Of a stretch of 64,000 bases of DNA, positions 1 to 64,000 are shown piece by piece. This DNA comes from Candidatus Bathyarchaeota archaeon (GTDB lineage: Archaea; Thermoproteota; Bathyarchaeia; Bathyarchaeales; Bathycorpusculaceae): positions 1,984,001-2,048,000 of the forward strand of contig OY970340.1 of the NCBI GenBank assembly GCA_963717465.1, given 5' to 3'. The notes under the pieces were generated by a model, which was not told where the DNA came from, did no database searches, and saw nothing but the letters and a program-made list of their open reading frames with translations. The position numbers and the translations under genes are program-made. Position 1 is the first letter of the stretch, and each line of letters opens with the position of its first letter.

Positions 1-2
1 GT

Positions 3-1166
3 CCGGCCCTCCTGAATATGCAATGCATCAAGGCTTTTTCTTCGCTCTGCCGCAGCAAATAACTCGCCGAAATAACTTGGTACTACAACTTTGCCCCATT
101 GCACTTGTTGCGCTGGCGGTTTCTGATTCTTTTCATCTAAACTTCCAACTGCGCCTTTGCCTGATGCCCTTTGTTTTGCTGTTGCCTTGTTGATGAAGTC
201 TTCAAGCTTCGCCATCATAGCGGCTGACTCAGCTTTAACCGCTTCTTTTGCGGCTTCTGACGCTGCCTTGATAGCTTCAGCTTTCGCCTCTGCCTCGCTC
301 TTGTTACATGCTTCAACCGTTTGTTTGCAGGCTTCTGCAATACTTTGTCTGCATGCTTCCGCAAGGTTCTTCGCATGCTGTTCAATCATTGCTTTAACTG
401 CGTCTGCATCGAAAAGATTTGTTTTGTTTCCTTCTGCGCTCATTATGTTTTTTTCTCCTTTTTGATTTTTTATTGGATTAGCTTCTCCAGCTGCAAAGCT
501 GTTGAAGCGTACCTGTGAATCACAGCCAAGGCAATCAAACGTTAAGGCACCAGCGCATTTCATGCAGGAATGTTTGCCTTTAGCGTTTAATGCCTTGCTG
601 ATTACAATTTGTTGAGCTGCAGTCATGGCCGCAGCGAACCCGACAGGCCTAAACCGTGTATGCTCATAAGCCCCCTTAGAAACAATACTTAACTCGACAA
701 GCTGAGGCTTACGCATGATTTCCCAGGCGCCCCGGCAAATATGAACAAGATTCATGTTCTCATCACGTGAGTGACAACCGCAGGCACTGCAGAAGGCCTC
801 ACCAACTACACGAGGGCTAACACTGTTAACATACTCTTTTTCAATTTTGTTAAGCAGTTCCTCGTCACCGCTTACCTCACCCTTGAAAGGCACTTCCATT
901 CGGCCGTCAGCTGCAACTTGGGGCATGCGAAGAAAATTGACTACCCCTTTGACGTCTTCTATTTTATCGCCGTGGTCGACGCGAATCTGTACGTTTTGTC
1001 CCATGGCCACAAAGTAAGGTAATTCTTCCTGGGGAACCTGCCACATGTTACGGTTAACAGTATCGTCGATTGCTATGCCTTCAATAATTAGGACCTTGCC
1101 GTCAGCACTACGCTTGAAGGTAACTGGCACATTATAATCCAGCAGAATATTGGATTTTGTACTCAT
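3..1166 (-). CDS. Prohead (maturation) protease fused to coiled-coil scaffold, 3'-partial
   Basis: Manually translated, absent from ORF track because no stop in window: MSTKSNILLDYNVPV...IEGIAIDDTVNRN...IRVDHGD...VNSVSPRV..FCSACG..HIC...LVELSIVSKGAY followed by an Ala/Glu/Lys-rich helical region; downstream of portal. Confidence 0.8.
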   Translation of the reverse strand, partial: MSTKSNILLDYNVPVTFKRSADGKVLIIEGIAIDDTVNRNMWQVPQEELPYFVAMGQNVQIRVDHGDKIEDVKGVVNFLRMPQVAADGRMEVPFKGEVSGDEELLNKIEKEYVNSVSPRVVGEAFCSACGCHSRDENMNLVHICRGAWEIMRKPQLVELSIVSKGAYEHTRFRPVGFAAAMTAAQQIVISKALNAKGKHSCMKCAGALTFDCLGCDSQVRFNSFAAGEANPIKNQKGEKNIMSAEGNKTNLFDADAVKAMIEQHAKNLAEACRQSIAEACKQTVEACNKSEAEAKAEAIKAASEAAKEAVKAESAAMMAKLEDFINKATAKQRASGKGAVGSLDEKNQKPPAQQVQWGKVVVPSYFGELFAAAERRKSLDALHIQEGR

Positions 1167-1242
1167 TGATTCTCACTTGTTTCTTGATTATGTTTCTGTT
1201 TTTTTATCTTCTTTCCACGATTGCCTTGTAAATTTGCCGTGT

Positions 1243-1567
1243 TTAAGGAGTACACTTTACAATGTCGCCGAGACTGCGCCAGATGGATAAATCCGCAGGC
1301 TCAAAGTCTCCGTTGCCAGCCTTATCTAGGCACCTGTGATATTTGACTCCGCGGAGTTGACAATCAATTTTAAGTGCTAAACAGGAAGCCCACCGTTTAC
1401 AATCATGCTCGCAAGCATATGGTCTAGGAGCGTTAAAGAAGGCCCCGAAACAAAGCGGGTCACCATCCCGATCTGTCACCTGAAGGTCAACACCTAAAAC
1501 AGGGTTTATTCTCTCTTTTCAGCTGAGCATCTTGATACTCTTCGAATGATTCGTCTGGTTGAGTCAT
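1243..1567 (-). CDS. Small Cys-rich viral protein (apparent +1 frameshift near 1502-1504)
   Basis: ATG at 1567 (MTQPDESFEEYQDAQLKRENK) joins the 1243..1479 frame (PVLGVDLQVTDRDGDPLCFG..CEHDCKRWASC) if one C of CCC is removed. Confidence 0.5.
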
Positions 1568-1655
1568 AATTTAAATCACTATTTTATCTGATTTGAGCAA
1601 CCATATACTTTCTGCCTTTAGATTCAAAATAGGCTCTGTTACCGACAGCTTCTTT

Positions 1656-3026
1656 CTAATCAGGAACAGCTTTAGTCATGGCTGAAGTAGGCATGTTAGC
1701 ATCAACCTGCTCTGTTAAAGTAACAAGATTACCCCAAACCTGCTCAGGCAAACCAAGCTTCGAACGCGCTTCCAAATCGCCTTCTAAACCTGCTTGGTAC
1801 AACCTAATTTGTTGGTCAAACATAACGTCGGCTGAGGGTTCCCAGATTGGTTTCCACTCAACTTTCGGAATCTTATCAGGCGTAATCAACGAACTTTGAA
1901 AGTCGCCTTGAAGAATAGCGGGGAACAATTCATTTTCAAAGGTATATTTGAGATGCTGCTGCCGCGTTCTTAACCTTGTAACAAATTCTTGCATAACCAT
2001 TTCGGCCGTGGCTCGATTTGTCGATTCACTTTGACCCAAGAATATTTTAGGTACGCCTAATTGAGCTTCACGCTGCTGCAAAAGATAAGTCAGCCACCAT
2101 TCAACCCGTAAACTGCGGGTCATGCTATCGATGGGCTGGATTTTTACATCATGTTTAACGGCTATGTCAGTGCCCTGGTCACGTGCACATATTTCGTTGA
2201 TGAAGTTTGCAAGTTTAGTGTTCGACCATTCTCCTGCGCCTGGGCTACCGCAGACAAAACTGAGAATGGGCTTAGTGTAAATCTTCATGATTAAGGCCAT
2301 GTCATGCTGAAAATCATCGATCAAACCCTGAATAAGCAAAGTGCTGCGTAACAGGCTTACGCCATAGGCGCTGTTGTAGCGTCCTGATCCTGGATTGTGA
2401 ATTGTCCGAATGATGTCCTGTGGTAAAAATATTGCTGGAGGCACTGATAAGAGCTGAATGTAACCAAACGTATTCATTAAAGCGTCTCGGCGAATGCGCA
2501 CGTACAAGGGATCCAAGGGCTTGAGCCATTCTACACGCTGATTGTCTTCATCCCTGCAAATTTCCGTGATGCTGAAACCGTTTATAAGCGCGTCTCTTTC
2601 TTGAATTCGCGCCACTGAAGGTATATCATGGGAAGCAAGCCACTCTGTTAAGTAACTGTTGAATGTTGTGTTTCCGCCTTTTAGCTCAAACCAGTTACTC
2701 ATCGTCAAGTTAACTCGGACGTCAATCGACGCTGCCACATACGGGTTAAACTCATAGAGCGACTGAAGTTTGGGCAAGTCATCAACTGGAGTAACACCCC
2801 AAATCCGATCATATAGGCTGCTATAGGGTGGGGTTACAAAACCGATTCCAGCGCTCTTCAAAGTGTACTTGTTCAAGTAGGCCTGCAGGATAACATCACG
2901 CGAGGTCCTGAAAGGAATTTCGTCATTTAACTGCTTAGTTGCAGTATCCGCATCGACATTTCTCGCCGGGTTTGGCATACTATCTGCTAGTTTAAGCGTA
3001 GCGGTATATTCTGATCGTGTTGGCAT
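1656..3026 (-). CDS. Phage portal protein
   Basis: 456 aa; NPYVAASIDVR, DALINGFSITEI, LKPLDP, YGVSLL, LGVPKIFLG, NRATAE motifs typical of portals; position after TerL. Confidence 0.9.
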   Translation of the reverse strand: MPTRSEYTATLKLADSMPNPARNVDADTATKQLNDEIPFRTSRDVILQAYLNKYTLKSAGIGFVTPPYSSLYDRIWGVTPVDDLPKLQSLYEFNPYVAASIDVRVNLTMSNWFELKGGNTTFNSYLTEWLASHDIPSVARIQERDALINGFSITEICRDEDNQRVEWLKPLDPLYVRIRRDALMNTFGYIQLLSVPPAIFLPQDIIRTIHNPGSGRYNSAYGVSLLRSTLLIQGLIDDFQHDMALIMKIYTKPILSFVCGSPGAGEWSNTKLANFINEICARDQGTDIAVKHDVKIQPIDSMTRSLRVEWWLTYLLQQREAQLGVPKIFLGQSESTNRATAEMVMQEFVTRLRTRQQHLKYTFENELFPAILQGDFQSSLITPDKIPKVEWKPIWEPSADVMFDQQIRLYQAGLEGDLEARSKLGLPEQVWGNLVTLTEQVDANMPTSAMTKAVPD

Positions 3027-3035
3027 TCAATCAAC

Positions 3036-3254
3036 TCATTGACTAGGTTGCTGGGATTCTGCAGCAGGCTTAGGAACGGATACTGTGATAAGTAAACTAT
3101 CAAGCACAATTGTTTTCATGAGGTCCTTGCCGGCGCCGTTGATGTAAATATGAATGTCTTTTGGCTGAGCCGCTACTTCTATGCCTAATGTCTTTACAAT
3201 CTTGGCCTTATCGTCAATACTGAAGATTTCTTTCTCGTTTTCAGGGGTATCCAT
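3036..3254 (-). CDS. Small hypothetical viral protein
   Basis: 72 aa ORF tightly packed between TerL and portal. Confidence 0.6.
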   Translation of the reverse strand: MDTPENEKEIFSIDDKAKIVKTLGIEVAAQPKDIHIYINGAGKDLMKTIVLDSLLITVSVPKPAAESQQPSQ

Positions 3255-4740
3255 AATATTTCACTTTAATGTTTTTTTGGGGAAATGCGATGCCTATACC
3301 TTCAGACGGCTTGTCGCCGCCAATCAAGTTACGAACCGCAATCTCAACCGAGTCCAAAGCGTCGTCGTGTGCTCCACGTGGGAATTCAACCCACTCCTGG
3401 AAGAACTCACCTTTTGCATTATGCACGACAGGGTTGAGCAGTATGCGTTTAGCTTCAAAATGACTGCTTAATGGGATTAATCGCTCCTCTTTTCCTGAAA
3501 CCGTTTGAGTTGGAACGATTGGCAGCTTGTTTAGTTCAGGAAGGAAAGTTAGGACCTTTTGGAAAGCGTTCGATTCGATGTAAATTTTACTGTAGCCATA
3601 AAGTAAATGCAACTGCTTAAGTTTTTCAAGCGCTACCGGGAAGGGCACTTTCTCAGCCCAAACATCATAAAGATAACCCTGATTCGCGTCACGGTCATAG
3701 ATGAATGTGCTGATAGCGAATAAGTCACCTTCACCCAATGCGGGATCCACACCGGCATATTTTGGCAAGTTATGTGCAGGCTCAAACGCTGCATCCTTTT
3801 CATTCCAGGGATGTAACCATTCAGACTTCAACAAATCACCTTCCATACTTGTAGGATCATTCTGGTACTGTGACAAGAAATAGACGCTGCCGATATCATC
3901 GCATTTCTTCTTTAAGCGTTCATAAGGCCAGACTTCAGGCCACAAGACTTTAGGAGATTCGCCTTTGCTTATGGCTTCGTAATTTTGAATTGCCTTGTAA
4001 ACTTTAAACGGCCAGCCTTTGCCACCTTTCTCAGGAGGAGTAATTAATTCGCTGTACAAGTCGGCATAGTGCCATCTTGTCCCGATGACTAGGCAGGCGC
4101 CCCAACTGAATAGTGTTGTTAATAGTACTTTGAAGAACCATCGGCTGCTCTTTTCTCTTTGACATTGTGTGTAGACGTTTTCCTCGTCAATTATGTCATC
4201 GGCGATGATTAAGTCAAAGCCGCCCCCTGTAAGTGAACCCATAATGCCGCAACCGCGTAATGTGGGGAACTTGCTAATCTCTTTTCTCTTGACAAAGAAT
4301 TCGGTGTCAGTCCATTTTTGAGGATTCTTGGGCTTCAAGTTCCCAAAGACGCTGATGTAATTCGGGTCGTTTTCGATGCGGTTTTTGATGGCTGCGACTG
4401 TTTGATTGGCTAACTCTGCGGTTTTACTTACGATTAAAATTCGGATTTCAGGGTAATTGCCGATGAGCCAGCTGGGGTAATTGATGCTTGTGCATTCACT
4501 TTTCGCGTGTTTGCGTGGGGCTTCGAGATGAAAATTTTTTAATGCTAAAGGATGCCCTGGCAAAGGACTAAAATGAGATGGGTCATTCATTGGCTCCAAA
4601 AGTCGGTACCATTCATCATGAAACCAAGCGGTATTATTATAACCAAGATAACGAGCAAAATATCGAAGTCTACGGCGTGCCAGCTGCTGTCTCTGCTCTT
4701 CTAAGAATCTCTTCTGCATGCAAGATTGCTTCGAATTCAT
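3241..4740 (-). CDS. terL: Terminase large subunit
   Basis: Walker A-like PRKHAKS, Walker B IIADD, IGTRWH, YQNDP, nuclease GVDPA and HDDALDS; start may be ATG 4719. Confidence 0.95.
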   Translation of the reverse strand: MNSKQSCMQKRFLEEQRQQLARRRLRYFARYLGYNNTAWFHDEWYRLLEPMNDPSHFSPLPGHPLALKNFHLEAPRKHAKSECTSINYPSWLIGNYPEIRILIVSKTAELANQTVAAIKNRIENDPNYISVFGNLKPKNPQKWTDTEFFVKRKEISKFPTLRGCGIMGSLTGGGFDLIIADDIIDEENVYTQCQREKSSRWFFKVLLTTLFSWGACLVIGTRWHYADLYSELITPPEKGGKGWPFKVYKAIQNYEAISKGESPKVLWPEVWPYERLKKKCDDIGSVYFLSQYQNDPTSMEGDLLKSEWLHPWNEKDAAFEPAHNLPKYAGVDPALGEGDLFAISTFIYDRDANQGYLYDVWAEKVPFPVALEKLKQLHLLYGYSKIYIESNAFQKVLTFLPELNKLPIVPTQTVSGKEERLIPLSSHFEAKRILLNPVVHNAKGEFFQEWVEFPRGAHDDALDSVEIAVRNLIGGDKPSEGIGIAFPQKNIKVKYYGYP

Positions 4741-5236
4741 CTTCAGACATCTTCGATAACAAATTATCGGTCTGTTGCTGAATCATAGTTTGCTGCTTAA
4801 CATTAACTTCAACGTTAACTTCGGATTTTTCAGGTTTAGGCTTCAAACAACTAATCATACTACCTCTGGCTCTAATCGCTGCCGCTAAAGCTTCCAAGTT
4901 CGGCGCTTTCCCATCCTGCAAAGCAAAACCGCGCAGCAAAGCAATGTCTCGAAATTGCACACGAATTAATTCATCAGTCAAAAAGACAACTTCGCCGCTG
5001 CGCAAATCACGAAACACTGTCATCCAACTTACAGAGTACCCTTTTTCAATCAAAAAGGTTCGAATTTCCTCAATTGTATCGCCACGAGCACGTCGCTCAA
5101 ATACAAGTTTGCGTCGAATTATCTGTTTTAAATTGACGGAAGAATATTCTGTTTCTTCTTCTTTGGTCTCTTCCTCTTCTGGTTCATTGTTTAAGATGAC
5201 TGTTGTTATTCCGTTAAAATCTAAAGGTGAATTCAA
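4670..5236 (-). CDS. Putative terminase small subunit
   Basis: HTH-like segment (GDTIEEIRTFL..GYSVSWMTVFRDL), beta-type tail EVNVEVNV, overlaps TerL start; GGAGG upstream. Confidence 0.7.
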   Translation of the reverse strand: MNSPLDFNGITTVILNNEPEEEETKEEETEYSSVNLKQIIRRKLVFERRARGDTIEEIRTFLIEKGYSVSWMTVFRDLRSGEVVFLTDELIRVQFRDIALLRGFALQDGKAPNLEALAAAIRARGSMISCLKPKPEKSEVNVEVNVKQQTMIQQQTDNLLSKMSEDEFEAILHAEEILRRAETAAGTP

Positions 5237-5298
5237 ATTTTAATAGCCTCCAAATTTTTTTATTTCAGCAGTTTAGCACAAAAATGCTTCTTGACATT

Positions 5299-5541
5299 TT
5301 AGCCTCCGCATGCCTTGACAATCAGGTAAGTTAATAGTCCTCCAGCGCCAGCGGAAATAATGGCTGTTGCAATTGGTTTGGTGAAGCGTACCCAAGATTT
5401 GTTTACTGCGTTGCAAGCCTCTAACGTTTCAAGGCGGCGGTAAATGTGAGGTAAATGATTATTAGTCAACTTATCAATCTGCACAGTAATGTAATCAAGC
5501 TTTGTCTCAATTGTTGCTAAACGCTCTGAGGGTGTAGGCAT
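5299..5541 (-). CDS. Small coiled-coil plus C-terminal TM protein (XhlA/holin-like)
   Basis: ERLATIETKLD...NNHLPHI...LE followed by one hydrophobic helix; likely ATG at 5541. Confidence 0.55.
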   Translation of the reverse strand: MPTPSERLATIETKLDYITVQIDKLTNNHLPHIYRRLETLEACNAVNKSWVRFTKPIATAIISAGAGGLLTYLIVKACGG

Positions 5542-5542
5542 A

Positions 5543-5794
5543 CTATTGAAAGGCTCCTTGTGCACGATTATCAGATAAAACTAGGCCTGTGGGGCAATCA
5601 GGAATATCCGCAAAATTTACGTTTTCAACGGATAATTTAATAAAGCGTTTTAGGTCTTCTGGAGTGCCTGTGAATATGCGTTCTTGAAGTTTAGGGTCAA
5701 ACTTGCTATTATGGAAACAGAATTGTCTTGATTTTCTAAATTCTATACTTTCATCTGATCTATGTCCACGATGAGTCAAAACAGACACTTCCAA
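5543..5794 (-). CDS. Hypothetical protein, first ORF of viral module
   Basis: 83 aa ORF whose stop abuts the next ATG. Confidence 0.45.
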   Translation of the reverse strand: MEVSVLTHRGHRSDESIEFRKSRQFCFHNSKFDPKLQERIFTGTPEDLKRFIKLSVENVNFADIPDCPTGLVLSDNRAQGAFQ

Positions 5795-5887
5795 AAAAGC
5801 TTAACGCTTGAAACCGCACACAATCCTCTTCTGGGTGAGGCAGGCGAGACTTTGCAAATAGCTGCTTTTACTTAACTATTCCGATTT

Positions 5888-5946
5888 ACTATTTAAGCAA
5901 TTGTAAAGATTCACTATTTAAGCAATTGTACATCTAAGCAATCGAG
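5888..5946 (-). promoter_or_regulatory. Tandem 18-bp direct repeat containing TATA-like element upstream of viral operon
   Basis: ACTATTTAAGCAATTGTA at 5888-5905 and 5913-5930, degenerate third copy ~5931-5946; reads CTTAAATAG on minus strand. Confidence 0.65.
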
Positions 5947-6110
5947 TTGCTTTAAGTTTCACAAAAAACTTTGACGTATGATTTTTTATGAACATTTTTG
6001 CAGTTATCTTGCGAATTCTTTGAATTTTTTTAATTTTTTTATTTGATCAGTTAATGAATATTTCTTAATTTAGTTAATGTTCAAGTTAACCCATTACAAA
6101 TGTGACGGGT

Positions 6111-6908
6111 TTACTGTCTAATTCCCAATATCTTTCGCCGATGGATCAAGATTCTTGCGAGATGGACAGCTACGTAAGCGCCTGATAAAGTCAGTAGTAA
6201 GAAGAACACTATTCTCTGCGAGTAATCAAATGAGGATGTGAAGACGTAGATTCCGTAGAAACCTGCTGCTTCAAGGAATATGAATCTCAAACCGAAGCCT
6301 GCAGTACTGGATAGCATGAATTCAGTAAAACTATTCTTGAGAGTTCCAGCGGCCAATGAAACAACTGTATAAAAGAATGGTATGAATGTGGATATGAAAA
6401 CTGAGAATTTGCCGTGTTCAACTAACCATTCATCTGCATTCTCAAGGCTTTTTTCAGATATGCGGAAAAAAGACAAAGCCTTCAACAGTAACGGTCTTGC
6501 TGCAAACCTGCCACAAACATACTCCACCGGTACAACGGCACCAACTAAGCACACTAGAAAAGTGTAATACGGATTGAACACTCCAATTGCTGACAGGTAG
6601 CCGCACGCTGGAACAAGAAAATAATCGGGAACTGGCGAAAAAACAATGCTCAGAAACATGCCTAGGTAACCTGAAAGCAAAAGCAACGATGATACAGCTT
6701 CCGGATCAGAACCGTAAGGTGAGACGTTGATTAAATGAAAATACCCATTAATCAAAGCCAAAACACTCACCAACATTATGAGAATCGAAACTGCGGAAAG
6801 GTAGTGCCAGTACTTGTGAAGCCCAAGTATTTCCTTTTTCAAAACTCGATAAGGCTTTTCCAAATCAGATATAAGTCTATTCTCTGAAACCTTCTCCCTC
6901 TTATCCAT
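6111..6908 (-). CDS. DedA/VTT family membrane protein
   Basis: SPVPDYFLVPACGYL, ADEWLVEHG..SVFISTFIP..SLAAG motifs. Confidence 0.85.
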   Translation of the reverse strand: MDKREKVSENRLISDLEKPYRVLKKEILGLHKYWHYLSAVSILIMLVSVLALINGYFHLINVSPYGSDPEAVSSLLLLSGYLGMFLSIVFSPVPDYFLVPACGYLSAIGVFNPYYTFLVCLVGAVVPVEYVCGRFAARPLLLKALSFFRISEKSLENADEWLVEHGKFSVFISTFIPFFYTVVSLAAGTLKNSFTEFMLSSTAGFGLRFIFLEAAGFYGIYVFTSSFDYSQRIVFFLLLTLSGAYVAVHLARILIHRRKILGIRQ

Positions 6909-7224
6909 GCCTCTGCTCTCAACCCATCAACTGCCAAGTAAGCTGTAATCATTTAACGTACTGTGTATTATACTAATTGCTCACAAAAGTTAGCACGCAA
7001 GAAACAGAAAAAGCTGAACACTAACTCCAAAGAACCACCCTGTCAAGTGCTCTAAAAACTTGAAACATCGCGTCAAGACTGAACATAAAACTATCATGCT
7101 CAAAATAAAAGCATTAGAAAATTGTAATGTCTAAATTCACAAAAGTAAATCGAGTTTAATTCGTTTCCACTAAGTCAGTTAATCTTTAAATATTGGTTAA
7201 GGCTAAGAAAATCTGGGTTTAATT

Positions 7225-7623
7225 TTGATCTTTGCCGATTTGCTTGTAACATTAGTCGGACTGATAATTCTCTGGATACTCGTTTCAATACCCGTTTGGC
7301 TTGCTGCGAAAGCTACTACGGGTGGCAGAGCGTCTTTTGGGGAAGCCATGCTCGCAACGCTTGTTGGACCGGTAATTTACGTCATTGTCAACTATCTCGT
7401 CAATTACTTCCTGGGTGCTGTGATAGGGGCAGGTGCTCTAGCTTTTGGCTACATTTTAGCACTTCTTGCTTGGATCTGGGTTTTCAAGGCTAGCTTTCGA
7501 ACGGGTTGGATTAGGGCAATTCTAATAGCAATCCTTGCGTGGGTTATCTTCATTATCTTAAGCATAATACTTGGAGTGCTCTTTGGGATAACTTATCCAG
7601 CGCCATTCTTCCCAAAAATTTAA
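7225..7623 (+). CDS. Hypothetical 4-TM membrane protein
   Basis: 132 aa hydrophobic ORF. Confidence 0.75.
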   Translation: MIFADLLVTLVGLIILWILVSIPVWLAAKATTGGRASFGEAMLATLVGPVIYVIVNYLVNYFLGAVIGAGALAFGYILALLAWIWVFKASFRTGWIRAILIAILAWVIFIILSIILGVLFGITYPAPFFPKI

Positions 7624-7764
7624 ACCGAAACTTTGAAAATTCAAAAGATTAAGGCACTTACTTGTTTATTGCTTGTTCATAAAGGAAACCTGTTTACTTC
7701 TCTTTTTGAATTATTTAAGACACTGTTTGTTGAAAGTTAGATATTCATTTTTATTTTAGCCATT

Positions 7765-7780
7765 AAAAAAGTTTATATAC
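7765..7780 (+). promoter_or_regulatory. BRE/TATA box of Lrp gene
   Basis: AAAAAAGTTTATATAC just upstream of the ORF. Confidence 0.55.
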
Positions 7781-7814
7781 TGAGTAAATTTTTTTCTTGC
7801 AACGATTGATAAAC

Positions 7815-8324
7815 ATGAAAGAACTAAAACCAATCGACTATAAACTTTTGTATGAATTAATGAAAAACTCGCATAGAAGTGATAGGCAATTAGCTAAAGT
7901 TTTAGGGATATCTCAGCCTACTGTAACTCGAAGAAGAGCAATGCTTGAAGAAAATTTTATCGAAGGATACACGGTCATACCAAAATTTTTTGAAATTGGT
8001 TTCGAAATTGTTGCTTTGACATGTTTTAAAACTGTTGTAAAAGATCAAAAAGGACAGACAAAAGAAGAATCAATAAAGAAACTAAAAGAATGGTTCACGA
8101 AACAAAATAATGTGGTCATGGTCACTGAAGGACTTGGGATGGGCTGGAATTCAGCGTGCTTCTCATACCATGAGAACTACACCAGCTTCACAGACTTCAA
8201 AAGAAAGCTTGAATCAGAACTATCCGATTGGGTACTGGAAAGCCAAACCTTTATCATAAACCTTAGAACTGACACAGTGTTCAAGTCATTACACTTGAAA
8301 TACCTAACCTTTCAGAAAAAGTAA
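7815..8324 (+). CDS. Lrp/AsnC family transcriptional regulator
   Basis: IDYKLLYELMKNSHRSDRQLAKVLGISQPTVTRRR wHTH plus C-terminal RAM-like domain. Confidence 0.9.
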   Translation: MKELKPIDYKLLYELMKNSHRSDRQLAKVLGISQPTVTRRRAMLEENFIEGYTVIPKFFEIGFEIVALTCFKTVVKDQKGQTKEESIKKLKEWFTKQNNVVMVTEGLGMGWNSACFSYHENYTSFTDFKRKLESELSDWVLESQTFIINLRTDTVFKSLHLKYLTFQKK

Positions 8325-8440
8325 GCAGACCTCAACCAATTATTCTTAATTTCTAAAAAAATCATTCTTAGTGGACCTATTTTTCAAAAGACTAATTAAT
8401 GCTTTCTTGATTTTTTAAGCTTTTCAATCATTTCTTGGCT

Positions 8441-8883
8441 CTATTCGAATGCTCCAGCTGCGTTTGATGCATTTTCCGGTATGAATTGGGTGATATCCCC
8501 GTACTCAACAATTTTCTCTTTGCTAAAACGGAAAATATGCACTTGCCTCAATCCGCCTTAATTTGGCTTGGAGCTAGCAAGTTGCGTGTGCACAGCAACT
8601 GCATCTCCTTCAGAAATGACTTGTCTGACAATAAGTCTAAACTTCGCTTTTGATCCTTTTACAATTCCTTCTGAACCCTGCTTTTGGACTGCAATCATTG
8701 CATCGATTAATGCATCCATTCCTCCTGAAACGTATGGATTGTGTGTTTTGCATTCAGGAGCAAAGAAACGTAATCCATCCTTTGGTCTTCCCAATTCAAT
8801 TAAATTAAGAAATTCTACAGAGCCATATCTTTCCTAACTTTGTTGCCATAGGTTTTTGAGTTATCATTTTCTTCAGCAGTCAT
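8441..8883 (-). pseudogene. SnoaL/NTF2-like protein, disrupted
   Basis: ATG 8883 frame breaks near 8820 (apparent 2-nt insertion); in-frame TAA at 8558-8560; homology continues HNPY...ISEGDAVAVH...HIFRFSKEKIVEYGD. Confidence 0.7.
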
Positions 8884-8981
8884 TTTTCCACATAAAAGCA
8901 AGTTTTAAAATTATTTATACGTTTTGAAATAAATCCTAATGCGTTTTTTCAATAGAATTGCACTTCGAAATTTTAAGAGGG

Positions 8982-10118
8982 TTATATTGCCTCTTTTATT
9001 ACTTCGGGCAAGCCAGCAATTTCATAGACGTACTGCAAATGAATTAACCGCTTGAGTGTCTGAGCGATTTTTCCTTCAACTGTTACTCCATAAATTTTTC
9101 CGATGCCATAAATCTCTCCGACAGCCAAAACTAACCCGCTAAATTTTGGTCGGTAAACTGGTTTGGGAGACTTGTTTAAATCTGCATGTATATTCGCTGC
9201 AACCACTTCTGCCTGCTGAAGAGCAATTTCCACGCATTGAGGCAAAATCTCTCCAGTATTTGGATCAACCGTCAAAGCTGAATCACCTACCACGTAAACT
9301 CCTGGAAAGCCAACTGCCTCACAGAACTCGTTAATAACTGCTCTGCCGCCTTTTCCAGTTTTTAAACCGCTTTTGCTTACCACGCTAGAGGCTGAGACTC
9401 CAGCTGTCCAAACAAAGATTGAACTCTCAATTATGCTCCCATCGCTCAAAACAACCTGATGAGGCTTAACTTCCACGATGCGTTTTCCAAGCATCAAATC
9501 CGCACCCATACTCGTTAATACTGAAGCGACTTTTTTAGAAAATTCAACATTGTTCCACGAAGGTAGCAAATTCTCGTTCGCTTCGATTATGGTAACGCAG
9601 CAATGGGACTCATCCAGAATTTCCCCAACCAACTCAACCCCTGTAAACCCTCCGCCTCCAACCACGACGTTAAACCTCTTTTTTTCTGAAATAAATTGCA
9701 AAACTTTATCACGAATTTTAGACGCTGATTCAACAGAATTAAAAGGCATAGCAAACTCACTTACGCCTTTTATGCCGTAAAAGTTAGGTTCATTACCAAG
9801 AGCAATAACAACTTTAAAGTATGATAGGTCCCCCTTGTCAGTCTTAACAATTTTATTCTTTACATCTATCTCCGTCACAGTTGCTTGCATGACCTGTATT
9901 TTCTTGTTTTTTAACAGCTCAGCCAACGGTAACGTTAAATCGGAAACTTTCTTGACATTCGTCACTATTTCATAAGAAAGATGTACATACTGATGATAAG
10001 GATTTTTGTCAACAAGAACTATATCTAAATCATCCCGATCTTTCGATTTTGCTTCAAGTTTTACAGCAGTCATCAAACCGCCATATCCTGCCCCAAGAAC
10101 CAAAACAGTTTTCTTCAT
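8982..10118 (-). CDS. Type II NADH dehydrogenase-like FAD oxidoreductase
   Basis: VLGAGYGG, VGGGGFTGVELVGE, VWTAG, YVVGD, ALQQA. Confidence 0.9.
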   Translation of the reverse strand: MKKTVLVLGAGYGGLMTAVKLEAKSKDRDDLDIVLVDKNPYHQYVHLSYEIVTNVKKVSDLTLPLAELLKNKKIQVMQATVTEIDVKNKIVKTDKGDLSYFKVVIALGNEPNFYGIKGVSEFAMPFNSVESASKIRDKVLQFISEKKRFNVVVGGGGFTGVELVGEILDESHCCVTIIEANENLLPSWNNVEFSKKVASVLTSMGADLMLGKRIVEVKPHQVVLSDGSIIESSIFVWTAGVSASSVVSKSGLKTGKGGRAVINEFCEAVGFPGVYVVGDSALTVDPNTGEILPQCVEIALQQAEVVAANIHADLNKSPKPVYRPKFSGLVLAVGEIYGIGKIYGVTVEGKIAQTLKRLIHLQYVYEIAGLPEVIKEAI

Positions 10119-10122
10119 ACCA

Positions 10123-10350
10123 TTAACACCAAAACATTTCAAAACAATTAAAATGAACTTGAGTTGGCGCAAGCTTTCCACTGACAACAAAGCCATTAGC
10201 CATTAAACGCTCAAAATATTGCCGCATATCATCTTGAGGATTGAATCCTGCAGTCTTATTGACCTTAAGCTCTGCAAACATGCATTCATCAAATAAGTCC
10301 ATTATAGCCACTAATAATGCAAAACCATACTTATAACAATATTTAACCAT
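10123..10350 (-). CDS. Small hypothetical protein
   Basis: ORF ends 5 nt before the NDH-2 start. Confidence 0.35.
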   Translation of the reverse strand: MVKYCYKYGFALLVAIMDLFDECMFAELKVNKTAGFNPQDDMRQYFERLMANGFVVSGKLAPTQVHFNCFEMFWC

Positions 10351-10517
10351 TTGCAAAACATAAAATGCACAAGACTATTTGTGTTTCTTATCCTGTCGAA
10401 TTAATCTAAATTTTCAGGATTTGCCGCAACTCGTCGCATGGAAAATTTCAGAACAGGTTAGGACGTTTGAAGAGAACATTTAAGAGTTGAAAAATCCATA
10501 CGAGCTTTCGACCTCTC

Positions 10518-11687
10518 ATGAAATTGAAAGGTTTGCCGCTTAATCTTGATACGTATGAAACAAATGAAGTACTTACGAGCAAGCATTTTCGAGAATTTAG
10601 GATGCCTGACTTTGAGTGGATCTACCTTCCAGAGAGCATGAGGCCGTTCGCAGGCGCTAGCCCTTTGGGCGTGAAGGAGTTTATTGCTGATGACAATAGA
10701 GGTGCCGTTTCCACTTTGCCTTCTTTAAAAATAGACGGCTCTGACTTTTACCTCTCTGTTAAAGGCGTTGGGTCCACGACTAATCCGTTTTCTCATCAGC
10801 TTTTGGACAAATCTGAAATTTGTAACTTATTGAGAGATTCAAGATTGAATGAGAAAATATTGAATTCCCCTGATTGTGCTCAGCGATACATTACAGGTGA
10901 ATTATGGTTAAGAGGTTCGCCGTATGGTGGGCAGGGACTCCAGCATGCAACTACTTCTTTGAGAGTATCCGAAATGGCCAACCTTACCTCCATTCACGGA
11001 TTTAGAATTGCACCCCTTGTGAAAATAGTTTTTCTTCCCCAAGACCTTGAACGTGAAATTAAGAAGATTTTTTGGTACCGCAGGTTCGCTGGGAGAATGG
11101 TTCAGGAAATAAGACTTGTGCCATCTAATGTAAGAATCTATTTTCACTCGGGAAGCACTGTCGGCAGTAACATTCATTCACTTTTTGAAATCTTTGGAGT
11201 AGACAGTAATGATAAAGCGTTGGAGTTTATGAAGAATTTTGTCAAGAGTGGTATTGCATTCCTAACTTTGTTTGTGAGATCGATAAAAAGTAATGTTGAT
11301 GGAACGTTCAGCGGGCTGGATTTTTATGATGTTTGGCTGGATAAAGATGCGGTTCTATCGCCTGATGGAAATATTTTCTTTGTGGACCTTGAAGGCTTGG
11401 AGTGGATAACTGTTTGTGAAAAAGATGTTCAGGAAAAGATAGAGGATCAGATATATCGTTCGCTTTACGAGTTCATGTATGCTTACGAGCAGATAGAACA
11501 TGAACGTTCCACAAGGTTTGGAGAAATGATGGATAGGAAAGCGCAGTTTGAATACATTCTCAGAGAAGCCTTGAGTAATGATGAAGTTGTTGATGTTGTG
11601 CGTGATCGACAAAGTCTGCAACTAATCATCGGTAATATTCTAGAAGAGCAAACTTTAACTAAGAAATTCCCAATGATTGACTGGTGA
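10518..11687 (+). CDS. Uncharacterised protein with SelO-like/protein-kinase-like motifs
   Basis: DDNRG, LSVKGVGST, RLVPSNVRI and DVWLDKD..DG..FFVDLE line up by eye with SelO DGRA, LKGxGxT, RxAPSxxRF and TDN..DYG motifs. Confidence 0.6.
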   Translation: MKLKGLPLNLDTYETNEVLTSKHFREFRMPDFEWIYLPESMRPFAGASPLGVKEFIADDNRGAVSTLPSLKIDGSDFYLSVKGVGSTTNPFSHQLLDKSEICNLLRDSRLNEKILNSPDCAQRYITGELWLRGSPYGGQGLQHATTSLRVSEMANLTSIHGFRIAPLVKIVFLPQDLEREIKKIFWYRRFAGRMVQEIRLVPSNVRIYFHSGSTVGSNIHSLFEIFGVDSNDKALEFMKNFVKSGIAFLTLFVRSIKSNVDGTFSGLDFYDVWLDKDAVLSPDGNIFFVDLEGLEWITVCEKDVQEKIEDQIYRSLYEFMYAYEQIEHERSTRFGEMMDRKAQFEYILREALSNDEVVDVVRDRQSLQLIIGNILEEQTLTKKFPMIDW

Positions 11688-13246
11688 TTCAAATGCAGTG
11701 CAATGACGTAAGACTGTTCTTCTCTCAAATAACCGCAAAGTCCATTTCAATGCAAATATCACAAGCCGACATGGATTTTCTCAGTAACGGTGGCTACGTT
11801 TCAGTGATGAAAAAAGAAGACTATGATCAGGCGTTGACCGAAGTTTCAAATCTAAACAAATTGAATCTGGACCAACAAAATGAATTGAATTATGAGCGAG
11901 GCGAAGAGTCAACTCTTAGACAAGAAGAGAAGAAAGTTCATTCAATAATGTTTCATTTTGAGAACAAAGAGAAGAAGGAAGCCGAACTTGAAACTTACCA
12001 AAATGAAGAGAACCTTGTCTCCAAAGTAGAGACAGAAGTAGCTAGCAGAGATTCAAAAATAAAAGCTCTTATCCAGAAAAAATCAATTGTTGACAGAATG
12101 GTTCCTTATAACGGGGAATACCTGTCCCTTACTGGCCTTGGGGTAATAACCCTAAACGACCTTAACATTAGGAATTACAGGGTTTCAACTAGCCAGTTCT
12201 CCGACTTCATTGAAGAGAGAACGACAACTTTTGGCGAATTGCGATCCATAGCCGAAAGAGGCAGCTTTTACACTTCTAGGCTTGTTGCAGAATTGCCAGA
12301 TGCTGATCCATCTCAACTCTGGAGCGTTTCAATAGGATTAGGAAAGCTTCAAGGAGACCCAAATCAAATCATTCAAAAATTCTCTCTCGCAATGAATAGC
12401 TTGCAGCATTTCAATTCCACCCTTGAAAACAAAATGATGGCGGCCGAAATTATGACTTCCTCAAAGACAGATTTCTCTCAACCTAACAGTTCTGCCCTGC
12501 AGAGTTTATCAGAATCCTTGTCAAATCTTGACCGCGAAATTAGACACGACGCCAAAGTTCCCAAGCAATTATCAGCAGGCATTGCAGCCACTATCCTGTT
12601 TGGAAGAAGATTTGACGGCACTTTCCCCACTGACAACTTCCTAAAATTTTCCAAAATAACCTCTTCGTATGAATCGGCAGCAATATTAGCTATAATGAAC
12701 ACGCCTTTTGACCAACTGGCAGGCAAATTCCAATCTTTCAGATCACTATTTGGTTCTTGGGGTTATGAAGTGTCAGAGGACACTGAACTAGCCTCTGCAT
12801 ATTTATCAATTTCCGATTTAGGACCAGAAGACGTGAAGACGAAGTTAACTATAATTATCGATTCACTCAAGAATTATCTTGAATATCCCCTTGTGGCTTC
12901 AGCGATTCTTGGATCAATAGCGACTTTTGAAGCTAATGAAGCTCTTGACCTGCTACACAAAGCGTACACGACAATTGGGTCCTTCGCCCAAGACTTAAGT
13001 CCTTCTGAACTGCTAAGCCTTTCAGTCAGGATGATTCACGGAATCAAGAATGAACTAGTAAAACAGCTGGATTCAACCGCAAAGATAGTGAACACTCCAG
13101 TGCAATTCACATACGCACCATCAGGCATATTCTTCATATATTATGCACCCCTGATTATCGCACACTCATCTTACTATTCAACATTCAGCGGAGTCGGAGG
13201 CTACCACCCCGCACATGTTCATGGTGTGGGAGGGTTTATGGGATGA
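11684..13246 (+). CDS. Uncharacterised helical protein, N-terminal coiled coil, Gly/His-rich C-terminus (possibly DUF4003-like)
   Basis: 520 aa; 4-nt overlaps with both neighbours. Confidence 0.7.
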   Translation: MIQMQCNDVRLFFSQITAKSISMQISQADMDFLSNGGYVSVMKKEDYDQALTEVSNLNKLNLDQQNELNYERGEESTLRQEEKKVHSIMFHFENKEKKEAELETYQNEENLVSKVETEVASRDSKIKALIQKKSIVDRMVPYNGEYLSLTGLGVITLNDLNIRNYRVSTSQFSDFIEERTTTFGELRSIAERGSFYTSRLVAELPDADPSQLWSVSIGLGKLQGDPNQIIQKFSLAMNSLQHFNSTLENKMMAAEIMTSSKTDFSQPNSSALQSLSESLSNLDREIRHDAKVPKQLSAGIAATILFGRRFDGTFPTDNFLKFSKITSSYESAAILAIMNTPFDQLAGKFQSFRSLFGSWGYEVSEDTELASAYLSISDLGPEDVKTKLTIIIDSLKNYLEYPLVASAILGSIATFEANEALDLLHKAYTTIGSFAQDLSPSELLSLSVRMIHGIKNELVKQLDSTAKIVNTPVQFTYAPSGIFFIYYAPLIIAHSSYYSTFSGVGGYHPAHVHGVGGFMG

Positions 13247-14316
13247 ACTCAAAAAAATATCTTGTCGTCGCCATCTTTCTAATGTTCTCCCTTTTCCTAT
13301 TCTCTTCTACTTTTCCAGCTCACTCTACACCGACCTATGTTCCACAACCGGGAGATTACTTCTTTTACCACGAAGTCATAAGCATTGCGAATGGCACCGG
13401 TAATTATGTTGGATATATCGAACAGGACATCTATGATGGAAATGAAACGATAAACGGAGTAAGCCAAGATGGAATTGTATCTGCAAGCTACGGGTACACA
13501 CTTACTTGGAGTAACAGTGAAAATGAGATAGGCAATAATAGCGAGTCTGGAAACTTTACTTTCTCATCAGCAGACTTTCTTTACGTTAATGGAACTGATG
13601 ATCAAACTGGATATGTTAATCCAACTGTCTGGTTCTGGATAGATAACTCAATTCCAGTAGACGGCAACTTTACCCTTCTGAACACTGAGATGACAGTTCA
13701 ATCTACAAATTACAGCTACTTCAACGAACAGCAGCTTAGAAGCGTAAACGCGACTTATGCTCAAGGAAGCTCAAGTTACCAACGAAACGATGAATATGGA
13801 CAATTCACCGCATCCTACACCTGGAACGCTTACTTCGACCCATCAACAGGATACATAATTGGATATGACTATGTCGAGCACGATACTAACCAATCAGGAG
13901 ACGGGTTCACTTACACCGACCACCTAGATGTACTTTCAACTAGCTACCCTTTGACAACTGTGGCAACTATCACGCCCAACAGTACAAGTAGTACCGCTGA
14001 AGTATCATCTGTGGACTTAATATCATATGTAGGAATCTTTGCGGCAATATTAGTGTTAATTATTGTAATCGTAGTGGTTGTTGTAATCATTTATGCATCT
14101 ACGAGAAAACGAAAACCCCTTCCACAGCATTCCTACCAACAATACCAAAGACCACCGCCTCCGCCGCCACCGGATATTGATTTAACTCCAAAGCAGCAAC
14201 CGCCAGTACAGCAGATCGTTATCAAAGAGGTCGTAAAGGTGAAATGTCGCTACTGCGGAGCACTCATAGACTCCACCGCTGAAACCTGCCCAATTTGCGG
14301 AGCACCCAGAACTTAG
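13243..14316 (+). CDS. Single-pass surface protein with cytoplasmic poly-Pro and Zn ribbon
   Basis: Signal peptide, many N-x-S/T sequons, TM helix, PPPPPPP, CRYCG..CPICG. Confidence 0.85.
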   Translation: MNSKKYLVVAIFLMFSLFLFSSTFPAHSTPTYVPQPGDYFFYHEVISIANGTGNYVGYIEQDIYDGNETINGVSQDGIVSASYGYTLTWSNSENEIGNNSESGNFTFSSADFLYVNGTDDQTGYVNPTVWFWIDNSIPVDGNFTLLNTEMTVQSTNYSYFNEQQLRSVNATYAQGSSSYQRNDEYGQFTASYTWNAYFDPSTGYIIGYDYVEHDTNQSGDGFTYTDHLDVLSTSYPLTTVATITPNSTSSTAEVSSVDLISYVGIFAAILVLIIVIVVVVVIIYASTRKRKPLPQHSYQQYQRPPPPPPPDIDLTPKQQPPVQQIVIKEVVKVKCRYCGALIDSTAETCPICGAPRT

Positions 14317-15099
14317 ATAACTTTGCCAACTTTTTTGTTCATTTTTCCTGTATCAATGTATCGCTTGAAATATTGAAATAACTGTCCAGATGTTGTCATA
14401 TTCGCTTTTAAAGCAATTCTTGAAGAGGGAAGGTTATTTTGTGAAATTTCCGAGAACGCTAAATGGGCACGTTTTGATTTGAGCCAGAGAAGTCGAGCAT
14501 ATAGAATATCTTCACCTATTCCCATTCTCCTAAACTGAGGTTTTACATAAAGATCATGCAATCTTCCGACGCCATTCACAAATGAGACCCAGCCCAACCC
14601 AGCAATTTCATTGTTTAACCTGACAGTGAAGCATTTATCTCCATTTTCAAGTGCAACATTAACCCAGTGTCTGTTTATTTCAGGATATGCCGAAATCATG
14701 AATTTTTCAATCTCCTCTACGTGCTTATTCTCCGCCATAGAAATTTCGTAACTGAACCTGTGAACAATGGCTGCATCCTTTAAGTTTATATTGTAAATAT
14801 TATAGATTTCATTTTCATGCTCAGTTTTCATTTCTGCAAAAAGACACCTGAGCGGTTTTAAATTATAAAAGTAGTCAAACACTTCTCTTGACTTTGTATA
14901 AACTGAGCCAACTCTCTCCGAGCTATCGTACAAGAAAACTCCCGAGACAGTTTCATCGGAAGTTTCTAGCCACAAAAGCTTCACCTCCTATTTCAAGAAT
15001 TTCTTTCACAAAATATTGAAGATAAGGTTCAAAGAATGAGAAACTGTCAGGAAAGACAAAGTTAATATCGGCTAATTCACGTATATCGCAAACTCTCAT
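14313..15099 (-). CDS. GNAT family acetyltransferase (frameshift near 14963-14965)
   Basis: LYVKPQFRRMGIG motif A; N-terminus MRVCDIRE...GGEAFVAR from ATG 15099 joins if one A is removed. Confidence 0.8.
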
Positions 15100-15252
15100 T
15101 TTTCTTGAACACTCATCTCTAAAAAGTACTTCAACCTGATAAACTTAAGTTTGAATTAAACAAGCTAAATCAAACTGGCTGATTGCAAAATTAAAAACGC
15201 AAATTGAGTTTAATGCTAAGACTTAAGAAGGATTAATTTAGCATTAGGTGGC

Positions 15253-16716
15253 ATGACATCCCTAACATTTTATGGGGGCGTTAACGAAATTGGCGGTAAC
15301 AAGATTCTACTTGAGGATCAGGGAACCAAGATATTTCTTGATTTTGGAATAAGTTTTGGTCAAGCAAACAATTATTTTTCCGAATTCATACAGCCAAGAA
15401 AATGCAATGGTTTAGGTGATTTTATCGAGTTCGGGCTCATTCCTGATATCAAAGGTCTCTATAGACTTGATTACCTGAAACAGATGGGCCGTCCACCTGA
15501 AGATTTAGAGATTAATGGCTTACTCCTGTCACACGCTCACGCTGACCATGCTTCTTACATTAACCATCTTCGCGAAGACCTGCCGATTTACTGTTCTCAA
15601 CAGACGTATCGTATTCTGAAAGCGATAAACGATACCGGTAACGGAAATTTTTCAGATATTACTCAGTTGACAAGAAGCTTTGAAACCTACGTTAACTCGA
15701 AAGGTGAAATCAGCCGCAAAACAACGCAAACCCATAAAGACATCTGCGTAGAAAGAAACTTTAAACCATTTAATTTCGGCAAATGTTTCAAGATTGATAA
15801 CGTTGAAATAGAACCGTACAATGTTGATCACTCCCTATCGGGAGCGACAGGCTACATTATTCACACCTCAATCGGAACCATTGTTTACACTGGAGACTTC
15901 CGATTTCACGGCAGAAGAAAAAAAGAGACAACGGCGTTTATGGAAGCAAGCATGGAGGCAAAACCTGACTTGCTACTCATAGAAGGCACACGTGTAGATG
16001 AGCCGTGCTCAAAAACAGAAGAAGACGTAGAAGAAGAAATTTGTAGCCTCTCTAAAAATACGAAGGGGCTTGCAGTTTGCAACTGGACTTTAAGAGATAC
16101 TGATAGGATGCTCTCTTTCCTTAACGTGGCTAAACGTATGGGCAAGAAACTTGCAATATCATTAAGGCAAGCTTATCTGCTAAATGAACTCTCTAAATGC
16201 TCAGATGCTTTAGCTCCAGACCTAAACGATGAAGCCATAGAATTTTATGCTAACAGAAAAAGCTGGGGATTAATCGGCAGTGCATGCGACAAAAGACTGA
16301 GAAACCAGGACTATGACAATTGGGAACGACCATACCTTGATAAGGCGATATGTTACAAGGATATAAAAGAGCATCAAGAAAAATACTTGATGTTTTGCTC
16401 CAACTTTGACCTTAAAGAACTAATCGACATTAAACCTGTAGACGGCTCAATCTACATTAAATCAGTTTGCGAACCATTCGACATCGAAATGGAGATTGAT
16501 TGGGCACACGTTAAGAACTGGCTAAACCATTTTGGATTAAACATCAAACCAACTCATGTTTCAGGACATGCATCCGCAGATCAACTCAAACAATTCATAA
16601 AAACAGTAAACCCTAAACTAACAATCCCAATTCACACGGAAAAACCTAAGTTATTTGAGCAATTGGGAAAAACGCATCTTCTAGGCAAGCAAGGAGACAA
16701 TTTTAAACTTATTTAA
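15253..16716 (+). CDS. Beta-CASP MBL-fold ribonuclease (RNase J/aCPSF-like)
   Basis: GGVNEIGGN, SHAHADH, VDHS, YTGDFR, HVSGHA, PIHTE. Confidence 0.9.
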   Translation: MTSLTFYGGVNEIGGNKILLEDQGTKIFLDFGISFGQANNYFSEFIQPRKCNGLGDFIEFGLIPDIKGLYRLDYLKQMGRPPEDLEINGLLLSHAHADHASYINHLREDLPIYCSQQTYRILKAINDTGNGNFSDITQLTRSFETYVNSKGEISRKTTQTHKDICVERNFKPFNFGKCFKIDNVEIEPYNVDHSLSGATGYIIHTSIGTIVYTGDFRFHGRRKKETTAFMEASMEAKPDLLLIEGTRVDEPCSKTEEDVEEEICSLSKNTKGLAVCNWTLRDTDRMLSFLNVAKRMGKKLAISLRQAYLLNELSKCSDALAPDLNDEAIEFYANRKSWGLIGSACDKRLRNQDYDNWERPYLDKAICYKDIKEHQEKYLMFCSNFDLKELIDIKPVDGSIYIKSVCEPFDIEMEIDWAHVKNWLNHFGLNIKPTHVSGHASADQLKQFIKTVNPKLTIPIHTEKPKLFEQLGKTHLLGKQGDNFKLI

Positions 16717-16790
16717 CAATCAATTCTTTTGCTTGAAACACGCCTTTTGGAAACGCTAAAAATATTAATTAATATCTTTAAATTGATTTT

Positions 16791-17318
16791 ATGAACCGCT
16801 ATGTCGCATTTCTAAGAGGCATTAACGTCGGTGGACATAAAGTCTTAAATGTGACTTTGAAAGAAGCTTTCGTTTCTTTAGGTTTTAAAAATATTGTTCT
16901 GTACAAGCAAAGCGGAAACATAATTTTTGAAACAGACAAAACAAGCACACAAGAAATCAGCACAATAATAGAAAACAAATTGCATACCGCACTTGGGTAT
17001 GAGGTAAGAACATTTATTCGTTCAATGAATGAGCTTACAGACATTATAAAATCTGAACCCTTCAAGAATCAATCTGAAGAGAATTCTAGTTTTTTGATAA
17101 CTTTTCTTCAAAGCAGTTTATCTGAATTGCCTCTTAAATTGCCTTTAACAATCCCAAATTCAACCGCACAGATAATTTTAGCAAGAGGCAAAGAGGTGTT
17201 CAGTGTAACTCACGGAGGCGGAGAAGGAGCGTTGCCTAACCCTTTTTTAGAATCAAAACTGAAAACAAAAGCAACGACTAGAAACATAAATGTAATTAAA
17301 GCCTTGATTGAAAAATAA
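16791..17318 (+). CDS. DUF1697 family protein
   Basis: YVAFLRGINVGG, QSGNIIF, TTRNIN. Confidence 0.9.
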   Translation: MNRYVAFLRGINVGGHKVLNVTLKEAFVSLGFKNIVLYKQSGNIIFETDKTSTQEISTIIENKLHTALGYEVRTFIRSMNELTDIIKSEPFKNQSEENSSFLITFLQSSLSELPLKLPLTIPNSTAQIILARGKEVFSVTHGGGEGALPNPFLESKLKTKATTRNINVIKALIEK

Positions 17319-17489
17319 GAAAATCCAACCCTTCAAGCAAACCAGCGAGAAAGGATCAACCGAATAAAATATTGCTTAAAATTTGGGTGCTTTCTTGAAA
17401 TTGAGAATTTCTTATTTAAAACAATTATTGAAGCAATGATCTAACAGGCAAACGCTCTTGAGATACTGATTTTATGAAAGTAAAGAAAT

Positions 17490-18704
17490 TCACGATGATG
17501 AAGTCTTGTTCTTCAAGTTGCTGTGGCGTCTCCTTAGGAAAATTATGCTTGCTCCAACTGAAGCCGCGGCTGCGGCAACTACGACAACTATCACAGTGAT
17601 TGGTATTCCTAAAACTGATGGCATTGAGGAATTAGCAGAACCAGTAAATGAGGTTTCAACTGTTGGATCGCTTGCAATTTTTGTGGTTAGGCCATAGGTT
17701 AAGTTGTCAAATGTCTGGTAGCATAAAACGAAATTAGCCGCTGTGCCTTGGACACCAGATAGCATTGGGGCAAAGTAAGCTGTTGCTGTTTTGTTTGCTA
17801 TTTGAGTTGTTCCTTGATATTCGGTATATGGGTCACCGAAGTTCATATCTGCCATATTGTACTGGTAGCCATAACCGTTATTGCTAGTGTAGTAGATTTC
17901 AGTTGGCGTGACTGAAGGCTGAAGGTTACACGCATGACCAACTTGCCATGATTCAGTCAAGTTTGACATGTTAGTGGTGTAAAGTATGGTGAGTGAGAAA
18001 TTGGCTCCAGCACTAACCTCAGTTCCGTTTGGGTAATACAGGTGTGAGTTGGTTAAGTCTAAAGTTGTGCCCATTTTTTCCGTTACCAATGAATAGTTAG
18101 CTATGATCTGTTGGGTGAGCGTTAAGGTGACGTTTGATGGCGCGTTTCCGTATGTGTCAAGCGCGATATCGTGGAAGGTAAACGTGTTGTTGAATGCTGA
18201 AAGACCATCAGCGGTTGTAGTTATAGGCGTTATTGACTCGTTAAAGGAGGTGCTGTTCCAAAGGTTAATCGGAATAATCGTTCCTGAGAAATTCAAATAA
18301 AGAGAGGGCGGACTGTAATTATTATTCATGTAGCCTGATGAGCCGTCGGGTTGACATGCAAGTTCTGTTTCAAAACACATGTAGCTATCATTGTTAACGT
18401 AAAATTGGATGTTGGAGTAAAGACCCTCACCGGTGCTACCTTCAGAGCCATTGCCTTGATAAATATTCAAGTTTGTCATCCAGTTTTCTCCTACGCCTAC
18501 AACTACTCCGCAACCTGTTTCACCTCTACTGGTAAACATTGAGGAAGTATCAATTGAATAGCCAAGCGGAGGAGCTGATTGGTCACTATTATAAATCCAT
18601 GTGGAAGAAGAATGAACACTATGCATAACGGAAGAAGCAAGAATTAAAACTAAAAAAGACACCAAAAAAACAATTTTTCGCAGCTTTACCATACCAATCA
18701 ACAT
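17490..18704 (-). CDS. Secreted surface protein with C-terminal TM anchor
   Basis: Signal peptide, Asn/Thr/Ser-rich, TM followed by RRR. Confidence 0.8.
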   Translation of the reverse strand: MLIGMVKLRKIVFLVSFLVLILASSVMHSVHSSSTWIYNSDQSAPPLGYSIDTSSMFTSRGETGCGVVVGVGENWMTNLNIYQGNGSEGSTGEGLYSNIQFYVNNDSYMCFETELACQPDGSSGYMNNNYSPPSLYLNFSGTIIPINLWNSTSFNESITPITTTADGLSAFNNTFTFHDIALDTYGNAPSNVTLTLTQQIIANYSLVTEKMGTTLDLTNSHLYYPNGTEVSAGANFSLTILYTTNMSNLTESWQVGHACNLQPSVTPTEIYYTSNNGYGYQYNMADMNFGDPYTEYQGTTQIANKTATAYFAPMLSGVQGTAANFVLCYQTFDNLTYGLTTKIASDPTVETSFTGSANSSMPSVLGIPITVIVVVVAAAAASVGASIIFLRRRHSNLKNKTSSS

Positions 18705-18937
18705 TTATTAATACTTACGATTTTATATTAAAAAGAATTATGAAGCCAAAATTACAATTTCAGAAATCTACTGAGTATCAATTATAAATCCCAAAGCTAA
18801 GTTCCGATTGTGCTCGCTTTCCAATTTCACCCACGAACCGGATGAAAATTTAGTTGCAAAGGCAAAACATTCTTTTAAATAGTAACGCTTCGATAGAGCT
18901 TAACCTGTTTTTGATAAAATGCACAAAATGAAGAGAA

Positions 18938-20992
18938 TCATAGAAAAATCAGCCATAGAATATACGAAACAAAACAAACTAGAAAGATGCAAAGCCAGAG
19001 CTTCTTGCTGTAATGAATGATGTCTCTACCACTCATAGGGGTAAACGGCATAGCATCAAACAATGCACTCATGATGCACATGGACAGACCTATTCCACCG
19101 ATCAAGGCAAACCCTAACTTGTATAAGATGAAAAAGCTTAACGCAAAAAGCAGGCTTATGATAATTTCAAAAGCAGCTGTTCTTACACCTATATGCTTAG
19201 AAAAAATTGAGTCATCTTTCACGTTACGAGTAGGAGATGAGAAGGGTGAACGGAAAGCAAACGCTGTCACCACGAACAATACGAAACCTAACGGCCAAAA
19301 CCTATGTTCACAATGGACGCCTTTATGACGAATGTAAGCAATGGTGAAGTACTTTTTAACTAAAGCTACAATGATACTAGTGCCTAAAACTATAGGCAAT
19401 ACAGTGAGTATCAAGGAAAAATCCGGCACTTTAACGTAAGAGAATGCTAAAGTTAAAAAGACGAGTAAAATTATGTATGCCACTATTTCCGTTTTGGAGA
19501 TTTTAAAAATCGAGCTTGCCTTTTTTTTGGTACCAGCTTTATTTTTTGAGGCAACAAAATCTTCAAACCATTTCTTGACGCTGTCTGGAATAAGACCCTT
19601 TAGGTAATCTACAAATCTCACCCAGAAACCTGCACCTGCAGGAGCGCTTGTCGTTGAAAATATTGCTGAAACAACGCCGGTCACGACTGCAGCAAAGCTA
19701 ACGGATATGGCAGCTTGACTTGGGGTCGGTGTCCAAGCAGATGAAGAGGCGACTGCGACATCAGTGTCAACGATTGTTTGTCCAGGTGTGTAATTGCCAA
19801 AAGCGTAAAGGTTTGAATCATAGTCGCCTACGAATAAGGCGCCATCAGCAAGGGCTGAAGAAGCAAAAAAGCTTCCGGCAGAATAGCTCCAGACCAAGCT
19901 TCCATCCGAAGCTGATAATGCATAAAGCGTGCCGCCAAAGCTTGACACGTAAATAACCCCTGAAGAAATGGATGGAGAACTGTAGACTGCTCCATTTGTT
20001 TGATATTTCCAGACTAAGCTGCCATTTGTTATGTTAATTGCATAAACGTAGTCGTCTTCGCAGCCAACGTATAAAATGTCATTGCTTACGGCTGGCGTTG
20101 ATGAAACCTTGTTGCTGCTTGCTTGGTAACTCCAAATCTCTTTGCCCGTACTTGCATCAATCGCGTAGACGTAACCACCATCGTCCCCAATGTACAATAC
20201 ACCGTTTACAACTATAGGTGAAGAGTCCATGTATGTGCCTCCGCCTATAGTTTGGTAGCTCCAAATGAGGGCACCCGTTTGAGCGTTTAGAGCGTAGACT
20301 TTACCGTCTTCAGAGGCAATGTATACAGTATTACCAACCACTGCTGGTGTAGTGCGAATTTGACCGCCAGTAGTATAAGTCCACAGTAAGGCGCCTGTGT
20401 TTTCGTTGAGGGCATATGTTTTATTGTCGGTATCACCAAAATACACGGCGCCGTTAGCAACGGCTGGAGAACCGTATATAGAATCTCCAGAAGTAAAATT
20501 CCATTTTAAAACACCTGTATACGCATCTAACGCATACAAGCTGCCCTTTGTTGCTCCATTAGTGTTATCGCCAAAATAGACAATTCCTTTAAAAACTGCG
20601 GGAGAAGACCAAATATCGCCTGAAGCAGTGAAATTCCAAATTTCATTACCAGTTGAAGCATTTATTGCACTAAAATAACCGCCGAAAGTGCCTACGTACA
20701 AGATATTGTTAAAAACAGCTGCAGATGAGCGGATTGCGCTTGGTAAAGCATGAATCCATAATGTCTGGTTAGAAGAAGGTCCAGCAATCGAGGAAACACC
20801 AGTATTGGAAAAATCATGACGAAAAGACCTCCAATAATCAGTAGAACTTGCTATCGAAGTGCTTTGTGTGTTGCTTGGCAGGCTACCTGAAGCACCAAAA
20901 CATATAACAGAAGTTAAGGCAAAGATAACAAGCGACAGCATTACTGTTAAGATGATCAAAGATAACTTTTTCAATGCCTTCCCCCCAATCAA
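18938..20992 (-). CDS. PQQ-type beta-propeller fused to degenerate peptidase M50-like membrane domain
   Basis: Repeats SSPAV..G.VY.G..DG.LYALDA.TG...W; C-terminal multi-TM domain shared with 40737..42209. Confidence 0.85.
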   Translation of the reverse strand: MIGGKALKKLSLIILTVMLSLVIFALTSVICFGASGSLPSNTQSTSIASSTDYWRSFRHDFSNTGVSSIAGPSSNQTLWIHALPSAIRSSAAVFNNILYVGTFGGYFSAINASTGNEIWNFTASGDIWSSPAVFKGIVYFGDNTNGATKGSLYALDAYTGVLKWNFTSGDSIYGSPAVANGAVYFGDTDNKTYALNENTGALLWTYTTGGQIRTTPAVVGNTVYIASEDGKVYALNAQTGALIWSYQTIGGGTYMDSSPIVVNGVLYIGDDGGYVYAIDASTGKEIWSYQASSNKVSSTPAVSNDILYVGCEDDYVYAINITNGSLVWKYQTNGAVYSSPSISSGVIYVSSFGGTLYALSASDGSLVWSYSAGSFFASSALADGALFVGDYDSNLYAFGNYTPGQTIVDTDVAVASSSAWTPTPSQAAISVSFAAVVTGVVSAIFSTTSAPAGAGFWVRFVDYLKGLIPDSVKKWFEDFVASKNKAGTKKKASSIFKISKTEIVAYIILLVFLTLAFSYVKVPDFSLILTVLPIVLGTSIIVALVKKYFTIAYIRHKGVHCEHRFWPLGFVLFVVTAFAFRSPFSSPTRNVKDDSIFSKHIGVRTAAFEIIISLLFALSFFILYKLGFALIGGIGLSMCIMSALFDAMPFTPMSGRDIIHYSKKLWLCIFLVCFVSYILWLIFL

Positions 20993-21138
20993 AGATTTTG
21001 AAATAATTATTTAAACTTTCAATTTAGCGGTGAATAATCAGCAATCTAAGTCTAAATTTAATACTCTCTTTAGAAGAATTTTAGACGGCAATTTAGCGGA
21101 TAAACTTTCATGACATAACGTCTTAAGTAAAATGGGGA

Positions 21139-21597
21139 TTAGGGGAAGCCTGTTATTAAATCGTATATGTAAGCGTTCCATTCTTCGGATTTTTTGTCCA
21201 GTATTTCGTACAGTTTCTTTAGAAATTCATGATACTTGTTTTCATCTTCCATTATGTTTAGGATTAATTGCTTGACATTTTTGTCTTTAAGAGCTTCGCT
21301 GATTTCTTTTGCTTGCTTAAGCATTTTTGCCTCTTCTTTCACATGTTTTTCAATTTCGTTTCTGCTTAGATTTTTGCTTTCTTCGCCCATAACGCTGGTA
21401 TTGTTTAGATCTATTATTAATTGGTAAGTTTCTGAGTGTTTCATCGTGTCAAAGATTAGGCAGTGGACAAGCAACTTGACCAGTGGATTTTGAGCAGACT
21501 CGTATACGGTCGTTAATTCTTTAGCCGCAAGATCTTCAAATTTCTTTTGTTCCTTTATCTTTTCAAGAATTTTTTCATCTACAATTTGCCAAGACAA
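21139..21597 (-). CDS. Ferritin-like/rubrerythrin-type protein
   Basis: E..DTMKH and E..DENKYH helical bundle pattern. Confidence 0.7.
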   Translation of the reverse strand: MSWQIVDEKILEKIKEQKKFEDLAAKELTTVYESAQNPLVKLLVHCLIFDTMKHSETYQLIIDLNNTSVMGEESKNLSRNEIEKHVKEEAKMLKQAKEISEALKDKNVKQLILNIMEDENKYHEFLKKLYEILDKKSEEWNAYIYDLITGFP

Positions 21598-21702
21598 ACA
21601 GACAGCCTCTAACTATTGCAGAAATATGAGTTTGCTTATTAAGTTTTTATCCTTGCAACGTAGGCTAAGGAAAATATAAAAAAAATTAATTTGTCGAAAA
21701 CG

Positions 21703-22260
21703 TTAGCGGATTATGTTGTAATATTGTTTGTATTTTTTCGGCGGCGCTACAGCTTTTGTATTTTCAAGTTTATATCCAAGAACTAGACCATAATGCGCTT
21801 CATAGCCGTCTGGGATGCCCAGTCTTGTATAACTTTCAGGACTGCTAAAATAGAATCTGGCAAAGCCTATCCAGCAAGAACCAATGCCAATGCTTTCAGC
21901 AGCTAAAAGCATATTTTGCATAGCGGCACAAATATCAGCAAGTGGTGTAACGGCATCTTTCTTTGCGGAGACAATAATTGCTGTTGGAGCATTATAGAAT
22001 ATGTTTAGTTTTTCGTTGCTTCCCATTGTTACTATCCAGTCAACACCACTTTTCCTCATGCCTTCCTTGGCTCCATCGCTGACTTCTTTTATTAACGATT
22101 TATTTTGCAGGACAGTAAAGTACCATGATTGGTCATTATGACCGCTTGGAGCCATAAGACCAGCATCCAAAATCAGTTTCAACTCTTCATCTTTAATTTG
22201 TTCATCTTTAAATTTGCGAATACTACGCCGACTCGCTATAACCTTTAACGTCTCATTCAT
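21703..22260 (-). CDS. Nitroreductase family protein
   Basis: RRSIRKF, APSGHNDQSW, QNMLLAAESIGIGSCW. Confidence 0.95.
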   Translation of the reverse strand: MNETLKVIASRRSIRKFKDEQIKDEELKLILDAGLMAPSGHNDQSWYFTVLQNKSLIKEVSDGAKEGMRKSGVDWIVTMGSNEKLNIFYNAPTAIIVSAKKDAVTPLADICAAMQNMLLAAESIGIGSCWIGFARFYFSSPESYTRLGIPDGYEAHYGLVLGYKLENTKAVAPPKKYKQYYNIIR

Positions 22261-22422
22261 GACAATTCCCTCAACAAGTAGTAAATTGAAATCTAGATTC
22301 TTGAATGACTTGAGTAATATAAACTCAGTGGCTTTGCTACCCTAATTCGCCTAACTATGCCCTCAACGTTCAATGACCTATTTTTCTTAGCAAACGGCAC
22401 GTCCCAACTAACATCTGCATAA

Positions 22423-22776
22423 TTAATTGTTGATGCGTTCCTCATAGTCAGCGGAGCACCCGCCATCTGGAACTATAACTATGCGAGTGTTGTCTGGAAG
22501 TGGCACTTCTATTGATTCTCGAAGGTTTATGAATGGCTTTTCAGGACATGATGCCATGAGTGCAACCATTCTGTAGAAACGGTTCTCTTTTGGATGCCAA
22601 ATCAGTTCACGCAATGGACAAGTCTCACTTAACATTGAATCAGCCGTATCTATAGCATCCTTTATTGTTGCTCCGTTATCAAGATTCAAGGGCAACTCAA
22701 CATGCAGGGAGCGATGGTGAATACTAATTGTAATTTTCTTCAATTTTCGTTCACCATAGCGGTTTTCAAGATTCAC
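22423..22776 (-). CDS. Possible beta-grasp (MoaD/ThiS/ubiquitin-like) protein
   Basis: ATIKDAI and PLPDNTRIVIVPDGGC near C-terminus. Confidence 0.45.
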   Translation of the reverse strand: MNLENRYGERKLKKITISIHHRSLHVELPLNLDNGATIKDAIDTADSMLSETCPLRELIWHPKENRFYRMVALMASCPEKPFINLRESIEVPLPDNTRIVIVPDGGCSADYEERINN

Positions 22777-22885
22777 TTCAATTGATACTTTTAAATTACT
22801 TCATTTCTTATTTACACATAGATTTTATTATACATTGAGGATAATTCTTTTCGTTTTCCAATTAATTCGTTTTGTTAAACATTTG

Positions 22886-23689
22886 TTATTTTTTATTTGA
22901 TAAAGGGTATATTCTTTTATCCTTTAGATACTTGATTGATTTTTCAATTTTTCTTAATTCCCCTATTTCGAATACTACTTCAGGCTCAAGGCCCTGCTTC
23001 TCGAGCAATGAGGTTAACTTTGTCCAGTCTATTTTGCCAGCTCCAACCTCTAAATGCTGATCTGTTAAACCGTTATTATCGCTGTAGTGCAAGCATTGAA
23101 TTTTTGAACCGAGCATTTCAATCCATTTGTCCATTGGCAATTTAGAGAAGACGTTTGCATGAGCAACATCAAAGCAAACCTTCAATCTGGATTCATTTAT
23201 TGTTTCAAGAAGTTTGCAGAGTGCTTCAGGAGAAGATTCCCAAAGGTTTTCGAGCAAGATTACGCCATCAAAACTTTTAAGCGTTTTTTTCCAAAAAGCT
23301 GCGTTACGTTCAACCCAAAATTGAAAGTAAAATGGGTCCGAAATGAACGGGTTAAAGTTTCCATGAAAAACTATCTGTTTTGCGCCCACCGTTGAAGCTG
23401 TCTTAATGCTTTCAAATATGCGCTTTTGAGAAACTTCAGCTATCATAGCATCGCTACTGTGGACTAAAACGTCTTGAAAAACCCCGTGAAAAGAAATTTT
23501 CCCTTTAAACCCCCTCAAGACATCAATGTGCATCTGTAAAACTTTCTGCCAATCCATCTCAAACGCATTAGCATAAGCAAAACTAGCAATTTCCAAATTA
23601 TAATTTTGTGCTACTGCAAAATCAACAATTTCAATCAAGTTATCATGATGAAGAGGCTGAACAAACAGCTTGGACATGTTAGAGTGCAA
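22886..23689 (-). CDS. Sugar phosphate isomerase/AP endonuclease 2 TIM-barrel protein
   Basis: LLEN, CFDVAH, HYSDN, DQHL..G.G.IDW. Confidence 0.9.
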   Translation of the reverse strand: MHSNMSKLFVQPLHHDNLIEIVDFAVAQNYNLEIASFAYANAFEMDWQKVLQMHIDVLRGFKGKISFHGVFQDVLVHSSDAMIAEVSQKRIFESIKTASTVGAKQIVFHGNFNPFISDPFYFQFWVERNAAFWKKTLKSFDGVILLENLWESSPEALCKLLETINESRLKVCFDVAHANVFSKLPMDKWIEMLGSKIQCLHYSDNNGLTDQHLEVGAGKIDWTKLTSLLEKQGLEPEVVFEIGELRKIEKSIKYLKDKRIYPLSNKK

Positions 23690-23740
23690 TTAGTTTTTAC
23701 CAATATAAATTTGTCCCAATAAAGCTCCGGATTAACTTGC

Positions 23741-24589
23741 CTAACGCCACAATGTTCTAATTGTGTGTCTGGCTTTTTCCATTATTGATGAAACAGCTTG
23801 TTTTGATAAACCAGTTTTTCTTTCAATATACTGGCTATCTTGTTCGGTAAACTGTTTTATAAGCACTATGCCAGCATCGACTAGAAGTAGTCTTGCTTTT
23901 GTGCTAACTCCTCTAAGGCAACTCAATGGATACAATTCGTATTTCTCAATAATATCTCTTAGTCCGAAACCTTCAGGGGAAGTCCATCCTATCTGCCAAA
24001 TGTTACGGCAACCGCCATAAACTATGGCATGGTCGGAGTATCTGGTGTTGGTAACTATGATTGCGCCATCAATTTTAGTTCCACTTGAACCGCGTGCGTA
24101 ACCGTCTCCAACGTCTTCAAGGATTGCCCTTGCTATGCGACTCTCGTCAAGTCCAGTCAAGGAATGATAGCTTCTGTGATGTTTTGCTTCCACAAAGTAT
24201 GTTAAGCCATTTTTAGTCGCTAAAGCATCAACCTCGTGTTCCCCACACAATCCCTTAAGAATCGTGTTAGGCTTCACCTGGAAACCACTATGATCCAGTA
24301 GAACTCGAACAAAAACTTCGAATTCAGGCTTAGGCTCCATTAAGCTTATGCCCTGTTTAAGATCAAAAAGATGTTTAACAGCGGGCTTGCGTTCCCGCAT
24401 CAAAGCAAAAATAGTTTCCAGAATTTCCTGCGTCGATATACCTTCGTAGAGTTTTCTCTCCACTTCTTGTTCAATCTCAGCAGCAATTTCACGATTGATG
24501 CCCATTCGCCTGCATGTCTGGGCAACTTTTTCCCTATCGAAAGGCTGTCTTGAACCATTTGCTTTAGTTACGAGAACCGTCAAATGCAT
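23741..24589 (-). CDS. ATP-cone plus Mrr-like restriction endonuclease domain protein
   Basis: VTKANGSRQPFDREKV ATP cone; FE..HEVD..VEAK PD-(D/E)xK motif; VTNT. Confidence 0.85.
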   Translation of the reverse strand: MHLTVLVTKANGSRQPFDREKVAQTCRRMGINREIAAEIEQEVERKLYEGISTQEILETIFALMRERKPAVKHLFDLKQGISLMEPKPEFEVFVRVLLDHSGFQVKPNTILKGLCGEHEVDALATKNGLTYFVEAKHHRSYHSLTGLDESRIARAILEDVGDGYARGSSGTKIDGAIIVTNTRYSDHAIVYGGCRNIWQIGWTSPEGFGLRDIIEKYELYPLSCLRGVSTKARLLLVDAGIVLIKQFTEQDSQYIERKTGLSKQAVSSIMEKARHTIRTLWR

Positions 24590-24776
24590 TCAACCGCAAT
24601 TGAACAGATACGTTCGTTGACGTTTTAATTTTTTACTATTGACCTATTCCCGATCTGCCTTATTTCATTAAAAAACAAGCAACTCCTAAAATATGCTCTC
24701 TATTCATTTCAAATATTGCTAAAACAAAATAAAAAATTAAGGCGACTTAATTTTAAAAGCCGATTAAGTCTGCTGA

Positions 24777-25889
24777 TTACAGCTTTCTTTTAACTAAGAA
24801 TTCAGTGAATGCTTTTAATTTTTCCTTGGCTTCTGAGTCAGGTAAAAGCTTATTCACTTCAGTCCAGCTTTCCTCAACTATGCTTTGCGCAGCGAGCCTT
24901 ACATAGTCAATGGCATCGTATTTTTGCATCAAAGAAATTGCCTCATCTCGCAGAGCTTGATCTGAAGTGTGCATATTAAGAATTTCAATAAGTCGTTTCT
25001 TATCAGCACTGTTTGCTCTTTCAAGCGCATAGATAACCATTAAAGTTCTCTTGCCTTCGGTGATGTCTTGACCAACTCCGCCTTTATTCTTAGCGAATTC
25101 TTCACCTGTTAAATCCAGAATATCATCCTGCATCTGGAAAGCAACACCTATGCTTTCAGCGAAGCGGCCCATTTTGTCGACTAAGTCTGGGGTTCCACCT
25201 GCTAAGACCGTGGCTATTTTGGCTGCCATGCGTGCGAGTGTGCCTGTTTTGTAAGCGCACATTTGAAGGTAATCTTCTTCACCTATCTTGTCTGCGTTAG
25301 CTATGCCTTTATGCCAAGTTATGTCCATTGCTTGGCCCATACTGATGTTAATCATTTCTTGGACGTAAATTTTGTAAATGTTGCACTTCGTTTCTGCGGG
25401 TAATTTTACTTTTTTATCCATCAACGGCAGAAGAGGCAGATAATACATTGCTTGACCAACGTTTATTGACATATCTACTCCAAAGGTTTTGTAAGTGCAT
25501 GGTTTTCCTCGGCGCATTTCCGAGGAATCCTGGATGTCATCGATTATGAGCGTGCCGTTATGAACGACTTCTGGAATTATTGAAAAATCTATCCAGTATT
25601 CGGGGTTTTTGCCTAATGCTTCACAAATCAGCAAGAAGAGCACGGGGCGCCATCTTTTTCCACCTCTATCCAGCATATCCCAGATTGGTGCTGCAATGGC
25701 TTTGTTCAAAGGTTCCAAATTGTAACTGTACATTGGTGAATTGACATCGAACAGAATCGTGTTTTTGGAGAATTTTCTGGGAATGTACTTTGCGATGGCA
25801 TTGTCGATTAAGGGTAATTTGTCTTCAAGATACTTTTCTATATTCAATACTGCACTTGTTTCTTCATATATTTTCTGAGATGTTAGCAT
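24777..25889 (-). CDS. Polyprenyl (GGPP) synthase
   Basis: GGKRWRP, DDIQD..RRG, GQAMD, KTG, FQMQDDILD. Confidence 0.95.
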   Translation of the reverse strand: MLTSQKIYEETSAVLNIEKYLEDKLPLIDNAIAKYIPRKFSKNTILFDVNSPMYSYNLEPLNKAIAAPIWDMLDRGGKRWRPVLFLLICEALGKNPEYWIDFSIIPEVVHNGTLIIDDIQDSSEMRRGKPCTYKTFGVDMSINVGQAMYYLPLLPLMDKKVKLPAETKCNIYKIYVQEMINISMGQAMDITWHKGIANADKIGEEDYLQMCAYKTGTLARMAAKIATVLAGGTPDLVDKMGRFAESIGVAFQMQDDILDLTGEEFAKNKGGVGQDITEGKRTLMVIYALERANSADKKRLIEILNMHTSDQALRDEAISLMQKYDAIDYVRLAAQSIVEESWTEVNKLLPDSEAKEKLKAFTEFLVKRKL

Positions 25890-25948
25890 TTAAATTTCAT
25901 TCCATCCTTAAAACTTGGATTTTTCATTTTTCTGCGTCAATTTTGAGT

Positions 25949-26368
25949 TTATTTTTGTTGTATGATCTTGTCTATGCGATTTCTGATGTTTTGCAGTCGC
26001 TCAACATAGTTGCTGATATTGGGCTTTTCAACTCTTATCTTATCTTCTAAGTAAGAGCTGTTAGATTCCATTTCGGCGATAACTTCCTCTGTGGTTCTAG
26101 GCATTCCTGAGATGTTTCCAAACGGCGTCCATAAGAGTTCTTGTCTTCCTTTTTCCGTGATTTCGTATCTGCCATCATCACGTTTCTTTATTATTCCTTG
26201 TACTGAAAGATCCTCAAGTAGTGGGTAAATTGAGCCCGGCGAAGGTCTCCACCAACCTTGGCTTACTGTTTCTATTTGATCCATTATTTCGGCTCCGTTT
26301 TTGGGTGATTGCTTTAATAATGTAATTATCCATACGCGGAGTCCTCCTCTTTTGACAAGTCTAAACGT
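25949..26368 (-). CDS. PadR family transcriptional regulator
   Basis: RGGLRVWII..KNGAEIM...WRPSPGSIYPLL...YEITEKG; frame open to an ACG at 26368 preceded by AGGTGA. Confidence 0.85.
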   Translation of the reverse strand, partial: TFRLVKRGGLRVWIITLLKQSPKNGAEIMDQIETVSQGWWRPSPGSIYPLLEDLSVQGIIKKRDDGRYEITEKGRQELLWTPFGNISGMPRTTEEVIAEMESNSSYLEDKIRVEKPNISNYVERLQNIRNRIDKIIQQK

Positions 26369-26369
26369 T

Positions 26370-26430
26370 CGATATCACCTATTCGATACGATGTTTTATG
26401 CTGTAATCGATATCGATAAATCGATATAAT
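26370..26430. promoter_or_regulatory. CGATAT/ATCGAT palindromic cluster, candidate PadR operator
   Basis: Perfect palindrome ATCGATATCGAT at 26406-26417 plus several adjacent CGATA copies directly upstream of padR. Confidence 0.55.
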
Positions 26431-26763
26431 AGTATCCATTCTAATAAACATTCCTAAGCACGGAGCTGTCTAATCTTTGAGGCATAAGCTCCTTTCTGGC
26501 TTTTCTGTAAAAATTCAGGGCATAGGTCGAAAGATCGCTGGCACCGTAAAGTCCTTATCTGTGAAAAAGGCTTACTCAAAATTTTTTATGAAAAAGCGTT
26601 ATCTGAAGACTATCTTAATTTGTTCATTTAAACGATTTGTCACTTTACATAGAAAAAGTTTAGATACATCTTCTTTTTTGATGTATCATAGGCTTTGCTA
26701 ACATCTTTTTTTCACTTTTAGTGAATGGGTTTTTAACTCATCAGTTTGGATGGGATGTTTTAA

Positions 26764-27531
26764 TTAGTCAGATTTGGCTTCTCTGTGGAATTTTTGTAAC
26801 CATTTGCGGGCTTTTGATTGGGCTTTTGGTGTTGAAGGGGTGGAAGGAGCAAACGGACAATTTACCTGACAAGTTATCTTCTGATATGATATTTTATCCT
26901 CTGGAATAAAAACGCTTATTATTGGTTGGAATGCAAGTATGCTGACTCCTACTAAAACCCATGTTAACTGTTCCGATTTAATATTGTTTTGAATACTTAG
27001 TGTATCGGTTGCACTTGCGACTGTTATAGCAGGATAGCCTGCCTCAACAGCAACTGCATAAACAACAACGTTGTATATTGTGGGAGTTAAGTATGGCCAA
27101 GAAGACCCATCTATGAGCCAAATAACTTGTCCGCTTGCTTGGTAAATATTTGGGGTAGTAGTTGCAGTTATTGAAAGAAATGCTGTGGTAGGCGCTTGAT
27201 TTGGGTTGCCAACTGTGCTGATATTATATGCCTCAGTAAATGCAATCCAAGGATAATCCTGCAAGAGGTTTGGGTCAGTTGAGTTGATAGAGACGAAAAC
27301 TGTAACTGGGTTGTTTACGCTAATTGAGCCTTGTGCAGTAAATAAGAAAGTACAAGTTACGGTTATATTCGGATGATTAGGCCAATAATCAATTGGCATT
27401 TGTAAAATAGATGGAACTGTAATATTTGGTACAGAGGAAATAAAAAGTACGCCGATTGGAACTATTGTGATAAAAGCAAGAAAAAGCATTATTGCAACTG
27501 CCCATCGTTTATGCTTATTTTGCATTACCAT
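26764..27531 (-). CDS. Hypothetical membrane protein (element cargo)
   Basis: 255 aa, N- and C-terminal hydrophobic helices. Confidence 0.7.
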   Translation of the reverse strand: MVMQNKHKRWAVAIMLFLAFITIVPIGVLFISSVPNITVPSILQMPIDYWPNHPNITVTCTFLFTAQGSISVNNPVTVFVSINSTDPNLLQDYPWIAFTEAYNISTVGNPNQAPTTAFLSITATTTPNIYQASGQVIWLIDGSSWPYLTPTIYNVVVYAVAVEAGYPAITVASATDTLSIQNNIKSEQLTWVLVGVSILAFQPIISVFIPEDKISYQKITCQVNCPFAPSTPSTPKAQSKARKWLQKFHREAKSD

Positions 27532-27585
27532 GCCTTCTCTCTAATTTAGTTATCATTTAGTTTAGAGAATTGTTAAGTTTTTGGG

Positions 27586-27653
27586 TTACTTGCTTGCTTT
27601 GCTTGCGTTTTGTATTAGGGTTATCCATTTATTTTGTCCTTCAATTGTTATTC
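27586..27653 (-). pseudogene. 3' remnant of a second IS6-like transposase
   Basis: Encodes ITIEGQNKWITLIQNASK vs ITIEGKNKWITLIQNASK at the end of the 28787..29914 transposase; differences mostly synonymous; no start codon. Confidence 0.85.
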
Positions 27654-27738
27654 TAGGCTCTGTTAATTTATCGTCAAATTTTTCTGGGTAGTAACTGTCG
27701 TCAGATGAAAGGCTTTGATGTTTAATTTGCTGATTAAT

Positions 27739-28209
27739 TCATGGGGTTAAGTACAATTTTCCTTTGTTGTAATTCCAATTCCAATGAGTAAAAATCCCAA
27801 GAATATCCATGCCTAATAGATTAGGAGAGGGTTCGATTTTCTTTCTTTTTGAGAATGGAATTACCAAAATTCTTTGAGGGTTAAAGATTTCTTCCTTTGG
27901 TTCTGTGTTTCCGCCTATAATATTAAATTTAATTTCTGGATAACAAAGAATTCTAGGGCGGATTTCTTTACCATTAGCCATTTGGCAAGTGTGAATAGAT
28001 TTGGTTAATTTTTTCACATTAATATTGATTGACTTAGCGAAAAAAGGCGATAATGTCGTTGTAGTTGCTCCCGAATCAATAATAAAAAAAACATCTTTTT
28101 GATTTTTTATCCATTGAGAATGACTAATTGAACCAACTATTGCAGCATAAGTGTAAATTGACTGCGTTAACTCGTCTTCTTCTGTAACAATGTCCGCAAT
28201 TAACTGCAA
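27739..28209 (-). CDS. Retropepsin-like (clan AA) aspartyl protease
   Basis: FIIDSGATTT and LLGMDIL. Confidence 0.85.
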   Translation of the reverse strand: MQLIADIVTEEDELTQSIYTYAAIVGSISHSQWIKNQKDVFFIIDSGATTTTLSPFFAKSININVKKLTKSIHTCQMANGKEIRPRILCYPEIKFNIIGGNTEPKEEIFNPQRILVIPFSKRKKIEPSPNLLGMDILGIFTHWNWNYNKGKLYLTP

Positions 28210-28220
28210 TTATTTTTCCC

Positions 28221-28535
28221 TTAAAGAAGGAAACATGTTGGCTTTTGACTAACGAAATCAATAGCAAACGAGTCGGAATTTTGACCTGATGCTTTAATTT
28301 TTCGCATTAAACTGTCAATGTCTTTCTCAGCAAATACAACTTTTCCTTGTCTAACAGCTACGTATTTGTTTACAAATTTAGGGTCATGTGATAATACCTT
28401 TTTTGACTCAAGTAACCATTTATAGTCTGCTTGTAATTTTTCACGGCGTTCATTAAGCGCACTAGAACTTGATGTCACTCTCGGTCTTACCACTACAACA
28501 GACATTGGTTTTTTCCTCATAACTTTGCTTTTCAT
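28221..28535 (-). CDS. DUF5678-like protein
   Basis: W......KFVNKYVAVRQGKVVFAEKD pattern; adjacent to aspartyl protease. Confidence 0.7.
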   Translation of the reverse strand: MKSKVMRKKPMSVVVVRPRVTSSSSALNERREKLQADYKWLLESKKVLSHDPKFVNKYVAVRQGKVVFAEKDIDSLMRKIKASGQNSDSFAIDFVSQKPTCFLL

Positions 28536-28786
28536 TTTAGTGCACCCTGTTCCTATATAAGCTTTGGCAATGTTTTGTAGGCATTTATTGGCGCATGGAT
28601 AAATTACATGCGACTTATTAGTCTATATTTAAAATTCAGCAGTAATTATTAATGAAATTATGTGATTGTACTCGAACAGTAACAATCTAAAAGTAGAGGG
28701 ATAGTGGTGACTTCACGCCTTTATCATGCCTTAAATGGGTATGTCACAATATTGTCCATGAAGCTTTATCTACTACCCTTTCTCTC

Positions 28787-29914
28787 TTATTCTCGCTTTT
28801 GTTTACTCGCATTTTGAATTAGAGTTATCCACTTGTTTTTTCCTTCTATGGTTATTCCGCATGCTTCGCTTGGAGTTTTGCCTTCTAATGCTTCATGGGG
28901 TCTTATGTAGTTGTGGAATATTTGGTAGCCTTGAAGGATTGCTGTGTCGTTTGTTTTTAATCCTCTCATGGTTTTTTCTCTATCTCGGATTTCACCGTTC
29001 ATTCTTTCCATTTTGTTATTGTTTCTATCGCCCCTAAGTTGAATGTGAGCAATATGCTCGGTTCTCGTCTCTTTCAAGTATGTCCAATATTCTTTTAGGT
29101 ATGCATCGCGGTAAGCGGGTAAACCATCAGTTATGAACGTCATTGGTTTTTTGCCCATAAGCTCTTTAGACATTCGCAATAGGTTTCTTGCATCATGCTT
29201 ATCTTTTGTTTCTGCGACTTCTTGCGCTATTCAAAACCTTGTCTCATCATCCATCATTGAGAACAAATATTTCATGTTACCTTTAACTTTGAGGTAAATT
29301 TCGTCTGCTCTCCATGTATCGCTTACGTTTGGCACTATTTTTTCTGTGTAGTTTTTCATTAGGGCTATGTACTTTTTAATCCAGTTATAGATTGTTTGAT
29401 GCGAAATCTCAACACCTAACAACTGTAAAGATTCCATTGTATTCCGTAATGATTCACCACTAAAGTAAAGTTGCATGGCACTAGTGATTGCTTGAGGATT
29501 ATGCTTCATTCGTTCAAAACCTATGTTGAAAGTAAAGTCTTTGTGGCAATTTTTGCAGTTGAATACTTGGATATTTCCAGCTTTGTTTTTTCTTATGCCA
29601 TGTTTAACTATGTTTGGTGAACCGCAATAGATGCAATTTGAAAGGTTTTCTATTGGAGTAATTGTTCTGACTTTTACTTCTGCTCTCATTGTTAATGAGA
29701 ACTTTACCGCATGAATGTGTTTGCATTCTACATGTCGGTATGTGTTGTCGGGGCATTGGCAAATCCATTCATCGTCTATTTTGGTTACTGCGTACTCTCC
29801 GTTTCCTGATTGTGATTTGACTTTATAGAAGCATTCGTCAACTCTTTGTATTTGGTTTTGGAGTTTTGCGATTGCTTCTCCGCGTTCTTCTCTTGTGGTT
29901 GTTAGTTGTGCCAT
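28787..29914 (-). pseudogene. IS6-family DDE transposase with SWIM and Zn-ribbon N-terminus, internal TGA at 29231-29233
   Basis: WICQCPD..CKHIHAV, CIYCGS..CKNC, WRADE, ETRF*IAQEV in one frame, ITDG, NNKMERMNG. Confidence 0.9.
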
Positions 29915-30042
29915 TTTACTTACCCTTATGTTTACCTAATAACACACCCACTTGTAAGCATTTAGGTGTGCTATTGGACAGCGTTATAGGTAAATTAATA
30001 TACCACTTAACCTATACCTACACCTAACAAAAGGTAAAGAAA

Positions 30043-30228
30043 ATGGGCGAAATAACTAACCTAAACAAGGCAGCATCAAAAACCGAGTCTCTACGAACCA
30101 CTGTTCCATCAAGCATCATTCACCAATTCGGCTTAACCGAATGGGATAAACTTGAATGGATTTTAAAGGCTGAAGGCGGAGAACTTATTATTCAGGTTAA
30201 ACCAATAAAAACAGGAAGAACCGAATAA
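30043..30228 (+). CDS. AbrB/MazE/SpoVT-type DNA-binding protein
   Basis: SLRTTVPSSIIHQFGLTEWDKLEW; divergent from transposase. Confidence 0.8.
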   Translation: MGEITNLNKAASKTESLRTTVPSSIIHQFGLTEWDKLEWILKAEGGELIIQVKPIKTGRTE

Positions 30229-30247
30229 AGAACAGGAGAAATTTACT

Positions 30248-30487
30248 TTGGCAGTTAAGGATAGAACAGGAGAAAAGTGTCCATTCTGTGACAAAGGCAA
30301 ACTTTTTGTTACAGGAAAAAGAGAAGTTTTGGAACCTGCTATAACACCTAAAAGTGGTGAATATCATAGAGAATTTACTGAATATGAGTGTGATGCTTGC
30401 CACAAAAGAACTGGTGCGCATGGACTAGGTATAGGGGTATCGCTTCATCTAACAGGTTCTGCAAAAGTCGAAAAAAAGAGTGATTAA
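30248..30487 (+). CDS. Small Zn-ribbon protein
   Basis: CPFC..YECDAC; AGGAG upstream. Confidence 0.65.
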   Translation: MAVKDRTGEKCPFCDKGKLFVTGKREVLEPAITPKSGEYHREFTEYECDACHKRTGAHGLGIGVSLHLTGSAKVEKKSD

Positions 30488-30694
30488 TTAGGTCATGCCT
30501 CGAAAGTTTACATGGAGAGTCAAGCCTTGAGAACTTTACAGAACCCTAAGCACGTTAGATAGAATAACATTCTTTAAATGATTTTAACGGCAAGCTTTTT
30601 TGAGACATTACGTCTCTTCTAATCGTTTGACTAATTTGTCATCTAGTTTGGCAGTGGTTAGTTTATACAGGTAACTTAACCAAGCCCTCGTGCC

Positions 30695-31018
30695 TCAAGA
30701 TATACAAGATGCCCAGATTATTCTTGTGTTTTCCTTAATCAATTGGTCAACCATATCCTCAATTTCTTTAGGGTCCATTGCTTCTTTGTTTGCCCTGTCA
30801 GCTATTATTATGTTTGCCACACTGACCAGGTAGTTATGCATAAAGTCGTAGTTGCTTCCCTCATATTTACCTGTATTTTGATTTTGACAGTAAATGCAAT
30901 AATTAGCATCAAATTTTGAAGACCCAGTTTCATTTAAATCACATCCACAACGAAGGCAAACTGCTGATTGTCTGTTATCGGTAAAACTCACTATCTGTAT
31001 GTTTTCCACAAACATCAC
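30695..31018 (-). CDS. Putative Zn-ribbon protein
   Basis: CLRCG...NYCIYCQ; overlaps upstream gene by 4 nt. Confidence 0.65.
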   Translation of the reverse strand: MMFVENIQIVSFTDNRQSAVCLRCGCDLNETGSSKFDANYCIYCQNQNTGKYEGSNYDFMHNYLVSVANIIIADRANKEAMDPKEIEDMVDQLIKENTRIIWASCIS

Positions 31019-32181
31019 CTCCCAGAACTAAATATCAGCGATTGTTGAAATGATGGTTTTCCCAACTCTTTTTTCTCCATCAAAATGTTTATAACTTCTA
31101 CGACTGCTTCGGCTGTTCTGCCTTCAAAATCTGGCCCGAAAAGCTCAACAATATCTCCTAAAAGAAGGCTATTTTGGTTTAGTTGCAATCCTATGGGCAA
31201 ACCAATTTTAATATTGTTTTTGACGGCAAAACTCTTTATTATTTGGACTATTTTGGCGATTTTGGTTAGAGGTACCCCATCCTCGCCTATTTCAAAGAGA
31301 TTTTTGTGAACGATGATTTGAGGGTTATTTAGGCTCTCAATTGGTTGCATTATGCAATCATGAAGAGCGCTTGTCAGTTTCTCCCTGTTAGTTTCTAACA
31401 TAATGTCTTTTTCGGCTAACGCGGTTAAAACGTGAAAAGAGCAGTATTCCATTGCCGTATATTTTTCTCTTCTGCTGGAGAGTCCATCCACATCAAAGGA
31501 ATAGAATATATGCGTCGGCAATGAGCTGATCCACTTTGATAATGTTGATTCGATCTCTTCTTGTGTTCCCCTCCAGTCTAGAAAGAAAATTCTATCGTTC
31601 ATTTTTTGAGGCAGTTTATTAGTCATGTATTCTTGTCTTAACTTTGTAACGCCAACAAATAGTATTGAGGAGATAATCTCTTTTTCGAGAAGAAATGAGA
31701 AAACATTACCTTTCCATCGTATTTTTTCAAAATCGTACAAATCAGCGTGAGCGTCAAAACATACAACCCCTATTTTTGGAGCCGGGTTTAAATCTTTGTA
31801 TACTCTTAGGACGATTTCAGTTGTAGCGTGTGAGTCAGAAAGAAACAATAAATTGCCATTTTTCCCGTCTTTGCACTTTTCCAGATTTTCCTTGACTATT
31901 CTCTCGCAATCGCTGTATGCTTTTTCCTCAGCATAATTAACATCCAAATCCTTATTCTTTGTCAATGTTTCTCTAATCCACAACCATTCGGGAATTTTTG
32001 CAACATCTCGTCCCCACTCTTGAACAAGTTGATTTACGTAACGAACGAAAGGATCATCAAGCCCAAAGTTCGCCTTTAACCATTCCACATTAATTACTAG
32101 TTGCTTGCCCGAAAATCTTTTTTGCCTTTCAATACTGTAACAAACTTTTTCATTCTTTAAATGAGGTAACCAGATTATCAA
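31015..32181 (-). CDS. Divergent arginase/ureohydrolase family protein
   Basis: SDSH, FDAHAD and SFDVDGL metal motifs. Confidence 0.75.
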   Translation of the reverse strand: MIIWLPHLKNEKVCYSIERQKRFSGKQLVINVEWLKANFGLDDPFVRYVNQLVQEWGRDVAKIPEWLWIRETLTKNKDLDVNYAEEKAYSDCERIVKENLEKCKDGKNGNLLFLSDSHATTEIVLRVYKDLNPAPKIGVVCFDAHADLYDFEKIRWKGNVFSFLLEKEIISSILFVGVTKLRQEYMTNKLPQKMNDRIFFLDWRGTQEEIESTLSKWISSLPTHIFYSFDVDGLSSRREKYTAMEYCSFHVLTALAEKDIMLETNREKLTSALHDCIMQPIESLNNPQIIVHKNLFEIGEDGVPLTKIAKIVQIIKSFAVKNNIKIGLPIGLQLNQNSLLLGDIVELFGPDFEGRTAEAVVEVINILMEKKELGKPSFQQSLIFSSGR

Positions 32182-32562
32182 CTTTAGTTCCTTCCGATCG
32201 TTAAAGCTTACGATTCTAGCATGCTAACTGCGATTTATCTTTGCTGAGCCTATCAATTTCAAGCTTTCAAACCCTTGTCTAACTGCGTGTTCATTTACCC
32301 AAAAAAAGTAGATTCCTAATTAATAACGTTTAGTTTTGCGAGGTTAATCCACGTATGCTGGCAATAAAGCTAAATTGTGTAGTACAGAAAGCGTCCGGCG
32401 ATAGGTCTGGACTAATTCTCTTATTTTTCAAAACAGCTTTCGATAAGGAAAATTCCCTTGATCGCTAAGGACAGTAGTTTCTAATTTAGTTTTTTGTGTG
32501 TATACTTTTGCTATGCACATGAAGTTACATGCTGTAGCAAGCGTATTCTTTTTTGGTCTTAA

Positions 32563-33159
32563 ATGTTAATCTTGCGCAATAATCGTTTGGCTTTAAGTGC
32601 TGTTGTAACGAGTTTAATAATTCTAGTTATTGCCGTCCTACTTGCAAGTGTAGTCACTTATTTTGCCATTAATACTTCCAATACACGAGTTCAAGAGGAA
32701 AGTTTAGTAGTAAATAAGGTTCATATCTGGGTTCCAAGCGACTCTTCAGCCACTGAAGCGGCCTTTATTGTCATAAATACTGGCGGCAGAGATGTCGTTA
32801 TAACTAAGATTTGCGTTAGAGGTCAAGAAGCATGTATCCCTCCAAATCCAGATGATGCACTTCAAGACGTGTGCTTTGCTGTCACAAATAAATCAATCTC
32901 GGTTGACCTCAGCTACGTATTAGCCGTCTCAACAGGCGGAGATTTGGTGCCAATTGATAACAATACAAACGATGACATCAGGCTAGTCCAAGCTACGAGC
33001 TCTGTAACTCTAAGTTCCGGTTGCAGCATGGTAGTTTACATTTCAGAACCAGACAGCGTATCCATTAACGACGTCGGAACAACCGTTCCCATAACGATTT
33101 TTACCGCGCAATCAATTTATTATCAAGAAAGCAATGTAGAAGCATTCGCGTCAACGTAG
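32563..33159 (+). CDS. Archaellin/type IV pilin-like protein
   Basis: Class III signal peptide RNNRLA|LSAVVTSLIILVIAVLLASVV; NTGGRD. Confidence 0.8.
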   Translation: MLILRNNRLALSAVVTSLIILVIAVLLASVVTYFAINTSNTRVQEESLVVNKVHIWVPSDSSATEAAFIVINTGGRDVVITKICVRGQEACIPPNPDDALQDVCFAVTNKSISVDLSYVLAVSTGGDLVPIDNNTNDDIRLVQATSSVTLSSGCSMVVYISEPDSVSINDVGTTVPITIFTAQSIYYQESNVEAFAST

Positions 33160-33299
33160 AAATATTCACACCCAAAAATATCAAAGTGACATTTCTTACA
33201 ATTATTCTAAAAAAATGTTCTCACTGCTAACGGTTTAAACCTGTATCAAGAATAAATTTTTTATGTTTGAAATGACGTTCGAATCTGTATCCCTTACGC

Positions 33300-34610
33300 T
33301 TGATTTTGATAAAGCTTCTTATGCCCAAGATAACTAGTAATCATGGGAAACGGAGGGCTCGGCAGGTTAACATATTGTTTAGAAAGCGCGAGATTGCTCT
33401 TTTAGTCAGTTTGCTTGCTGCCTCTTTCATAGTTAGGTTTCTCTTGTTTCCTTTGCCTGGTTACACGATCGATACAAATGATTTTCTTGCGTGGTTTAAC
33501 GTTGCATCAACGCATGGCATAAGGCTCTTTTACTCTTCCGCAGGCTGGACTGATTATCCGCCGGCTAATGTTTACATCTTCTGGTTTTTCGGCAATTTGG
33601 CCAATTTTGCCTCAAAGTACGGTGTGAATGCTTCAAGTATTGTCAAGTTGGCGCCAAACCTCTTTGACATAGGTACGGCAATCTTAATCTATATTTTCGT
33701 TCGCAAAAAATCAAGCTTTAAACTTGCACTCGCCGCCACTGCACTATATGCTTTCAACCCAGCCGTCATATATAACGCGGCTGTTTGGGGTCAGTATGAT
33801 GCTGTCTACACGTTTTTCCTTGTTCTATCTCTCATGCTCGTGTTGAATGGCAAACCTAACCTTTCATCAGCAGCTTTTGCTTTGGGGATTTTGACAAAGC
33901 CTCAGGGAATAGCTATAGCGCCATTAGTAGCCTTTTTAATTTACAAAAAGAACGGTTTAAAACAGATGTTATTTTCAGTGCTTGTATTTGCCGCAACAGT
34001 TTTCATAGTCATTCTCCCTTTCAATTGGGGCACCAACCCGATTTCTTTTTTGATCAACATTTACTTTGGCGGTTACAAGGAATATGCATTCACATCAGTT
34101 AATGCTTTCAACTTGTGGGGCGGCTTAATTGGCATGTGGGTTCCTGATGGAAACCTTTTCATTGTTGGATGGGCACTGTTTTGCGCTCTTACTATTTTTA
34201 CTTTGTACTTTTTGAATAAACGTTTCAAAACTTCAGACGTGTTCATGGTTTTTTTTGCGGCATTCATGCTTTTTTTCGGCTTTTTTATGTTGCCAACGAG
34301 GATTCATGAGCGTTATTTGTTTCCAGCTATAAGCATGTTAGCATTAACGTTTCCATTCATCAAATGGGCGCGGCCACTATATTTGGTGTTGACGGCGACT
34401 TTACTAGTCAATGAAGCGTACGTTTTGTATTGGCTTAACGCTTATTATCCTAGTGCACCCAACCTAACTGGTGACCCCGTTGTTCTGGTAGTAAGTGCTA
34501 TTAACCTGATAATGCTAGCGTATGCCTCAATAGTACTATGGAATAAGCGTGCATGGCTTAAAGCTGAGCCTGCAAAGATAAGCCAAAGCCAAGATGAGGG
34601 GTCTAAATGA
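33300..34610 (+). CDS. GT-C fold membrane glycosyltransferase
   Basis: DYPP, FNPAVIYNAAVWGQYD, TKPQ, NAFNLW, HERY; true start may be TTG ~33375. Confidence 0.85.
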   Translation: MILIKLLMPKITSNHGKRRARQVNILFRKREIALLVSLLAASFIVRFLLFPLPGYTIDTNDFLAWFNVASTHGIRLFYSSAGWTDYPPANVYIFWFFGNLANFASKYGVNASSIVKLAPNLFDIGTAILIYIFVRKKSSFKLALAATALYAFNPAVIYNAAVWGQYDAVYTFFLVLSLMLVLNGKPNLSSAAFALGILTKPQGIAIAPLVAFLIYKKNGLKQMLFSVLVFAATVFIVILPFNWGTNPISFLINIYFGGYKEYAFTSVNAFNLWGGLIGMWVPDGNLFIVGWALFCALTIFTLYFLNKRFKTSDVFMVFFAAFMLFFGFFMLPTRIHERYLFPAISMLALTFPFIKWARPLYLVLTATLLVNEAYVLYWLNAYYPSAPNLTGDPVVLVVSAINLIMLAYASIVLWNKRAWLKAEPAKISQSQDEGSK

Positions 34611-36457
34611 ACCTTGATTTGCAAATCAACAAGAAAGATATTATAACTATTGTCTTGGTTTCCTTAGTTTTTTTTGGTATCGCCGTTTGGAATGTGGGTT
34701 CAATTCAATATCCAGTTTCAAATTGGCAGGCAACAACACCTGAAAGCTTCTACATCAATTTAGGTCAAATGCAGAATATTCAAACAGTCTATTTCTGGGT
34801 TCAAAGTGGGAATGCCGAGGTAACGATTTATTCAGGTTCTCCTGGAAACTGGACTTATCTTGGCACTTATGATCTTCAACCTGCCGCTACAGATTACTCG
34901 GTTTTTCAACCATGCACTATTAATGCCTATACACAGTTTTTGAATTTTTATGTCCAACCGACGACTTATGATTCTCGACCTAACTTTTGGTGGAGTGTTC
35001 CTAACCCATCAGATGAGCAACCGTCTAATTTTATCGAAATCTCGGAAATTGGTTTAATGAGCCCAAGCGACCAGCAAATCAAGATTCCTGCCAACTCAAT
35101 TACAGGTGAAAATACTACAGACACATCGCTATCTAAGCTGATTGACGAGCAAAACGAGCTGCAAATCCCGCCAGACTACATGTCTAAAATGTACTTTGAC
35201 GAGGTGTATTTTGCTCGGGCTGCAGAAAATTATGTGCAGCATCAAATTCCATATGAACGAACTCATCCGCCGCTTGGGAAACTGATTCAAGCCTCTGGAA
35301 TACTTCTTTTTGGCGCAACTCCTTTTGGCTGGCGAATTATGGGAGTGATATTTGGAACGTTGATGATACCCTTGCTGTATCTTATTGGAAAGAAGCTGTT
35401 TGGAACATGGATTGGAGGTTTTTCTGCAGCGTTTCTGTTCTCGTTTGACTTCATGCATTTCACAATGGCTAGAATTGGCACCGTAGATACCTATATTGTA
35501 TTCTTTTCGTTGCTGTCGCAGTTATTCTTCATAATTTACCTTGCAAACGTCGTTAAGAATGGGTGGAAAACATCTATTTGGCCATTGTTTTTAGCAGTAA
35601 TCTTTTTTGCCTTGGGATTCTCTACGAAGTGGTTTACAATTTTTGGGGCTGGCGGTTTATTAGTGCTGTTTTTGGCATACAAGCTCAAAGATGCCATAAA
35701 ACTTAAAGGTGGATTCGCTGATAAGCTTGCTACTTTCTTTGGCTATCCTCTTCTACTGTTGATAGGCTTCATCGGTTTATCGGTTGTAATTTACTTCTTA
35801 ACATATATTCCTGACATGCTAGCAGGAGACTCTTTTTCAACAATTTTGAATCTGCAGAACGCAATGTACAGTTTTCAATCAGGCACAGTAACAGATCATA
35901 CTTCCTCTCCATGGTGGTCTTGGCCCTTCATGACTGGCATCGGCAACAATTCTGTTCCTAAATGGTTTGACATAACATACTTGCCTAATAATGTAGTATC
36001 AACGATCACAGCGTTCGGTAACCCGGTGGTCTGGTGGATCGGCTTTGCCAGCGTAATCGCATTAACCGGGACAATAATATATGAATCGAAAGTTTTTCAA
36101 AAGCTAAGCCAGCGGCTATCCGAGAAAAAATCAAAAGCAAAAATTATCTCGAAGGTCGATTTTTCTGCTGTATACATTGTTGTTGTTTTCTTTTTCTCTT
36201 GGCTTCCATACATCATAATTTCACGGGCGACTTACATTTACCATTTCTATTTATGTGTGCCACTTCTCTGCTTAGCATTGACTTACTTCATTAATAAGTA
36301 CTGGAACACACGCATTGGAAAAGTCTTCGCAATAGCCATATTCGCCGCAACCGTGATTTTGTTTATCGTGTTCTATCCGGTAATTTCGGGAATGCCTGTT
36401 TCCGAATCATACGTTGATAAACTTAAGTGGCTTCCAGGCTGGTTCTTTGCGCCATGA
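34607..36457 (+). CDS. Dolichyl-phosphate-mannose protein mannosyltransferase-like (GT39/PMT)
   Basis: YFDEVY, THPPLGK, FGWR, KW, SPWWSWP, GNPVVWW, YIYHF. Confidence 0.9.
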   Translation: MNLDLQINKKDIITIVLVSLVFFGIAVWNVGSIQYPVSNWQATTPESFYINLGQMQNIQTVYFWVQSGNAEVTIYSGSPGNWTYLGTYDLQPAATDYSVFQPCTINAYTQFLNFYVQPTTYDSRPNFWWSVPNPSDEQPSNFIEISEIGLMSPSDQQIKIPANSITGENTTDTSLSKLIDEQNELQIPPDYMSKMYFDEVYFARAAENYVQHQIPYERTHPPLGKLIQASGILLFGATPFGWRIMGVIFGTLMIPLLYLIGKKLFGTWIGGFSAAFLFSFDFMHFTMARIGTVDTYIVFFSLLSQLFFIIYLANVVKNGWKTSIWPLFLAVIFFALGFSTKWFTIFGAGGLLVLFLAYKLKDAIKLKGGFADKLATFFGYPLLLLIGFIGLSVVIYFLTYIPDMLAGDSFSTILNLQNAMYSFQSGTVTDHTSSPWWSWPFMTGIGNNSVPKWFDITYLPNNVVSTITAFGNPVVWWIGFASVIALTGTIIYESKVFQKLSQRLSEKKSKAKIISKVDFSAVYIVVVFFFSWLPYIIISRATYIYHFYLCVPLLCLALTYFINKYWNTRIGKVFAIAIFAATVILFIVFYPVISGMPVSESYVDKLKWLPGWFFAP

Positions 36458-37209
36458 CACAACCAAACAATCTCAGAAAGACAACAGAAGTAGAGGTTTC
36501 AGTGGTTCTTCCAGCCTTCAATGAAGTACATAGCTTAGAAACAGCTGTTCGAGGAATTAGCCAGAGTCTTGAGCAACTCAATTATTCGCATGAAGTTATT
36601 ATAGCTGAAGATGGCAGCACTGATGGCACAGCTGAAAAAGCCAAAGAGTTAGCAAAAAAATTCTCTAACGTTAAGCATATTCATCATGACCAACGCTTGG
36701 GACGAGGAAATGCGCTTAAAAATGCATTCAAACAAAGCAAAGGTCAGGTCCTAGTTTATGCAGATTTAGACTTAGCAACTGACCTGAAAGCGCTTAAACC
36801 ACTAATCGAATCCATAACAATTGAAGGTTACTCGTTTTCCACTGGCTCAAGAATGCTGCCTGACAGTAGAGTTGAACGTAGCTTCGCCAGAAGCGTAAGC
36901 TCTAATACTTACAATTTTCTGGTCAGGCATTTGTTAGGGTCAAAAGTTAAGGATCATCAATGTGGCTTCAAAGCATTCAAGAGAGAGCCGACATTAAGTT
37001 TGCTGGATGAGGTTGAGGCGGCTCACTGGTTTTGGGATACCGAGATACTTGTAAGGGCAAGTCGGCATGGTTACAAGATAAAAGAGATTCCCGTTGAATG
37101 GAAAGGCGGAAAGGCTACAAAGGTTAGTTTCTTTAAAGATTCAAATAACATGTTCAAGCAAATCTTAGAGCTAAGACGAAAACTGAAAAAAGAAGGTCTG
37201 AATAAATGA
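36454..37209 (+). CDS. GT2 dolichol-phosphate glycosyltransferase (ALG5/DPM1-like)
   Basis: VVLPAFNE, EDGSTDGT, DLDLA, DHQCGFKAF, WFWDTE. Confidence 0.9.
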   Translation: MTQPNNLRKTTEVEVSVVLPAFNEVHSLETAVRGISQSLEQLNYSHEVIIAEDGSTDGTAEKAKELAKKFSNVKHIHHDQRLGRGNALKNAFKQSKGQVLVYADLDLATDLKALKPLIESITIEGYSFSTGSRMLPDSRVERSFARSVSSNTYNFLVRHLLGSKVKDHQCGFKAFKREPTLSLLDEVEAAHWFWDTEILVRASRHGYKIKEIPVEWKGGKATKVSFFKDSNNMFKQILELRRKLKKEGLNK

Positions 37210-37270
37210 CTTTACTGAAATAGAAAAGGAAGCGATTGGAGATTAATATGCGCCTTTTTCTTATTGTATT

Positions 37271-40200
37271 TTAGCAATTATTTTCGTTGTTTTCGGGCTT
37301 TTTGTTTCTTGAGAGTTTATAGGGCCACCAGTTCATTTTTTGGGCTAGACCCATTAAAGAAGGTACGAAGAATAGGATAACGACGGTTACGTCTATGAGT
37401 ATAGCCGCAGCGACTGCAAGCGCGATTTCTTCAAGAATTGCTACATTAGTTAGTAGCAGTGATATGAAGACGATGGCAACGACTAGTCCTAATCCAAGGA
37501 TTGTTGTCCAGATCTTGTCTATGGCTGTTATTATTGCTTCGTTGTCTGTTTTTCCGCTGAGGACTTCCTCGCGTATTCGAGTGAGGAAAAATATGTCGTA
37601 ATCTATCCCAACTCCAAGCATTGTCACAACAACGAATAGAGGCGCAAAGTCCAGAATGGGCAGGTTGAGACCATAGTAGAATATGCCGTAAGTAAAGGCC
37701 AAAGAGCAAACAACACTGCAGAGGATCGTTATTATCAAGCGGATAGGCGTGAAAGCTGAACGCAACTGGAAAAAGAGGATCACATAGATTGCAGCTGCGA
37801 GGATGGCTATGACTTCAGGAATCAGGCCAGTCATGAACGTTATGCTATCATATGTTGATTGTGTTTCTCCACCGTAGTAAACATTTATGCCGTTTAGGGA
37901 CAGGTTACCAATATTCTTTTCTACACCCTTAAGCGAGTTGATAGCGGCTAAGCTATCTGCTGAGTTAGAAAGATTAACCGTTATAATAGCCGTTTTATTG
38001 TCTTGTCCAATTGTTGTTAACATTTGGCTCTCGTACTGCTGCCGGATTTGGTCAGGCATGTTTCCTAAGCTGGTGTAGTTGAATGCGCTTCCAAATGGTC
38101 TTGTTGTGCTTGAAACGCTTGACACTCCGTTGGAGGTTGCAGCTGCTGCTGTGATTTGCTCGATCTGGTTTAGCAAAGTCTGGTTAAATTGGTTGTCTCC
38201 ATAAGTTATCGGTGTAGCAGTTGTAACAACGATTTGAGTTGGCGATAATGCTCCGCTACCGAAATCGTTTGATATTGCTGCAAGTCCTTGATTGCTTGAG
38301 AAGTTGGGAATCAACCTGAGAAATTCTTCGTCAGTTGGCGTATTGTACACGACGATAAAGGCACAAATCGAAATAATGCTAATTATGATTATTACAGGAA
38401 TTTTACGTTTAAGAGTGCTTTGACCCAAGCGTCTTAGTATGCTTTTTTTCGGACCAGCTTTTTGGTCAAGTTTTACCATGCTTTGCTTATTTAGTCTTGG
38501 CCAAAAAATTCTGTCACCTAAAGCAATCTCAAGAGCCGGTAGCAAAGTCAAAGATGCCGCAAGCAAAATCGAAACTCCGAACACTATTGCAATACCAACA
38601 TCGCTAAAGATGGGCACATTGACAACAGCCATCACGATGTAAGCAGCAATGACCGTTATGCCTGCTGTAAGCACTGCTTGACCAGCCCATTTAATAGAAA
38701 TGCCTACACTTTCCTGGATTGGTTTTCCTTTTAGTCGCTCTTCTCTTGTGCGTCTAAGCTGCAAGACTGAATAGTCAACCGCTAAACCTAACATTAAAAG
38801 TATGGTTAAGGTTGGTGTAAGGAAAGTTATGTTTCCGCCGCCAATCTTTACAAATCCTTCGTATATTACTGCAAGTGCTACTGCAATCGAAACGCCGCCT
38901 AATAGGACTGGAATTAAAGCTGCCAAGGGAGCCATAAAGAGTAAGCCAACAATCACCAGTGAAATTATTATGCCTGGTCCAATGGTTAATTCGAGGGCGG
39001 GCAAGAAGACGTTGCCGGCATCTTGAGTCACTACTGGACCGCCAGTCACATAAACAGTCCCAAAGTTTTGAAGACCTGAATTTTGTACGTCAGATTCTAC
39101 ATTGGCAATAGTGTTACTATCAGGATTGGAGGAGAAATTAAATACAATCAGCATAGTGTTATTCTGTGAGTTAACGAAGTTACCAGTTAACGATGTTGAC
39201 ATTGCATACGGGTAGTTTGCGTATGGTTGAGTTGCAATTTCGTTATCGATAGCTTGGTTTATATCGCCACTTGTTGAATTAGGCGAAAGCTCTGAAAGAA
39301 GACTGCTAAGAGAAGCACTATTCACGTTGAATAGTGGCGACTGCGTGAAGGTGCTTTCAGTTGCGTTAGCTATAAGGTCGCACGCCAAGTTCCACGTTTG
39401 CGAGTTATCAGTTGTTGAGCCAAGATTATATGTAGATTGCATCAGATCTGAAAGTGAAAAACCTTGGTCTCCAGATGCCAAGTTTGAGTAACTATTTTCT
39501 AAAAGGCTAATTGCGTAGTTTCCCAGAGTCGCATTTGAAGGCGATTGCCCAAAACCGTACAAACTACTCAAAAGATCAGTTGCAGAAACTCCAAGGGCAG
39601 ATGACAAGTCTGAGGGAATACTTGACGTCATTGTTGAAATTGTCAAGTTCTCTAATGCTTGAGGCTGATTCCAATTCGATACGGTTAGACCTGAGGCGAC
39701 AAGACCAAGCATTTGGCTAGCTTGTTCATCAAGTTGTGTATTGTTCAAAAAATCTGTAACTGCATTGCCTATTGCGTAGGCCTCGCGGTCAAATGCTGTT
39801 GTGTTACTTGGAAGAGATTGGAAGCTTGCGTTCCAGTAGTTATAGAATGTCGAGTAATATGCAATGGCTTCGTCGTTGCCTAAGTTGGATGAGGTGTTGA
39901 ACATGTTGTTTGCATAGGCGCTAGCTGCGATTGGGTCAGACGTATTAGACATGGCTTGTTGCCATATGTAAACGAAACCGGTTGGTATGCCGTAAACCAT
40001 TTGTGCTGTTTGGTTAATGCCGTCTTGCAGTTGGAACAGGTTTGTGCTCAGGGTGGTTAGGTTATCCTGTAAAGAGTATAATCCTGAGTTGATTGTTATT
40101 ATGTTTGCTTGAAGGTTTGCTGTCTGATTAAGTATGTCGGGTAAGGACTCATTAAGAAGGTCTGCTTCTACTGAGTAAAGACTTTCTACACCAGTGCAGT

Positions 40201-40538
40201 TGCCAACATTTGAATCCTTGCATAACGTCGCATTAAGCGATAAAATCTTCTGCTCTAGCGCTTCAGAATATACTGAGGAGTTTTGAAGGACGATTATAAT
40301 TGCGTTTTGGCTGTTATTTGAGTTTGGAAATTCATTTTGGATAATGTTGGCTGCTTTGTTTGACATGGTGTTTGAGGGGCCGCCTAGTCCGCCGCCTATT
40401 ATGTTGTATGAAACAGATGAGAAGAAGCTTGGGATAAGGAGAAGTGATAACAATACGGCAATTATCCATGCCTAGTATTATCCATCGGTGGCGTTTCTGA
40501 ATAAAATTGTTTAGTGAATCGAAGAATGATTTTGGCAT
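37271..40538 (-). CDS. MMPL/RND family transporter with large extracellular domain (frameshift near 40471)
   Basis: VYVTGG, LGLAVDY..R.REE, GVGIDYDIF..RIREE; N-terminus MPKSFFDSL..RHRWIIL joins AWIIAVLL if one G is removed. Confidence 0.9.
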
Positions 40539-40736
40539 CTAGTCAAGTCCGCGTTTGGCAGCGTTGCGCAGGTTACATTTAAGGGTGAACATAGCGTTTA
40601 CATTTTGCGTAGCCTTTCATAAGGCTTTCTAAGAACCTGTCCAATACACACTAATGTTCTAATCCTGCAAAAAATTAAATGACTAAAAAACGTTTCAAAA
40701 ACGTGCTAACGATTAAGGGAAAATGTTGCTCCCAGT

Positions 40737-42209
40737 TTATAGCATATTTGCAAGCCAAACAGCGTATAATATTAGTGAGGCAAGAAATATGACTGCCCAC
40801 AAGAGTTTGCTATGTTTGAATATAGTGTGTCCATTCATGGGTTTAATTGGGAACGTGTCAAAGAAGGCTGAAACTAGACACATTGCCAAGCCCGTTCCCC
40901 CAATCAGAGCAAAGCCGCTTTTTAACAAAACAAAAAAGAGCAAAGCAAAAGCTAACGTAATTAACACACCGACAATTGCAATAGTCCCCTCTATTCTTTC
41001 AGACAAGTTACGCGAGTGATGCACCGTTCTAGTAGGCGAGGAGAAAGGAGATCGCAAAGCTACTGTGGATATAATGTACATGAAAACACCAAGCGGCCAG
41101 ACTTTATGTTCTGTCCAAACTCCTTTCCTGCGCGAGTACAAAGAAATTAGGTACGTTCTTGCCAGCATTACAATGATGCTTGTCGCCAAAAACAAGGGCA
41201 AAATATCCACGAACTGTTGAAAATTAATCACTTTAACGTAAGCAAACGAAAAAGTCAGAATAAGAACGGCAACCGCGTAAACAACGATTTCTTCTTTAGT
41301 TAGCAAATACGGTGAAGCTTTCTTTTCCACAATTGCACTTTTTCTTTTAGATTCAACATAATCTTCAAACCATTTCTTTGCAGCGTTAGGCACAAGTTGC
41401 TTAATCTTATCGAATAAATTGCTAAAAAAATCGTACAAAGAAGCCAAGACTGAATCAGAGGCGGAAGTGATGACTGCAGCAGCCCCCGCAACTGACACTG
41501 AAACTATGCCCGCTGCAGCCGCATTTGTAGCAGGCGGTACCCACGGCTCTGAAAAACTAGTATTTTCCGAATTGGAAGTGCCTAGTTGTTCGAATTGTAA
41601 ATCACTGTATGCTTCATTGCCTTCCCATGGGGCAACCAGAGAAACCCCAACAACAGCAGACGGTGTGGTGTCTGTTTCATTGTATGTTTGTTCGAGTTGG
41701 CCGTTAAAGTACATGTAGATTGTGTTGCCCTGCTTGACCATTGTCATGTTTACCCAAGTGTTTACCTGTTCTGTGTAGCTGCCAAAGGTGATTTTTGGGT
41801 CATTATCTCTGTAAAAAACAAACACGTTGTACCACCCATCAGCTGCAAAACTATAACTATGATCAGCGGTCTGAACTGCTACGACTGGCTGTGAATGGCC
41901 TTCGCCAAGCCATTCAGATTCATCCTGTATCTCCCAGTCAGTTATGCCTGATGGAAAATGATTTTCATAAGCTATTGACGTGTCATTTATGCCATCAAGA
42001 ATAAGAGTTCCATTAGCAAAACTTACCCCTGCAACGTTCGTAGTAGTCCAGCCGCCAGCCTCAAACTGCTCAGTGTTTGTATAACTGAAATATTCGTTCC
42101 AAGAAAACTGACTGGCAGCATTTACTTGGGAAAATAACCCTATGCAAAGAAAGCTAACTAACGCTAAGAAAATAAAGAAATTACGCGTTACTTGCCCCTG
42201 GCCCTTCAA
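40737..42209 (-). CDS. ConA/LamG-like ectodomain fused to degenerate M50-like membrane domain
   Basis: NTWVNMTMVKQGNTIYMYFNGQ lectin-like motif; C-terminal domain paralogous to 18938..20992. Confidence 0.8.
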   Translation of the reverse strand: MKGQGQVTRNFFIFLALVSFLCIGLFSQVNAASQFSWNEYFSYTNTEQFEAGGWTTTNVAGVSFANGTLILDGINDTSIAYENHFPSGITDWEIQDESEWLGEGHSQPVVAVQTADHSYSFAADGWYNVFVFYRDNDPKITFGSYTEQVNTWVNMTMVKQGNTIYMYFNGQLEQTYNETDTTPSAVVGVSLVAPWEGNEAYSDLQFEQLGTSNSENTSFSEPWVPPATNAAAAGIVSVSVAGAAAVITSASDSVLASLYDFFSNLFDKIKQLVPNAAKKWFEDYVESKRKSAIVEKKASPYLLTKEEIVVYAVAVLILTFSFAYVKVINFQQFVDILPLFLATSIIVMLARTYLISLYSRRKGVWTEHKVWPLGVFMYIISTVALRSPFSSPTRTVHHSRNLSERIEGTIAIVGVLITLAFALLFFVLLKSGFALIGGTGLAMCLVSAFFDTFPIKPMNGHTIFKHSKLLWAVIFLASLILYAVWLANML

Positions 42210-42316
42210 ATAAATCGAATTAGCTCTTGGAATCTAAAAATATAAGCTTTTATCAGTAAGTCATTTTGCACTAATATGGCTCAGCCTTTGTGGCGAATAC
42301 GCTTAACTTAATTTCT

Positions 42317-43162
42317 TTAAGGTGGAGGAGGTGGTGGAGGCGGCGGTGGAACAGCTAATGGAGATGTTAAAAGGAGCTCTTGAGATGTAGATAGGAAATT
42401 GAAGAAGTTGAAGTGACCGCCTAGAAAATCTCTTAGAATTATTGCAAAGGGAAGAGCTACAATGATGATATTAATGAGTATTGTAACAATCAGGTTTACG
42501 CCTGATGACTCCAAGCCTATATCAAGACCGTTCCAGCACATGTGAGCAACCCAGCCAAACAGTAAAAATGGAATTGCCAGCCAAACTGGAGTGCCAGAAA
42601 CCTTTCTTTGTGCCAGAAGGACAAAAACGCCCACTCCAACGAACGCTGACCAGATAACATGCATAAAAGGCAAACCTATCCATCGGCCGATAATATCTTC
42701 AGCTGCATCAGTTTTTCCGATGGAACCAATGTTATAAATTATGTTTTCAACAACAGCAAAACCTAAACCTGAAACCGCACCTAACAAGGCACCATATCGG
42801 CGATTTGGAAGAGCCTTCCACATAAACCAGACCACAAGAAATACGCTTAATCCTTTGAAAAATTCTTCAATCATTGGAAATAATATCAAAAGCCCTGCCG
42901 CCCCTGTGAAGCTAAGAGCAAGTTCAAGAAGCAGAGATAACCCTGTGCCCATGGAAGCGCTAAGAATAAACGCAACAAGCAAGCCTTTGTGCAAGTTTCC
43001 TTTGAATGGTGCTGCAAGATTACGCTCTAAAACTGCTAAATTGCTTCTGATGTTTTTGAAGAAATTCGTTTCTGGTCCATGCAAGTTAATCTTCACATTT
43101 TGTTCTGGTAGTTGAGGTGGCGGAGGTATAGGCGGAGGCGGTGGAGGATATGTTTTTTGCAT
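42317..43162 (-). CDS. PrsW family intramembrane metalloprotease
   Basis: EEFFK, FAVVEN, H and HMCWN motifs; poly-Pro at both termini. Confidence 0.9.
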   Translation of the reverse strand: MQKTYPPPPPPIPPPPQLPEQNVKINLHGPETNFFKNIRSNLAVLERNLAAPFKGNLHKGLLVAFILSASMGTGLSLLLELALSFTGAAGLLILFPMIEEFFKGLSVFLVVWFMWKALPNRRYGALLGAVSGLGFAVVENIIYNIGSIGKTDAAEDIIGRWIGLPFMHVIWSAFVGVGVFVLLAQRKVSGTPVWLAIPFLLFGWVAHMCWNGLDIGLESSGVNLIVTILINIIIVALPFAIILRDFLGGHFNFFNFLSTSQELLLTSPLAVPPPPPPPPPP

Positions 43163-43365
43163 ATAAATCACCAGCAAGTATGCAATCAATCGTTTTAAAA
43201 TTTTCGAGTAAGTTCAGATCAAAATTGTTATCGGTGCAAAATAACTGCTTTACTGAAATATTTATAAGATTTTTGCGATGAACTGCTTTTGAAGAGTTAA
43301 AATATTGGATAGTGTGAAACTTTATTAAGAAAAACATAGACAAACAAAGAGAGAAGCGAACGATT

Positions 43366-43710
43366 ATGTCATCAGACAAAAAAACTAAGACTAAAGACAA
43401 ATTAATTGGCTTGCAAGTTTATGATGCTGAAGGCTATAACCAAGGAACTGTTGATGACATTGCGTATACAGTTGGGAAGGTAGGATTAACATTAGTTATT
43501 AAGACTAAAGGTGGCGAATCTAAGGAGGTTGTCTGGGAGAATATACAGGCAGCAGGTGATGTTGTGATCCTTAAGCCTAAAGTCGCCGAGCCTGCCCCTT
43601 CTGAGGTGAGTCCAGCTTCCCAGCAAATTTGTCCGACCTGTGGAGAACCGCTAACCTATATTCCCCAATATAAGCGCTGGTATTGTTACAAAGACAAGAA
43701 ATACGTTTAG
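43366..43710 (+). CDS. PRC-barrel protein with C-terminal Zn ribbon
   Basis: LIGLQVYDAEG...GTVDDI, WENIQAAGDVVIL; CPTCG..YIPQYKRWYC. Confidence 0.85.
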   Translation: MSSDKKTKTKDKLIGLQVYDAEGYNQGTVDDIAYTVGKVGLTLVIKTKGGESKEVVWENIQAAGDVVILKPKVAEPAPSEVSPASQQICPTCGEPLTYIPQYKRWYCYKDKKYV

Positions 43711-43844
43711 ACTTTAGTTTCTTCCCTCTTTTTTTAATTATCCTTAAGTCAGGAATGTATTTACTTTCTTAAGCCTTCTTGTTTTCTCCATTTCAATGAA
43801 TATTTTTAAAAAAAAATAAGAGTTAATTTTAGTGTGCGGTCGGT

Positions 43845-44432
43845 TTATGCGTATTTTTTATCGTAGTCACAGTACCAGCGTTGATATTGGTCGATAAACC
43901 TCATTGGTCTTCCACATGTAGGGCAATTTTGCGCATTCCCTGGAGGCGGTGGAGGTGGCGGTGATGGCGTTCGCTGAATTTTTTCCATATTAAAGAAGCT
44001 TGGTAGCTGGTATGATGACTCTTCAAGTGAACCTTCAACATAGCCGCCTAATGCCATAAAGATAAATGCGAAAACGACTTCAAGTATCCATGCGATGAAA
44101 AAGTTCCCGGCAAGATTGGTGATTGCAATGGAGTCTACAATTGCGCTTATGAGTGTAATGATCGTGTATACTGTTGCTGTGAATATTCCAGCGCTAAGTC
44201 CCGCCATCTTTTTGTTATCGCTCATCTGGTGAAATCTGAAGTTAAGATATGATGCTGCGAAGGCTGCTGGAATGAATAAGAACAGCCCGCTAACCACGAC
44301 CACTGCTACAAACGGTCCCCAAGCTGCTGCTTCAGCTAATGGCTTTGCAGCAGCGTTAACGTAGAGTGCGAGTGCTAAGCCTACGAAAGCTGCGGCGAGA
44401 TAGTCATGTAGGTAACCTTCCTTGTTGCTCAT
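43845..44432 (-). CDS. 4-TM membrane protein with poly-Pro and C-terminal Zn ribbon
   Basis: TM helices, PPPPPPP, CPTCG..FIDQYQRWYC. Confidence 0.8.
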   Translation of the reverse strand: MSNKEGYLHDYLAAAFVGLALALYVNAAAKPLAEAAAWGPFVAVVVVSGLFLFIPAAFAASYLNFRFHQMSDNKKMAGLSAGIFTATVYTIITLISAIVDSIAITNLAGNFFIAWILEVVFAFIFMALGGYVEGSLEESSYQLPSFFNMEKIQRTPSPPPPPPPGNAQNCPTCGRPMRFIDQYQRWYCDYDKKYA

Positions 44433-44712
44433 TGATTATTTCTCCTTTGTTTAAATTAAAGCCAAACTTTTGTTGATTAGATATTTAAGACTTCGCATCA
44501 AACATGAGAGCGCATGAATGGCAAACTAGTAGGAAAATTAGTTTACGCAAAGAATAATCAAGCCTGCGGCTGACACTTTCAGTTGACTTAAAATTGGCTT
44601 TTAAGCTGCTAAAGTGTTCCTCTGAAATCTCAAATTTTACGTGTTTGTACTTCTTAAAAAATTAGAATACAAAAAAAATTTTCGATAATCTGCTGAAGAA
44701 GTTATTCAGCAG

Positions 44713-44949
44713 TTATATGGGTGATAGAACTATGGATGTTTCAGTGCGAGTCACGTTTGGGTCTTTTTCTATTATTTTGTAAACTACTTGATTAATTTGT
44801 TCAAGCGTTGGGGCTTCTAAAATAACGATTGCGTCGTATCGACCGAATATCGCGTCGGCCGTGATTGTTTCTTTTACTTTTTCTTTGAATCTTTTGACAA
44901 CATCCAGTGATGTTCCCGGTTTGGTGCTCAAGAGTATGTATGCTTTCAT
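44713..44949 (-). CDS. Stand-alone Lrp/AsnC ligand-binding domain protein
   Basis: MKAYILL..PG...IFGRYDAIV...VTRTETSI. Confidence 0.9.
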   Translation of the reverse strand: MKAYILLSTKPGTSLDVVKRFKEKVKETITADAIFGRYDAIVILEAPTLEQINQVVYKIIEKDPNVTRTETSIVLSPI

Positions 44950-45118
44950 TTTTTTTACCTCTGCTGTTCTGAATTAAGATAGAATGGTGCTATTCCATAT
45001 AAATTTTCCGATAGATTTTCGACGACTGTTTAACTTTTAAGAAATATTATGAACAAATCACAATCATATTTATATTATGCTGGGCAAATAATTAATTATA
45101 AACTGGTAAGGTGAAAAT

Positions 45119-45217
45119 ATGTTTGGAATAATCGATGCAGCTTCAATAGCTACGATCTTCGTGTCACTTGCCATAGCTATTTACGGCATTAGGGTTGAAC
45201 TCAGAACTAAACCATAA
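45119..45217 (+). CDS. Small hydrophobic peptide (32 aa)
   Basis: AAGGTGA SD, then MFGIIDAASIATIFVSLAIAIYGIRVELRTKP. Confidence 0.5.
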   Translation: MFGIIDAASIATIFVSLAIAIYGIRVELRTKP

Positions 45218-45420
45218 TGAACCAAAAATGAGGCTAATCTGCAATTCTCTTTTGCGCATTTTTAGTCTCATTATTTCAATGGTTTAGATTTTAAGATCCC
45301 ACTTTTAAAGTAATTTGGCAGATTGCTTTTCGGGTGCAAAAGGTAAGAAATAAAATGGTCAATTTTCAAGAAATCATAATTTCAAAAAGGCTACACAAAC
45401 AATTTCATGAAAGTGAAGTT

Positions 45421-45525
45421 ATGATAACTCAAAATAGCTTGACATTTGTTATCCTCTTCACAAGCGTCTTAGTAGTAACTCTCGCATATTACATAGCTAA
45501 ATACCAAAGATTTCTGAGAGATTAA
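45421..45525 (+). CDS. Small hydrophobic peptide (34 aa)
   Basis: MITQNSLTFVILFTSVLVVTLAYYIAKYQRFLRD. Confidence 0.45.
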   Translation: MITQNSLTFVILFTSVLVVTLAYYIAKYQRFLRD

Positions 45526-45569
45526 TCCTCAAAGCACGTTCTTCAGAATTGTCGGTTGATAAATCAGCT

Positions 45570-47252
45570 TTAATGCTTCTTATTGTGTGTTCTTTTTAGC
45601 GCATGCTTATGCTCCTTAACAGACCTGCCTGAGGGATCAGCCATTTTTGCAAAATCCTTACTCCATCTGAAAGCTGTGGGAGTAGAGCAGGCAATTGTCG
45701 GACCGATAGGGACGGTTAAAGCAGCAGCGGCGCAAGTGAAGAAGCTGTCAAATATTTGCCTGTAATAATACTCTTCTTTCGAAGTGGGCGTCTGGACTGG
45801 AAACTTTGTTGATGCTTTTGCCATCATTTCATCTGTTACTGATTTTTCGGCGTGTTGTTTCAAATAATCAATCCACCCGTAGCCGACGCCGTCGCTAAAC
45901 TGTTCTTTTTGCCGCCAAAGAATCTCGTTGGGAATGTAGCCTTCAAAGGCCTTTCGTAGAACATACTTTTCAATTTTATCGTCTGAACACATTTTCTCTT
46001 GCGGATCAAAGCTCATAGCGAAATCCAAGAACTCCTTGTCCAAAAACGGCACTCTAGTTTCAACTCCCCACGCAGCTGTCGCCTTGTTTGCTCTAAGGCA
46101 ATCGTATTTGCTTAACAAGAAGAGTTTTCGAACTGTCTCTTCGTAGAATTCCTGCTTGTTTGGCGCTTTATGAAAATAGAGATATCCGCCGAAGACCTCG
46201 TCTGCACCTTCGCCGGAAAGAACCATTTTTATGCCCATAGACTTGATTTTTCGAGCCATCAAATACATCGGCGTTGCAGCACGAACAGTTGTCACGTCAA
46301 AGGTTTCCAAGTGGTAGATGACATCGCGTATAGCGTCAAAGCCTTCCTGAATAGTGAAAATTATTTCGTGATGAACTGTTCCTATGTAGTCAGCTACTTT
46401 TTTTGCATATTTGAGGTCGGGTGAATCGGCTAAGCCAACGGCGAATGAGTGCAGGCGTGGCCACCAAGCTTCCTCTTTATCTCCTGATTCAACTCGTTTC
46501 TTTCGATATTTTGAGGCGATTGCAGCAATCAGGGAAGAATCTAGTCCGCCTGATATGAGAACGCCGTAAGGAACATCTGACATCATTTCTCCTTTTACTG
46601 ATTTCTCCAAGGCTTTTCTCAGGTCTGAGAGAATTAGTTTCTTTGTAGGAATTTTTTCTGCCCATTCAGGCTTGTACCACTTGATGAAGTCTTCGTTGCC
46701 TTTGCCGATTAAATAGTGTCCTGGCGGAAATTCTTTTATGGTTGTGCAATAGTCGTTGAGTGCTTTCATTTCGCTTGAGACATAGAATGTTCCTTTGTCA
46801 TCCCAGCCAACGTAAAGTGGAATTATGCCAATATGATCTCTAGCAACAAAAAAGTCGCCTTTTCTCTTATCATATAGAATGAATGCGAACATGCCGTTTA
46901 GCATGTTGAGGAGGTCAGGACCGTATTCATCGTAAAGGTAAAGGATTATTTCGCAGTCGGATTTTGTTTGCCACAAATGTTCCTTTTTAAGTTCGTTATG
47001 GAGAAGCACGTGGTTATAGATTTCTCCGTTTACTGCGAGAACGTTGCCGTTTTGTTTGTCAAATAAGGGTTGGGCACCATGTTCAACATCGACTATCGAA
47101 AGTCGCTCATGCGCAAGAACGGCTTTGTCGTCACTGAAAATGCCGCTCCAGTCTGGTCCTCTGTGTCGTATTTTAGTAGCCATCCGCAGAGCCTTGTCTC
47201 TTGATTGGGCTACTGGTTCCGATATGTTGAAAATTCCTGCTATTCCGCACAT
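45570..47252 (-). CDS. asnB: Asparagine synthetase B
   Basis: MCGI N-terminus, HRGPD, VNGEIYNH, SGGLDSS, SGEGADE, RQKEQFSDG. Confidence 0.97.
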   Translation of the reverse strand: MCGIAGIFNISEPVAQSRDKALRMATKIRHRGPDWSGIFSDDKAVLAHERLSIVDVEHGAQPLFDKQNGNVLAVNGEIYNHVLLHNELKKEHLWQTKSDCEIILYLYDEYGPDLLNMLNGMFAFILYDKRKGDFFVARDHIGIIPLYVGWDDKGTFYVSSEMKALNDYCTTIKEFPPGHYLIGKGNEDFIKWYKPEWAEKIPTKKLILSDLRKALEKSVKGEMMSDVPYGVLISGGLDSSLIAAIASKYRKKRVESGDKEEAWWPRLHSFAVGLADSPDLKYAKKVADYIGTVHHEIIFTIQEGFDAIRDVIYHLETFDVTTVRAATPMYLMARKIKSMGIKMVLSGEGADEVFGGYLYFHKAPNKQEFYEETVRKLFLLSKYDCLRANKATAAWGVETRVPFLDKEFLDFAMSFDPQEKMCSDDKIEKYVLRKAFEGYIPNEILWRQKEQFSDGVGYGWIDYLKQHAEKSVTDEMMAKASTKFPVQTPTSKEEYYYRQIFDSFFTCAAAALTVPIGPTIACSTPTAFRWSKDFAKMADPSGRSVKEHKHALKRTHNKKH

Positions 47253-47517
47253 ACCTTGTCTGAAAATGTTCAAAGAGGTATTTTAACTTAAGGGCACAAG
47301 TGTAAACAAATATTCAATTATTAATTAATATTATGAACATGTATATTCTATTCATAGTTTTTATGAACAAATCTTAAATACCTTTTTAGCTTCCAAATCA
47401 CTTCTACATTAAAAAAGACGTGATGATTAAAATGAAAATCCCTGATTCGATTAAAAAAGAGTATGAAGAAGAAATCTTATTCATAGACCATATTTGATTT
47501 TTATAGCATTTTTATAG

Positions 47518-48414
47518 CTAACTCTTGTGTAAATATTTGCTCAAGTAGTCGATCATCATCTGCCAAGCTTCTTTTGCTGCAGGAGAGTTGCTAAGAGTAA
47601 AACCATGAACAGCTTCAAAACGCTTATGGTCGACCTTTACTCCAGCAGCCTCAAGTTTATCTCTAAAATCTTCTCCTTCTTTGCACAGCGAATCTTGGCT
47701 TGCTGTGATTATCAGTGTAGGCGGGAAAGATTTTAGCTGTTCAGTAGTGGCAAAGATAGGCGAAACGAGCGGGTTTTTTGCCTCTTCTTTTGTGCAGTAG
47801 CATGCGTTAAAAAAGCGAGCCATGCTGGGTGGAATCGATTTTTTAGGCGTTGGCTTAAGATAAGGATCTGTAGCAATATCCAGAGGCGGGTAATCCAGAA
47901 TCACGCATTTAAGGCCAAGAATTTTTTTCTCTTCTTCCATCAGACAAATCGCAGCTGCCAAGTTTCCTCCTGCACTGTGTCCGCCAACAGCTATATTTTC
48001 AGGGTCAATCCCGAACTCCGAAGCATGCTCCTTCGCATACTTAACAACATCATAGCATTCGTTGAGAGCTTTAGGAAAAGGTTCCTCAGGTGCAAGAGAG
48101 TAATCAACGCTGAGAATCTTTACGTTAGCTTTTTCGGCGATATTCCTCATGAAAGGGTCATCCATTTCAGCGTCAGCCATCACAAAACCGCTTCCATGAA
48201 TATCAACAAACAAGGGCAGTTTACTTGGATTATCAAGGTTGTAAGCCAGAACCCTTACCTTTCCCCTGTCTGTATCTAAGAACATTTCTTTGCCAACACG
48301 TTTTCTTCGAAAATGTTGAATTCCAAAAATAATCGAGAGCATAAACCTGTACGTTTTAACTCGTTTTACTAATTGTGCTTTAGTGAATTCTTTTTCTTTT
48401 GGAACTTTTCCCAA
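47518..48414 (-). CDS. HSL-family alpha/beta hydrolase (esterase)
   Basis: HGSGF, DYSLAPE, GHSAGG, HGF. Confidence 0.9.
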   Translation of the reverse strand: MGKVPKEKEFTKAQLVKRVKTYRFMLSIIFGIQHFRRKRVGKEMFLDTDRGKVRVLAYNLDNPSKLPLFVDIHGSGFVMADAEMDDPFMRNIAEKANVKILSVDYSLAPEEPFPKALNECYDVVKYAKEHASEFGIDPENIAVGGHSAGGNLAAAICLMEEEKKILGLKCVILDYPPLDIATDPYLKPTPKKSIPPSMARFFNACYCTKEEAKNPLVSPIFATTEQLKSFPPTLIITASQDSLCKEGEDFRDKLEAAGVKVDHKRFEAVHGFTLSNSPAAKEAWQMMIDYLSKYLHKS

Positions 48415-48548
48415 GAGATTTCACGCCTTTTTCCTAAGCAAACCTTTGCATTTAAATGCCTAGCAAAATAGCATCTTTTAAGCTTATTTATGAAAGAGGG
48501 TGATCAAAAAATAGGGGTGTTCTTCTTGGTTTAGTCAGCGTATCAATT

Positions 48549-49610
48549 TTAGTCTTCAGGAAGTGCCGGTTGTTGTTGTGTGACGCAGTGAATTGCACCG
48601 AAGCCGCATAATAAGTCAACGCAGTTTATGCCAACTACTTTTCTTTTTGGGAATAGTTTTTGGATGGTATTAAGAACATCTTTGTCTTTTTTAGATTTAA
48701 AGGTTGGAACTAGAACTGTCTTGTTGCCAATGTAGAAGTTTGTGTAGCTTGCTGGTAGCCTTTCCCCATTAAATTGAATGTTTCCTGGCATGGGTAACTT
48801 GATAACATCAAGTTTTTTGCCATCCTGATCAGTCGATTGGCAGAGCAACTCGTAATTTTTTCTTAAAACTTCGCTGTTTTCATCCTCGCCCTCTTCATAG
48901 GCGCACACAACTGTGGTAGGATTCACGAAACGTGCCACGTCATCGATGTGGCCATCCGTGTCATCGCCAGCTATGCCATTTTTCAACCAAATAATGTTTG
49001 AAACTCCCAAATAGTCCTGCAAAAACTTTTCAATATCTTCTTTCTTAAGTTGAGGATTTCTATTCTTGTTAAGCAGGCACTGCTCTGTTGTAAGTAAAGT
49101 TCCTTTACCGTTGACATCTACTGCGCCACCTTCAAGAACTATGCCCGGCTCAAAACACTTCAAAAGCATGTTTCGGTTAATAATGATAGGAATATCTGCA
49201 TCCTTCAACAATTCTGTGTATTTTTCTCCCCAAGAATTAAAAATCCAGTGCACCATTGCTATTTCATGCTTTTGATTAAGCAGAAATATTGGCCCGTAAT
49301 CGCGGAACCAGACGTCAGCATATTCAAACTGGAGAAAACGAACTTTGCTCAAATCAATGCGGCTCTGCCCGAGCAAGCTTGAAACTTTTTGATACATATC
49401 TTCGTCTTTCACGAAAAGATTGACATACTCATGCTCATGGATTGCCTTAATAATTTGGACAAAAGTACACTCAACTTTTTCAACGCCTGAAATGAAAGTG
49501 GTTGGATCATAAGGCCACGCTAGCCAGATAGCCTCATGCTTAGCCCATTCCGCAGGCATACGGTATCCTAATTCGCGAGGCGTCTTGTGAACATATTTAG
49601 TTTCATTCAT
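48549..49610 (-). CDS. aguA: Agmatine deiminase
   Basis: MPAEW, WFRDYGP, LEGG, DDTDGHID, GAIHCVTQQ. Confidence 0.95.
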   Translation of the reverse strand: MNETKYVHKTPRELGYRMPAEWAKHEAIWLAWPYDPTTFISGVEKVECTFVQIIKAIHEHEYVNLFVKDEDMYQKVSSLLGQSRIDLSKVRFLQFEYADVWFRDYGPIFLLNQKHEIAMVHWIFNSWGEKYTELLKDADIPIIINRNMLLKCFEPGIVLEGGAVDVNGKGTLLTTEQCLLNKNRNPQLKKEDIEKFLQDYLGVSNIIWLKNGIAGDDTDGHIDDVARFVNPTTVVCAYEEGEDENSEVLRKNYELLCQSTDQDGKKLDVIKLPMPGNIQFNGERLPASYTNFYIGNKTVLVPTFKSKKDKDVLNTIQKLFPKRKVVGINCVDLLCGFGAIHCVTQQQPALPED

Positions 49611-49621
49611 TGCGATTCCCG

Positions 49622-50518
49622 CTAATGTATTTTTTCAATAAGCGACTTATAAGTATCTGGTCGTCGATTGTTAAGAAACCCCCATCCTTCTTGGATTTCT
49701 ATGTTTCTATCTAGATCAATTTTTGCGATAAGCACTTCTTCTTTGGTGTAACTTGCTTCTTTAAGCACTTTCCCAAAAGAGTCACAGACAAATGAGCCAC
49801 CCCAAAACCTCAATCGGCCCTCCACGCCAACTCTGTTCACAGCGGCAACGTGCACGCCGTTAGCTATGGCATGGGCTCGTTGCACTGTTTTCCAAGCATC
49901 ATGCCAGTCCCCATCCTTCGACTTGTAACCTTTAATGTTACCAATTGCTGTCGGGTAAAAAATGATTTCTGCACCCTTGAGTGTTAAAATTCTTGCAGCT
50001 TCAGGGAACCACTGATCATAGCAGATAAGCACTCCAACACGGGCATAATGGGTCTCAAAAATGCAGTAGCCTGTGTCACCTTCTGCAAAATAGTTCTTTT
50101 CATAAAACAATGGGTCATGCGGCAGATGCACTTTACGGTAAGACCCCAAAATTCTCCCATCTGCATCAATTACAACGGTTGAGTTGTAGTATTTTCCGTT
50201 GGAAGCCTTTTCGAACAACGGCGCTATAATGACAACCTTATTCTTTTTCGCTAGCTCTGAGAAAGCGTCTGTCGATGCGCCAGGAACTGTTTCAGCCAAT
50301 TCATGCACATCCTGCTTTTCAATCTGAGGAAAATAAGTGGTTCTGTAAAGTTCTTGAAGACAAATTATTTGAGCGCCCTGCTTTGAAGCTTCCAAGATTT
50401 TGTTTGCTGTTCTTTCCATGTTTTCTGCAATGTTAACTGTAGTGGTGGCTTGGATGAGTCCCACAGTAACAATTTTTCTTTTGCCTTCAGCAGTAAAAGA
50501 TTCTGAGTTTGCGGCCAT
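49622..50518 (-). CDS. aguB: N-carbamoylputrescine amidase (CN hydrolase)
   Basis: CLQEL, YRKVH, ICYDQWFPE, YPTAIG; adjacent to aguA. Confidence 0.9.
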   Translation of the reverse strand: MAANSESFTAEGKRKIVTVGLIQATTTVNIAENMERTANKILEASKQGAQIICLQELYRTTYFPQIEKQDVHELAETVPGASTDAFSELAKKNKVVIIAPLFEKASNGKYYNSTVVIDADGRILGSYRKVHLPHDPLFYEKNYFAEGDTGYCIFETHYARVGVLICYDQWFPEAARILTLKGAEIIFYPTAIGNIKGYKSKDGDWHDAWKTVQRAHAIANGVHVAAVNRVGVEGRLRFWGGSFVCDSFGKVLKEASYTKEEVLIAKIDLDRNIEIQEGWGFLNNRRPDTYKSLIEKIH

Positions 50519-50769
50519 TTTTGTTCCTTGAGGTCAACTATTAACTTATTGTTAAGTAATAACTTTTCTGAGCCGATAGAGAAAAATCAAGAAAAATATG
50601 ATTTCCAATTCTTGTGTTAGCTTATCACTTTTTGCTTAACAACTTTACAGTGCTTTTGAAGCTTGGCAAAATTTGTCTCCTAAGTTCGAATTTTTATGTA
50701 AACTAATCGAACTAGCAAGTGGAAAACAAAGACAGTGCCTGTAAAGGAACTGACTCAATAGATAATAAA

Positions 50770-51687
50770 TTAATCCTTTGAGTTAGTTTCAACCTCTCGT
50801 GTTTCCCTTGGGGCGGTTTTTACATGCATCATTTTGGGATAAACAAAGCGCACTATCAGGTATAGAACAAATACTATGCTTGTTATGAAAAAACTAACTG
50901 GGTATGGTTCGTAAAATGCGATGAAAAGCCCTAACCATGTTGCCAGCAAAGCGATGATGACAGAAACAACTATGGCTTGTCGTGGTTTCTTGGTTAATGT
51001 TTGTGCAATGGCTGCAGGCGTGACCATTAACGAGAAAATCAATAAGACGCCGACTACTTGAACTGCAATTGAGGTTGCGAACGCGACTAAAAGCATGAAA
51101 ATTATGCCTATTAAAAGCATGGGCATGCCTTTTGCCTCTGCAACATCCTCGTCCAAGGAGGTAAATAAAAGTGGTCGGTAAACGACTGCGAGTGTAATTA
51201 GAATTGGGATACTGACAGCCAGTGTAAGCAGGACATCACTTGCGCTTATGCCTAATATTTCTCCAAACAATATGGAGTATGCCTCGGTAGCATATCCAGT
51301 ATAAAGGCTGATGAATAGAACGCCTAAGCCAAGCATGAAGGCAAGAACTGTCCCAATTTGGACATCACGATTGGAAGCTTTGGGGCCAAGTATTGCTATC
51401 CCCGTTCCCCCGACGGATGTAAATAGCAAAAGACCGAAGACTGGATTGATGTTAAATAATACGGCGCCTGCTGCACCAGCAAAACCGATATGTGAAAGAG
51501 CATGCGCGGCAAACGATGATCTTCTTAAAACCACAAAGTAGCCTACGATGCCAGCCACGATAGCAATGATTGTTCCCGCTTCGAAAGCGTGTTGCATGAA
51601 TTGCCATTGAAAAATTTGTTGCAAATCGTAAATTGGATTTAAGCTAAAGCTCAAGCTATTTCTACCCCTTTTCTTTGTCATCATCAC
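50770..51687 (-). CDS. Metal ABC transporter permease (ZnuB/MntB-like)
   Basis: HALSHIGFAG, LFGEILG, SLDEDVAEAKG. Confidence 0.9.
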   Translation of the reverse strand: MMMTKKRGRNSLSFSLNPIYDLQQIFQWQFMQHAFEAGTIIAIVAGIVGYFVVLRRSSFAAHALSHIGFAGAAGAVLFNINPVFGLLLFTSVGGTGIAILGPKASNRDVQIGTVLAFMLGLGVLFISLYTGYATEAYSILFGEILGISASDVLLTLAVSIPILITLAVVYRPLLFTSLDEDVAEAKGMPMLLIGIIFMLLVAFATSIAVQVVGVLLIFSLMVTPAAIAQTLTKKPRQAIVVSVIIALLATWLGLFIAFYEPYPVSFFITSIVFVLYLIVRFVYPKMMHVKTAPRETREVETNSKD

Positions 51688-52552
51688 AGGTCGTACATCG
51701 ATTGCTCCCTAGAGGGTCTATCCCTTTGTCCGTGTCTGCACCTGAACCGATAATGGCAATATTGCCCTTAGAGTCGTGAACGACTTCAATGGGAATTTCA
51801 TACAGAGCAGAAAGGCGCTCTGAAGTTAGAACTTCTTTTGGTTTCCCAACCGCTACTTTACCGTTAGCAATGTAAATCACGTTGTCAAGAAAAGGCAAAA
51901 GAGGATTTATGTCGTGAGCTACAAGAAAAGCCGTCACGTTTCGCTGCCGAACAACACTGTCAACGAGTTGCACCAGTTCTCTTCCGCGTCTAATATCAAG
52001 ATTAGATAACGGTTCATCAAGTAAAAGTATATTGGGATTACTCACCAATGCCTCGGCTAAAAATATTCTTTGCAATTCGCCGCCAGATAAAGCACTAAGA
52101 GACCGATGTGCTAACTCTGAAGCTCCTACGGCTTGAAGGGTGTCAAGTGCAATTTTTCGATCCTTATCAGAGAAGAGGCGCAAACCCCACTTATTACCAG
52201 AAACCGCCAGTTGCACCAATTCTATACATTCAACGCTCGCATCACTATCAATTGCATGGCGTTGAGGAACATAACCGATTTGTGGGTTGCCACGCGTAGG
52301 TCGACTATTAAATAATTTAATGTTTCCGCTAAGCGGCTGCTGCAAGCCTAGCAATAAACGAAACAAGGTTGTTTTACCTGCGCCATTAGGACCAATTACC
52401 GCAACGAACTCACCACGGTTGATTGTAAAGTTTGCATTTCGCCAAACTGTCTTGCCGGGGTAGCCTGCAGCTAAGTTGTCAGCTGTAACCGCTGGTATAC
52501 CATTAATTTGAGCTGTATCAATATTTGTACTGCTTGTTCCCAAATATATCAC
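51662..52552 (-). CDS. Metal ABC transporter ATPase
   Basis: GPNGAGKTT, LSGGELQR, LLLDEP. Confidence 0.95.
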   Translation of the reverse strand: MIYLGTSSTNIDTAQINGIPAVTADNLAAGYPGKTVWRNANFTINRGEFVAVIGPNGAGKTTLFRLLLGLQQPLSGNIKLFNSRPTRGNPQIGYVPQRHAIDSDASVECIELVQLAVSGNKWGLRLFSDKDRKIALDTLQAVGASELAHRSLSALSGGELQRIFLAEALVSNPNILLLDEPLSNLDIRRGRELVQLVDSVVRQRNVTAFLVAHDINPLLPFLDNVIYIANGKVAVGKPKEVLTSERLSALYEIPIEVVHDSKGNIAIIGSGADTDKGIDPLGSNRCTTCDDDKEKG

Positions 52553-53471
52553 TTTGTTGCTGTTGAATTTAGTGCAGCTTGTAAGGATATTAATTCCGAG
52601 TTCATCCAGTCTTGGAAATTCTCGTTGGGTGGCACTACAGTTTCTGTGATCCCGACCACTGCAACGCCATTCTGGCGAGCGATGGTTTGCATTGTAGTTG
52701 TAATAGTTGTTATAGTTTGATTGTTATAGACTAGCACTTTTACATTACCGCTTTCTAGTTGCGTTTGAAACTGTGTTATGCTTTGTGCTGACGGATCATT
52801 TCCTTCCGAAATTGCTTGCATAAAATCAGGGGGGGAAACAAGGTTAAGGTCTGTTGCGTCTGCTAAATACACGAAGATACTCTCGGTGGAAGCCACTTCT
52901 GTGCCGTTGAATTGGGCTTTGATTTGGTCGATTCGCTGGTTATAGACGCCTAGCGATTGGTTCAAAGCTGTATATTGTTGGGTGTAGTAAGAGGTGCCAT
53001 TTGGGTCGAGGGAAACAAGGTCAAGGTACATTTGATGAACGGTTATATTTACGTAAGAGGGACTATACCAGAAATGGGGGTTAGCACCTACACTTTGCCC
53101 TAGGAGGTTTGCCACGTTCAATACCTTTTGATTGGGATTGGTGTTGGCAGAAGTAAGATCTGCCATCCAATCATCATATCCAGCGCCATTCATAATTACA
53201 TAGTTAGCTGTTGCAACAGCTCGAGCATCGCCTGAATTGCTTTCGTACTCATGCGGGTCAGCATTTGGATCAGTTACAATACTCTTAACTTGGACGCGGG
53301 TTCCGCCAAGTTGTGATATAGGCTTCCCCAGAAGTTTTCGGCTGCGACTACCTGCAACCCTTTTGAGCTTGAAGTTAATGGGAGATTTTGTGATAAAAGT
53401 ACTCCTATTACTGTCGCCGCAATAATTATTGCTATCAATATTGCTACTTTGATGTAGGAACGCTGTTTCAT
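52549..53471 (-). CDS. Metal ABC substrate-binding protein, ZnuA/TroA-type (frameshift near 53319)
   Basis: AAENFWGSL in one frame continues as SQLGG...DPHEYE...NGAGYD..NPHFWY in another. Confidence 0.9.
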
Positions 53472-53504
53472 GAGTGGCTCTCTGATATAAGTTTGGAAAA
53501 AGAT

Positions 53505-53534
53505 GTTATTAAATTTTGTTAATTTTTTAATAAC
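53505..53534. promoter_or_regulatory. Candidate NikR operator
   Basis: GTTATTAAA-N12-TTTAATAAC (TTATTA-N16-TAATAA) between the divergent SBP and nikR genes. Confidence 0.65.
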
Positions 53535-53647
53535 TATTTAAATAAGAAAAACAGAAAAATTATTAAACAATATAAACGCTAAACACCAAAAAAACTAAAA
53601 TAAAACAAACATAACTATAAGACAGCAACACAAAAAGATGAGACCTT

Positions 53648-54058
53648 ATGAGCATCATTAGCCTCTCACTGCCAACAGAATTGCTTGAAGAACTAGATTC
53701 CATCCTTGGGGAGAAAAAAAACGCGACAAGATCAGAAGTTCTAAGGCAAGCTGTCCGAAACTACATAATCGAGTATAAAGAGCTTGACAAGCTCCACAGC
53801 AATGTCATAGCCACGATATCTGTACTTTATGAAAAGAAAGAGCAAAATGAAGAATTATTTAAGTTGCAACATGAGTTTAGTGATATGATAACTGCTTATC
53901 TTCATTCACATTTAACGGAGACTGATTGCTTAGAAGTTATGATAATTAAAGGACCTTCAAAGCGTTTAAAGAATCTAATTGATGGGTTAAAAGCTAACAA
54001 GCCAGTTAAGAAAATCAAATTCTCCATCATGCTGGCCACCGATGATGCGGAAAATTAG
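53648..54058 (+). CDS. nikR: NikR family regulator
   Basis: RHH N-terminus, RSE..R.A, QH..HSH..DCLE metal ligands. Confidence 0.85.
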   Translation: MSIISLSLPTELLEELDSILGEKKNATRSEVLRQAVRNYIIEYKELDKLHSNVIATISVLYEKKEQNEELFKLQHEFSDMITAYLHSHLTETDCLEVMIIKGPSKRLKNLIDGLKANKPVKKIKFSIMLATDDAEN

Positions 54059-54081
54059 CATGCGAGCTCAAGTAATCTTTA

Positions 54082-54750
54082 CTATTTGGAGCTTGGGTTG
54101 CCAAGAGACTCACGCGTTATCGTGGCATTCATCCCATCAAATCCAACGTTGATTTTGTCACCATCATCTTTCAGGACAATGCCATCTAAATATTTGAGCC
54201 AGCAGCAGAAGGAAGGGAAAGCGTACTTTATGAGAGGCATAATATGCAAATCATGTGTAACAATTATTGTTACTTTTCCAGTTGTGCAATATTTTTCGTC
54301 GAGGAGCGATCGATACGTAGTTTTGGCATATTCTTCGACAGGATAGAATGCTGTTTGCGGATTTTTGCCATTCATCCAGTTTTCAATAAATTCGTTCCAG
54401 TGACCTGAATAAAATGCTCTTTCATATTCCTTGGAGTTCTTCATTGGTGATGCGAAAAATATCTGTGAAGGTCCAATGGCATTTCTTTTAGCTTGTTTAA
54501 GACCAATCGTTATGGCCTCAGCCGTTTCGATCACTCTTCGCGAACCCCAACTAAAAATTTGAAATTGTAACGTGCTGTCAGAAACTCCGATCTCTTTTCC
54601 GAATTTTACTGCGGCAGCATAACCTTCCTTGGTGATGCTTAGATCTCTTTCATTTTCCAAGCTTATGATATCTGGTCTCTTTGCATGTCTAATGACTGCA
54701 AGTCTTCTGTCCCCATCGAATCTAATCATCATTTCTTTAATACCCGCCAA
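54082..54750 (-). CDS. Histidine phosphatase family protein
   Basis: IRHA, RVIETA, VTHD. Confidence 0.8.
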   Translation of the reverse strand: MAGIKEMMIRFDGDRRLAVIRHAKRPDIISLENERDLSITKEGYAAAVKFGKEIGVSDSTLQFQIFSWGSRRVIETAEAITIGLKQAKRNAIGPSQIFFASPMKNSKEYERAFYSGHWNEFIENWMNGKNPQTAFYPVEEYAKTTYRSLLDEKYCTTGKVTIIVTHDLHIMPLIKYAFPSFCCWLKYLDGIVLKDDGDKINVGFDGMNATITRESLGNPSSK

Positions 54751-54895
54751 ACACTTGAGCTCCTACAAAGATATTTGCAAGGCCAACTTTTGATCTTCTA
54801 TCCCTTAATCTTTTCTCAAATACATGGAATAGCGATAATTTATATGCCTGAATATGAAGCTTACTAGCTCAGCCCATGGAAAGTGCTTTCCGGAA

Positions 54896-56371
54896 ATGAA
54901 AGATTCCAAACCCATTCAGACCCCTAAAATTCTAAATCTGCCCATTGGTACAGGCACGACAGGCAAACGTGTAGAAACAGATTCGATGGGAGAAATCAAG
55001 GTTCCGGCAGAACATTACTGGGGTGCACAAACCCAAAGATCGCTAATCCATTTCTCGATCGGCAACGATCGTATGCCACTAGAAGTTTACCACGCATATG
55101 GCTATGTGAAAAAAGCTGCGGCAATCGTCAATGCGGCTGAAGGATTGCTGCCTGGGTGGAAAGCTGAATTGATCTCGGGTGTTGCTGATGAGATTATAGC
55201 AGGAAAGCTTGACGCGGAGTTTCCATTGTACGTTTGGCAAACAGGGTCAGGTACGCAGTCTAACATGAACGTTAATGAAGTTATCAGCAATAGAGCCATT
55301 CAATTGGTCGGTGGAAAACTTGGAAGCAAAAAACCAATTCATCCAAACGACGATGTGAATATGAGTCAATCATCAAATGACACATTCCCAACAGCGATGC
55401 ACATTGCAACTGTAATCGAATTTAATACTCGCTTAATTCCTGCAGTTTCCGCGCTGAGAGACGCATTGTGGGAAAAAGCCAGGAAGTGGGTGGATGTTGT
55501 AAAGATTGGTCGCACTCATCTTCAGGACGCTACCCCATTGACTGTCGGTCAGGAATGGTCTGGATACGTGGTGCAACTTGACAACGCTCTTGAAATTGTA
55601 AAGCGCTCCCTTGAAAGACTTTATCAACTGGCTATGGGTGGAACTGCGGTTGGGACAGGAATTAATGCACCAGAGACTTTCGGGGAAAATGTGGCTGCTG
55701 AAATTTCAAAACTGACTAATTATCCCTTTGTTACCGCTCCAAACAAGTTCGAGGCACAAGCTTCAGCAGACGCAATGATACTTGCAAGCGCTTCGCTAAG
55801 GACTCTCGCAGTTGCTCTAATGAAGATTGCAAACGATATACGCTGGCTTGGCTCAGGTCCACGCGCGGGACTGCACGAGTTGATTTTGCCAAGTAATGAG
55901 CCAGGGAGCTCCATTATGCCTGGGAAAGTCAATCCGACTCAGGAAGAAGCTATGATAATGGTTTCTATCGAAGTAATAGGCGAGGACACTGCAAATGCCT
56001 TCGCTGGGTCGCTGGGAAATTTCGAGCTCAATGTAATGCGTCCAATAATTATCAATAATGTTTTGCATATGGCAAGAATCCTGGGCGATGCTTCGAATAA
56101 ATTGCGCGAGCATAGTATAGAGAGAATATCACTAGATAAAGGAAAAATAAGTAAGTATTTGGAAGACTCTTTAATGCTTGTTACAGCCTTAAGCCCAGTC
56201 ATTGGATACGACAAAGCCTCTGAAATTGCTCATTACGCATTAGACAATAATCTAAGCCTCAAGGAAGCTGCTTTAAAACTGAGCTATGTCAGTTCTAAAG
56301 ACTTCGATAGAATAATCAATCCGAAAAAGATGGTTGGAAACCCCAAGAAAGACCTAGGACTAATATCCTGA
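54896..56371 (+). CDS. fumC: Class II fumarate hydratase
   Basis: WQTGSGTQSNMN, GRTHLQDA, GSSIMPGKVNPTQ. Confidence 0.95.
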   Translation: MKDSKPIQTPKILNLPIGTGTTGKRVETDSMGEIKVPAEHYWGAQTQRSLIHFSIGNDRMPLEVYHAYGYVKKAAAIVNAAEGLLPGWKAELISGVADEIIAGKLDAEFPLYVWQTGSGTQSNMNVNEVISNRAIQLVGGKLGSKKPIHPNDDVNMSQSSNDTFPTAMHIATVIEFNTRLIPAVSALRDALWEKARKWVDVVKIGRTHLQDATPLTVGQEWSGYVVQLDNALEIVKRSLERLYQLAMGGTAVGTGINAPETFGENVAAEISKLTNYPFVTAPNKFEAQASADAMILASASLRTLAVALMKIANDIRWLGSGPRAGLHELILPSNEPGSSIMPGKVNPTQEEAMIMVSIEVIGEDTANAFAGSLGNFELNVMRPIIINNVLHMARILGDASNKLREHSIERISLDKGKISKYLEDSLMLVTALSPVIGYDKASEIAHYALDNNLSLKEAALKLSYVSSKDFDRIINPKKMVGNPKKDLGLIS

Positions 56372-56502
56372 TGTTGAGCACTTGGTAGCGAAAACTTGCT
56401 CTTTGCTAATTAGCTAATTTTTGGTTATTGCTCAAAGATGATACTGAGACTTTTGGGAAAAGATTAGAAAAAAAATAGAAGGAAAAGACTTGAGGCTATA
56501 GT

Positions 56503-57369
56503 TTATCTCATTTGTTGAGTTGTCATTGAGGGTTCTTGTGGCAATGCTTTACCTTCTATAAAAGCGAGAAGGTCTGCGTTTACTTGTTGTTTATAGGTTG
56601 TGCATAAACCGTGTGGTGCGCCCTTGTAAATTCTTAATATTGAATTTCTTATTATTTTGGCTGACAGCATAGACGAATCCGCAATGGGTACTATTTGATC
56701 GTCGTCGCCGTGTATAATTAGTGTGGGTATATTGATTTTTTTAAGGTCGTTTGTCATGTTCGTTTCGGAGAAGGCTTTGATGCTGAAATAGGCACCTGTT
56801 AATCCTGCCATCATTCCTTGATGCCAGAAAGAATTTCGGACGCCTTCAGAAACTTTTGCGCCTGGTCTGTTATAGCCATAAAATGACATCGATAAGTCCT
56901 TGAAAAGCTGCGATCGATCCGCGATTACAGCATTGCGAATTTGGTCAAAAACTTGCATAGGCAGTCCACCTGGATTCTCAGCTGTTTTCAACATTATCGG
57001 CGGAACCGCGCCAATAAGCACTATCTTTGACACTCGACTTACACCGTGACGAGCAATGTATCTTACAACTTCGCCACCGCCAGTAGAATGACCAACAAGA
57101 ACTGCGTCTTTTAGATCGAGTTTCTCCATAAGCTCTGCAAGATCATCTGCATAAGTGTCCATGTCATTACCTTTCCAAGGTTGGCTTGAACGTCCGTGTC
57201 CACGTCGATCATGGGCGATGCAACGGTAACCATGAGATGCTAAGAAAAACATTTGATCTTCAAAAGCATCTGAATTAAGAGGCCAGCCATGACTAAAGAC
57301 AACAGGTTGCCCATTGCCCCAATCTTTGTAATAGATATCTGTTCCATCTTGGGTCTTAATCTTTGGCAT
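56503..57369 (-). CDS. cpo: Non-heme chloroperoxidase-type alpha/beta hydrolase
   Basis: [36 protein letters not shown]. Confidence 0.9.
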
Positions 57370-57444
57370 TGTTCCTCTGAATTAAGAGGGATTTGTTGCG
57401 GTTATTTGAGCCTATGTTACATCAAATTGATCTCACTCTAATAA

Positions 57445-58431
57445 TCAGACAGGGTCTCTGTTTCGAGGACGAATCATTTTCAGGTCTTTTATATGCTTGT
57501 AAGCTTGAACTGCAGCAGTCGCTCCTTCTCCAGCCGCAGTTATAATCTGCATTCCTCCGCATGTGCAATCTCCTGCTGCAAATACGCCTTCGATATTTGT
57601 TGTTTGCCTTCTGTCAACTTGAATGCATCCTCTTTCGTCAAGTGAGACACCTGCTTTCTTTACAATATTGGTCATCGGTAGACTGCCAATTAGAATGAAA
57701 ACGCCGTCAACATTAAGTGTGTCTTCATTGTCGCTTGAGTCTATCACTTTTAGAGCTTTCACGAAGCCGTTGCCGACTATCTCTTTTGCTTTGGCATTAA
57801 GGATTTGTACGTTTGCTTTTTCCCTTGTTTTTTCAACGAGCACTTGTGTAGCTTCAATTTCTTCGCTTTGTATTACTACTATTACTTTTTTCGAAAATTT
57901 TGAAAGGTATATTGCGTCTTCAAAAGCATTGTCATTTGAACCTACAATTGCAACTATTTTATTTTTAAAGAAAGGTCCGTCGCAGACGGCGCAGTATGAT
58001 ATGCCTCGTCCAACATACTCAGATTCTCCAGGCAGCAAAAGCTTCTTCTGCTGGGTCCCAGTTGCAACTATTACTGATAAACCTTGAAATTTGCCAGACC
58101 TTGTCAACACCGTCTTTACTCTATCTTTAAGAACGGTATCCAAAACTTCTTCGGAGAATCTTGTTTCAGCTCCAAATTTCTCTGTCTGCTTGGTCATCTT
58201 TTCTACTAGTTCAGCGCCAGTTATACCTTCAGGAAAACCTGGAAAATTCTCCACTAAAGGTGCATAAATTGCTCTTCCACCAGGCAAAGTGCTATCAAGA
58301 ATCAAAGTCTTCAACTTCAATCTTGATGCGTAGATACCAGCGGCTAATCCAGCTGGGCCTGCTCCAATAATGATTACATCATAAAGTTCATCGGACGTAA
58401 TAATTGCCTCACTAAGGATAGAATATTTCAC
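57445..58431 (-). CDS. trxB: Thioredoxin reductase-like flavoprotein
   Basis: GAGPAG, SYCAVCDG, FAAGD. Confidence 0.9.
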   Translation of the reverse strand: MKYSILSEAIITSDELYDVIIIGAGPAGLAAGIYASRLKLKTLILDSTLPGGRAIYAPLVENFPGFPEGITGAELVEKMTKQTEKFGAETRFSEEVLDTVLKDRVKTVLTRSGKFQGLSVIVATGTQQKKLLLPGESEYVGRGISYCAVCDGPFFKNKIVAIVGSNDNAFEDAIYLSKFSKKVIVVIQSEEIEATQVLVEKTREKANVQILNAKAKEIVGNGFVKALKVIDSSDNEDTLNVDGVFILIGSLPMTNIVKKAGVSLDERGCIQVDRRQTTNIEGVFAAGDCTCGGMQIITAAGEGATAAVQAYKHIKDLKMIRPRNRDPV

Positions 58432-58530
58432 TTATAAAAGAGGTTGTTTCGGAAATGTATGATAATTTAATTTGGAAGCGCATGCTTTGTCTTACGTAAG
58501 TTTAAATGATTAGTGTGCTGAATTGTTTCT

Positions 58531-59896
58531 ATGCCTCGTTTGTGGTTTGACAAAGGCACAATTCTGTTGAAGGGAGAAGTTGGAACTCCCTATGGCAAAT
58601 GGGATCCTCGCGTTGGTTGTTATCGGCTTAAGGCAAGTCACTACAAGGACGCTGTTGATTATTTGAAAGAAAGCCGAATTCAGTTCGACGATGATGTCCC
58701 AGATCTGCCGCCTCTTGAACCGTTGAAAAGTAACATTGAATTACGAACTTACCAGCTTAAAGCTTTGGAAAATTGGAAGCGCGAAGGCAACAGGGGAGTA
58801 CTTGTTTTACCGACCGCAGCTGGAAAAACATTCATCGCCTTAAAAGCCATAGACATCCTGAAAAAACAGGCATTAATAATTGTTCCCACGTTAGACTTGC
58901 TTGACCAGTGGAAAAGGCGAATCAAGGAGTGCCTCGGCGTGGAAGCAGGCGTCGTAGGAGGCGGCGAAAACATCGTTCGCATGATTACCGTGTCTACTTA
59001 TGATTCAGCGTACACGCAGGCTGCGCAGTTAGGTAATCGTTTTCTTTTCTTGATATTTGACGAGGTTCATCATCTTGCTTCACCTGGTTACATGCAGATT
59101 GCTGAAATGTACATTGCGCCTTATCGAATGGGTTTAACTGCCACATACGAGAGAAGTGATCAGAGGCATTCACTGCTTCCATTGCTCGTCGGAGACCCGG
59201 TTTACTCCATCGCCATAGAAGAGTTGACTGGAAAACATCTTGCACCTTACGTTTACGAAAAAGTTGCCGTTGACTTGACTTCTGAGGAGCAGAAAATTTA
59301 CGATGCAGAGATGGGCAAATTTAAGAATTATCTGTATCAAAGGCACATAGTGCTAAAGAGTGTAGCTGATTTTCACCGTTTTATAATGATGACTGGCAGA
59401 GAACCGCACGCTAGAGAAGCGTTACTTGCACGAAACAAAGCGTTAAAGATTGCAGTGAACTCTGAGGCAAAGCTAAACCTCTTAGCAGAAAAGCTTGAAG
59501 AATTCGAAAACCAAAAAATTTTGATTTTCACTTTGTATAACGATCTTGTTTACGCAGTAAGCAAGCGTTTTCTTATTCCAGCAATCACTTACCAAAGTCC
59601 TAGGGAAGAGCGTCGCGAAATACTTGCCAATTTCGGAACCGGAAAATACAATGTTGTTGTCACTTCTCAGGTATTAGACGAAGGCGTGGATATAGCGGAC
59701 GCATCAGTAGGCTTAATACTGGGTGGGAACAGGAAGTGCGCGTGAGTACGTGCAGCGGCTTGGGCGGCTTCTTAGAAAGAAAGAGGGCAAAACTGCACGC
59801 CTTGTGGAAATAATTTCTAGGGAAACTGTGGAAGTTGGTATAAGCCGTAGGCGTCGTCAAAAGATGGGGGACTCAACAGGGGTTGCTGCCCAGTAG
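58531..59896 (+). CDS. xpb: XPB-type SF2 helicase (frameshift near 59725)
   Basis: PTAAGKT, DEVHH, GLTAT, LDEGVD; motif [19 protein letters not shown] in the next frame, stop 59894-59896. Confidence 0.9.
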
Positions 59897-61448
59897 CCTG
59901 CTTGTGGTTTGGAAGAGAAAGGGCGAGATTCAGCCGCGTTACGCCAAGCTCTCCACTGACAACATTGAAGCAGCCAACACACTAATCGAAGCCTACAAAA
60001 CGCATATTCATGAGAAAAAGAGAGTTCTAAAAATCATCACAGCAGACCTTGAAAGTAGAGGTTTTGAGTACCGCTTTGTAAGAGGATTGGCTATGCTGCT
60101 TGATCGGAGAGGCACTTTTGTTTGCAATAGCAGAATCAACCCCGTTGATCTAAGGCGAAGAGTTTTTGATGCAGCGCAAAGACTCGGTTTACCAACAGAC
60201 TTGAAAAAACGGGAAAAGATACTTTCCATTGTCGCGTCAGAAATAGCGTTTTCAAAGGAAGAGGTTGAGGAGTCACTTTACAAGGACTTAGATGACGAGC
60301 TAATTCTTGAAAGCTTTAACCCACCCTCAGCAATTGAACTGCTTCAACAGTACAATCTGAGTTTAACGCAGACACTACTCTTTGACTCAACAGAATTAAG
60401 CTTCACAGCTTCAGGCAGATGGCAAGACCTTTTCCACTCCATCAAAAAGCTAGGCCTCATCTATGAGGCTTACCACAATAACGGTTTCTGGGTAAAAATA
60501 GACGGCCCCGCAAGCCTCTTTAAACTAACAAAGAGATACGGAATCCACATTGCAAAGCTTCTCCCCACAATCGTTGCTAACCCTGAATGGACAGTAAATG
60601 CAAAGATACTTTGGAAGTACAGCAACGAAATCTGCTCATTCAAAATAGAAAGCCTAAAGCATGGTTCACTTCTGCCCAAAATCACTTTGCAACCGTTAAC
60701 TTTCGATTCCACAGATGAAGAGCGATTTGCAGTCCAGTTTCTTGCATTAAAGTCTAATTGGATACTTAAAAGAGAGCCTGAGCCTGTTCTTGCAGGTTCC
60801 AGTGTTATCGTGCCAGATTTTTCGCTTGAACGGTCGGGACTTAAAGTGTACTTGGAACTCGTTGGTTTCTGGACCCAAGAATATCTATTACGTAAAATAG
60901 AAAAGCTAAAGCAAGTGAATTCAAAAATGATCTTGCTCGTTAACGAAGCTTTAGCATGCGAAAAACTCGTGGCATTAGAAAAACGTCCGCAGCTGCATTT
61001 CATTTATTATCACAGAGAGATCCCGTTGGCTTCGGTTACACGTTATCTAGAGAAAGCGTTTGAAGACGTTAAAGAAAAAGAAGTAAAATTCTTAATGGAC
61101 CTTCATGTTAAATTTACTGAACCCACCCTTTCCTACGCTGAATTTGCCAGCCGAATAGGTGTTTCTGCTGAATCAGTACGACAAGTACTTCACGCTAATC
61201 CGCCTTACGACTACGTGGCGATGTCTAACAACTTGGTAAGTAAGGAGAAGCTTGGGCAAGTAGGCATTACAATCGGGGAATACTTGAAAAAGGCTGGAAA
61301 ACTAACTCTTTTTGAAGCCACAAGAATTATTGAGTCAGAAGGAATAAGTGATGCTTCCGACGTTTTAACTCAGCTAGGCTATAAAGTAAAGTGGATCGGA
61401 ATAAACGTTGAACAAGCCGAAGTCTACAAGCAAAACGCAGCAAGCTAA
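59883..61448 (+). CDS. bax1: Bax1 endonuclease (DUF790)
   Basis: [40 protein letters not shown]; overlaps xpb. Confidence 0.9.
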
Positions 61449-61589
61449 CTAATTGAAAATTCGCTCGTTAACCGTTAAAATTAATCATTTTGTGACATTT
61501 TTTTAGACTGAAAATAAAAAAATATATGAGGTTTTATTCGTAATTTTAATTTGGTTTATGTTTGATTAGTTTTTCAGGAGGCATGATTT

Positions 61590-62444
61590 GTGAGTCAGAT
61601 GAAAGGGAAGATTTGCCTGATAACAGGCAGTAATTCAGGGATTGGAAAAGAAACTGCTATCGGCTTGGCTAAGTTGGGTGCAACTGTTGTTATGGTTGTT
61701 CGGAGTCAAGAGCGTGGTGAGAAGGCTAAAGCGGATGTGATTGAGAAAACCGGTAACAAATCTGTTGATCTGTTGCTGTGCGATTTGTCTTTGATGAGTT
61801 CTATTAAGGATTTTGCCCGTAAATTTAAAGCTAAGTATGATAGGCTTAATGTTTTGATTAATAATGCTGGTGCTGTTTTTGATAAACGTGAAGTAACATC
61901 TGAGGGTTTTGAGCGCACTTTGGCAGTTGATTATTTAGGGCCTTTTCTTCTTACGCATGAATTGTTAGACATGCTAAAAGCTGGTCACCCTTCAAGAATA
62001 ATTAACGTCAGTTCAGGACTGCATAAAGGCGGCTCGGTGAATCTTGCTGATTTGCAAAGCGAGAAAAATTATAAGGGCATGAAAGTTTACAGCAACACCA
62101 AACTGATGCTAACCATGTTCAATTACGAACTTGCAAGACGCCTTGAGGGCAGTGGAATAACTGCTAATTCGCTTATGCCTGGATTTGTTGCCACGAATTT
62201 GGGGAGAAGCAACGGCAGCCTGCGTTCCTCCTTATTGTTTACATTGGTTAGACCAATGCAAATCAGCGCCAAAAAGGGCGCAGAGACTTCAATATACCTA
62301 GCTTCATCTCCAAACGTAGAATGCGTTTCAGGCAAAATGTTCAAGGAGAAAAAAGAAGTAAACAGTTCTCCAATATCTTACAATGAGATTTTACGCAAGG
62401 AACTTTGGGAAAAGACAGAAACATTACTCTCTAAATGGCTGTAA
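61590..62444 (+). CDS. Short-chain dehydrogenase (retinol DH-like)
   Basis: TGSNSGIG, NNAG, YSNTK. Confidence 0.9.
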   Translation: MSQMKGKICLITGSNSGIGKETAIGLAKLGATVVMVVRSQERGEKAKADVIEKTGNKSVDLLLCDLSLMSSIKDFARKFKAKYDRLNVLINNAGAVFDKREVTSEGFERTLAVDYLGPFLLTHELLDMLKAGHPSRIINVSSGLHKGGSVNLADLQSEKNYKGMKVYSNTKLMLTMFNYELARRLEGSGITANSLMPGFVATNLGRSNGSLRSSLLFTLVRPMQISAKKGAETSIYLASSPNVECVSGKMFKEKKEVNSSPISYNEILRKELWEKTETLLSKWL

Positions 62445-62492
62445 CTCTTCGTTTAGTTTACTTGCTTTCAAGCGCCTGCTATTCAGCGAGAG

Positions 62493-63059
62493 TCATGGTG
62501 CCTTAAATTTTGCTACAAGTTCTCTTGCCCATTTTCGAATAGCATTCCAATCTCTTGTATCGTAGACTCCGGGCTTAATTTCTTTGAAACCTGCCGATTC
62601 CAACTGTTGCTTAGCCATTGGCTTGGCTTTCCCTGCCCACCATGGCCATTTCTCAAATTCGTAAACCCCGCCAAATAAGCCTAAAGCAAAGGGGTGCAGG
62701 TTGTACTTTGCGGCTTTTTCTTCGAGATATTTCTTTTTGCTTCGATTAATCTTCTCAGGTTTTCCCTCATGCTCAAATAGTGGCTGTGGACCAGAGGAGA
62801 CAAAAAGTGCCAGTTTCTTTTTTGCTAATTCCTTATGGAACTTTTTCAGAAAATTTTCTGCTTCGCTTGTCCACTTGTCGATTTGCATTCCGCTACCGAC
62901 AACCACAAGTTCATAGCCTGAAATTTCATGCACTTTCTCTTTTTTGGCGTTAACAACTTGAACCTCAAATCCTTCTTCACGGAGTATTTTAGCAATTTCT
63001 TCCGATGTACTGGCTGTTGCTCCATACCGAGTTCCGTAAACAATCAATGCCTTAGCCAT
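62493..63059 (-). CDS. Flavodoxin domain protein (HemG-like)
   Basis: YGTRYGATAS, DTRDWNAIRKWA. Confidence 0.9.
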   Translation of the reverse strand: MAKALIVYGTRYGATASTSEEIAKILREEGFEVQVVNAKKEKVHEISGYELVVVGSGMQIDKWTSEAENFLKKFHKELAKKKLALFVSSGPQPLFEHEGKPEKINRSKKKYLEEKAAKYNLHPFALGLFGGVYEFEKWPWWAGKAKPMAKQQLESAGFKEIKPGVYDTRDWNAIRKWARELVAKFKAP

Positions 63060-63179
63060 GAATCAAACCCTATAAATGTAGATGCACTGAGCTAGTCTAA
63101 AAATTTTTTGAATCTTTAGTTTTCAAAAAATATTCAAAAAGATTAAGTGAAAGTTGACTTAAAAAATGCTCTCTAAGGT

Positions 63180-63836
63180 TCAAGTCTGAGGAATTCCAAT
63201 CGGTGTTACGTACTGCAATCCTATGGGAATATCCCATAAGTAAATCTGAATATCGCTCGGGCTGTTTGTTACGTTCAGATAAAAGTTCATTGCTTCTACT
63301 TCTCCTGTATAAATTGTGCGTTGGTAGTTCCATTGAGGTTCTTCAGTGCTATTGTATGCGTTGATCCATGATGTGTTTTGCGAATCAGTGCAGGTTATCA
63401 GTGAACTATTGCAAAGCCAGTAAACTTCTGTACTGATGTTGAACGCTGGATTATAATTCGGATTGGACTTCCAAGTGTTTTTTACGTATATTGTGTGCTC
63501 AAGTGTCTCTCCAGCTTTGCAGTTATTTCCCCAATTAATGGCGAAGATTTGCTGAGTGCAGTTTGCATCACTGTAAAATGAAGCTAGTATGCTTCCCTCA
63601 GAATTTAGAGTGCTATTTATTGCAAAACCGCTATTTTTGGAAGCTATGTTCCCACCATTATTATTTGTGTTATTTGTCGTACTGTTTGACACTGAACTGC
63701 CATCGTTGCCGCTATTTCTATCTGTAACAGAGCTTGACTGTTTTTCATGCGTGATGAAATATACTCCAGCTATCGCCAAAGAACCTATCAAAAAAATTAG
63801 TATTGAAGTGGCTAATAGTTTATTCAAAAAATCCAC
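63180..63836 (-). CDS. Membrane-anchored secreted hypothetical protein
   Basis: N-terminal TM, Asn-rich linker, FYSDANCTQ..INWG. Confidence 0.7.
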   Translation of the reverse strand: MDFLNKLLATSILIFLIGSLAIAGVYFITHEKQSSSVTDRNSGNDGSSVSNSTTNNTNNNGGNIASKNSGFAINSTLNSEGSILASFYSDANCTQQIFAINWGNNCKAGETLEHTIYVKNTWKSNPNYNPAFNISTEVYWLCNSSLITCTDSQNTSWINAYNSTEEPQWNYQRTIYTGEVEAMNFYLNVTNSPSDIQIYLWDIPIGLQYVTPIGIPQT

Positions 63837-64000
63837 CTTGATAAAAAACCGCTAAAAGTCTCTAATGATAATAAGCTATTACCTAGACTTAAATCTTACC
63901 AACCTGTCACAAGAAGCCTTTTTTGGTTATTTGCTGTTCTGATGTTTTACTGGAATGTTTGTTTTCGCTTGCTATAAATATCTGAATTGTTGATTAACTT

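Follow-up and report, generated by a model that had tools for sequence, protein, structure and literature searches.

A head-packaging gene module that begins next to ordinary host genes, at one end of the 64,000-nucleotide stretch of DNA analysed here (the window), raises the question of whether it is the edge of a provirus or a domesticated cluster resembling a gene transfer agent (GTA). The sequence-only reading had left both options open, and had described a module starting at the host boundary with no early genes. Whole-genome ORF and profile searches bore out that description: window positions 1-5794 (minus strand) are the 5′ third of a single-strand late operon of 18 kb (genome 1971867-1989794, minus strand; window coordinates are genome coordinates minus 1984000), which carries genes for TerL, portal, protease and capsid protein, continues to the left of the window and is adjoined by host-type genes (Table 1). 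All of its ORFs are open, with lengths equal to those in relatives, and they are closely packed behind the operon's own promoter motif. The best reading is that this late (virion) operon derives from a head-tailed virus of archaea that integrated into a Bathyarchaeia chromosome. We assign a probability of about 0.6 to the element being a provirus that lacks its early region and is probably defective, which is a fairly ordinary kind of thing.

Table 1. Features of the late operon and its right flank, in the direction of the operon (w, window coordinates; g, genome coordinates)
Feature	Position	Strand	Basis or remark
AsnC/Lrp-type HTH regulator	w 7797-8324	+	right flank, host-type, outside element
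Membrane protein, 132 aa	w 7225-7623	+	right flank, host-type, outside element
DedA/VTT membrane protein	w 6111-6908	-	right flank, host-type, outside element
Duplicated promoter-like motif, 23 nt x2	w 5883-5905 and 5908-5930	-	copies 96% alike
Conserved leader block, 44 nt, predicted hairpin	w 5809-5852	-	alignment with relatives
c83, 83 aa, first gene of operon, no function assigned	w 5543-5794	-	homologues in relatives
c88, 88 aa, C-terminal hydrophobic segment, weakly holin/XhlA-like	w 5299-5565	-	PHROG matches
Putative TerS, 188 aa	w 4670-5236	-	overlap with TerL; weak homology to relatives' equivalent
TerL, 499 aa	w 3241-4740	-	phrog_38, E 4.5e-100
c72, small conserved ORF between TerL and portal	w 3036-3254	-	homologues in 9 loci
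Portal, 456 aa	w 1656-3026	-	phrog_9232, E 1e-18
c78, Cys-rich, 78 aa	w 1243-1479	-	ORF call
c389, predicted protease-scaffold, 389 aa	g 1983997-1985166; w 1-1166	-	fold matches of model
c149, Gly/Ala-rich, decoration-like	g 1983548-1983997	-	ORF
HK97-type major capsid protein, 299 aa	g 1982563-1983462	-	PF25209, phrog_1650
c277, repeat protein	g 1981604-1982437	-	ORF
c291, zinc ribbon and lectin-like domain	g 1980727-1981602	-	ORF
c893, beta-helix protein, signal-like and anchor-like ends	g 1978045-1980726	-	Beta_helix, 3.8e-5
c332	g 1977043-1978041	-	ORF
c150	g 1976578-1977030	-	homologue in G057:C58
c156	g 1976090-1976560	-	homologue in G057:C58
c197, homologue SPP1 gp7-like	g 1975533-1976126	-	homologue in G057:C58
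c202, weakly tail-fibre-like	g 1974899-1975507	-	phrog_5417, 1.5e-7
c695	g 1972797-1974884	-	homologue in G057:C58
c133	g 1972363-1972764	-	ORF
c148	g 1971867-1972313	-	ORF

The large terminase and the portal were both confirmed by their PHROG matches. The translated TerL also holds a deviant Walker A motif (APRKHAKS-type), a Walker B motif (LIIADD) and the nuclease-type motifs GVDPA, ESN and HDD; 62 relatives of it were found in IMG/VR and 80 in metagenomes. No homologue of c78 was detected among the relatives' loci. The proposed protease-scaffold, c389, is truncated by the window edge (3-1166) and complete in the genome, with its last codon and stop lying just left of the window. It had no Pfam, PHROG or NCBIfam matches, and in its AlphaFold model, built with 42 homologues, residues about 25-175 have pLDDT values of 83-98 and a helix follows at 254-331. 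At E≤0.001 the modelled domain had 12 matches in the PDB, to the capsid proteases assemblin of herpesviruses and gp21 of T4, and 221 in BFVD, several of which are named prohead protease. The 42 homologues all keep S117 and H142, and at least 90% of them keep H65. By its modelled fold, c389 is a capsid maturation protease of the assemblin/HK97 type fused to a long scaffold-like helix, and the earlier assignment holds.

Two small ORFs had been noticed ahead of TerS, and both are conserved in related viruses, c88 at 57% identity and c83 at 36-53%. Homologues of c83 occupy the same position in 9 relative loci (25-53% identity), while c88 is 52-58% identical to the gene preceding TerS in 5 relative loci, with PHROG matches to phrog_689 (holin, E 4.4e-4) and phrog_937 (E 8e-4). 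The TerS ORF itself is present where it had been placed, and its identity is probable: profile library searches returned no family match, and the assignment as small terminase subunit draws on position, weak homology to the same-position gene of relatives and its language-model neighbours in a protein atlas, which are viral proteins of 200-226 aa and serve as a lead. Its N-terminus is HTH-like.

Left of the window, where the sequence-only reading had advised looking further, we detected the capsid gene and fibre-/adhesin-like genes, and no integrase, replication gene or att repeat. The capsid protein matched PF25209 (5e-5) and phrog_1650 (1.6e-4), and is 86-91% identical in 13 of the 14 loci L184-L197. 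Its homologue in a published relative is given at 99.82% to an HK97 capsid protein, and that of c197 at 93.85% to SPP1 gp7 in Table S4 (Duan et al. 2024, PMC10848311). Homologues of c150, c156, c197 and c695 occur in the same order in the related locus G057:C58, at 28-43% identity; the 3 homologues of c695 are all unannotated. Many genes of the operon are orphans with no explanation in the profile libraries.

The repeated promoter-like motif seen earlier was recovered as two tandem 23-nt copies, each of which holds, on the coding strand, a TATA-box-like CTTAAATA. Its 18-nt core, at up to 2 mismatches, has no other occurrence in the 3.05 Mb genome, and the motif aligns with a TTTTATAA region that lies ahead of the corresponding gene in relatives. 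The pair is probably a duplicated late promoter, which would set the direction of transcription. Between it and the first ORF lies the conserved leader block, whose 24-nt core recurs with 2 mismatches in 7 relative loci and is found once only in the genome, whereas the protein flanking the block is only 36-39% identical to those of relatives. The leader hairpin has 15 predicted pairs and no informative covariation.

Ordinary intergenic sequence adjoins both ends of the element. On the right, the DedA and Lrp genes previously read as host genes are indeed present, no homologues of the genes at 6111-8324 were found in viral loci, and oxidoreductase, RNase J-like, PQQ-repeat and IdsA genes, all host-type, follow. 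On the left, host-type genes for a 94-aa membrane protein, a CBS-pair protein and GDT1 lie on the plus strand. Two of the flank genes are accessory, since DedA was found in 3 of 40 congeners and GDT1 in none of the 40 at E≤1e-30. An empty integration site was sought in relatives and found in none; thus the boundaries are drawn from gene content only, which counts against the provirus reading. These junctions also bear on whether a misjoin within a provirus, in a single-contig assembly, has put the late operon beside host genes. Four long contigs of related MAGs end inside a homologous provirus, so such regions are hard to assemble. The one sequencing run found contains 5% of the sequence words. 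However, both junctions look ordinary and the element occurs once in the genome, as judged by a search with 1087 viral ORFs, which leaves no repeat to misjoin across, and we consider an artefact extremely improbable.

The earlier impression that integrase, replication gene and tRNA/att site are invisible at this end agrees with the searches. A tRNA was found neither in the window nor in the adjoining 60 kb on the left, and no tyrosine recombinase was found within 100 kb; matches to PF00589 in the genome lie only at 0.91, 1.64, 2.10 (under cut-off) and 2.40 Mb, and PF00239 (serine recombinase) has no match anywhere in it. No integrase or replication gene was recognised at either end, so the module that would have marked an ordinary provirus is not at the far end either. 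The suggestion of an att site just upstream of the late operon found no support, as no direct repeat of at least 13 nt is common to both ends (longest 12 nt). In 9 of 9 relatives with upstream sequence (L022, L023, L024, L028, L102, L104, G016:C8, G020:C15 and G057:C58) early genes spanning 5-8 kb precede the c83/c88 homologues, and in dozens of viral contigs from metagenomes the terminase likewise lies downstream of an early region of this size. The early genes include a conserved 350-aa protein with no assigned function, of which no homologue was found in the present genome, a ParB-like/ABC-ATPase/GNAT trio and winged-helix regulators.

It is most likely, then, that the early region was lost. 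A virus of this lineage, either temperate or carried chronically, would have integrated into a Bathyarchaeia chromosome, and deletion or rearrangement would then have removed its early region. What remained would be an intact late operon incapable of its own replication or excision, running from the duplicated promoter and leader through the two small genes, TerS, TerL, portal and protease-scaffold to the decoration-like protein, the HK97-type capsid protein and the fibre-/adhesin-like and orphan genes. Two observations weigh against this reading. The ORFs are all open and full-length, and therefore show no sign of decay as a long-dead remnant would; moreover, no recognisable integrase or replicase was found in the close relatives G057:C58, L023 and L104 (one other relative, L025, has a tyrosine integrase), so that their absence may be a lineage trait and not evidence of truncation.

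Perhaps, instead, the 18 kb, possibly with accessory neighbours such as DedA, are the whole genome of a functional small provirus or chronic virus that integrates and replicates through host enzymes or through unrecognised small or orphan proteins. Intact, closely packed ORFs behind their own promoter, equally ill-equipped close relatives and the many orphan genes would all suit such an element. But it would have to do without early genes that all nine relatives conserve and without terminal direct repeats, and no tail tube, sheath or tape-measure genes are recognisable in the operon, while the group with the closest capsid has gp10-like, 490-aa and 1312-aa genes. We regard it as unlikely.

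The distribution of TerL bears on the GTA option, in which a host-controlled late operon (GTA-like or PBSX-like) would make particles that package host DNA. Such a cluster could look much like this one, in which intact structural genes form an operon behind a promoter of their own and genes for early functions, integration and replication are missing. Of the genomes sampled, however, TerL was found in 2 of 24 congeners, in 1 of 200 from the family and in none of 16 from other families of the order, at unrelated loci with differing flanking genes and with early genes alongside; G020 and G059 each have two copies. The patchy presence, which the sequence-only reading had named as a mark of an ordinary provirus, and the lack of a conserved locus already weaken this option. 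A comparison with one host marker, IdsA, is divided: between the element-bearing genome and the other hosts both TerL and IdsA are about 70-75% identical (about 71% and about 73%), whereas among the G020, G057 and G059 hosts and L023 TerL is 95-97% identical, far above the 82-88% of IdsA among five host MAGs (G016, G020, G057, G058 and G059). The cluster's GC content is also atypical: at 42.8%, against a genome value of 40.1%, it ranks within the top 1.3% of 18 kb windows, and the TerS candidate keeps its HTH-like N-terminus. Furthermore, judged by its sequence relationships, the element is a mosaic, recombinant between two virus groups: its TerL is 69-76% identical to one, and its capsid protein and portal (75-80% identical to the portals of loci L184-L195) belong with a second, which itself has an unrelated Terminase_6-type TerL. 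A domesticated cluster is thus very unlikely. The host proposed from sequence, probably a member of the Bathyarchaeia, is supported by TerL relatives at 9 loci in records whose titles read Bathyarchaeota or Bathyarchaeia and by a housekeeping protein 71-75% identical to those of three Bathyarchaeota/Bathyarchaeia MAGs.

Known GTAs, such as RcGTA of Rhodobacter and VTA of Methanococcus voltae, are structural-gene-only clusters among host genes, with no integration or replication genes, and are conserved and inherited vertically across the host clade. The present element resembles them in its composition and setting, but its cluster is not conserved across the host clade, as the counts above show. 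Among described head-tailed viruses of Bathyarchaeia, Fuxiviridae and Kunpengviridae are likewise HK97-type Caudoviricetes; by their published description, they carry tail tube or baseplate and Cas4, and Kunpengvirus, which is temperate, also integrase, MCM and PolB (Duan et al. 2024, PMC10848311). The element has no recognisable counterpart of any of these genes. The closest head module belongs to an uncultured virus group in IMG/VR (L185-L197, e.g. IMGVR_UViG_3300035696_002996), which shares the capsid protein and portal at the identities given above, the protease-scaffold at 52-62% and c149 at 38-48%. In this group, unlike the element, TerL is of the unrelated Terminase_6N/6C type, ParB_N/ABC/GNAT genes lie directly upstream, and the gp10-like, 490-aa and 1312-aa proteins make up a long-tail module to which nothing in the element corresponds.

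Proviruses of the PLTA01000035 type come from the same host class; PLTA01000035 is an unclassified Caudoviricetes provirus of Baizomonadales in VC_251_0 (Table S3 in Duan et al. 2024, PMC10848311). TerS of PLTA01000035 follows a ParB-like/ABC/GNAT/wHTH early block and an HTH_45 gene, both missing from the element. The element, for its part, carries c277-c291-c893 as an insertion, and its head module is much more distant. Like the element, PLTA01000035 has no recognisable integrase. TerL is 71% identical between the two, the portal 53% and the capsid protein 43%. They share the gene order from the c83/c88-like genes through TerS, TerL, the small ORF, portal, protease, the decoration-like gene and the HK97 capsid gene to, more distally, the c332-like gene and the c150, c156, c197 and c695 homologues, and the 24-nt leader core is common to both with 2 mismatches.

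An ORF scan across the left edge of the window (G000:C1:1984001-2048000 in our labels, within a single-contig genome of 3,053,889 bp) showed that minus-strand genes run unbroken from genome position 1989794 (window 5794) to 1971867, with very short or overlapping junctions. The late operon reaches 12.1 kb to the left of the window and totals ~18 kb. The sequence-only reading had named TerS, TerL, portal and protease-scaffold genes here, and these are present; the observation was right, though it covered the first third of the operon alone. An ORF is in place for TerS, and its identity is a positional call. The two small ORFs at the start of the operon are viral, as homologues of both hold the equal position in relatives, and the second of them (c88; operon proteins are named by their length in aa) showed a weak holin/XhlA likeness in PHROG. 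In the TerL translation, Walker A (in deviant form) and Walker B motifs can be read along with three acidic motifs of nuclease type, names that we apply presumptively from general knowledge of terminases.

Features of the late operon, its flanks and two outlying regions of the genome
Feature	Position	Strand	Details
Conserved leader block	window 5809-5852	-	44 nt, between promoter-like motif and first ORF
TerS candidate	window 4670-5236	-	called by position; weak homology and viral-neighbour support
TerL	window 3241-4740	-	phrog_38, E 4.5e-100; Pfam none
Portal	window 1656-3026	-	phrog_9232, E 1e-18; Pfam none
C126, C129, H142, C144 of c389	window ~735-791	-	c389 residues 126-144, protease domain
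Gly/Ala-rich protein	left of window	-	149 aa
HK97-type capsid protein (MCP)	left of window	-	next in operon; PF25209 at 5e-5, phrog_1650 at 1.6e-4
Repeat protein, zinc-ribbon/lectin-like protein, beta-helix protein	left of window	-	next in operon; the beta-helix protein has 893 aa with signal-like and anchor-like ends
c332, c150, c156, c197, c202, c695, c133, c148	left of window, operon end	-	c202: weak tail-fibre PHROG
Left flank	beyond operon end	opposite to operon	small membrane protein, CBS-pair protein, GDT1 transporter
Right flank	beyond promoter		DedA, membrane protein, Lrp-type regulator, oxidoreductase, ordinary cellular genes
Three consecutive genes	window 10518-14316	+	389, 520 and 357 aa
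Two adjoining ORFs	window 28787-29914	-	IS6-, IS1- and IS481-type transposase fragments
MttB-family methyltransferase gene	genome 2321035-2322529 (L084:5035-6529)		two overlapping ORFs, 198 and 302 aa
ParB-like protein, ABC-type ATPase, GNAT	genome 2326057-2327786 (L084:10057-11786)		207, 226 and 145 aa

All the hallmark virus genes found, namely TerL, portal, HK97 capsid protein and maturation protease, are in the cluster, whose GC content of 42.8% (genome mean 40.1%) places it in the highest 1.3% of 18 kb windows. None of the operon proteins was recognisable as a tail tube, sheath or tape measure. For 18 orphan proteins, Pfam matches accepted to E 5 were noise only, while c695 had no match in 50,697 deposited phage records and just 3 homologues, all unannotated.

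The protease-scaffold protein, c389, is cut by the window edge and is complete in the genome, with 389 aa. It gave no Pfam, PHROG or NCBIfam match, including to Peptidase_S78-type families and with Pfam tried to E 5, its profile hit only coiled-coil noise among PDB sequences, and the 115 homologues retrieved from 5.8 billion proteins were all unannotated. A first model, from an 8-sequence alignment (7 homologues), had a pLDDT of 42 and was discarded; the AlphaFold model from a 42-sequence alignment had residues ~25-175 at pLDDT 83-98 and a helix at 254-331. In Foldseek searches of PDB, the N-terminal domain of this model matched herpesvirus assemblins, among them the HSV-2 protease (E 9.6e-5), and T4 gp21 (E 4.5e-3, TM 0.54 normalised to the target), and in BFVD it had 221 matches at E<=0.001, some of which are named prohead protease. 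The predicted structure thus supports an assemblin / HK97 gp4 / T4 gp21-type fold, and the protease-scaffold label given from the sequence is borne out by the modelled fold. Across the 42 sequences, S117 and H142 never vary and H65 is kept in at least 90%, making them candidate catalytic residues. C126, C129, H142 and C144 are likewise invariant in the protease domain of the 42 homologues. Judging by this conservation, the four residues may form a zinc-binding insert in the capsid protease, and H142 could instead be part of that metal site; we are aware of no earlier description of such an insert. According to the accessible part of Duan et al. (PMC10848311), the c389 homologue in PLTA01000035 had a weak HHpred score of 74% to the T5 prohead protease.

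The repeated promoter-like motif in front of the operon proved real, consisting of 2 copies of 23 nt, 25 nt apart, that occur nowhere else in the genome. Each copy has a TATA-like octamer on the coding strand, and the motif aligns with a TATA-like stretch that precedes this gene in relatives. The leader block that follows has a 24-nt core with only 2 mismatches at 7 loci of relatives, at which the adjacent protein is 36-39% identical. A hairpin is predicted in this block, and there is no covariation to test since the block barely varies. We infer that the motif is a late promoter, duplicated in this element, with transcript 5' ends estimated near window 5866 and 5891, and followed by a conserved leader. 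For the late operon, this leader could serve as a regulatory RNA or as a site of protein binding.

In the cluster and its flanking ORFs (~7 kb on the left, 28 kb on the right), no genes for integration, replication or lysogeny control were recognised; the orphan proteins could hide them. No integrase was found at either end of the element. Across the genome, matches to tyrosine recombinases (PF00589) lie at 0.91, 1.64, 2.10 (weak) and 2.40 Mb only, none of them within 100 kb, and there is no match to serine recombinases (PF00239). The window and the 60 kb on its left side gave no tRNA. Exact direct repeats common to genome 1966000-1972600 and 1989200-1992000 were at most 12 nt long, the longest lying far from the ends, in a comparison that would miss short or imperfect att sites; a search for exact direct and inverted repeats between the ends gave no direct repeat of at least 13 nt, and scans of each region showed short chance-like families only, the promoter duplication excepted. 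Of the features that the sequence-only reading proposed to look for in the adjacent left sequence, the MCP was found, and an integrase, replication genes and att repeats were not. DedA homologues in three other genomes (G019, G047 and G053) are without the left-flank genes of this genome on the corresponding side, and close homologues of the GDT1 flank gene were not found in 40 congeners; the boundary is not fixable by empty-site comparison. One peat-metagenome run contained 5% of the sampled words; its contigs covered only diverged capsid and portal pieces and a few short near-identical pieces, none across a junction, and are uninformative on excision or expression. No CRISPR array was found by a k-mer scan of the genome, the sole candidate being 4 repeats over 173 nt at 2237765.

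Two other stretches of the window are described here as separate observations. The three consecutive plus-strand genes to the right of the operon have no credible Pfam or NCBIfam match (a single sub-threshold NCBIfam match, at 18.7 bits for a cut-off of 166.65 bits), nor did the viral loci retrieved contain homologues of them. The two adjoining ORFs with transposase fragments are probably a broken insertion sequence.

Relatives of the TerL were found at 62 IMG/VR loci (30-76% identity), in metagenomes (80 loci kept of 93) and at 11 loci of GTDB species genomes, 9 of them in records titled Bathyarchaeota or Bathyarchaeia and 2 in Planctomycetota at 32-33%; deposited phages gave no TerL match above 29%. 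IdsA, a host housekeeping marker, is 71-75% identical between this genome and three Bathyarchaeota MAGs linked to TerL loci, which supports the host call. The closest relatives have 5-8 kb more genes upstream of the homologues of the two small ORFs (c83 and c88). This early block comprises a conserved protein of 350-362 aa, a 184-aa protein, a ParB-like protein, an ABC-type ATPase, a GNAT acetyltransferase, winged-helix proteins, assorted morons and an HTH_45 gene just before TerS. The ParB assignment is that of Table S4 in the accessible part of Duan et al. (PMC10848311), with a Pfam ParB_N match in one IMG/VR virus locus (L190) as a second basis. The 350-aa early protein matched no PDB sequence at E up to 1, scored only 0.78 in the protein atlas and has no homologue in this genome.

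The element in the window stops at its promoter, without any gene of that early block. A tyrosine integrase is present in one relative with a 60% identical TerL (L025). Close relatives, however, are also without a recognisable integrase (none on G057:C58, and at least 79 kb away on other contigs), and a missing integrase alone is therefore no proof of truncation; the absent conserved early block is the stronger argument. Neither a second provirus nor a displaced early region was found when 1087 ORFs of 63 related viral loci were searched against the genome.

The only outlying match of note was a solitary trio of genes near 2.326 Mb (ParB-like, ABC-type ATPase and GNAT). Its identity to the early module at 9 related viral loci is 53-70%, yet its neighbours are housekeeping genes (TFB, SUI1 and methyltransferase genes). 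It could be left over from another provirus, or be a mobile module moving between viruses and hosts. In the same stretch of the genome, an MttB-family gene is read as two ORFs, which could reflect a frameshift, a sequencing error or recoding.

Some relatives' loci deserve a separate remark. In L014/L015 (G016:C8) and L085 (G058:C28), TerL, portal and capsid gene are each broken up over several frames, with a partial duplication of TerL; sequencing error and real decay are not separable in these loci because the adjoining ATP-citrate lyase genes are split too. Four long MAG contigs (G016:C8, G058:C28, G059:C3 and G059:C9) end in or just beyond a homologous provirus, as if multiple copies or variants of these proviruses were breaking the assemblies.

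The sequence-only reading, which had weighed a GTA-like cluster against a provirus edge, itself named patchy presence among close relatives as the mark of an ordinary provirus, and by that measure the GTA-like interpretation is not supported. Among the genomes sampled, TerL was detected in 2 of 24 congeners, in 1 of 200 members of the family (at 53% identity) and in none of 16 from eleven other families of the order, some of these genomes being incomplete. The carrier loci also differ, with ATP-citrate lyase genes adjoining in one host (G016) and radical-SAM and surface-protein genes in another (G057), and two hosts (G020 and G059) have two TerL copies each. TerL is 95-97% identical among four host genomes (G020, G057, G059 and L023), and IdsA is 82-88% identical among five host MAGs (G016, G020, G057, G058 and G059), while this genome is at ~70-75% to those carriers in both proteins. 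With one host marker the comparison is only indicative, and it agrees better with recent spread among those hosts than with co-divergence. In comparison with the closest relatives, saturation is seen at synonymous sites (pS 0.75-0.85) and the MCP has a pN of 0.07; thus, only long-term purifying selection is inferable, and dN/dS cannot separate a virus from a domesticated cluster.

The search with the protease alignment led to a second virus group, the loci L184-L197. Their capsid protein is 86-91% identical to that of this element in 13 of the 14 loci (the fourteenth ends before the gene), their portal 70-80% and their protease 52-62%. Their TerL is of the Terminase_6N/6C type, with only one weak 86-residue match to the TerL of this element, and they carry a long-tail module which this element is without. 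As the head module (MCP 86-91%) and the terminase (70-76%) are nearest to different virus groups, the element is recombinant. Best matches of c291, c202, c277, c893 and full-length c332 are in yet other viral loci. Such module shuffling is the behaviour of circulating viruses.

The description that suits the element best is that of a new, mosaic representative of the Bathyarchaeia head-tailed proviruses, a known kind, here in the form of a late operon without the early region; it is probably defective but not decayed. It is very improbable that the host keeps this intact, promoter-equipped and early-gene-stripped late operon for useful particles, as a young GTA-like or PBSX-like system; the leader hairpin common to the parental viruses could then be its expression control point, and such a system, if true, would be the first in Bathyarchaeia to our knowledge. 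For the preferred reading, a probably defective provirus, the case is otherwise an ordinary one, from which a tempting, unsupported GTA call has been removed. Bathyarchaeia are abundant in sediment and peat and rarely cultured, and knowledge of their viruses is therefore nearly all metagenomic. Here both junctions of the provirus-derived element are present in a closed chromosome, which makes it a clean reference for a little-described lineage that swaps head and packaging modules between virus groups, whose members are generally without a recognisable integrase, and in which a late-operon-only form exists.

Head-tail structural genes with no integration, replication or lysogeny-control genes recognised are a feature that the cluster has in common with GTAs, whereas the syntenic, vertically inherited conservation of GTAs across related hosts is absent, the distribution being patchy, at differing loci and with two copies in some hosts. 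A terminal integrase and flanking att repeats (often at a tRNA gene), as in temperate Caudoviricetes proviruses, were not seen, but the element has their hallmark genes, a patchy distribution and relatives circulating as viruses. Thirty-eight archaeal head-tailed proviruses are reported in the accessible part of PMC11705971, and viruses of Bathyarchaeia are the subject of Duan et al. (preprint PMC10541130; journal version, 2024, PMC10848311). In the accessible part of the latter, cluster VC_251_0 includes PLTA01000035, PLSP01000042 and PLSP01000153, the first being listed at 19,996 bp as an unclassified provirus of Baizomonadales within Caudoviricetes (Table S3), and one of our loci (L090) is titled with that accession. 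The element shares its gene order with the PLTA01000035 region, their proteins being 28-71% identical.
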